From Candidatus Saccharimonadota bacterium (GTDB lineage: Bacteria; Patescibacteriota; Gracilibacteria; Absconditabacterales; Absconditicoccaceae): a stretch of 32,000 nt of DNA. Numbering within the stretch: the first letter of the stretch is position 1; each line of letters starts with the position of its first letter. The stretch lies in the NCBI GenBank assembly GCA_965231145.1, contig OZ246420.1, positions 480,001 to 512,000 on the forward strand, given 5' to 3'. Both the position numbers and the translations under genes were made by a program. The notes under the pieces were generated by a model. The model searched no databases. It worked only from the letters and a program-made list of their open reading frames with translations, and was not told the DNA's origin. Shown here piece after piece: positions 1 through 32,000 of the stretch.

Positions 1-17
1 ATCATAACATAATTAAA

Positions 18-67
18 GATACAGATACAGATGACAGATACGGTCTCAGTATCTTGTATCAGTATCT
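18..67. repeat. Modular GATAC/GTATC hairpin downstream of miaA (putative terminator or intergenic repeat)
   Basis: GATAC at 18-22, 24-28 and 37-41 faces GTATC at 49-53, 56-60 and 62-66. The innermost AGATAC/GTATCT stem has a 7-nt loop. The same design recurs at 13479-13535. Confidence 0.45.
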
Positions 68-181
68 ATTGGAATAATGCTTTATTCTATATAGAAAGCT
101 GGCTTATTTTCAACCAGAACCCATGTTAAATAAGAGATAAAAGATAATAAATAAAAAATATTTCTTATCTCTCATTTTTAT

Positions 182-1135
182 TTATAAGAAATAATGTTTA
201 TACGTTACATTCTCTTTCGGCTTCGTATTCGCTTCAAGGATGTATCTACGAAACCGAGTTCTTTGTTTCTTTGCAAAGTAATGTGTGTTTTTCTTGAGTT
301 CCTCTTCGAGCGTCTCTCTGCCATATTTCCCTTGCCGATAGAGTACGGTTTCCTTATAGCCGATGCCATTCATCGCTTGATGCTCCAACGTATATCCTTG
401 CTTCATCAGTCATTGGACCTCTTCTAGTAGTCCTGTCTGGAGCATCTCTTTAATACGGCAATTGATACGCTTATTGCTGTCGTCTTTTTCACGCCAGAGA
501 CCGATCATGAGTAATGGCTGCTTGACTGGCATCTCATTGGCAAGTGAGGTCTTAGTCTTACCAGTTTTTTCATATATTTCCAAAGCACGGATGATATATC
601 TCGTACTATTTGGATGGTGTTTATTTGCTTCTTCGGGATCTATTTCTTGTAATCTTTTTCGAAGGATCCCTGGTTCTTTTTCCTCTTCAGCAGACCATTT
701 GTCGCGAAGTGGCATATCTGCTTCGATATCAGGCATCTCAAAGTTTTTGTAGATCATATCAATATAAAGCCCCGTTCCTCATACGATAAGTGGGATATTG
801 CCTCTTGCTATGATCTCTGGTATGAGTCTGTCGGTTGCTGTTCTTCGCTGTCCAGCAGTATACGTCTCATCAGGATTGACAATATCTATCTGATGGTGAG
901 GAACTTTCTGACGAATCTCTTCAATTACTTTATCTGTCCCAATGTCCATAAAACGAAAAATCTGACGTGAGTCAGCTGAAATGATTTCTACCGGAAAATG
1001 TTCCGCTAATAAAAGAGAAAGCTTGCTTTTCCCTGTCGCAGTCGCTCACCGTATCACTACAGCGCCTGTTGGATTGCTTTCGTGAAAAGTCTGAATTGTT
1101 TTTTTTGCATCCTCTAGGATGTCAGATACTTCCAT
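182..1135 (-). CDS. miaA: tRNA dimethylallyltransferase MiaA (317 aa, 3 in-frame UGA)
   Basis: Track ORFs 182-406 and 410-757 join in one frame with 758-1135. P-loop is G*ATATGKS, with TGA at 1046-1048. Also present: ISADSRQIFRFMDIGTDK, and IVG*GTGLY with TGA at 779-781. ATG is at 1133-1135. Length is 954 nt = 318 codons. Confidence 0.9.
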
Positions 1136-1137
1136 TA

Positions 1138-1512
1138 TTAGTCGGGGTCTTTTTGTGCTAATAGTAATTTTGCAATTTGAGCTTGGTCGGGAAATAATTT
1201 TTCGATAAGGTATATCATATAAGCTGCTGCTTTATCAGGAGGATAATAGTAATTTAACCTAGCTCTTATCTTCATAGCATTACGCCTTATACGTTCTCTC
1301 TGCTCCCTAGTTCGAGGAAGTGTGAGAAATTGTTCTTGGAATTGATCATACCAGCCCTGCTCTATCATAACAAAACACATATGCAATCTGTTTTTACCAA
1401 TGTGTTCATCAGCAAGCAGTAATTCAATGGTTTGGTCCGGTTGCTGTTGAATGCGCCCAAGAAGTGTATCTGATATATCTATAAGACCTGTATTCACCTG
1501 TGCCTCAACCAT
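1138..1512 (-). CDS. Hypothetical protein (124 aa, no UGA)
   Basis: Uninterrupted ORF packed tightly between sod and miaA; its stop lies 2 nt before the miaA ATG. No family recognised. Confidence 0.55.
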   Translation of the reverse strand: MVEAQVNTGLIDISDTLLGRIQQQPDQTIELLLADEHIGKNRLHMCFVMIEQGWYDQFQEQFLTLPRTREQRERIRRNAMKIRARLNYYYPPDKAAAYMIYLIEKLFPDQAQIAKLLLAQKDPD

Positions 1513-1531
1513 CTCGTTTCGCTTTTACTGG

Positions 1532-2134
1532 CTAAAACTTACTAGAGAAATTTTCTTCCACCTGTTTCCAGTTGATCACATTCCAGAAGTTTTCTATGTA
1601 TTCTGCTCTCTTGTTTTGGCATTTCAAATAGTATGCGTGTTCCCAAAGATCGATCCCCATTACTGCTTTCTCTCCGAGCATCAAAGGATTGTTCTGATTT
1701 GCTGTCGTCATGATTTCGAGATCATCATGTTTCTTGATCACCCATGCCCACCCAGAACCAAATACACTCATGGCAGCATCCGTAAAAGTCTTTTTGAATG
1801 CATCCATACCGCCAAATGAACCTGCAATTACCTTCTTAAAAGCATCGCTTGGCTCACTCTTTTCTGGTGACATAATCTTCCAAAAAAAAGCATGATTCCA
1901 GTGACCTCCGCCATGGTTCCTTACTGCATTACGCATATCTTCTGGCAGGATATCTATTGACTGTAACAGCTCTTCGAGCGATTTTTCTTCAAACTCAGTT
2001 CCTGCAACCGCAGCATTGAGTTTATCGATATAGATCTGATGATGCTTCGTATGATGGATTTCCATTGTCTTTGCATCTATATGTGGTTCCAATGCATCAT
2101 ACGCATAAGGCAATTCTGGAAGTGTGAAAACCAT
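1532..2134 (-). CDS. sodA: Fe/Mn superoxide dismutase (200 aa, no UGA)
   Basis: LPELPYAYDALEPHIDAKTMEIHHTKHH, GGGHWNH, GSGWAW and DLWEHAYYL are hallmark Fe/Mn-SOD motifs. Confidence 0.95.
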   Translation of the reverse strand: MVFTLPELPYAYDALEPHIDAKTMEIHHTKHHQIYIDKLNAAVAGTEFEEKSLEELLQSIDILPEDMRNAVRNHGGGHWNHAFFWKIMSPEKSEPSDAFKKVIAGSFGGMDAFKKTFTDAAMSVFGSGWAWVIKKHDDLEIMTTANQNNPLMLGEKAVMGIDLWEHAYYLKCQNKRAEYIENFWNVINWKQVEENFSSKF

Positions 2135-2361
2135 AAGTAATTATATTATTATGTAAAATCTTTTATCTTGTCTGTAATTATATTTCTCTTAAACTGATCA
2201 TAGTGTCAGTTAATTTTATATATTCCACTTCTAGTTTTATCAATTTCATTGTAGAAAAAATATTCTATATCTATTCTATCTTCTATTATTATTTCTTTGG
2301 GTAATGAGTTTTCATATAATTCTTCAGCGTGCATTCCTGAAAAATGATAAAGAATAAAAAC

Positions 2362-3273
2362 TTATTTTTGCTTTTTCTTGGGTGCTGTTGGTTTTCATTT
2401 TTTACTAATAGCTACCGCCTTTGGAGGAATAATTGGTGATAAAAAATCAATTTTTGCTTCTTCTCCTGATAATCAAGCTGAGATAAATGGAATGCATGCT
2501 AGAGTGGCATCTAATATCTCTTTGGGCATAGTTTGAGCTGGTAATCATAATGATTCAAACTCTTCCATATCTATTACAAAACCATGAGAAGGATATTTTT
2601 TTACTAATGTCCTTATTGTTAATTCGGCGCGTTCTTTTTCTCGTTTCATATACCTATGTAATATAATGATTCAATATCTCTCTCATATTTCTAGCGCTCT
2701 TGCATATGCTCCTATTCTCATAGGATCTAATTGCTTATATAGTATTCCACTTGTTTGACCTGTAAATTGAGCAGCAAGATTAAAAGCATCTCATATCTTT
2801 AGTCATCAGCTCTGTATTATTAACTTAACCGTTATGTCTAATGTTTCAAGGGTATGTACTTGTATTTGTTCTAGAGCTTTAAATCCTTCTAGAGCTGACT
2901 TATAAATAGGATGATTTCCTTCTTGCATTTCTTGAATTTGCGTATCAAGAGGTCAAAGCTCCGCAATTTCAGTCATATAAATGTTGTCTCATCCAAGACA
3001 CATCAAAGTACCTGCGCTTTTGGCATAATAAGGGATTATAAAATTTACTTCTTTAAAGTGAGATCTCAATAGCTTAATCATCTTATACGCTATATCTGGA
3101 GATCATCCGGGTGTGCTTAGCATGACATCAATTCTTTCTCCGCTAATTTGCTTAATCTTTTTTTGTATCAAAAGTAAGCCTTTTCTATCTATGTTAGGGA
3201 GTAATAAAGATAGCAATGGGTTTTGTCTTTTATTGCAAATCTCTTGCAACAGCTCAGTTGGTGTTGGCATCAT
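2362..3273 (-). CDS. ClpP-fold serine protease, SDH/SppA-like family (303 aa, 11 in-frame UGA)
   Basis: The standard-code track shows nothing here. Scanning all 304 codons of this frame found no TAA or TAG and 11 TGA. Motifs are MLSTPGG*S (TGA 3103-3105) and YAKSAGTLMCLGG*D (TGA 2989-2991), as in the serine dehydrogenase proteinase / NfeD-SppA clan. Confidence 0.75.
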
Positions 3274-3299
3274 TCTTTGTAATAAAATATAAATTTATA

Positions 3300-4070
3300 T
3301 TACTGTAAGCCTGCAAGTATTTCAGGTCCATTTTCTGTAATGAGTAATGTGTACTCCCACTGACAGCCGGGATCACCGTGTTGTGTGTAGAGATTTCGGC
3401 TGTTGACCGAAGGTCTTTCGATGTAATCTGTTGATGTGATAGCAGTAATCGGTTCTACAGCGATCACGAGACCTTTTTGGAGAATAGTCTTTTTCGATTC
3501 TGGATGAGGATAATTATAGATGGTCGGTCCTTCGTGCACGTCTTTTCCTGTCCCATGACCGGTAAGTGGCTTGATGACTGTATACCCCTTTTGTGTGACA
3601 TAATGAGAAATAGCATAAGCCCAGTCGTAGACGGTTCTTCCGGCTGAGAGAAAGTGCATGCAATCATCGAGTCCTGATTTTGTCGCTTCGATAAGTCCTG
3701 CAGCTTCGGGATTGGCATGATCGCCTCCAACGATAACGGTAATAGCGGCATCAGTCATACATCACTTATAGGTTACGCCGAGATCTATCTTGAGAACATC
3801 ACCATTTTTGAGTACATAGCGGTCTGGGATGCCATGGACAACACAGTCGTTAACAGAGAGACAAAGGTTTGCTGGGTATCCATTGTAGCCTTTAAATGAG
3901 CCCTTGAGGTTATGCTTCTTCAGAAAGTCTGCTGCGATTTTCTCGAGGTCAAGAAGAGAAACGCCAGCTTTCGCAGCATCGCGCAAAATAAGGAGAAGTT
4001 CATTGTGAAACTTCCCGGCAATTCTGATATTATTGATCTGTTCTGGTGTCTTAATCGTTGCTTTTTTCAT
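3300..4070 (-). CDS. map: Methionine aminopeptidase type I (256 aa, 1 UGA)
   Basis: Track ORFs 3300-3758 and 3762-4127 are in the same frame, joined by TGA at 3759-3761 (DLGVTYK-G-CMTDA). GHG(T)G and VIAVEP motifs are present. The likely start is MKKATIKTPEQI at 4070. Confidence 0.9.
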
Positions 4071-4199
4071 GAACGTCGATAGGTGATGAAATACCTTATG
4101 TATACTCATAAAACCCGTAAAAAGCAACCCCTTCTCTTGAGGCGTAAATAGCTTAGAATAGGCATTTTTATATGGTTTTTACGAAAAGCCTTCTAAAAG

Positions 4200-4228
4200 T
4201 TGACAAATATTGAATATGTATATATAAT
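4200..4228 (+). promoter_or_regulatory. Consensus sigma70-type promoter
   Basis: TTGACA (4200-4205), a 17-nt spacer, then TATAAT (4223-4228). It lies 35 nt upstream of the ATG at 4263. Confidence 0.6.
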
Positions 4229-4262
4229 ATACATGTAATTATTTATCAGTAAAGTAGTGAAT

Positions 4263-4406
4263 ATGAGTAAAGTGATATCATATCTTGGAGTAAATACTCC
4301 ACATAAAGATCGTCTTTTCTTGGTATGCTTGTTTGCCGTTCTTGCATTTGTTATTATTATGGATGTGCTCATTATTGTTGAGCTAAATCTTGCGCTTCTT
4401 TCATAA
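4263..4406 (+). CDS. Small hydrophobic membrane peptide (47 aa)
   Basis: ATG..TAA ORF encoding MSKVISYLGVNTPHKDRLFLVCLFAVLAFVIIMDVLIIVELNLALLS. It is below the track's 60-aa cutoff and sits between a perfect promoter and a strong hairpin. Confidence 0.45.
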   Translation: MSKVISYLGVNTPHKDRLFLVCLFAVLAFVIIMDVLIIVELNLALLS

Positions 4407-4426
4407 AAAATTTCTTTTCATAATAT

Positions 4427-4455
4427 AAAAATAGCCCTCTGATAGGCTATTTTTT
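4427..4455. terminator. Bidirectional intrinsic terminator
   Basis: AAAAATAGCC (4427-4436) pairs with GGCTATTTTT (4445-4454) around an 8-nt loop, with A/T runs on both sides. It lies between the convergent 47-aa ORF and the uvrB fragment. Confidence 0.6.
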
Positions 4456-4458
4456 ATT

Positions 4459-5280
4459 TTAATCATCATCAATCTCCGTCTCTACAGATGTTCTTGTTCT
4501 CTCCTCTTCCGTCAGTTCTTTTATCTGATCGCGTAGAGATGCAGCTTTTTCGAACTCCCAGGCTGCGATAGCTTCATCGAGTTGGCGCTTGAGTTCCTCT
4601 GCCATAATCTCTTTCTCTTTCTTAGTCAGTCTTTTCAATCTTTTTGTCTTTCCGCGAGTAAGTGAGTTGAAGTCCTGTTTCAGTTCTTCGTCTGTTTTTA
4701 CTACTTCAAGATCTTTGATATTGGAAATAGCTTTTTGAGGAGAAATACCATGTTTCTCATTGTGCGCCATCTGTGTATGTCTTCTACGATATGTCTCCCA
4801 AAGCGCTTTAATGATAGACTCAGTCCATCTATCAGCATAGAGGACTACTTCACTGTCCGGATTACGTGCAGCACGTCCAATAATCTGCACAAGAGAGGTT
4901 GATGAACGAAGGAATCCTTCTTTGTCTGCATCTAAAATGGCAAGCAATGTAACCTCCGGTAAGTCTATACCCTCTCTGAGGAGATTAATACCGACAAGGA
5001 TGTCGATAGCGCCTGTACGAAGCTTTTTAATAATCTCCCAGCGGTCTGTTGTTCAAATTTCGCTGTGGAGGTAAAATGCTTTATACCCACGGGAGATAAG
5101 AAACGATGAAATTTCTTCTGATGATTTCTTCGTCAGCGTCAGCAAAAGTACCTTACCCTTTTTAGCAATATGTTCATCAATTTTTGCAAAAAGATCATCC
5201 AGAAATGCAGGCAGCTTTACTCCGCTCTGCACTTCTGAAACCTGTAAAAACTCTTTAAGATTTGGATACTCCTCGAACAT
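4459..5280 (-). CDS. uvrB: UvrB C-terminal half only (273 aa; helicase C-domain plus UVR motif), N-terminal ~400 aa absent
   Basis: [64 protein letters not shown], and C-terminal [16 protein letters not shown]. One UGA at 5050-5052. Upstream in frame there is a TAA at 5305-5307, and valS ends at 5360. Confidence 0.85.
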
Positions 5281-5291
5281 GTTATCTAAAC

Positions 5292-5352
5292 TAGCAATTA
5301 GATGTTAGCAATTAGATGTTAGCAAATACTATAATCTAAAATCTAATTGCTA
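5292..5352. repeat. GCAATTAGAT-word hairpin repeat
   Basis: Tandem TAGCAATTAGATGT x2 (5292-5319) faces ATCTAATTGCTA (5341-5352) to give a 12-bp stem. It shares a 21-nt word with 16529-16549. Confidence 0.6.
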
Positions 5353-5359
5353 TTACGTA

Positions 5360-8300
5360 TTACTCCATTTTTAGTTTGGCAATTTCAAGCTTCATCATAG
5401 TGATCTTCTGTTTCACTTCGTCCAGTTTTTTTTGTTTCTCTTCTACGACGTTTGCAGGAGCGCTGCTTGAGAAACTTGGATTGGTAAGCATATTTCTTAG
5501 TCCCTGCATATAATGTTCTTCATCGATGAGCTGTTTTTCAAGATTTGCAAGTTGCGTTTTTTTGTCGATAACAACAAGTGCTTTGAGTCCAATTTTCATG
5601 TCGATAACCATCGCAGACTGATACTCTGCAGGCATCTCATCATCCTCTCTGAGGTATTCGATGTGCTCAGTTTTTACCAGATCTTTGACAAGGTTTTCGT
5701 ATGATTTTACGAAGTTGTTGAAACTGACATTTGCCTGGAGGATGATATCAGCATTTTCGTGTGGCTTCACTTTCTGTTGTGAGCGAAGGTTACGCCACTC
5801 AGTAATCATATCCATAAGGATAGAGATCTTAAAGTCTTTTGGTGTTCCTTCAAGTTCTGTTGGCCACGATGCAACACAAAGCAGTCCTTCAAAGTGCATA
5901 TGTTGCCAGAGTCTTTCAGTCACGAAAGGCATGTAAGGATGGAGTAATTTAAGGATAGTTCCGATCGCATACAAAAGCACCTTATCGGTATAGTCTGATT
6001 TTTCACGCTTTGATATTTCGATGAACCGGTCGCAGAAATCTCACCATACCATATTTATCACGCTTTCCCCAAACTGACCAAGATGATAGTCTGCGAACAT
6101 TCTTCCTGACTCCTCTATGATCATATTGATCTTGCCAACCATCCACTTATCGAAGTGATTGAGCTTATCCATATGTTTCGTGATGTCCTCTTTGATGGCA
6201 TCGAGATCGAGATGAATTTCTTCACTACCCTCTTCAAAGATTTTTGTCGAAACAAATCTTACTGCATTCCATAATTTATTTGCAAATCTATAGTAGTAGT
6301 CCACTTTCTGTTCACTGTAATTCAAAGGATTTCCTGGGGTTGAGCCAACGATAAGTCCAACACGTAATGCATCAGCACCGTATTTTTCTATTACTTCCAG
6401 TGGATCCATAGCATTTCCTAATGATTTCGACATCTTGCGGCCTTTTTCATCAAGCACGATACCATGGAAATAGACAGTCTTGAAAGGCATGCTATTCATA
6501 TTTACGGCTCCCATCATCATCATCCTTGCTACCCAAGGAAAGAGGATGTCGTTTGCAGTCTCAAGAAGATCATTTGGATAGTATTCTTCAAGATCAACTG
6601 TTTTATCAGGCCAGCCAAGTGTTGAAAATGGCCATAGCCCTGAAGAAAACCATGTATCAAGTACGTCTTCTTCTTGGTGAAGAACAGTGTCTTTGAGGCC
6701 AGCAAGTGATACAAAATCGAACGTATACTGATCTTTGTCTTGTATGATCAAGAGAGAATTGTCGAGCAGATCAATGAGACTTTCCATCTCCTTGATATTG
6801 CTCTTGTCGCTGAAGATCTGTTTGAGTTCTTCTATCTCCTCTTTGAGATCAATATCTTTGAGTTCGTAGACAGACAAATATGTATCAAGTACCCTACCTC
6901 TGTGTTCTACGATACTCTGTGATGAAAGCACATCGATAAGTTCTTCGATACTAAACTTCTCTGGCAGACGAGAATCAGCTACGAGATTGAATATGATAAG
7001 TGATAATAATAATCTTTGCTCTTTGCTCTTTGATTTTTTAGTTGTTGCGTAAGCAACGATAGAGTCTTCATCAAAAACATAGTTATTTCCAGCTGGATCC
7101 TTCCATACTGGTATGCGATGTCCCCACCAGAGCTGACGAGAGATACACCAAGGCTGTACATTATCGAGCCAGTTGTGGAAGTCATGAATAAATCTTTCTG
7201 GATAGATCGTTACTGCTTTAGTGTCAATTGCTTCAAGCGTTTGAGCGGCCGCGTCTTTTACGTCAACGAACCACTGTCTTGAAAGTAATGGCTGGATACG
7301 AGTTTTTGATCTTTCGCAGTATGGAACATTGTGTACGTGCTTTTCTACTTTTTCCAAGTTGCCGATCTCTTCAAGTTCGGTTATGATATTGTCATACACG
7401 TCAGCAATCTTTCTTTTCCCATACACCGGACCCGCAAGCTCAGTGAGAAATCATTTTTTGTCGATAGCAAATCTATCCATAGGAAGACTATTTCTCATAC
7501 CAATTTCATAGTCTACCGGATCATGTGTTGGAGTTATTTTTAACGCTCCTGTTCCAAAAGTCATATCTACTGCAGCATCTGCAATCACGGGAATTGGTTT
7601 GTTGATGATAGGGATAAGAACATTTTTCCCAACAATCTTTTTATATCTTTTATCGTGTGGACTTACTGCAACTGCAACATCAGCAAAAATTGTCTCAGGA
7701 CGAGTCGTAGCGATGGTGATACTATCACCTTTCCCCTGGATAAAGTACTTGATATAGTAGAGATTTCCTTCTTCCTCTTTGTGGACTACTTCGCTGTCCG
7801 ATACCACGCTCTGTGTACCTACCGATCGATTTACTATACGAGCTCCCTCGTATATTTTTCACTGTGTGTACAAATTAGAAAAGGATTTTCTTACTGCACG
7901 TGAAAGTCTTTCCGACAGCGTAAACTCTTCGCGTGACCAGTCAAGCGATGCTCCCATTTTCTTTGTTTGCGAGATGATGGTATTTCTTGATTTTTTAGAC
8001 CAATCCCATACTTCATCTATAAATTTAGCACGACCAAGCTGCTCTCTGTCTTTTCCTTCTTTACGAAGTTTATCTTCTACCTTTACCTGTGTTGCAATAC
8101 CCGCGTGATCTGTAGCTGGAAGCCAAAGAGTCTTCTTGCCATTCATACGCTGATAACGAGTGACTATATCTTCCACCGTAAGCATAAGTCCATGTCCTAC
8201 ATGGAGTACTCATGTTACATTTGGCGGAGGGAGTGTTATCATAAATCTTTCTGAAGCATCAACCTTCTTTTTGCCTTTGGTTGATTTCTTGTTGCTTTGA

Positions 8301-8389
8301 TAGTCCGGATTAAATACTCATTCTTTTTCCCACTTCTGGTATACTTCATGCTCACTGGTGTGGTCATACTTCTTTGGAAACTCTTTCAT
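5360..8389 (-). CDS. valS: Valine--tRNA ligase (1009 aa, 5 in-frame UGA)
   Basis: Track fragments 5360-5980, 6041-7426, 7451-7807 and 7859-8185 are all in one frame with 8186-8389. PPPNVT-G-VLHVGH has TGA at 8210-8212. KMSKSLGN, a C-terminal coiled coil, and MVW-G-DFCD (TGA 6038-6040) are present. Length is 3030 nt = 1010 codons. Confidence 0.95.
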
Positions 8390-8581
8390 ACCGTGTTGTC
8401 ACGTTAATGAAATAAAACGCTTATTCATATATGTTTTGCCTGTTTTTGCAACACGTAATTCTATATTATTCAATCAAAAATAGAACATGGAAAATAATTT
8501 TCTATTTTTTATCTTTCATTGGAGTATGGAAATTTGGGATAATGAGTTGCTTTTAATGATGAAAGCAGTATCAAAAACCAT

Positions 8582-9046
8582 ATGTTGCGTCGTTTTTGAA
8601 AATATCTTATTGGTATAAAACTTTTTTTTCTCTGTCTGAGTATCTATTTTCTGGTATCATGATTTCATGCAAAGCAAAGTATAGACTACGATGAAAATGC
8701 AAAAGTATTTACTGTTGATCTGCAAGATTCTTCTCTTGAGCAGCGCATTACAGAAATTGACGAGTATCTCACTATCACGACAGGACAGGCTATCTGATTG
8801 GCAATCATTGAATCATGAGTCGCTACTACTCTCTTGCCGGCGACAACTGATTATGCTATTTATCGTACATACTTACATTCTATTAACTGAGAGAGCAAAG
8901 TGCAAGGAGCAGAATTATATAAGGAGAAATCATTAGGATGAAACAAGCAATGAGTTACTCAAAATGTAGACTATAGACCATGAAATAAATCTTTGCTCTC
9001 TACTCTTTGATTTTTGCTCTTTTGTTTTTTAGCTTTGTTCTTGTAA
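8582..9046 (+). CDS. Secreted or anchored hypothetical protein (154 aa, 9 in-frame UGA)
   Basis: Frame scanned codon by codon: no TAA or TAG. The N-terminus is hydrophobic (KLFFLCLSIYFLVSGFHA) and so is the C-terminal tail (LLSTLGFLLFCFLALFL). The track ORF 8691-8936 is in a different frame. Confidence 0.55.
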
Positions 9047-9054
9047 TTGCTTCT

Positions 9055-9513
9055 ATGACAGGTGTTGTACAGGATATTTACTTTCCACGTTGGTCATCTC
9101 TGACAGAGATCGAAGGTGTCTATAATATTTCTTCTATCCTTTTGTTTACAGGAGTGATTATTTTTGGTATTATATTTCTGATAGCATGTGTCGCGTTGGT
9201 AAAAGTAGTAAAAAGAATTCGTACTGTGCATCATGAGCAAAAGGTTCTCCATGCTGAGATGGAGAGTTTTTATAAAAAACAACTCAAAGATATGGTATGA
9301 AAACCTTTTTTTCATTCGCTCTATCAGTACGTTAAACTACTCGTGGAGTTAAGAAAATGAAAAGATATGCGTACGATACGGCACTATGTATGATATGATG
9401 ATGCTACGATACAATACATTGAAAATGTGGTTTTGGGAGTAAATGAAGTGGATTCTCATGAGGAAAAACGTATTAAAGATATATTGTCTTATCACCTTGC
9501 TCATTACAAATAA
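9055..9513 (+). CDS. Membrane protein, hypothetical (152 aa from ATG 9055; alternative TTG start at 9007)
   Basis: Track ORF 9007-9300 continues through TGA at 9298, 9358 and 9391 to TAA at 9511-9513. TM segment is ILLFTGVIIFGIIFLIACVALV. Confidence 0.5.
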
Positions 9514-9531
9514 AATTACTGATGTGGTTTT

Positions 9532-9565
9532 TAGTCATTAGCTTCTAGACTAAGACTAATGACTA
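9532..9565. repeat. TAGTCATTAG hairpin
   Basis: TAGTCATTAGCTT (9532-9544) pairs with AAG-A-CTAATGACTA (9552-9565), about 13 bp with one bulge. It lies between two + strand genes and is not followed by a T-run. Confidence 0.5.
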
Positions 9566-9604
9566 GTGTAAATGTTTATTTAATATTTATGATAATAAGA
9601 TTAT

Positions 9605-10957
9605 ATGAATAAGTATCTGAAAATAATTGCCTCAGTGGGAATCTGTATGAGTATTCTTGTTTCTTCTGCCCAAGGATATATGTTTGGTTTTAAGTCGTGG
9701 GATAATACGCCGGAAAATATTGATTATATTGAAAAGACGTATGGTATTGATCTGCCAGTTGTAGGATTTATCTTTGATCCTTGGGATGATTGGGGAGAAG
9801 CTGCAATTATCCGTGGAGTCTGACTTTTAGGAAAGGATAGAGTATATCACATTACGATATCTCCGGGTATGATGACTGCGAAGCAGGTCGCCGCAGGCGA
9901 ATTTGATGAAGGATATAAAAAGTTTTTTATGCTCGTGAAGACGCTTGATATCAATGTTGTCTTTAGAACGATGCATGAGATGAACGGATGACGATATCCA
10001 TGGGGATCAGATCCAGTAAATTTTCAGAAAGCATGGAGACACGTATGGGAACTTTCAAGGCAGGTTGGGTTAACACAGAAAAACATCCTTTTCAATATGT
10101 CTGTCAATGGATGGGATATACCAACGAGAGAAGCAAGACCACATCAGAAAGCGTCTCTATTTTATTGTAAGGTGTCTGAGAAAAAACGCTTAAACTGTCC
10201 GACGTTTGAAGACTACTACCCTGGCGATGATTATGTAGATATTCTTGGTATGAGCTTCTATAACTGGTGAAAAGGAAATGGAAACTATCAGTGGCTCTAT
10301 CCGTATGATATTATTAACAATAGCCAATGGCGCACGCTCGATAGATTGAAAGCATATGGCAAACCTTTGTTTGTCGATGAAGTTGGAACGACGAGCGTCT
10401 GGTATGAAGGTCCCTACTCTTTAGCAAAATCGCAGGAGGTCTATAAGACAAATAGCGACTATAAAAATGATTGGCTGCTCTCATTGGAATCGTTTTTTCA
10501 AAATGAACCGATGATCGTATGAGGTATCTATTTCAATATTGATCTGACCAACGGTATGTCTCGCTGGATGCATGGTGAGCAGGACCGGTCGGTTATCGAT
10601 CCGATGTCTGAAAAAGTCTATGATGGTATCTTTAATGTCCTCGATGGAGCATCAGATAACAGATCGCTTACATCGCCGCTCTATGCGCTCTTTGGAAAAG
10701 AGTTTATGCAGCTCTTTGGAAAAAAGGTTCTTATAGAAAAAGCATATCGTCCTCAGATTCTGGATATTATAAAGATGGCAAATATTAACGCTAATACGCC
10801 ATACCATAAAGCGATCGGTGCGATCAATGCGCAGGAAGGAAATATACAGGCGAAAACATGATTGAAAAAATTTGAAAAAAACGCTTATATGAAAGCGCTT
10901 GTCTATGCTAGGAAATTTTTCTCTCCGGACCAAAAGTCATTAACTGCTCAGAACTAA
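9605..10957 (+). CDS. Secreted glycoside hydrolase, GH26-like (450 aa, 5 in-frame UGA)
   Basis: Signal peptide is MNKYLKIIASVGICMSILVSSAQG. FRTMHEMNG-G-RYPWG, GMSFYNW-G and FVDEVG resemble the GH26 mannanase-family catalytic region. Track ORFs 9605-9823 and 10556-10861 share the frame. The 3' end assumes read-through of TGA at 10859. Confidence 0.6.
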
Positions 10958-11555
10958 GAGCATGATATGTCTGAGCTATCTCGCCAAGGTCTTTATCGCT
11001 TTGCTCGTTGGTACAGATAATATATCCTGTTTCTCACGTACTATCATACAATGCAGTTCGTATACTTTCCCATGAAAGGTGCGAACTTTTTTTATTTACG
11101 ATAACTGGCGTTATCGAATCTACCTTTCGGTAGCTTCTCATAAAAGGAAGCTGTGCAACAAGAGGCTCTGCATGTTTTGTGAAAATTGTATTATCAATGA
11201 TGATATTTTCTAGCTTATTGTAGAGCTGCTTATTGACTTCATTTTCTCCAAAAAACGTATGCAGCGTATCGTAAGAGCATCATACTAAACTTGTATTGCC
11301 TTCTAGTTCTACAGGTATGAGTGCGATCATGTTCTTTGGCTTGATAGCTTGAAGCCAATATCTGTATCACGCAGCAAGTGTAAGTCATATGTCGAAATAA
11401 CTGCCCCATGGTACGATGATGCAGTGAGACATCTCTTCTTTCGTAAAGATATGCTCAAACTTATCAGCCATGAGGAAAAGCTGTAACGCAAGCTGATGGA
11501 GTACTTGCGGATGCTGGGGAAATAACTTTGTTTTCGGATAGAAGATGTTTTTCAT
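10908..11555 (-). CDS. Divergent MEMO1/AmmeMemoRadiSam-B-like (LigB-superfamily) protein (215 aa, 4 UGA)
   Basis: Invisible in the standard-code track. All 216 codons scanned without TAA or TAG. HAEPLVAQLPFM resembles the EHS-x-E-x-QLPF motif, but the canonical PHAGY is replaced by VPWGSY. Confidence 0.4.
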
Positions 11556-11671
11556 AGTTCAAATCTAGAGATTATTTCCCCTGTGGCAATGGCAAATGAT
11601 AAAAAGTACTTTATGCTTGACACTACCCCAGGTATAGATATATTTCCACTTCACCCAAACACAATTATACT

Positions 11672-12082
11672 ATGCAGAAATCCAACAATTCTGGAAGTGG
11701 AGCGATAACAACTCCTCTTGAACGTATTGAGCAGGCTATGAAAGCGCTCACATCAAACAACATAGCGATACATACGGTCTATGTGCTTGATAATATCGCA
11801 TTCCGTACGAGTTACCCAATGAAACTTGGCGGCGACAAGCATGCCCTGTTAAAGCAATCAAAACAGGCTGCTAAAGATAACAACTTAGAAGCTCGATTTG
11901 AGGGCGAGAAAGTTGTGGCAGGTTACATGCTTGAGGTAAAGCATAAGAACCAGTGCATATGTATTGTTTTAACGAGCTCTATCATGCGTGATAATTTCGT
12001 AAAGACAAATGGCTTTAGTCTCGTTGGCTCAAAAGACACAAAGCAGCAATTCAAAAAAGAAAAGAAGAAAGTGATTGCTTAA
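11672..12082 (+). CDS. Hypothetical protein (136 aa, no UGA)
   Basis: Clean ORF followed by an intrinsic terminator. No family recognised. Confidence 0.55.
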   Translation: MQKSNNSGSGAITTPLERIEQAMKALTSNNIAIHTVYVLDNIAFRTSYPMKLGGDKHALLKQSKQAAKDNNLEARFEGEKVVAGYMLEVKHKNQCICIVLTSSIMRDNFVKTNGFSLVGSKDTKQQFKKEKKKVIA

Positions 12083-12084
12083 TC

Positions 12085-12131
12085 AAACTCCCCCATGCGT
12101 ATTTGCATAGTGAATAGAGGGGGATTTTTTT
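12085..12131 (+). terminator. Intrinsic terminator
   Basis: TCCCCC (12089-12094) pairs with GGGGGA (12119-12124), followed by a T-run at 12125-12131. Confidence 0.6.
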
Positions 12132-12173
12132 ATTAAAAAAAATAACAGATAGGAAATGTCTTTTATCTGTTAT
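12131..12173 (-). terminator. Intrinsic terminator of the wHTH gene
   Basis: ATAACAGATA (12142-12151) pairs with TATCTGTTAT (12164-12173). On the minus strand a T-run follows (the plus-strand A-run at 12131-12140). Confidence 0.6.
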
Positions 12174-12187
12174 CTCTTATTGTGTAT

Positions 12188-12727
12188 TTATGTGAGCTCG
12201 TTCTTCGTTCTCATAAGATTGAGTACGAACTTGTCAGCAAGACGATAACGTCTCTGGAACTCCTCTATCGACATGAAGGAAATCTGTGCAGTTTCGATGA
12301 AGAAATTTCTAAAGATATTACTGATGTCATCTTTTACCACATCAAGTAAGCTCTTTTCACAATTCTTATAGATGATGACCATATCGATATCTATCGCATG
12401 ACCAAAGATTTTTCCAAGGTAATATGAGTCTATGATATATTCGTACTTCGCAAAAAGATCTTTAAGATCTTCTCCCAGGCAGTAGAGCAAAAGGCTTCTC
12501 ATATGCTCAGCAACAGAAGGGCGGATAATGATAGACCACTTGTTTCCTTCTTTATCAATATCGACGATATCACTTTCTTCCAGAGAATCTACTTGTTTCT
12601 TGATAGCAGGAAATGTCCATGGAATCTCATGCTCCAGGGCTCTGATAGATATACCTTGTCTCCTAAAAACAAGATATTTTAAAATATCAACTTTCGTCTT
12701 ACTTCCAAGAAATTTGTCCAGCTTCAT
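12188..12727 (-). CDS. Winged-helix DNA-binding domain fused to a minimal nucleotidyltransferase-like domain (179 aa, no UGA)
   Basis: The N-terminus is an ArsR/MarR-like wHTH (VDILKYLVFRRQGISIRALEHEI...IKKQVDSLEESDIV). It is followed by G-x-IFGHAIDIDMVII, a G..DxD minimal-NTase signature. Confidence 0.55.
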   Translation of the reverse strand: MKLDKFLGSKTKVDILKYLVFRRQGISIRALEHEIPWTFPAIKKQVDSLEESDIVDIDKEGNKWSIIIRPSVAEHMRSLLLYCLGEDLKDLFAKYEYIIDSYYLGKIFGHAIDIDMVIIYKNCEKSLLDVVKDDISNIFRNFFIETAQISFMSIEEFQRRYRLADKFVLNLMRTKNELT

Positions 12728-12837
12728 CCTCGTTTTACTTCAGGAAGAGATAAGTACTATATGCTGTATACTTACGAAATATTGCTTTGAATGCAAGGTG
12801 AGTTGCATTAGATGAGGAAATATTTACTCTGAGATTA

Positions 12838-13479
12838 ATGATGTTACGCGTCGCACACCTGATGTCATATATTGGCTTATTGCTCATGAAAATACTCCTG
12901 TGTGGAGCATTTCTTTTTTTGTTTATCAACACCGTTATCTTCTTTTCATATGAAAAGAAGATGGCCTATACACCAGATGCCTTGTCCACCAGTGGTGATG
13001 TGGTTATTATCTTGGGTTCCAGCGTCAAGTGAAATAAGCTGAGTCAGATCGTACAAGACAGAGCAGAGATGGCTATAGAAGTCTATGAACAAGAGAAAGC
13101 ATCAAAGATACTGATTAGTGGTGACGGAGATAGCGACGATCCTTATTACCATGAAGTGAAAACTATCTTAAAATATCTCCTCAATCGCAGTATACCAGCT
13201 GATGCCATTATACTCGATAACGCAGGTTACGATACCTATGATAGCCTTCGGCGTGCAAAGCATATTTTTTGATTTCAGCATGTGATCATCTCTACTCAGC
13301 GCTTTCATCTTCCAAGAGCACTTCTTATCGCCCAAGGGATAGGCTTACCAGCAGAGGGTATTATCGCAGATCGTACCATCTATCCAAGTGCGGCAAGAAA
13401 TTCACTCAGAGAGTCCTTTGCACGTATGAAAGCGATCTATGATATTATATTTCACAATACAGCTTCTCTTACTCAATAG
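12838..13479 (+). CDS. sanA: SanA/YdcF (DUF218) family envelope protein (213 aa, 2 UGA)
   Basis: Three track ORFs (12838, 13069, 13282) share one frame. There is an N-terminal TM segment, then VIILGSSVK-G, ILISGDG, ILDNAGYDTYDS and STQRFHLPRA. Confidence 0.75.
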
Positions 13480-13535
13480 ATACTGTCAACCGATACTGAT
13501 ACCAAAAAACTGTATCTGTATCTCGTATCTGTATC
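13479..13535. repeat. Modular GATAC/GTATC hairpin (bidirectional terminator candidate)
   Basis: GATAC at 13479, 13492 and 13498; loop CAAAAAACT; GTATC at 13512, 13518, 13525 and 13531. It lies between convergent sanA and glyA. Confidence 0.55.
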
Positions 13536-13552
13536 AACTATAGAATATATAT

Positions 13553-14962
13553 TTAATGTATAGGAAACTTTTTCGCAATCTTTTGCACTTCTGTTTTCAG
13601 CTTTTTTAGCATCGTCTTATCCTTTGGAGCAAGCAATGCTAATTCTATAATAGTTGCTATCTGCGTCATTTCTTTCTTACCCATTCCTCTCGTCGTAAGT
13701 GCTGGTGTACCAATCCTTATCCCGCTTGGATCCTTAGGAGATCTTTCGTCAAACGGAAGCATATTTTTATTCACAGTAATGCCTATAGACTCTAAGAGCT
13801 CTGCAGCAGATCATCCTGTAAGCCCTGTTTCTTCTGTTCACCAAAATGCTTTTGTTACATCGAGCAGGATGATATGATTTTCTGTTCCTCATCCGATGAC
13901 ATTCCAGCCGCGGTCATGAAGCTCAGCAGCAAGATGCTTCGCATTGTCTATGATGTTTTTTGCATAACGCTTAAATGCAGGCTGCATGGCTTCAGCAAAT
14001 GCAATAGCTTTCGCGGCGAGCATATGGATATGTGGACCTCATTGTATCCCAGGAAACACTCCTCTATTAATCAATTTTCATAAATCAATGTTCGAATGAG
14101 ATATTTTCTCCGAATTTCATTTAGAATTTAGAATTCAAAATTTAGAATTTTTGTAATAGATGAGCCCTCATCTTGGCCCACGTAATGTCTTATGCGTTGT
14201 CGTTGTGACGACATCGAAGAATTTCCATGGTCCCTCTATAACTCCTCCGGCTATAAGTCCTGAGATATGCGCGATATCTGCCATAAGAATAGGTCTGTAT
14301 CCGTGTTTTTTTTCTACTTTGTTGGCAATATCACCAAACTTCTTTCGGTCTATAGTTCATGAGTATGCCGAGAATCCAGCGATAATCATAGCCGGTTTGT
14401 GCTCAAGCGCTTTGAGCTCGATATCTTTATAGTCTATGCTATTGTCTTTTTGGACAATGCCATACGTTACCGAGTTGTATACAAGTCATGAGATGCTGAG
14501 CTTATGTCCGTGTGTGAGATGTCCGCCTGCAGCAAGGTCCATTCATAAAATAGTATCGCCTGGTTGGAGCAATCCTAAGAAAACAGCAGCATTTGCAGGA
14601 GAACCAGAAAGTGGCTGTACATTGACTCACCAGTCATTTTGTGTGAGAACTGCTTGCATCTTTTCCGTATAGTTTACCCCATTCAATTTTGGCTTTGCGA
14701 TTTGAGATGTGAGCTTTGAATTAATAAGCCCCATCATTTTCAGCGCTCTGTACTGACAGAGTGTTTCCAGCTTATCAACGTTCTCCTGTCATTGGTAATA
14801 ACGAGCAAGCGGATAGCCTTCGCTGTACTTATTGGTAAACACATTACTCATGGCTTTCAGCACATCTGCAGAAACATAGTTCTCTGAGGCGATCATCCCA
14901 AGCTCATCCTGCTGACGCTTTTTCTCTGTATTCAAAAGAAATTGTATTTCTTTGTCTATCAT
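13553..14962 (-). CDS. glyA: Serine hydroxymethyltransferase with two insertions (469 aa, ~13 in-frame UGA)
   Basis: The whole frame from 13553 to 14962 was scanned with no TAA or TAG. Motifs are [31 protein letters not shown] (TGA 14168-14170), FPGIQ-G-GPH (TGA 14039-14041) and [14 protein letters not shown]. Confidence 0.95.
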
Positions 14963-14987
14963 GCTTATTAACTTACTAACTAAAATA

Positions 14988-15040
14988 GCTGAAATCTTAA
15001 ATCCTAAAACTAAAAGCTGCTTTTAGATTTTTGCTTTCAG
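14988..15040. repeat. CTAAAA-word imperfect hairpin in a divergent promoter region
   Basis: GCTGAAA (14988-14994) pairs with TTTCAGC-like sequence (15034-15040). An inner CTAAAA/TTTTAG stem lies at 15010-15026. It sits between the glyA start (14962) and the + gene at 15172. Confidence 0.4.
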
Positions 15041-15171
15041 TTTTAAGTCATCTTTGTTTGTTTGAAAATAGTTTTATGTATCATAATAAAGCCTTATAAG
15101 AGTCTAAATATTATGGTTGCAATATGATTGTACTATAGCTAAAATCCTCTCATAAATCAAAACATAATGTT

Positions 15172-15600
15172 ATGCGAAAGACATTTATCGTACATAATCT
15201 CACTCAGGCAAAAAATGCAAGAAGATTTGCCATGTGTGATGATAACAATGAGTCCATAAAATCTGAAGAATCATGGGCTGTTACATGTAAAATTGTTGTT
15301 ATCAACGACAGTAACATTACGTTCACTATGTTCGTTGCTTTTGGAGGTAATTCATTTGTAGAGCTACAATTAGCTTCTAAGAAAAAACTAGTTTCTTTTC
15401 TTATGGACTTGGAGAACATGGAACAAGAGACCTTAGAGAATTACTTCAATGCAAATGTGCCAAAAGTTGCTCAATTCGAAGGTGTTGATGTACAGCAAAT
15501 GAGAACTGTTGATTGGGAAAATCTGATTTCACGATTGAGAAACATTCCTTTTAGTGAAATTTTCGATGCTGTTCCCACATTTATAATCTGCCTGCCTTAA
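15172..15600 (+). CDS. Hypothetical protein (142 aa, no UGA)
   Basis: Clean ORF with its own strong terminator. No family recognised. Confidence 0.55.
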   Translation: MRKTFIVHNLTQAKNARRFAMCDDNNESIKSEESWAVTCKIVVINDSNITFTMFVAFGGNSFVELQLASKKKLVSFLMDLENMEQETLENYFNANVPKVAQFEGVDVQQMRTVDWENLISRLRNIPFSEIFDAVPTFIICLP

Positions 15601-15618
15601 AACTATCTATGGTATTAT

Positions 15619-15642
15619 GCCCCTGCATCAGGGGCTTTTTTT
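15619..15642 (+). terminator. Intrinsic terminator
   Basis: GCCCCTG (15619-15625) pairs with CAGGGGC (15629-15635), followed by T7 at 15636-15642. Confidence 0.8.
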
Positions 15643-15687
15643 ATGTGAAAATGGCTTTTGTAAGCTGTTATCGTAGGCGTCCCTTTT

Positions 15688-15715
15688 TTGACAAACTGAT
15701 TCTTTTTCGTATAAT
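15688..15715 (+). promoter_or_regulatory. Near-consensus sigma70-type promoter
   Basis: TTGACA (15688-15693), a 16-nt spacer, then TATAAT (15710-15715). It lies upstream of the ORF at 15789. Confidence 0.55.
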
Positions 15716-15788
15716 TGTATATGTATGTCAGATAGTCATGTTTTATCTATGACGTATGACCCATTATTTTATAATTAATATATAAGTA

Positions 15789-16262
15789 ATGACTGATAAA
15801 CTTATCGCTATGCCTACCGATGATGAAATGTATACTGCATTTACGCATGCGTTGCAGGTAGCTGTTCCTGAAAATAAGAAAAACATTGTTCAGATGTTTG
15901 ATAAGTTCATCGAAAGAGCAAAAGAGCATTTGAATAAGGTCGTGCTTCTCACAACAGAAGGTCTCGCATGTAATCTTACTGAAGAAACAGGAAATCAGCT
16001 TCTCGAAGGATTTATTAAATCTCAATCGTTTCTTCTTAAGCTACCGCTTAGAGGGCTTCTTATGACCTATGGTGCAGATACATTTTCGCACTTCATTAAG
16101 TCGACTAACTCAGGAACGAATAATAAGGATGTTACTATCAACGGCCTTTATGGTATCATGGTAGAGTGCTTTCATCAGCTTGGGCAGAAGTACGCTATCT
16201 ACGATACGGATGAACAAATTAAAGCAAAAATAGTTGCTCTCTTCGCAGATAAGGCAGTTTAA
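15789..16262 (+). CDS. Hypothetical protein (157 aa, no UGA)
   Basis: Clean ORF downstream of a near-consensus promoter. No family recognised. Confidence 0.55.
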   Translation: MTDKLIAMPTDDEMYTAFTHALQVAVPENKKNIVQMFDKFIERAKEHLNKVVLLTTEGLACNLTEETGNQLLEGFIKSQSFLLKLPLRGLLMTYGADTFSHFIKSTNSGTNNKDVTINGLYGIMVECFHQLGQKYAIYDTDEQIKAKIVALFADKAV

Positions 16263-16282
16263 TTTATCTCTCAAATGTACTG

Positions 16283-16510
16283 ATGATCCGTCATATCAGA
16301 AAAATGTTTCGCCCATCTCCTGTCTCGCTCAATATTCGTTATTTCTTCATCGGACTTGCAATCGTAATGTTTTGGAGATGATGCTGGTGGCTTATGGATC
16401 ACTATTTTTTTCCGGGTTATCCATTGATCTCACACGTGTTATCTGTTGTGATCGCACTTGCTATCTTCTTTTCGAACAATGGTAAACTTGATGAACTAGG
16501 AAAATTGTAA
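16283..16510 (+). CDS. Small two-TM membrane protein (75 aa, 1 UGA)
   Basis: MIRHIRKMFRPSPVSLNIRYFFIGLAIVMFWR-G-CWWLMDHYFFPGYPLISHVLSVVIALAIFFSNNGKLDELGKL. The track ORF 16234-16485 is in another frame and looks non-protein-like. Confidence 0.45.
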
Positions 16511-16528
16511 TTTTACTCACATAATAGA

Positions 16529-16590
16529 GCAATTAGATTTTAGATTATAGTAGCTATATTTGCCATATCCAATATCTATAATCTAATTGC
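16529..16590. repeat. GCAATTAGAT-word hairpin repeat (second locus)
   Basis: GCAATTAGATTTTAGATTATAG (16529-16550) faces CTATAATCTAATTGC (16576-16590). The left arm carries a 7-nt TTAGATT duplication. The repeat lies between convergent genes. Confidence 0.6.
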
Positions 16591-16593
16591 CAT

Positions 16594-17301
16594 TTAGTAA
16601 GTATGTTTCTCTGTGAGCTTCAACGCTCACTTTTTTTTCAAAAAATAAGGCAATCTTGGAACCATGAAAAGTGTCCAGTGCCAGCGTGGAAGTGGGAAAA
16701 ATTTTCTTGCAATATTCCACAGGCCGCTTGTACAGTTGTTTCGTAGGAGTGCATATCTCTCATGCTTTGCATGTACTTTGTTTGTCTTTTTTGCAAGCGC
16801 TACAAATAACTCCTGAAGCTTTTCTACATCGAGATGGAGTGGATAACAAAATACTTTTTCTCATCTTATTTTTCTCAGTCACCCCATGTCATGCGGAGTC
16901 CCTCGGATATAGAGGTTGTAATATCACAGAAACGTTGCTTTAAGGAACTTATATTCATTGCCCTGATCAAGTTGTGCTTCTACAGAAAGCGCAATTTGCT
17001 TCTTGTTGGAAAAATGAAAAACAAGCATGGTGTGAGCGAGTAACTTATGCATGCCGAACGGAACGATAAGCATATCGACATGAGTTATCTTATTCGCATC
17101 AAACGTATCTGTTATCCAGTTTTGCTCCTGTGAATAATCTTCTTTCGTTCGAGAAAAATCTCTCAAGTTATGAAATGTATACTGAGTTCCTTCATGTGTC
17201 ACATGACAATATTTATTCTGACCTATTTTATGCATACTTACACATATACATAAGAGAGGTCGCCTTTTCAACGACACTTTATCAATTGTTATATGCTTCA
17301 A
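16594..17301 (-). CDS. DUF4105-like protein (235 aa, 4 UGA; TTG or CTG start uncertain)
   Basis: Track ORF 16924-17301 extends through TGA at 16924, 16879, 16861 and 16627 to TAA at 16594-16596. It contains HTMLVF and YALLRNNCTSGLWNI, an NC-T motif typical of DUF4105. Confidence 0.5.
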
Positions 17302-17698
17302 ACACAGGTCTTATATTTTCAATAATAGGAAACTTCTTGTATTCTTTTGGGTCTATTCGTTGATAGTCGTCGTGATCTTCGCTGAGAATAACAACATTAG
17401 TTTTTGCATGACAGAGAAAATATGTACCTATAACTTGTCGTTGTTCTCATCTTACTACTGGTCTTCGCTCTGCTACAAAAAATGGTTTTCCAATAGCTAT
17501 ATCAAGTCATGTTTCTTCTTTTACTTCTCTTATCAATGATTCATCAAATTTTTGTCCAGGCTCTACTCTTCCTCCCACTACATCATACTCTCCCTGATTG
17601 CTTCCATCAATATACTTTCCAGATTCTCTCAATATGAGTATCTTACCTTCATGTAAAATGAATGCTTTTGTCGCGACAAACAATCTTATCTCACTCAT
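17279..17698 (-). CDS. NUDIX hydrolase (139 aa, 3 UGA)
   Basis: Nudix box is GGRVEPGQKFDESLIREVKEET-G, with the final G encoded by TGA at 17507-17509. The frame was scanned to TAA at 17279-17281. It overlaps the start of the next gene by 23 nt. Confidence 0.85.
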
Positions 17699-17706
17699 TT
17701 GAGGGA

Positions 17707-18999
17707 TTAGAGAGCTAAAAGTTCTGATACTATGCTGTTATATACATCTAGACCTTCGTCTGTAAGAATAAGCTTATCGTCTTCGTATATAAGCAATCCT
17801 GCTTCTTCATATTGAGCAATAAGTTTTTCTCGATGTGCTACTAGCACATTTGCATATCATGACAATGAATCTACTCCTCTACTTGTTCTGAGAGCAAGAA
17901 AAAGCTGCTCAATCAGATATTCTTTTTCTGTAAGAATCGTAAGACTTTCCGGATCTATCTTTGACTCTTTGGTATATCAGAAAATACTTGTAGATTCAGT
18001 GAAGCGCACGCCTTTGCTATCTACTATTTTTGAATTATTGTTTACTATATGAGATGGAAGATTTGTAGCATATTCCCGTGTGAGAAAGCTCGCAGCAGAT
18101 GGTCAAAGACCTAAGTAGCTACCCATGGTTCGATAGATAGTATTATGGATAGATTGCTTACCAGGCTGTGCAAAATTTGAAAGTTCATATCTTCTGTATC
18201 ATGCATCGAGGATAGCTTCTTTGAGCCACTGAAATTCAGTGGAGATTTTCTCCTGATCAGTTTCAAATGGTACATGAGACAGATCGAGATGACTTATACC
18301 ATCTATCTCTTTGCGCTTTGTTTTTTCCCACTGAGAACCAGCAAAAAGCTCTAGTGTGTAGAGTGAGTAACTATCGACAAATCAGCTATGTGCGAGCGTT
18401 TCAAATCGTTCACGACGCTCTCTATCTCGAAATAAGTATTGTTCTCCATCTTTGGTCTTGAGCCGTGAGCCTTTGCCAAAAGCGATGAAGTCGAGATTGA
18501 AAACATTTGATCATTCTTTGACATTGCGAAGCTCACGAAGAAATTTTTGTATTCACACAAATGAATACTGCCTCGAAGAGGCATGTAAAACGCTGTCGTC
18601 AAATGACTGGATCCCAAAGCTATATCTAATGCGCGGAAAGTCTTTGTAGGTATGATTCAATGTTTTTACCAGATCGATGATCTCGTCGTAAGGGTTTGGA
18701 TTGAGCTCGATAGAAAGCTCTTCTAGGTATGTAAGATCGAAATATTCTTTGATAGTATCTATAATCTGTATCAGTATCTGTTTACCAAGAATGCCTGGAG
18801 TCCCCCCACCAAAATAGAGCGTCTTGAGCTCGGGTTTATTGTAGTGAGTCCCTCGCATTTTAATGTCACGAATAAGTCCTTCAACGTATCACTCTATAAG
18901 CTTTGCCTGAGGATCCATGCCTTCTTTTGGCACCACAAAAAAACTGCAGTAACCGCATTTTTTATCGCAAAATGGCACGTGGATATAGAGGCTTAACAT
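17707..18999 (-). CDS. hemW: Radical SAM HemW/HemN-like protein (430 aa, ~8 UGA)
   Basis: LYIHVPFCDKKCGYCSF (CxxxCxxC), YFGGGTP, ELNPNP and FGIQSF. The frame was followed codon by codon from 18999 to TAA at 17707-17709. Track ORFs 18889-19143 and 18553-18858 are in the same frame. Confidence 0.85.
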
Positions 19000-19043
19000 A
19001 AGTGTTATTGTAGGGAAAAGACAAACAAATGCTATGAAATAAT

Positions 19044-19069
19044 AAAAAAAGACGCATCTGTTATGCGTC
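19044..19069 (-). terminator. Intrinsic terminator overlapping the udk-like stop codon
   Basis: GACGCAT (19051-19057) pairs with ATGCGTC (19063-19069). On the minus strand T7 follows (the plus-strand A-run at 19044-19050). Confidence 0.6.
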
Positions 19070-20080
19070 ATATCTGATATATAATAGATTGCCTTCTCTT
19101 TTTTCAAGTATGCCTTTTTCATAGTGTTCCATATCATGCCCAAAGGTCATTTCATAGGTGAGACCAGCGACTTGTAGTAGATTGTGTACTTGTGTGAGTA
19201 TTCCAGCTTTTGCTACAGAAAGGGAAATGTGTTCTCTGGTTTCTTTGCTTCCTACTTCTGTCGATCTTGTTTTTACGATGCTGACAGACTTCATAATTCA
19301 TCCTTTATGATCATAATGTTCTTCGATAATTATCTTTCCATTGTCGTCTTCACTCGTATCGTTATATACATAGGAAACGACATATTCCTCTTTTAATTTC
19401 TTCCCTAGGTTCATCACTTCGCCTGTAAAAGGCTCGTGAAACATCTTCTTCCCATCCTTTGAGAGAAGATCATAGTAATTATTGATAACAAGGTCAGCGC
19501 GATGTTGTTGTGTTCTTCCAAAAATATTCCACATAGGATAGACGTTGTTTAGCGCACCTACTACCATGTAAAGTGGTTCCCCTACTCTTGCAGGATCTCT
19601 GAGAAGACGTCTTACTACTAGATCCTCTTCAGGAGCTGTCACATAGATCTTTAACGGATCATATTTTTCTGAAAGCTTTGAGATAGTATACAGTCCTTCA
19701 ACGATGATATAATCAAAGTTTCCACTGAGTGTGATAGCAATATCTCTTTTGCTTTCTTTGAAATTATATGAAGGCATGTCAAAAGGCTTATTTTCTACAC
19801 ACTCACCTATATGTTTTTCCAGGAGATCATACTCGATAAGGTCTGGATGGTCAAATGTTCCATAGAGTACAGACTTGAGCCATGTATCATCTTTGTAGTA
19901 ATTATCAGAACTTATATTCACGACAGTCTTTCCTCTATTCTCAAGCTCTTTTGCTATAAGACTAGCAATATATGATTTTCCCGATGCAGAAGCTCCGGCT
20001 ACATAAATGAGCCTTTTCTTTGATCCTACGATCTCACCGATAATTGCTTCTATATTTCCTATGGAAAGGGTGTTTTGCAT
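19061..20080 (-). CDS. Uridine/cytidine kinase-like P-loop kinase with a ~110-aa C-terminal extension (339 aa, 1 UGA)
   Basis: GASASGKS, SSDNYYKD, FDHPD, IIVEGLY and RRLLRD match the Udk/UMPK-like family. Track ORFs 19298-20080 and 19061-19294 are in frame and joined by TGA at 19298-19300. Confidence 0.75.
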
Positions 20081-20150
20081 AGTTTTCTCATCAAATCTAA
20101 ATACGTTCTAATTATACGGAAAATAACCTTTTTGGGCAAATTTTAGATAC

Positions 20151-20400
20151 AAAAAAACTCCTCAAGAAAACCGGCTACAAACCCGTATTTCCCTGAAGAG
20201 TCGCGTGGAAAACCACACTTTCCCTGTAATTTTACTATTAAGGGGGACCGCTCCGATCGCCTTTTTATTCCAAATAGATAGGTCGTAACCTATTATTTCC
20301 ATGGTTAAGCCATGGCAGTTATAATATGTAAACATATTGACCGGGAATCACACCGAGGCGCTGCAACCATTTTTTATATAGTGTAAGGGGAACGATAAGT
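20151..20400 (-). ncRNA. Structured RNA of unknown class, or cis-regulatory leader of the udk-like gene
   Basis: No ORF. Hairpins are CCATGG/CCATGG (20299-20315), ATAGGT-UACG loop-ACCTAT (20278-20293), and GCGTGG/CCACAC (20203-20218). A closing 7-bp stem (20158-20164 with 20194-20200) is followed by U7 on the minus strand. G-U pairs work only on the minus strand. The element ends about 70 nt upstream of the ATG at 20080. Confidence 0.45.
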
Positions 20401-20430
20401 TATTTCTCTTTATAATCAATATTTTCTTAT

Positions 20431-20463
20431 AAAAAAAGCCTCCTCCAAGCATGCCTGGAGGAG
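20431..20463 (-). terminator. Intrinsic terminator ending the GC-rich RNA
   Basis: CTCCTCCA (20440-20447) pairs with TGGAGGAG (20456-20463). On the minus strand GC plus U7 follows (plus-strand A7 at 20431-20437). Confidence 0.7.
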
Positions 20464-21023
20464 ATTTATAGATTATCTGTTTGTTTTGTTGCCCGGGTGG
20501 CCGGTGCCCGCCTGCTCGGCAATATGCGAGTTGTGATCGGTGGCTGTGGCGCTCTGCGTGGGCGAGATTGAATTCGTTGTTTGGTAGCTACTTTGGACTT
20601 AAGATAGTCCAAAAGCCAGATGCATGCAAGTTTTTCATAACTGCTGTGGTTTTTGGATGTTAACTTTGACAGAGGATTTCAAAAGTTTTTCGGCTTAGTG
20701 TTTAGCGTAGCTACGTGGGGGATAAGATCCGCCCAAAGCCAGTTGTCTTTTGGTCCATTGAGCTTTTTAAGCTGAACGGCACCGTACTCTTACGACATTT
20801 CTCATGGAATGCGAATTGAGAGTTTGGTGATTAATTTTTTTTACCGAGTTTTTGCCTTGTGGCGCTGGCCAGCTTTCCCTATGGATTGCTGCTGCCGCCC
20901 TGGCCCTGGTAGTGATGTGCCAATGTTATGATATTCTTCTGTGCGCTGCCATAGTTGGGCGCCCCTCGGCTCTGGGCCGGTAACATTTTTACGGTTGCCA
21001 TAAAAGTGGTTTTTATTTGTGTA
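20464..21023 (-). ncRNA. Large GC-rich structured RNA; candidate RNase P RNA (weak motif resemblance) or an unclassified large RNA
   Basis: About 560 nt with no credible ORF. Runs such as GCCCGGGTGGCCGGTGCCCGCC occur in an AT-rich genome. It has its own promoter (21030-21057) and terminator (20431-20463) on the minus strand, and many local helices. On the minus strand, in 5'->3' order: AGGGAAAGCUGG (20869-20880), GAGAAAUGUCGUAAGAG (20787-20803) and CGCUAAAC (20700-20707). Confidence 0.4.
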
Positions 21024-21029
21024 CCAGAA

Positions 21030-21057
21030 ATACTACTCCATGAAATAAGAAAGTCAA
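21030..21057 (-). promoter_or_regulatory. Putative promoter of the GC-rich RNA
   Basis: On the minus strand: TTGACT (21057-21052), a 16-nt spacer, then TAGTAT (21035-21030). It lies directly after the aspS terminator. Confidence 0.45.
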
Positions 21058-21060
21058 TAC

Positions 21061-21099
21061 TTTTTTTATAAAAAGAAAAAACGCTCTTTCAAGCGTTTT
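21061..21099 (-). terminator. Intrinsic terminator of aspS
   Basis: AAAACGCT (21078-21085) pairs with AGCGTTTT (21092-21099) around a 6-nt loop. A T-rich run follows on the minus strand. Confidence 0.65.
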
Positions 21100-21168
21100 G
21101 GGATGAATCTATTTAGATGATAACTCCTTATTTTATTCGTAATTCGTCATTATTAATTAGTAATTATA

Positions 21169-22479
21169 TTACGGTGTAATCCTCGTCGTATCTCTTGGGA
21201 AAAGTTCTGCTTCTTTAGCATTTTCCAGACCGATAAGCTTCTGAATAAATCTTGCCATACCGAAACCAAAACCTCATGTATCAGCCATCCCGTATTTGAA
21301 CGCATCAAGGTAGTGCTTGAGCCCAGGATTGTTCGGATCAAGTCCTCTATCTTCTATCTGCTTGATAAGCTTATCATGATTTACTTCACGTTGTGTGAGT
21401 GTGGCAAGCTCTACTCCTCTAAATAGCAGGTCTGCTCTGTCTGTTGCTTCAGGATTTTTAACGCTTTGATGATGATAGAACTTTGCATCAGACCATGGAA
21501 ACTCTGTGATAAATACCATTTCTGATCCCCAGTTTTTAGCGCTGTATTCACAGATGAATCTCTCCTCTGCTGGTACAACATCAAGCTCTTTTGTATAGTC
21601 TTCTCCTGTTTCTTTGAGCATCAGTTCATGCAGCTCTTTTACTGTAATGCGTGGAAACTTTTCTGCTAAGACCGGCTTTACTGCTCCAAGTGAAGTTAGC
21701 TGCTCTTCATACTCTGCCCATGTTTTATCTATGACAAAATGCATGAGCTGTTCAGCAAATGAGAGCACGTCATCCATAGAGTCGATAAACGCCATCTCGA
21801 CATCGAGCATAAGGATTTCTGACATATGTCTCGATGTATTTGACTTCTCTGCTCTGTATGCTCTTCCGATCTCGTAGACTCTCTCATAGACTGCTGACAT
21901 GATCTGCTTGTAGAACTGTGGACTTTGCGCGAGATATGCATCTCTTCCGAAGTAATCAAGCTTAAAAACCTCTGCTCCTCCTTCCGTAGGAAATCCAATA
22001 ATCTTTGGTGAATTGATCTGTGTAAACTCATTTTTATCAAAAAACTCTCTCATATATTTTTCCACGATCGCAGCAGTCTTGAAAATCTTCATCTGTCTTG
22101 GATGACGAAGCGCGATGACTTTATTATCATGGATGGTTTCACCATCTGCATTGACTGTATCTTTTGAGATATCAATCGGACTTGGATGTGCTACTGCTCT
22201 TATTACCTCAACAGTTTCTCCTCCTATCTCAGCTCCATACTTACTCTTTGGAGCATCTTTCACGAGTCCATGTACTTTCAGTACTGTTCCAGTAAGGCAA
22301 CCATTGAGCTTAGTGATCTCTGCTTCATTTTCCAAAACAATCTGCATAAGACCTTGTCTGTCTCTGATGATCACAAATGCAAGTGTTGCACCTACATTTC
22401 TAATAGTATGTAACCATCCTCTTACAGTTGCCTGTTCTCCAATATGATGTTTTAACTCTCCTGATAATAATGTTGCCAT
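21169..22479 (-). CDS. aspS: Aspartate--tRNA ligase, archaeal/type-2 short form (436 aa, 1 UGA)
   Basis: QSPQFYKQ, YRAEKSNTSRH, and C-terminal YGMADT-G-GFGFGMARF...ELFPRDTTRITP, with TGA at 21274-21276. The FPRD..R..P ending favours AspRS over AsnRS. Confidence 0.85.
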
Positions 22480-22513
22480 TAACCTAAAACTAAAGACTAA
22501 AAACGTAAAACAT

Positions 22514-22852
22514 TTATAGGATTTTGATCATTCATCATAATATTTTACTAATTTGAATCGCTTTATCAAATAGCTTATTATAAGTATCTTCTGTAATATA
22601 GTGGAGTATTCTAGCACTGTATATCATTGAACGATATTCTCAACAGGATCACTTAGCAATATACAAAAAGCGTCTATATTCTGTATCTCACTGTCTTTCA
22701 AATCCTTCAGCAATATTATTTGCTACGGATACAATAGCTCTTTGAATCTGATCTTTAAAGCTATAATCTTTGTTGTCTCTAAAAAGAGTATAAGTTTCAT
22801 CTACTCATTCTTGAGCTTTTTGCCGATACAATAAATCTTCCAGAGCCTTCAT
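22514..22852 (-). CDS. Four-helix-bundle protein (23S rRNA IVS-protein family) (112 aa, 6 UGA)
   Basis: Invisible in the standard-code track. [31 protein letters not shown] matches the NIAEG...F..IA.GS..E signature. Confidence 0.7.
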
Positions 22853-22919
22853 TTTGTTTTTTGTTTTATTATATAAATTTTTAAATAGTGGTTTTTTGTT
22901 TTCAGATATAAGTTTTTAG

Positions 22920-23993
22920 TTAAATAGTATTGTAGTATTTCGGTGTAATGTTATTTATCTCGAGTAATCTTCTGATCAGGAAGGCAATCATCTCTCTTGA
23001 GATAGCATCATTTCCTTCGTTAAGGTGAGGATTGTATGCGTAGTGAGCAAAAAGTTCTACTCCATATGCTTGATTAAAGTAGCCTTGATACCATATGTTA
23101 TTACCTTTTTCATCTAGGCTGCCATACTGCATTCTGATCAAAATAGTGATAGCTTCTGCAAGTGTCAGAGTATTTCTAGGATTAAATGCTCATGCTGATC
23201 ATTTCATCAATCAGAGCTGGCAGGCATTATTAACTGAAGTTATGAGTGTATGATCCATAGTATATGCATCTCTAAATTTGCATCCTGCAGTGCCAGCCGG
23301 TGGTATAGTTTTTCATGGATTTATCGCTATCCATGCTGCTACAAAAAACTTTGCTGCCTGCTCTCTTGTTATGGTGTCTTTCCCTTTAAAATCTGCAAGT
23401 TTCGTATATTTTGTTGCGTTGATCTGTCTCATCGTATCAAGCGCATAAATGTCCTGCATATCACTTCTATAGATACCCTTTTGTATTACTTCAGAAAGTT
23501 TTCCCTTATCATCCATAAACACTTCATTTATTACCGTACCGATAAGAGTTGGTACTTTACCTCACTTTATAGAGTTGACATGATAACGCATATCGACTAA
23601 TTGAGTAGCAGGCATTTTAGTTCCGCGGAACATAGCTACATCTCTCATTTCCAAAAGGTGGGTTGCTCCGCTTTTGTCGACTCCTTTAACATAAAATGCA
23701 GTTCCTGGTTCTGCGGCACCTAGTAACCAATCTCTACCCACGCTAGCACATCCGCTTTTGGGATTTGGAAAAAATTGATTTGATGACCATAAGTCGCTAC
23801 TAAGCGGCTTGTTATTGAGATATGGGACAACAGAAACAGACTTAATACTGTTTGTGTTATCCTGAGTTACAGTCGCACAAATCAGCGTTTGAGGAGTCAC
23901 AAGACTTGTAGCGTATGTTGTTCCTATGATACCTGCACATAATAAGGCTACTACACCGCCTATTCACTTTACCAAAGAAGTTGAACTTTTCAT
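22920..23993 (-). CDS. Secreted surface protein with C-terminal SLH-like repeats (357 aa)
   Basis: Track ORFs 22920-23141, 23313-23522 and 23562-23900 share one frame with the ATG at 23993. Signal peptide is MKSSTSLVK-G-IGGVVALLCAGIIGTTYA. Also present: ITREQAAKFFV, CKFRD...ACQLGLMKGS...FNP..TLTLAEAITILIR and ISREMIAFLIRRL. Confidence 0.7.
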
Positions 23994-24031
23994 ATATGTG
24001 TGAGATAAGAAGATAAATGACAAGAAATGAA

Positions 24032-25018
24032 CTATTTATTGATCAGTGCAAGATATTTATAGATCATCAATGCTGCTTCGCCTCTGGTAATACTCTTTTT
24101 CCCTTCTATAGTAGGTTTGATGGGCCGGTAGATAAACAAATCCAAAGCAAAGGCGTTTTTGAAGTAGTTTGTATACCATGGATTGATATTTTCAGGAAGT
24201 TTTCATCCGTATAGCCTCATGATAATAGTGGTAGCCTCTGCGATGGTCAATGTTGACTTTGGATAGAAATTTTCTGAACTTCCTTTCATGATGCCTAGTA
24301 AACACGCTTGGTTGATATAATTTCGTAGATCAGGATCAGTATTGCTCTTATCTTTGAAGTAACAACTATTGCCATAGACTTTTGGTATATTTGCAGCATC
24401 TGCTGTTTCCACAAAGAATTTTGCTGCCTGCTCTCTGCTAAATGATGCACTCGCCATAAATGTTTCTGGAGTCTTATATTTCGTTGCTCCGATATCATAC
24501 AGTTTTTGAATCGCTTGCGGAAGAAAATCTCCTATAGTATTTTCCGTTTTTTCTCAAGAGGTCGTATATGTCGTTCCGTAGAGAGTTTCTATATATTTTG
24601 ATGAGACTTGAGCACCAAGAGTCTTATCGAGTCTATAATAAAGATCAAAGTTGTAGGTAATCTGTTTTATACCATCGAGACCCGAGAGAGGCAAACTTGC
24701 TTTCCAGGCGATAGTTGCTTGAGGGGCGATAGTGAGTGTGTTTTCTATGCTTTCTGTTTTAGAACGTACTGCTGATTTGCTGATCCAATTGCAGAATGTC
24801 TCCGTATATTTGCCAGCGCTCTGATATTGTATATCAGTTCCTGATCTATTTCGCGACTTTCGTCCAAAACTTTCGACTCAAAACTCCTCTGCATTTTCAC
24901 GAGAAACATGCGCACACAGGATGATGACATCACTCGAGTTATATGTTGCTGCATTTACAGAGAGCGCCAATCACCCTAGTACAGCTGATCATATCACCAC
25001 TCCTAAAAGTTTTTTCAT
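24032..25018 (-). CDS. Secreted surface protein with C-terminal SLH-like repeats, paralogue of 22920-23993 (328 aa, 5 UGA)
   Basis: The frame was scanned from 25018 to TAG at 24032-24034. Signal peptide is MKKLLGVVI-G-SAVLG-G-LALSVNA. Also present: FSREQAAKFFV, CYFKD...ACLLGIMKGS..FYP..TLTIAEATTIIMR and ITRGEAALMIYKYL. Confidence 0.7.
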
Positions 25019-25053
25019 ACAAGCATGGGAAAAATAAAAAACTATCTATTAAT

Positions 25054-25395
25054 CTATTTCTTACCTAAATTTTTCATAATTTTTCTTCTTCCCCATCCTG
25101 AGAGATGTACCTGTACAAAGTCACTACTTCCGGAAGGCTTCTTTACAAATCTCCATCCATCCGGATCTGAACGCATCTTTGTTTCATAACAGATCTTTCT
25201 TCCTCTGAGAAACCAGTGAAATGTATGCCCTTTTGGATTTGTCTGCACTCCTATAACTCCATATTCCTTCCCTTCTTCGAGAGAAAGTTTTCTTTTAGGA
25301 TATGAAAAACGAGCTTGTCCCTTTGTACGAGCTGCCTGTTTTTCCAGTTGTGCTTTCTTTTTTGCAATGCCTCCTTTATTTGTCCTTGATGCCAT
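25054..25395 (-). CDS. Small basic hypothetical protein (113 aa, no UGA)
   Basis: Lys/Arg-rich clean ORF. No family recognised. Confidence 0.5.
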   Translation of the reverse strand: MASRTNKGGIAKKKAQLEKQAARTKGQARFSYPKRKLSLEEGKEYGVIGVQTNPKGHTFHWFLRGRKICYETKMRSDPDGWRFVKKPSGSSDFVQVHLSGWGRRKIMKNLGKK

Positions 25396-25404
25396 CGTAC
25401 AGTT

Positions 25405-25563
25405 GAAAGTTCATAAAGTGAAAAGTTCAAACTCCACCTATATAAGGAAAAAACAGCTTGTTTCAACGGTAATAATAAATAAAAGTTAAAGGTTCATAAA
25501 GTAGAAAGTTCATAAATAATTTTCGACTTTATAAACTTTAAGAACTTTATAAACTTTATAAAC
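25405..25563. repeat. GTTCATAAAG / CTTTATAAAC word array in a divergent promoter region
   Basis: GTTCATAAAG/T occurs at 25409, 25492 and 25508. Its near-complement CTTTATAAAC occurs at 25527, 25545 and 25554. The array lies between gene starts at 25395 (-) and 25572 (+). Confidence 0.55.
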
Positions 25564-25571
25564 TGTGGAAT

Positions 25572-26216
25572 ATGAAAGACATTTTGATAGCAGGAATTGC
25601 AGGATCGGGAAAAGGAACACAGGCAAGAGCATTAGAAGAGAAATTTGGTGATAAAATACAGTATTTTGAGCCATGAGCAGTACTTCGTTCGCTGAGTAGC
25701 AATGACAATATCATAGGAGAATATGCAAAGTCGTATACAAGCAAGTGACGCCTGCTGCCTGACTCTTTTATGAAGGGCATCCTATGACTTGTATTTGCGT
25801 CACTTGAAGAAGGCAACAGCCTTCTGGTTGATGGTTTTCCAAGACTGCCTTCACAGAAAGTGATCTTTGATGAGTCTATGAAAACTGCAGGAAGAGATTT
25901 CGTCGTTTTCCATCTCATCATTGATGAACAAGAGGCGATAAAGAGGCTTCGGTGAAGACTTATGTGTCCTGCTTGTGGTACGACTTACAATGTGCATCTG
26001 CATGGCGAGATCTCTGTCTGTCCTGAGGATAACACAGCGCTTATTAAGCGTACAGACGATCAGTCCATGGAAGCTATACAGCAAAGATTTAAAGCGTTCC
26101 ATGAAGATACAGAACATCTCCTTGAAGAATACAAGCAAGAAGGTAAACTTATTGAAATAGATGGTACTCAAAGCATTGAGGTGATAACAAAAGAAATTAT
26201 TGCACATTTGAGTTAA
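25572..26216 (+). CDS. adk: Adenylate kinase with Cys-containing lid (214 aa, 4 UGA)
   Basis: IAGIAGSGKGTQ, SK-G-RLLPD, LVDGFPR, and lid R-G-RLMCPACGTTYN...CPED. The track shows only 25962-26216. The frame was read from 25572 without TAA or TAG. Confidence 0.9.
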
Positions 26217-26252
26217 TCTTTGCATCTACTTTAGTCTGCAAGAAAGAATATC

Positions 26253-26564
26253 ATGGTGAATAATATCCAGGAAGTGATTAAAAAATGTGAGACAACTATT
26301 CCCGATTCGTTTTACGGAGGGAGAGAAAAGATTATCAAAACGACTGGTGATAATGTCTTTCATACATTTGGTATGCTTCCCAATAAACCTGTATTTGCTG
26401 CTACTATAGATAGTGAAAAAGCATATTTCGCACTATTTAATGAAGGAAATAGCTCTGTATATAGTGAATTTGGTAGCGGTGTGAGATATTTTAATGAGCA
26501 ATCTTTGGATAAAGCTATAGAAACTTTTTCTGAAACTGTATGTTTCAATAGCGAATATGAATAG
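26253..26564 (+). CDS. Hypothetical protein (103 aa, no UGA)
   Basis: Clean ORF. No family recognised. Confidence 0.5.
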   Translation: MVNNIQEVIKKCETTIPDSFYGGREKIIKTTGDNVFHTFGMLPNKPVFAATIDSEKAYFALFNEGNSSVYSEFGSGVRYFNEQSLDKAIETFSETVCFNSEYE

Positions 26565-26596
26565 GATAAATTATTTTTAATTCCTTCCTCCATATC

Positions 26597-27277
26597 ATGG
26601 ATAGCTATATGCCTAAAGTTACTCCAGATCAGCTTTGCTCTGCTCTACAATTATGTAGTGTAAGACAAAAAGGAAATGAGTATTTTGTCGCAGTAAAGAA
26701 GCTTGACGGTACTATGTCTGAAATCCCATTTGCAGATATAGCAAATGCTGATATATATGACAACAAACCTATTGTCAGAACATACAGCTCTGGCCATGCA
26801 TTTTTCAATGAGGATACATCAAAAGTATTTCTTATCAGCGTAGAGAAGAAGTGAACAAAGCAAATACAGTTTACCGGAGGCGCTCCCCTTGAAGAAATCA
26901 ATAAAGACGTTGTCTTTCAGAAAGATGGTCAGATTCAATTTCATCTGTGAAAAATAGAAGAGAATGCTCTCATACGTACAAAAAACAGGACGTGAGTAGA
27001 TGTTTTATTGCATTGGAATGAGCTGCCTCTTGTTGACTGGGCACTTATTGAGAATAGTAATGACGAATGAAAAACATATCGAAGGCTTGTTTGTCTCTTA
27101 CATTATATTGTAAAGTCTTATGAAGGAGAATTAAAAGCACAGGTATGAGTTGAAGATGTCATAGACGGTCAACGATATGACGTACAGGACATTATTGATA
27201 ATAAGATAGAACACATTGCACCAAATGCCAGTATCATTATACAAAAGGCATTGGAAATTATAAAATCCGTATTGTAG
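26597..27277 (+). CDS. Hypothetical protein (226 aa, 5 UGA)
   Basis: Track ORF 26597-26854 continues in frame through five TGA codons to TAG at 27275-27277, checked codon by codon. No family recognised. Confidence 0.5.
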
Positions 27278-27351
27278 GGACGTAATATTTTACGTCCTCC
27301 CCGTATGTAATTCACGTATGATTGTTAGTAGGGACAACATTATTGTTGTCC
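27277..27351 (+). other. Pair of similar GGGAC-stem hairpins upstream of glyQS
   Basis: GGACGTAA-TATT-TTACGTCC (27278-27297) and GGACAACA-TTAT-TGTTGTCC (27332-27351) each have an 8-bp stem and a 4-nt loop. A CGTATG direct repeat lies between them. Confidence 0.5.
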
Positions 27352-27380
27352 GTGAAAATATGATATTTAATTTTGTATAT

Positions 27381-28820
27381 ATGAAAATGAGCGAAAGAAA
27401 ATTTGGGTTAGATGCGATCGTAGCATGGGCAAAGAGAAGAGGTTTTGTCTATCCGAACTCTGATATCTATGGAGGTTTAGCTAATGCATGGGATTACGGT
27501 CCATATGGTTCGTGGCTCAGAAAAAACATCTCTGATGCATGGATTAAGACGTTCATCCAGGAAAGAGATGATATGGCTATGATGGATACCACTATCCTCG
27601 CTCACCCTACAACATGGGTTGCAAGCTGACATGTTGGCTCATTTTCTGATGCACTTATCGATGATAAGAAAACAGGACAAAGATTTAGAGCAGATAAGAT
27701 CATTGAAGAATATATTGAGTCTATAAGAAATGGGAGAAATGATGATGAAGTTGCAGCAGAACTTGGGGTTAAAAATCTTTCGCCGGAAGCATGGTGAAAC
27801 GAAGGTATGCATGACTTTATTGTAAAATATATTCCAAAGAATCCTGCAAATAAGAAAACTGCAGAATGGACGGAAGCAAGAAATTTCAATCTCATGCTCG
27901 ATACGCATCTTTGACCAGTTGCAGATGATTCGACCAAAGTATACATGAGACCAGAAACATGTCAGTCACTCTTTACTGACTTCAAGTCTGTCTGTGATAC
28001 AACAAGACTCAGAGTTCCATTTGGATTGGCTCAGATTGGTAAAGCATTTAGAAATGAGATCACTCCAGGACAATTTCTCTATAGAATGCGTGAGTTTGAG
28101 CAGATGGAAATAGAATATTTTGTTCCTGCTGATAAAGATGTTGCTCAGAAGCACTATGAACAGTGGAAAGAAGACGCTATGAGATACTGGACGGAAGTTA
28201 TTGGTATCAACAAAGAGCATTTGAGATTTAAAGATCATGAGAAGCTTGCGCACTATGCTGCAGCTGCAACTGACGTAGAGTTCCTGTATCCATGGGGTTG
28301 GGGTGAGATTCAAGGAGTACACAATAGAACTGACTTTGACTTAAAGCAACATCAGGAATACAGCAAGAAAGACATGCAATATATTGATCCAAAAACAGGA
28401 GACAGATATATTCCATGGTGTATTGAAGCATCATTTGGTCTTGGAAGAACAATGATGGTAACGATGCTTGAGTTCTACGATGAAGAAGAAGTGAAAGAAG
28501 GAGATATGCGTGTGGTAGTAAGATTTCCTTTCGCATTGGCACCGGTGAAATATGCTATCTTCCCTCTCATGGAAAAAGATGAAAAGATGATGGAAACAGC
28601 AAAAGAGATTACTCGTAAGCTCAAGAAACAGGGTATCAATGTTGAGTACGATGGAGCCGGAAATATTGGAAAAAGATATAGAAGACAGGATGAAATCGGT
28701 ACTCCATATTGTATTACTATCGATCATCAAACTCTTGAAGATGGTACTGTTACCATCAGACATAGAGACAGCATGGCACAGGAAAGAATTGCCGCAGATC
28801 AGATTGTTTCATTTAAGTAA
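27381..28820 (+). CDS. glyQS: Glycine--tRNA ligase, dimeric class II type (479 aa, 3 UGA)
   Basis: IYGGLANAWDYGPYG, WVAS-G-HVGSFSD (TGA 27627-27629), RPETCQ, FRNEITPG..REFEQMEIEYF and an anticodon-binding C-terminus. Track ORFs 27318-27629 and 27945-28820 are in the same frame. Confidence 0.95.
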
Positions 28821-28826
28821 AAAATA

Positions 28827-28859
28827 GGTCATAGGTAATAAACAACCTATGGCTTTTTT
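28827..28859 (+). terminator. Intrinsic terminator of glyQS
   Basis: GGTCATAGGT (28827-28836) pairs with ACCTATGGC (28845-28853), followed by T6. Confidence 0.7.
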
Positions 28860-28887
28860 AATAACAAAGATAAGAGATATTCTTACC

Positions 28888-29097
28888 CGTCGGATATACC
28901 CACGTCTCCTCTTTACGATCTTGAGGTATGATAGGAGTGTTAGTATTGAGCTGGAGTCGCTGTGATGTGCGCGACAGCGAAATACTTCGTATGCAATACA
29001 TGAGGGTTACACAGGCTCGTAGTGCTATATCCGACTAGACCCTTTTGGTTACTTTTTAGGGATATGCTAAAAAGTGACGCCCCTCCGGCAGGAGAAA
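28888..29097. repeat. Left arm of long inverted repeat (148-bp perfect core plus imperfect extension and a 29-nt hairpin insertion)
   Basis: 28888-29035 is the exact reverse complement of 30318-30465, checked in 10-mers. 29036-29046 and 29076-29097 match 30307-30317 and 30281-30303 with indels. 29047-29075 is unique to this arm. Confidence 0.9.
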
Positions 29098-29182
29098 GAG
29101 AAAGATATTGCTTTAGTAGTATATAGCATAATAACATCATTATCACTACTACAAATTTACTTATAGGAGAGTCAATAGTGAT

Positions 29183-30238
29183 ATGTTTATTATCTCTCGT
29201 TTTTGCCTTTTCAATGTCTATATTTATCTTGTTACTCTTTTATGCGCCCTTATCAAACTATTACATATGCATAAATTTTCTAAAATTGCTTTCATCGCTA
29301 TAGGTCTTTTCGGGTGATTCGCTGGCATCTCATCTGCAACATCGCCTACTATGGTATCATGAGTTCCCATAAAAACATTTTGTGCTTCGTATAAAAAAGA
29401 AGTCGAGACGAAGTCTATCGCCACTTTGCTGGCGATAAAGATAAAAGAAAAGCCTTTTCAAAAAGCAGCATTGCTCAGACAGTATCAAACATTTACGTTG
29501 CTTGGAAAACAGCATTGTAAAATAAGTACTCCACCAAAAGTAATTACTCCTGTCACCAAAGCTGCTTCACCGACGAGTATAGATATATCAAATAATAAGC
29601 CGATTATTATTACTACGACTGCAAACTACCAAACGCCTGCTGATTATTTTAAAGGATATGAGATAAGTGATATTATTGGCATTACGCCCGAACAAATGCA
29701 AATAACGCTCCAGAGGATAGAAAGAGCAAAGGAGATCTATGCAAATATTATTGAGAAGTTTATCGAGAAGGAGTGGTTTGCGTTATCGGATAGAAATGAG
29801 ATGGTAGGGAAGATTTGATTTAGGTTCTCGCAAAATTGTAATGAGCTTGATGGTAAGATCCTTGTAAGACAATGGTATGATAAAAATCATAAGCCTATAA
29901 AAAATGAGCTCGTCAACCTGTTTATTACTATTAATCTCTGCTTCCAGCCGATCTACGAAGATGGCTATGATAAGTTTTTAGAGAAGATTATCTATCATGA
30001 ACTAGGTCATTACCTAAATTATTTTCATGACGAAGACGATTCATGATTTAAATCTCTCTGCTGGGAAGGAGATACATCTATCTGTTCAAGCTCTCAGTTT
30101 ATCACGAACTATGCATCTACTGAGCCAGATGAAGACTATGCAGAATCATTTGCCTATTACGCACTCAATGACCGGCCGGTCAGCAACGATCTTCTCCAGC
30201 AGAAAATAGATTACTTTAGAGCAAAGTTTCCTAAGTAA
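29183..30238 (+). CDS. Membrane-anchored HExxH zinc metallopeptidase-like protein (351 aa, 4 UGA)
   Basis: The track ORF starts at TTG 29426, but the frame is open back to ATG 29183 (GGAGA at 29166-29170) through 2 TGA, which adds a hydrophobic N-terminus. It continues through TGA 29816 and 30044 to TAA at 30236-30238. HELGH is at 29996-30010, with EDYAESFAYY downstream. Confidence 0.65.
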
Positions 30239-30254
30239 TACAAGACTTTATCGC

Positions 30255-30278
30255 AAACAGGTTCATCCCTGTTTTTTT
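30255..30278 (+). terminator. Intrinsic terminator of the metallopeptidase gene
   Basis: AAACAGG (30255-30261) pairs with CCTGTTT (30268-30274), with the T-run continuing to 30278. Confidence 0.7.
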
Positions 30279-30280
30279 AA

Positions 30281-30465
30281 TTTCTCCTGCCGGAGAGGGC
30301 GCCTTCGAAAAGGTCTAGTCGGATATAGCACTACGAGCCTGTGTAACCCTCATGTATTGCATACGAAGTATTTCGCTGTCGCGCACATCACAGCGACTCC
30401 AGCTCAATACTAACACTCCTATCATACCTCAAGATCGTAAAGAGGAGACGTGGGTATATCCGACG
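30281..30465. repeat. Right arm of long inverted repeat
   Basis: See the left arm. The core is 30318-30465. The unit is itself bounded by GTCGGATATA (30318-30327) and TATATCCGAC (30455-30464). Confidence 0.9.
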
Positions 30466-30511
30466 AATAAGAAGATACATAAATATAACAAATGATTTCT
30501 AAAGCCATGTT

Positions 30512-30545
30512 AAAAAAAACTTCCGTGAGATACGGAAGTTTTTCT
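30512..30545. terminator. Bidirectional intrinsic terminator (clpC 3' end)
   Basis: AACTTCCGT (30518-30526) pairs with ACGGAAGTT (30532-30540), with an A8 run upstream and a T-run downstream. Confidence 0.75.
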
Positions 30546-30547
30546 TA

Positions 30548-32000
30548 TTATGCATTCATCATCTGGTCGATAAGCTGAGGTTCGATCTCGTCATAAATGT
30601 ATCTTTCGATAGGACGAGCTCCAAACTGAGGATTGTATATTTTGTCGATAATTTCTTCTACTTTTTTCTTGGTAAACTTTGGTATCTTCACTCCTTCCTT
30701 TTCTTTCCATGCAGCAAGGAATTCAGTTACCTTCATGACAAATATTTCACCAAGCGCTTCCTTGCTCAGGGGTCTGAAGACGATCGTATAGTCAAGTCTA
30801 TTGAGAAGCTCAGGCTTCATGTGGTCTTTCAGGCGTTCCATGATGCGCTGTTTCTGCTGATCAAAGTCTTTATTTGCTATATGCTTTTCATCTCCGCCTT
30901 CAAATCCAATAGATGCAATCTTTTTACCAAATTCTTCTGAACCAATATTTGATGTAAGGATAATAATCGTTGATTTAAAGTCTATCCAGCGCCCTTTATT
31001 ATCTTTGAGATGTCCTTCATCGAGAATCTGGAGTAATATGTTCAAGACATCAGGAGATGCCTTTTCCATCTCATCAAAAAGAACAATACTGTAAGGCTTT
31101 CTTCTGACTGCTTCCGTAAGTACTCCTCCTTCATCGTATCCAACATATCCTGCAGGAGATCCGATAAGTTTTGAAGCGCTATGTTTTTCCATAAATTCTG
31201 ACATATCGACACGGATGAGTGCTTTCTCGTCTCCAAAGTATTCTTTTGCAAGAAGCTTTGCGAGATAGGTCTTACCGACACCTGATGGTCAAAGGAAAAG
31301 AAATGAAGCAATAGGTTTATTTTTTTGTACTACCGAAAGCCTGTTTCTTTTGATAGATTTAACTACAGCTTCGATCGCATCTTTTTGCCCTACAACACTT
31401 CCTTCAAGGCGTCATTCAAGTCTCTTGAGCTTATCTGTCTCACTTTCTGTCACCATATGTGCTGGCACACCGATCTTATCAGCGAGGACCTGTCAAACAT
31501 CAAACACTGATACGGTAGGTCTGAGATGTTCAGGAAGCGTATTTTTCATACGAAGCGTCTTCATGTGTGCTTTGATCTTCTCTTCTTGTTCCTTTAGTTC
31601 GGCAGCCTGGAAGTAATCCTGTTTCTCGATAGCTTTTTCTATCTTTTCTTGTACACCAAGAAGCTTTTCTTCCTGTTTTTTATAGTCATTATTCTTCTCA
31701 AGCTTTTCGTTCATAGTAGACTTTCTTGCAGATGCTTCATCGATAATATCGATAGCCTTGTCAGGTAGATGCTTATTGAGGATATATCTTTTCGAGAGTT
31801 CTACTGCCTGTGCAATAGCTTTATCGTCAATGACTACTCCGTGATAATCTTCAAAATTCTTTTTAATGCCCTGAAGGATAAGCATCGTATCATGAGTATT
31901 TGGTTCATCGATATGAAGCTCCTGAAATCTTCTTTTCAGTGCAGCATCTTTTTCGATATGTTTCTGATACTCATCAAATGTGGTAGCACCAATAAGCTTG
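30548..32000 (-). CDS. clpC: ATP-dependent Clp chaperone ClpC-type, 5'-truncated by the window edge
   Basis: NBD2 Walker A is FLFL-G-PSGVGKT, with TGA at 31289-31291. Also present: [16 protein letters not shown] and GARPIERYI. An IGF loop ([10 protein letters not shown]) and a UVR-like [15 protein letters not shown] in the middle domain favour ClpC over ClpB. Confidence 0.85.

Follow-up and report, generated by a model that had tools for sequence, protein, structure and literature searches.

RNase P RNA is encoded by an essential housekeeping gene, one that would be expected to be present and slowly evolving in all relatives. A preliminary description of the DNA considered here had proposed that a stretch downstream of aspS encodes a divergent or expanded form of this ribozyme, or else an unclassified large structured RNA. 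Among described systems of another kind, the RAPP-like arrest peptides comprise SecM (RAGP), ApcA (RAPG), ApdA/ApdP (RAPP) and the RQH family (PMC10987492, PMC10951233). Their arrest motifs include RAPG in ApcA, RGSP in Mannheimia SecM, RAPP and HAPP, and such peptides are recognised by their position as the uORF of a sec or yidC gene, by a signal or TM segment at the N-terminus and by a spacer longer than 30 residues (PMC10987492).

The window, by which we mean the whole stretch of 32,000 nucleotides that was analysed, comes from an SR1/Absconditabacteria genome that reads TGA as a sense codon (code 25) and has a Shine-Dalgarno motif in only 1 of 29 genes. The unit described below is one of the small transcription units that form a variable island between aspS and a PRK-family kinase gene in one SR1/Absconditabacteria clade. 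From its sequence we lean, with slightly better than even confidence, towards reading it as a lineage-specific, fast-evolving and independently transcribed RNA that is most likely translated from several sORFs, i.e. a micro-peptide messenger.

The transcription unit downstream of aspS

The signals that delimit the unit and its neighbours are as follows.

21099-21078, minus strand: intrinsic terminator after aspS
21030-21057, minus strand: promoter found by promoter scan, with -35 TTGACT (21057-21052), a 16-nt spacer and -10 TAGTAT (21035-21030)
20431-21023, minus strand: transcribed unit of ~590 nt; A 34%, C 27%, G 20%, U 19%
20431-20464, minus strand: intrinsic terminator of the unit, an 11-bp stem UCUCCUCCAGG/CUUGGAGGAGG followed by U7
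20150-20400, minus strand: U2, a second small unit with its own terminator, between the unit and the promoter of the PRK-family kinase gene
20139-20111, minus strand: conserved promoter of the PRK-family kinase gene, TTGCCC-17-TATAAT

The ~590 nt of the unit are bounded by the promoter at 21057-21030, with an A-rich, UP-like stretch upstream of it, and by a strong terminator at 20464-20439, and from these two signals the unit is predicted to be a real, separately transcribed RNA. The -35/-10 pair and both terminators (21099-21078 and 20464-20439) had been pointed out in the preliminary description, and all are present. Promoter-like sites as such are not enriched relative to shuffled sequences (5 found, 4.0 expected); the promoter block TATTGACTT recurs at the equivalent place in six related loci, and blastn matches between islands are mostly promoters. 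At the other end, the related locus L001 has a homologous terminator hairpin (UCCUCC...GGAGGA).

The gap that holds the unit is, at 1088 nt, the largest in the window, and the unit region is its most A+C-rich minus-strand stretch. The GC-rich interior noticed earlier is likewise real: its GC content is 46-51%, whereas the window as a whole has 38% and its other intergenic gaps 25-31%. Three metagenome assemblies with identical AspRS (L009-L011) carry a unit that is 100% identical; an identical locus is found in runs ERR4405439-41. There is no ORF of more than 48 aa with a start codon in the unit, even under code 25.

Distribution of the unit and the RNase P question

Relatives were reached by synteny, through AspRS and PRK homologues, which yielded all the informative loci, from only ~8 lineages. 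An nhmmer search with the 5' domain of the unit matched L036 (E=1e-34) and L001 (E=4e-28), and nothing further among 44 loci and the window (~391 kb). Pairwise alignments of the unit with these two loci are collinear, and homology is shown across three lineages; in L001 every forward frame contains 7-9 stops, and no long ORF is therefore conserved. Elsewhere the unit gives way quickly: it is barely alignable between genomes whose AspRS are ~90% identical, L002 and L005 (AspRS identity 83-85%) have other small units at its position, and neither blastn nor nhmmer found it in the aspS loci (up to 5 kb on either side) of 23 GTDB SR1 species. Judged by these comparisons, it is a fast-evolving element restricted to a narrow group of close relatives.

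Such behaviour weighs heavily against an RNase P RNA, whether divergent or expanded, a reading that we now regard as virtually untenable. The three strings that had suggested it do exist in the window, where AGGGAAAGCUGG, GAGAAAUGUCGUAAGAG, CGCUAAAC and two ..CUGGCUU.. sequences loosely recall CR-I, P10-12 and CR-V. The positions of the three strings are unconserved in the homologues, however: in both L036 and L001, what stands opposite AGGGAAAGCUGG is unrelated sequence or a gap, and the conserved P4 strands (GAGGAAAGUCC... / ACAGAA..GGCUUA) are not kept across relatives. The earlier failure to locate a P4 3' strand was correct, as no ACAGAA-N-GGCUUA occurs in the unit. Rfam gave no RNase P match at gathering score over the whole window, and neither an RNase P nor any other relevant match at E<=10 with permissive filters over 20300-21200; nothing relevant appeared at either threshold in L036 and 10 loci. 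The models proposed for a check (RNase P, tmRNA, SRP, 6S, GOLLD, ROOL, OLE and raiA) thus returned zero relevant matches, and ARAGORN found no tRNA or tmRNA. Finally, absence around aspS in the 23 SR1 species, replacement by other small units in close relatives and near-complete turnover of sequence at ~90% AspRS identity do not fit such a gene, and the last is incompatible with an essential ribozyme. What stands of the earlier interpretation is an independent, unannotated unit with many local helices and membership in no known RNA family.

A remnant of a decayed protein gene, or a neutral transcribed spacer, would also show very fast turnover between close relatives and be present in some and absent in others. 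We consider this very improbable, given that six-frame code-25 tblastn against all related loci was negative, that the longest stop-free stretch (70 aa) had 0 matches in a HMMER search of 1.84 billion proteins, and that promoter and terminator are retained together with the ORF architecture, peptide motifs and compensatory stem changes described below.

Comparison by blastn with 50,697 phage records gave no match to the unit. A scan for further homologues with the pattern CGCCC-N-ACTAYCA-N-CAAGGCAAAA(WC) gave two viral matches and three from a metagenome collection, all of them chance occurrences in high-GC or phage coding sequence. The idea that the unit is the template repeat of a DGR was rejected, as the window contains neither a second copy of it nor a VR-like partner. 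A neighbouring gene encodes a 23S_rRNA_IVP four-helix bundle; since there is no VR-like partner, and no reverse transcriptase was seen among the few window proteins scanned against Pfam, this neighbour is not evidence for a DGR.

Short open reading frames

The claim that the unit contains no credible ORF has to be withdrawn, as it holds short ATG ORFs of 40, 12, 15 and 16 codons with counterparts in relatives.

20879-21001, minus strand: sORF1, 40 codons, MATVKMLPAQSRGAPNYGSAQKNIITLAHHYQGQGGSSNP, including the conserved nucleotide block CGCCC (20961-20957)
20767-20805, minus strand: sORF2, 12 codons, MRNVVRVRCRSA, overlapping the 18-nt block GAGUACGGUGCCGUUCAG (20789-20772) and the hairpin 20779-20755
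20711-20758, minus strand: micro-ORF copy 1, ATG to TAG, MDQKTTGFGRILSPT, ending in UAG
20588-20638, minus strand: micro-ORF copy 2, ATG to TAG, MKNLHASGFWTILSPK, ending in UAG

The two micro-ORFs correspond to an internal direct repeat of the unit, each copy being one ATG-to-TAG frame. The peptides share their termini, MK.. and ..[RT]-I-[LR]-[SAD]-P-[TGK]-stop; the copies in the window read RILSPT and TILSPK, and the family in relatives has the C-terminal motifs RIRSPG, RIRAPGK, CRGSP and ILDPT. Members are 7-27 aa long, variable in length and polar or basic, and the C-rich composition of the unit inflates their Pro codons. A scan of 661,000 six-frame residues for I[LR][SAD]P[TGK]K?-stop gave five matches, always in islands, on the sense strand and with an ATG, a count to be read with the knowledge that the motif was derived from the same instances that the scan recovers. 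The islands contain seven A[CA]GTAG sites, and each of them closes a reading frame that has an ATG and is 6 codons or longer (null ~0.2 each).

The substitution pattern of the conserved motif is of the coding type, as judged from few independent lineages (~6-8). Pairwise differences over its six codons are distributed 28/27/46 by codon position, and 23 of 51 differing codon pairs are synonymous, as against 0 of 55 and 6 of 56 in the shifted frames. Between L005 (RIRAPG) and L036 (RIRSPG) the third position differs in five of six codons, one of these changes (AGG/CGT) altering the first position as well, while the CRGSP variants of L006, L003 and L013 show the synonymous exchanges UGC/UGU, CGG/AGG and UCU/UCC.

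sORF1 is a less certain coding ORF than the micro-ORFs, because the comparison between the window and L036 shows no third-position bias (differences 20/23/26). In five of six lineages, nonetheless, translation from the first ATG, located between +18 and +24, would run for 25 codons or more (null probability ~0.25 each). Common to the lineages is the motif [GAS][AP]P ... K.{0,2}I[IDF], in which the Ile codons vary, and HAPP, KAPP, GPP, SPP and RGAP are found in sORF1. A k-mer search with sORF1 gave zero candidates. sORF2 can tentatively be regarded as coding from the two lineages that have it: its L036 counterpart, MKKLMRVRCRS..., is found at the same place and differs by the changes R/K, N/K, V/L and V/M and by a synonymous AGA/CGA, and the hairpin 20779-20755 is kept there with a different 3' strand. 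The sORFs are unannotated in public protein collections, except for a 47-aa protein of L039 that is listed without a name. Six lineages have the layout promoter, sORF1, hairpins, micro-ORF(s), terminator in common.

Hairpins and RNA structure

All hairpins listed in the preliminary description are present, as are both GTAGCTAC palindromes. The following elements are conserved or overlap the micro-ORFs.

20850-20898, minus strand: irregular 35-nt hairpin (20898-20864; palindrome GCUGGCCAGC), then GCC-ACAA-GGC and the conserved block CAAGGCAAAA (20859-20850)
20708-20741, minus strand: two-tier stem-loop 1, outer UGGCU/AGCUA, inner UGGG-GGAU/AUCCCCCA; z -2.9
20585-20618, minus strand: two-tier stem-loop 2, outer UGGCU/AGCUA, inner UUUGGACU/AGUCCAAA; z -3.9

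Each stem-loop spans the 3' half of its micro-ORF together with the stop codon, stem-loop 1 that of micro-ORF 1 and stem-loop 2 that of micro-ORF 2; the palindrome GUAGCUAC forms the end of stem-loop 1. The stem-loops covary: for stem-loop 2, 84% of cells are paired compared with 70% in shuffles, and 6 of 13 pairs have changed on both sides. Further upstream, the window, L036 and L001 all have a hairpin directly 5' of CAAGGCAAAA, though its sequence differs among them, and CGCCC and CAAGGCAAAA are always 99-103 nt apart. The suggested pairing between the two GUAGCUAC palindromes is possible and occurs in the MFE structure, but it is unconserved, L001 and L036 having one copy each. A descriptor of the "hairpin + GUAGC" module was rejected as a search tool for lack of specificity, 24 of 412 GTAGC sites passing it.

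These structures speak for a purely non-coding RNA, in which GC-rich hairpins and A/C-rich linkers would serve as a protein scaffold or sponge, or as a trans regulator (CrcZ/CsrB-type, S. aureus RNAIII), with the ORFs incidental. The local hairpins are stable, with high pairing probability, and partly covary; pairing within or between molecules could occur through the palindromes GCUGGCCAGC and GUAGCUAC, the latter present twice; the blocks CGCCC and CAAGGCAAAA keep their spacing; the unit has a strong A/C skew; and L001 retains the related nucleotide motif AUGCUGCAAAGGUAAACGAAGCC although the ORF around it is interrupted, which hints at conservation partly at the RNA level. This explanation nevertheless appears unlikely to us, as the synonymous-substitution signature is specific to one frame, an ATG lies upstream of every ACG/AAG-UAG site, and the peptide motif is kept both in L005, which forms no hairpin there, and in L036, which folds only weakly over it (z -0.5 and -0.7). 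Nor is a larger fold apparent: the RNAalifold consensus of the 5' domain is essentially nil (-6.75 kcal/mol, with an unfavourable covariation term), and the whole-transcript MFE z-score is only -2.4. MAFFT alignments of whole units were unreliable. The unclassified large structured RNA proposed at the outset is weakened in the same way by the conserved micro-ORFs and their coding-type substitutions.

The association of micro-ORF, hairpin and terminator is also the classical layout of an attenuator, and the unit might be a cis-acting leader in which translation of, or pausing on, the micro-ORFs controls read-through of the terminator (20464-20439) into U2 and the PRK-family kinase gene. In nearly all lineages a micro-ORF unit does immediately precede the PRK gene, including L045/L012, where aspS is not the upstream neighbour. 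Against this, a well-conserved separate PRK promoter (TTGCCC-17-TATAAT) follows the terminator in every lineage, U2 intervenes in the window, and L001 keeps the unit upstream of a DAGK gene instead. Since the transcript contains no regulated gene after the micro-ORFs, an attenuator-like role is left with no obvious target, and we find it rather improbable.

Proposed function and significance

Returning to a translated multi-sORF RNA, we infer that its ORFs are actually translated. The coding content would consist of the 5' sORF of 40 aa, possibly the 12-codon ORF, and the two paralogous micro-ORFs of 15-16 codons. Each start codon lies in an A-rich unstructured stretch, fitting a genome that does not use Shine-Dalgarno sequences. 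Because the 3' half and UAG of each window micro-ORF lie inside a covarying two-tier stem-loop, a ribosome translating or terminating there would have to open the helix. The Pro-containing R-x-S/A-P-G/T motif may slow peptidyl transfer or termination, in the manner of the RAPP/RAPG/RGSP arrest motifs, and pausing on the micro-ORFs would then remodel the RNA, with effects on its stability, on translation of neighbouring sORFs or on terminator read-through. Alternatively, the micro-ORF peptides themselves may be the products.

A tempting but wrong rnpB annotation is removed from an SR1/Absconditabacteria genome by this analysis, and the largest "non-coding" gap of a reduced genome is seen to hold a conserved multi-sORF architecture missed by gene callers. 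If the micro-ORFs are translated, two unannotated micro-peptide families are added to a lineage of obligate epibionts or predators, RAPP-like Pro motifs extend to very short free-standing ORFs outside the Sec/YidC context, and a testable system becomes available for ribosome pausing in bacteria that initiate without Shine-Dalgarno sequences. If they are untranslated, the locus still illustrates clearly how small RNAs with strong promoters can make up a hypervariable island whose place in the chromosome is fixed.

Comparison with known systems

Bacterial RNase P RNA (RF00010/RF00011) and the unit are both independently transcribed, several hundred nt long and rich in helices, and a few short strings are alike; the unit, in contrast, is lineage-restricted and hypervariable and carries conserved micro-ORFs. 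It falls in a similar size range to the large ornate ncRNAs of bacteria (GOLLD, ROOL, OLE, raiA and HEARO) and likewise lacks annotation, but it has no Rfam match, is far less conserved and shows no supported global fold in the one domain tested (5'). Regulatory RNAs that have a dual function or encode a peptide, such as RNAIII/hld (S. aureus), SgrS/SgrT and SR1/SR1P (B. subtilis), are likewise hairpin-rich, 0.2-0.6 kb long and transcribed from a promoter of their own to a terminator of their own, with unpaired C-rich stretches and a small ORF, whereas the unit has no sequence or structural homology to them and its ORFs are several and much smaller.

Leader-peptide attenuators (ermCL, the cat/cmlA leaders, TnaC, PheL) resemble it in having a tiny ORF over a stem-loop followed by an intrinsic terminator, and the whole micro-ORF peptide would likewise fit the ribosomal exit tunnel. 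The unit differs from them by the lack of a regulated downstream gene in the transcript and of regulatory codon runs, and by carrying two paralogous copies plus other sORFs on one RNA.

The likeness to RAPP-like arrest peptides lies in a short Arg-x-Pro-containing motif that is conserved at the C-terminal end or close to it, the rest of the peptide being variable. Exact RAPG occurs in L005 and RGSP in L006, L003 and L013, with RSPG in L036, while the copies in the window read LSPT and LSPK, their Arg lying two residues further upstream and not at the canonical position. The micro-ORF peptides, of 7-27 aa, lack a signal or TM segment as well as a spacer longer than 30 aa. What follows them is not sec or yidC but a terminator, beyond which the PRK-family kinase gene has a promoter of its own. 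One could speculate, as a rather doubtful extension of this likeness, that stand-alone, tunnel-length arrest micro-ORFs (R-x-S/A-P-G/T) in covarying stem-loops form an unrecognised class, carried on an abundant RNA of Shine-Dalgarno-less, UGA-recoded CPR epibionts. Together with the poly-Pro-type 5' sORF they might sense the capacity for translation or termination (e.g. the status of EF-P, RF1 or charged tRNA), or might form a regulatory RNA that engages ribosomes; neither role would be that of a sec/yidC leader.

Transcription unit and genetic code

Translation tables 4 and 25 give 51 stop-to-stop frames of 150 codons or more in the window, and table 11 gives 15; because ORFs merge into genes of normal length under tables 4 and 25, TGA is a sense codon. 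A Shine-Dalgarno-like motif precedes the start codon in one of the 29 window genes and is missing from the other 28. The transcription unit studied here lies in the gap between aspS and a PRK-family kinase gene, at 1088 nt the largest gap in the window. Its features and those of its 5' flank are:

21169-22479, minus: aspS (AspRS), 5' of the unit
21099-21078, minus: aspS terminator
21057-21030, minus: promoter TTGACT-16-TAGTAT, 3' of the aspS terminator
between promoter and unit terminator, minus: GC- and A/C-rich stretch
21001-20879, minus: sORF1, a 40-codon ORF
20805-20767, minus: 12-codon ORF MRNVVRVRCRSA
20758-20711, minus: micro-ORF copy 1, MDQKTTGFGRILSPT
20638-20588, minus: micro-ORF copy 2, MKNLHASGFWTILSPK
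20464-20439, minus: unit terminator, 11-bp stem and U-run

Computation on the window recovered the promoter, the terminators and the GC richness of the preliminary description (up to 46-51% in the unit region, 38% in the window and 25-31% in other intergenic gaps). Every one of its hairpins and both GTAGCTAC palindromes are also present, and no frame holds a long ORF, even under code 25, so that this physical account is confirmed. The MFE of the whole transcript shows a modest gain over shuffles (z = -2.4).

Just upstream of aspS (22514-22852, minus strand) lies the gene for a 112-aa 23S_rRNA_IVP four-helix-bundle protein (Pfam PF05635, E = 5e-29), adjoining two secreted SLH-like proteins. Proteins of this type accompany DGRs; no DGR template/variable repeat pair was found in the window. 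Elsewhere, a 169-nt inverted repeat (28877-29045 and 30308-30476, 98% complementary) brackets a 351-codon ORF (29183-30238, plus strand, code 25). Its arms have a higher GC content than other intergenic DNA and no Rfam match at E<=1, and the repeat could represent mobile-element long terminal repeats, a duplicated RNA gene or a segment capable of inversion.

A hypervariable gap and the RNase P question

Neighbourhoods of relatives (loci with L numbers) were obtained via AspRS and PRK-kinase homologues. The closest relatives keep the gene order aspS, gap, PRK-family kinase, radical-SAM (HemN-like), while the gap sequence itself is hypervariable, measuring 257 nt in L005 (one small unit), about 500 nt in L002/L008 (a gene for a 50-aa membrane peptide) and 0.8-1.8 kb in L003, L006, L036 and L039 (one to three promoter/terminator units). 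Across most lineages, alignment is limited to promoters, terminators and the PRK promoter block. The unit has true nucleotide homologues in L036/L007 (AspRS 92%) and L001 (AspRS 90%): nhmmer with the 5' domain gave E = 1e-34 for L036 and 4e-28 for L001, and no match in the remaining loci (about 391 kb searched, comprising the window and 44 loci). Pairwise alignments with these homologues are collinear but patchy. The unit had no match in 23 GTDB species loci, and pattern scans of viral and metagenome collections returned chance matches only.

The preliminary description had proposed a divergent or expanded RNase P RNA on the strength of three motifs, whose positions are not conserved in the alignments with homologues. 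Rfam gave no match at gathering score in the whole window, nothing relevant at E<=10 in 20300-21200 and nothing on the related loci, and ARAGORN found neither tRNA nor tmRNA. An element so narrowly distributed and so quick to turn over cannot be RNase P RNA, and this identification is wrong. A decayed gene was likewise rejected, as a six-frame tblastn under code 25 with 20100-21170 as query had no match in any locus. The collinear homologue in L001 has 7-9 stops in each forward frame, so the 107-codon stop-free stretch of the window is not conserved; a 70-aa part of it, readable under table 11, has no homologue in 1.84 billion representative proteins.

Relatives hold further small elements. 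The L036 homologue, about 950 nt long, includes an extra stretch of about 500 nt (2450-2990) dense in high-probability hairpins, which both the window and L001 lack and which has no Rfam match at E<=10. The L002/L008 gene (5394-5546) encodes a two-helix peptide (MRSLLYLIAVILIIGWLLGAFVWNASGLIHVLLVIAVISLLLGFLRRGSV) at the same aspS-PRK position, which resembles the lmo0937-type small membrane protein family. A separate promoter/terminator unit in L039 (3343-3486) and L045 (1357-1503; also L012, about 7650-8575) encodes a basic small protein of 47-48 aa (MATAKRRMDKTFRVPKNGSPQTG..., MPRINTAGTQFRTKK...); the two lineages share 70% nucleotide identity over 169 nt, and the N-terminus resembles that of sORF1 (MAT.K ... 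P.NGS/PNYGS).

Micro-ORFs and embedded hairpins

Each copy of the window's internal direct repeat is a complete ATG-to-TAG frame. A listing of every ATG ORF with 8 or more codons across all islands (the variable aspS-PRK gaps) revealed related frames:

L001: MKQLSHKRKGRADWAILDPT
L036: ...MDRSKDHQQIQTLKKAMTRIRSPG
L005: MKNKLNRPKGRHYQITSCQLRIRAPGK
L006: MKKTALCRGSPRQY
L003: MQQTIKCRGSPRKK...
L013: MKKASKCRGSPY...
L038: MKRIKKAPT
L039: MKQLHPT

Each of the seven A[CA]GTAG sites in the islands closes an ATG ORF that is 6 codons or longer (shuffle expectation about 0.2 each). Five instances of the pattern I[LR][SAD]P[TGK]K?-stop exist among the 661,000 six-frame residues of all retrieved sequence, each in an island, on the sense strand and with an ATG, a count that is partly circular because the motif was derived from the same instances. 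Pairwise comparison of the six-codon motif gives 28/27/46 nucleotide differences at codon positions 1/2/3; the differing codon pairs number 51, of which 23 are synonymous (0/55 and 6/56 in the two shifted frames). Codon usage varies accordingly (Ile AUC/AUA/AUU; Pro CCC/CCA/CCU; Arg CGG/CGA/CGC/CGU/AGG; Ser UCC/UCA/AGU), and the N-termini (MKN.L, MKQL) show synonymous changes as well (AAA/AAG, CAA/CAG, AAC/AAU, CUA/UUG/CUC).

Each window micro-ORF carries a two-tier stem-loop (outer helix UGGCU/AGCUA, inner helix of 7-8 bp) spanning its 3' half and stop codon, with the same arrangement in L001 and a looser one in L036. Over four instances, 84% of cells are paired; shuffles reach 70%, and sliding the partner strand gives 29-48%. 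Both sides have changed in 6 of the 13 pairs. Single-sequence z ranges from -2.9 to -3.9 for the window and L001 stem-loops and is -1.8 for the looser L036 version. The CRGSP codons of L006, L003 and L013 also lie in a hairpin, in which L013 has U-A in place of C-G pairs. All three close homologues have a hairpin of varying sequence 5' of a conserved CAAGGCAAAA, and the CGCCC-to-CAAGGCAAAA spacing is constant (99-103 nt). The peptide motif is kept in L005 without a hairpin over it and in L036 despite weak folding (z -0.5 and -0.7), and is therefore no by-product of a palindrome. Local structure is real, and together these data indicate two layers of constraint, on the peptide and on local RNA hairpins. 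A global fold found no support in the 5' domain, the part assessed, and a large ornate ribozyme-like fold is not indicated by the data.

Shared architecture and sORF1

The units of the window, L036, L001, L006, L003 and L013 are built alike, in the order promoter, sORF1, GC hairpins, micro-ORF(s), terminator. Five of the six lineages have their first AUG 18-24 nt from the start of the unit, at the head of an ORF of 25-40 codons (null about 0.25 each). These ORFs have [G/A/S]-[A/P]-P in common (window and L036 RGAP, L001 GPP, L006 KAPP, L003 SPP, L013 HAPP), followed about 10 residues later by K-x(0-2)-I-I/D/F with varying Ile codons. Judged from these sequences, sORF1 is probably a real ORF; we rate it no higher because a comparison of the window with L036 alone reveals no bias towards third positions. 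The 12-codon ORF has a counterpart in L036 (MKKLMRVRCRS...) with conservative substitutions, in these two lineages only.

The preliminary description was thus largely right in its physical observations and mistaken about RNase P, and its "non-coding" label is probably wrong. The unit is a lineage-specific, unannotated transcript with multiple predicted sORFs, none of them present in the public protein collection, and embedded hairpins.

Possible mechanism and comparison with arrest peptides

In a genome without Shine-Dalgarno motifs, initiation signals are likely A-rich unstructured leaders, which would explain the A/C-rich linkers before each AUG. Since the conserved motif contains Pro and is similar to RAPP-like arrest motifs, we propose that ribosomes would pause near the micro-ORF ends, keeping the stem-loop open; paused ribosomes could alter RNA fate or translation of the neighbouring sORFs. 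Equally, the micro-ORF peptides may simply be products. The unit could possibly be an attenuator of the downstream PRK-family kinase gene, but that gene has a conserved promoter of its own, and a second small unit, U2, intervenes.

U2 (20150-20400, minus strand) has its own long-stem terminator, lies before the PRK promoter (TTGCCC-17-TATAAT, 20139-20111), holds short ORFs such as MVAAPRCDSRSICLHIITAMA and has no detectable homologue in relatives. A block AAAATTTGCC..AAAA..TTTT..TATAAT upstream of the kinase gene (20111-20160) recurs at the equivalent site in L002, L003, L005, L006, L036, L038, L039 and L045 with 75-85% identity, far above the surrounding turned-over DNA; such conservation suggests a promoter plus operator.

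As to the proposed pausing, known RAPP-like arrest motifs include RAGP (SecM), RGSP (Mannheimia SecM), RAPG (ApcA) and RAPP (ApdA/ApdP), with further variants RAPT, RSPP and HAPP (PMC10987492). Comparable are RAPG in L005, RGSP in L006, L003 and L013, and RSPG in L036. In the window copies the sequence is LSPT or LSPK, and the Arg lies two residues upstream. Arrest-peptide "monitoring substrates" are located upstream of sec/yidC and carry an N-terminal signal as well as a spacer longer than 30 residues, none of which is found here; the likeness is therefore one of functional analogy, and not of family membership.

Follow-up and report, generated by a model that had tools for sequence, protein, structure and literature searches.

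What does a pair of perfect inverted repeats around one gene represent in a reduced bacterial genome of 1.1 Mb? The question is raised by a locus between glyS and clpC, analysed here within a stretch of 32,000 nucleotides (the window). A sequence-only reading of this DNA had proposed three models: an invertible segment, a foldback or composite mobile unit carrying a peptidase gene as cargo, and a small RNA gene present twice in opposite orientations. The third of these was found to fit best, the arms being stem-closed, GC-enriched and non-coding, with compensatory changes in their stems.

Gene content and synteny of the glyS-clpC interval

Translation table 11 fragments every long gene of the window. 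When UGA was read as a sense codon, the residues contained in ORFs of at least 150 aa rose from about 3,400 to about 13,800, and UGA was found at conserved glycines, for example in SGH of GlyRS and in the Walker A sequence GPSGVGKT of ClpC. Judged by its reading frames, the window uses genetic code 25 (UGA = Gly). It is part of an Absconditabacterales (SR1) genome; those relatives of the GlyRS fragment that have a name (69-72% identity) are annotated as Absconditabacterales or candidate division SR1.

On the left of the locus lies the glyS frame for glycine--tRNA ligase (27264-28820, plus strand), which is intact only with code 25 and has its start probably near 27380. On the right lies the 3' part of a gene for a clpC-type AAA+ ATPase (30548-32000, minus strand), which continues beyond the window end. 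Between them a resident gene encodes a putative secreted HExxH zinc metallopeptidase of 323 aa in code 25 (29267-30238, plus strand). The sequence-only reading had placed one gene at 29183-30238; the gene is indeed single, but it is intact only as code 25, and its start is more likely the ATG at 29267 than 29183, since the former aligns with the start called in the closest relative. The match of the protein to Peptidase_Mx1 is weak (E = 7e-5, below the curated cut-off), as is its match to an HExxH lipoprotein family of NCBIfam.

Terminator-like hairpins were found at all three places where terminators had been noted. The hairpin of glyS (28826-28855) is terminator-like on both strands and stands about 35 nt outside the left arm, that of clpC (30515-30543) is flanked by an A-run and a T-run and stands about 50 nt outside the right arm, and that of the peptidase gene (30255-30281, plus strand; hairpin 30255-30274) lies inside the repeat-bounded segment, together with the upstream region 29117-29266, which is conserved with the closest relative. 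Ten code-25 ORFs of the window that had no other assignment were scanned and showed no recombinase, transposase or reverse transcriptase domain, which bears out the earlier statement on recombinases and transposases. The remaining ORFs, judged from their sequence and from the Pfam labels of syntenic genes, look like housekeeping genes.

The glyS-peptidase-clpC order is preserved in four relatives, three of which have no copy of the repeated element and one of which, L003 (SRR24524665), has a single copy. L003 is the closest relative, with a GlyRS fragment 97% identical to that of the window. Its locus reads glyS, element, a minus-strand ORF of 112 aa, peptidase, one terminator and clpC; the element occupies positions 1613-1810 downstream of glyS (222 bits with the covariance model R1, see below) and no copy was found near clpC. 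In L010 (DRR438495) the glyS stop is followed after 14 nt by the peptidase gene and then by clpC, without the element. L004 (GCA_017992195.1) has glyS, 350 nt unlike the element, the peptidase gene, 46 nt and clpC, and in L012 and L014 about 150 nt, holding a terminator only, separate glyS from the peptidase gene, with no element at the locus. The orthologous peptidases are 82% (L003), 49% (L004) and 43% (L010) identical to that of the window, and all of them have HExxH.

Because orthologues occupy the same slot with zero or one copies of the element, the peptidase gene is resident and not cargo. At this locus, where the sequence-only reading had advised looking for an empty site, L004, L010 and L012 lack the element and keep the peptidase. 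As these loci compare, the element is a lineage-specific addition and its right arm is specific to the lineage of the window; the right-arm copy is absent from L003, L004, L010 and L012, and L014 stops short of clpC. The segment between the arms stands in the assembly in its ancestral orientation.

The 112-aa minus-strand ORF of L003 encodes a small four-helix membrane protein for which no Pfam or NCBIfam family was found. It is intact in L003, and about 320 nt of it are missing in the window, where a remnant at 29110-29150 (minus strand) consists of a promoter-like GTGATA-17-TATACT and the first codons. Synteny downstream of glyS also varies elsewhere in the clade, a pilin-like ORF following glyS in L013 and L015.

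Structure and distribution of the repeated element

A base-by-base mirror comparison gave a perfect inverted block of 154/154 nt, in which the left arm (28888-29041, plus strand) is the exact reverse complement of the right arm (30312-30465, minus strand). The perfect arms of 148 bp described earlier are real and were correctly placed; the true block is longer because TAGACC at 29036-29041 is identical as well. In a repeat search of the window, the ungapped arms (28877-29045 and 30308-30476) extended over 169 nt at 98% identity with a spacer of 1262 nt, and the segment between the arms measures about 1.27 kb. Within the window, a 38-nt piece of the arm has exactly two occurrences; none of 100 shuffles gave a match.

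Beyond the perfect block the likeness decays. The outer flank of the left unit (28877-28887) retains a degraded likeness to 30466-30476, at about 8 of 13 positions, the outer flanks of the two arms being about 60% identical over about 11 nt. Inwards, the match takes in TAGACC and TTTT and then a hairpin of 18-21 nt. Hairpin 1 (29048-29078), with a 12-bp stem and the loop GGATATG, belongs to the left copy and also occurs in L003; in the right copy these 31 nt are replaced by a mini-hairpin, CCTT-TTCG-AAGG. Hairpin 2 occurs in both arms of the window. Its left copy (29080-29097, CTCC-GGCA-GGAG) is terminator-like on the minus strand with the T-run that follows, and its right copy (30281-30298) matches the left over 18 nt at 94% (BLAST E = 0.006 within the window), in agreement with the inner similarity reported before. 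Directly inside the 154-nt block the two arms are set apart by an indel of 1 nt, one of 31 nt and other differences.

The unit measures about 200 nt: a core of 148 nt, which a 10-bp stem of its own closes, and after it one or two small hairpins. The stem, P1, lets each arm fold on itself; the halves of P1 in the left arm are GTCGGATATA (28889-28898) and TATATCCGAC (29026-29035), and P1 is extended by CAC/GUG. P1 is flanked by CCC and TAGACC at the left arm and in L003, and by TTC and TAGACC at the right arm. The P1 halves of L003 are GCCGATTGTA and TACAATCGGC, and this one comparison of two sequences shows double changes in 4 of the 10 pairs and no broken pair. A neutral simulation at the divergence of the core gave P of about 1.5e-5 for at least four compensated P1 pairs with none broken. 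Two pairs in the stem of hairpin 1 also covary between the window and L003, and a 21-nt stretch of this hairpin, formed by the loop and adjacent stem bases (TTTTTAGGGATATGCTAAAAA), is identical in the two.

The core interior is much less conserved, 29% of its ungapped positions differing between the window and L003, with 23 gapped columns, and within P1 the minimum-energy fold of each sequence is preserved in the other for only about 70% of pairs. The pattern of substitution indicates that the source (left) copy, at least, is under structural constraint, its stem and hairpin 1 being kept by compensatory changes. The indels relative to L003, of 12, 5, 3 and 1 nt, do not keep to multiples of three, which rules out a coding function of the element; no exact match to a 47-aa ORF of the arm was on record. 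The GC content of the element is 0.48 versus 0.38 for the window.

Both strands of the element fold better than shuffled sequences (z = -1.6 and -3.1 in the window, -3.5 and -4.2 in L003). Wobble pairs and the alignment fold energy (-37 vs -28 kcal/mol) favour the outer-to-inner strand. An intrinsic terminator stands 25-50 nt past the core only on the inner-to-outer strand, in 3/3 copies, and no convincing promoter for the element was found on either strand. The equivalent of hairpin 2 in L003 sits directly after the minus-strand ORF and looks like the terminator of that ORF. Since the right copy in the window includes hairpin 2, it was a DNA segment that was copied and not a precisely bounded element.

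At the gathering thresholds of Rfam 15 no match was found in the window, and a search of Rfam at E values up to 10 gave only chance-level matches in the arms or in the L003 element; ARAGORN, run on the window, found nothing in the element. Several known kinds of element were considered and rejected. A hammerhead-like ribozyme was suggested by CUGA and GAAA motifs, and the core does not have the required helices. The conserved motifs of SRP, 6S and RNase P RNA are absent and Rfam gave no match to them. The R' and R'' core sites of an integron attC are absent and the orientation is inverted. Ends of the IS200/IS605 type or an omega-RNA are contradicted by the absence of the conserved target tetranucleotide, of tnpA and of tnpB. 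A retron ncRNA was rejected for lack of a reverse transcriptase; for a diversity-generating retroelement, likewise, no reverse transcriptase occurs in the ten ORFs scanned, and the arms are identical and intergenic. A riboswitch or leader of the peptidase gene does not fit L003, where a minus-strand gene separates the element from the peptidase gene. Hairpin 1 was also considered as a promoter, but its -10 sequence is without the invariant T and its stem covaries. The element is most likely a small RNA gene from an undescribed family, and would act as RNA.

The distribution of the element was searched with a covariance model, R1, built from the left arm and the L003 copy, which scores 249 bits on the left arm and 184 bits on the right arm (30278-30467, minus strand). 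R1 was run over 121 kb of related loci, and with filters off over the window, and matched nothing but the three copies already known. The core pattern GTTACACA..AGTGCTA..CTAGACC had no match in GTDB genomes or JGI metagenomes, and the pattern CGTA..CAATAC.TGA..GTTACACA had none in JGI metagenomes. The block beginning CGAAAT and a 19-mer were without match in IMG/VR, and the 19-mer of hairpin 1 gave four matches in GTDB genomes, all unrelated, one of them promoter-like and upstream of an HU gene. BLASTN in distant mode against phages and plasmids gave no match, and a six-frame pseudo-protein of the arm found nothing among 5.8 billion proteins. The Logan contig of L003 runs straight through its element copy; as it is unbroken, the copy would be unique in that sample, sharing no 31-mer elsewhere. 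The element family is rare and its copy number probably low, unlike what an actively spreading MITE would show.

Origin of the two arms

The explanation that we favour, and that we hold to be about evenly balanced between right and wrong, is that a lineage-restricted structured element stands here in two convergent copies. The element is most likely a small RNA gene, and its copies would have been homogenised by gene conversion. The left copy would be the ancestral one, since L003 has its single orthologous copy in the same position past glyS. The right copy would have arisen by an inverted segmental duplication in the lineage of the window, in which part of the neighbouring hairpin was copied too. 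The 154-nt core would since have been kept identical, or would recently have been made so, and the simplest route would be intrachromosomal gene conversion; a second, recent re-copying of the core may have had the same effect.

The core diverges by 29% between species versus 0 differences in 154 nt between the arms, in keeping with the earlier claim that such identity implies recent copying or gene conversion. A fast-evolving core, identical arms and differing inner flanks together fit homogenisation better than plain purifying selection, and purifying selection alone cannot yield the pattern of core versus flank. A very recent duplication is made unlikely by the inner flank, which differs where it should be identical too. 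The edges of the block nearly match the stem-closed core, so that re-copying, or a self-copying unit, also fits.

Recombination between the arms could flip the 1.27-kb segment, and this would be a by-product of the homology, not a switch. The promoter of the peptidase gene would lie inside the segment; because this putative promoter and the terminator would travel together with the gene, a flip should switch nothing.

Homogenisation of two copies has well-known parallels in the concerted evolution of duplicated bacterial sRNA genes and of rRNA and tuf paralogues, where, as here, a tract with sharp boundaries is identical in the two copies and the flanks, like the sister-species orthologue, have diverged. 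Unlike known duplicated sRNA genes, the element appears to have no Rfam counterpart and to occur in two genomes only, and unlike known homogenised paralogues its copies are inverted and only 1.27 kb apart. The locus is a rare new instance of something familiar, concerted evolution of a small structured non-coding element that has been duplicated, and an ordinary local duplication rather than a mobile unit with a peptidase. It offers a candidate structured RNA with stem covariation in code-25 CPR bacteria (SR1), in which non-coding RNAs and repeat dynamics are little known, and a clear case of inverted paralogues evolving in concert in a reduced genome. Of the more exciting readings, a peptidase-carrying mobile unit is removed by it and a phase switch is made very improbable. 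There is also a practical side, since short-read assemblies do not settle how a segment enclosed by perfect inverted repeats of such length is oriented.

Alternative explanations

The alternative that best survives, doubtful as it is, holds that the core is a small non-autonomous mobile or palindromic repeat of the MITE or ERIC kind, inserted beside terminators to the left and right of the peptidase gene, and that the identity of the arms reflects a recent insertion. The halves of P1 would then be 10-bp terminal inverted repeats (GTCGGATATA ... TATATCCGAC), and the edges of the perfect block fall within 1 and 6 nt of those of the stem-closed core. The element is present or absent among close relatives, both of its strands fold well, as would those of a palindromic element, and in 3/3 copies an intrinsic terminator is found 25-50 nt away, always in one relative orientation. 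In these features, and in a size of 130-220 bp, it resembles ERIC/IRU, Correia and MITE-like repeats, which have terminal inverted repeats and a stem-closed fold on either strand, are intergenic beside terminators and vary in presence between close relatives.

Flanking target-site duplications, named earlier as something to look for, were however found neither at the arms nor around the terminal repeats of the L003 copy. The homology of the arms passes the terminal repeats and reaches hairpin 2, which points to segmental copying and not to precise transposition. The L003 copy appears to be unique in its sample, searches of 121 kb of related loci and of the public collections gave no further copy, and no transposase was found in the ten window ORFs scanned. 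The terminal repeats, moreover, carry compensatory changes at an orthologous site, which recognition by a transposase does not predict. Unlike ERIC, Correia and MITEs, the element has no target-site duplications, no more than two copies were found at any locus searched, and the terminator hairpin of a neighbour was copied with it; it also showed no sequence similarity to known repeats in the BLASTN search of phages and plasmids.

That the arms are a neutral inverted segmental duplication of intergenic DNA, without function and identical only because the event is very recent, is unlikely. It would agree with a right copy unique to the lineage of the window and with the part of the neighbouring terminator hairpin that was taken along. 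It does not account for the closing stem and hairpin 1 of the left copy, which are kept by compensatory changes across species, or for an inner flank with a 31-nt indel and other differences directly adjoining a block of 154 nt that has none.

Decidedly unlikely, by our estimate, is a more active version of events, in which the core would belong to an undescribed class, a small structured RNA or a single-strand hairpin element confined to one Absconditabacterales lineage, that copies itself to sites just downstream of intrinsic terminators, or in which the arms would make the peptidase segment flip back and forth, driven by RecA. If the element were self-copying, its perfect identity would record active copying and not passive gene conversion.

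A programmed invertible segment, that is a phase-variation switch flipping the peptidase gene, is very improbable. Inverted repeats do bracket one gene, and perfect homology of 154 bp is enough for RecA-dependent inversion. In the bracketing of a short, gene-bearing segment the locus is like the switches of Hin/Gin, fimS and the Bacteroides invertons. Their repeats, however, measure about 10-40 bp versus 154 bp here, the arms thus being several times longer than typical invertase sites, and no invertase is adjacent, nor does any of the ten window ORFs scanned encode a site-specific recombinase. The upstream region (from 29117) and the terminator of the gene both lie inside the segment, so that a flip would leave its expression, on or off, unaffected; unlike in invertons, where such logic is expected, a terminator and probable promoter that travel with the gene give no apparent on/off logic. 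The orientation in the assembly is the ancestral one, and the relatives do without the right arm.

An artefact of assembly or amplification is highly improbable. Assemblers can mis-thread a perfect inverted repeat that exceeds the usual k-mer length, and the contigs available at k=31 come out the same for either orientation of the segment. Against an artefact stand two separate sequencing runs of the same strain (L001 and L002; ERR4405439 and ERR4405441), whose Logan contigs both end exactly 30 nt inside the left arm. In a k=31 graph assembly, a contig break is expected where a sequence occurs in two contexts. The flanks of the arms are homologous yet diverged, an orthologous single copy occurs in another sample, and an identical GlyRS fragment lies on an NCBI contig of 1,107,293 nt, suggesting a finished genome.

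The second model of the sequence-only reading, in which the peptidase is the cargo of a composite or foldback mobile unit, has geometry alone in its favour and practically no probability, being contradicted by the resident orthologues that fill the glyS-clpC slot in L003, L004 and L010 with zero or one copies of the element, by arms that encode nothing and by the lack of flanking direct repeats. The identical inverted arms around a single gene recall the composite transposons Tn5 and Tn10; unlike those of Tn5 and Tn10, the arms, of 154-220 nt, are non-coding, ten times shorter and encode no transposase, and the supposed cargo is a resident gene in relatives that do not have the arms.

Hairpins in and beside the element core

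Comparison of the window with its closest relative, L003 (SRR24524665), indicates that the apical part of the element, a stem-closed non-coding unit of about 200 nt present in the window as two inverted copies, is highly plastic. The core of the single L003 copy contains a tandem duplication (1660-1690) consisting of two GAGGACGAAATGCT units, and the corresponding site of the window core is occupied by another, GC-rich hairpin (GCTGTGATGTGCGCGACAGC). Adjacent to the core, the right copy carries the mini-hairpin CCTT-TTCG-AAGG at the position of hairpin 1 (window 30299-30311 vs 29042-29079), where the left copy and L003 possess a hairpin of 12 bp whose GGATATG loop is conserved. The left, right and L003 copies thus all retain a hairpin of some kind at this site.

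The hairpin 1 19-mer, TTTTAGGGATATGCTAAAA, was also found in an unrelated MAG (CSMAG_888, DAOUWZ010000012.1; locus L007, 7418-7436), with an HU gene 35 nt downstream of it, and in a promoter-like context (TAGACA and TAAAAT separated by 17 nt, with an upstream TG). This recurrence may reflect chance or a common promoter-like motif.

Region downstream of glyS

In L003, an ORF for a four-helix membrane protein of 112 aa, which has no family in Pfam or NCBIfam, lies on the minus strand (1818-2156) between the element and the peptidase gene. Of this ORF, the window retains no more than the promoter-like site and the first codons (29110-29150), a difference of about 320 nt. In two further relatives, L013 (11018-11124) and L015 (1547-1630), a type-IV-pilin-like ORF with the N-terminus FTLIEMLIVIVIIGI follows glyS in place of the peptidase, which means that the stretch downstream of glyS has undergone repeated rearrangement in the clade. 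Just before the left arm, TTCTTACCCGT (window 28880-28890) resembles TTCTTACACGT of the relative L010 (10877-10889), which lies after the stop codon of glyS and ahead of the peptidase start; TTCTTACCCGT may be a remnant of a short ancestral spacer.

ORF-poor gap and genetic code

Between a uridine-kinase-like gene and a class II aminoacyl-tRNA synthetase gene (tRNA-synt_2 family), about 0.9 kb of the window (20160-21030), read with code 25, yielded no convincing ORF, and Rfam gave no match there. Its GC content reaches 0.51, and it lacks conservation in relatives, with an equivalent gap of about 257 nt in L010. A decayed gene, DNA of foreign origin or an unknown RNA could account for this segment.

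The whole window, which belongs to the Absconditabacterales (SR1), uses code 25, in which UGA encodes Gly; table-11 ORF calls fragment most of its genes, including those for GlyRS, ClpC and the peptidase.
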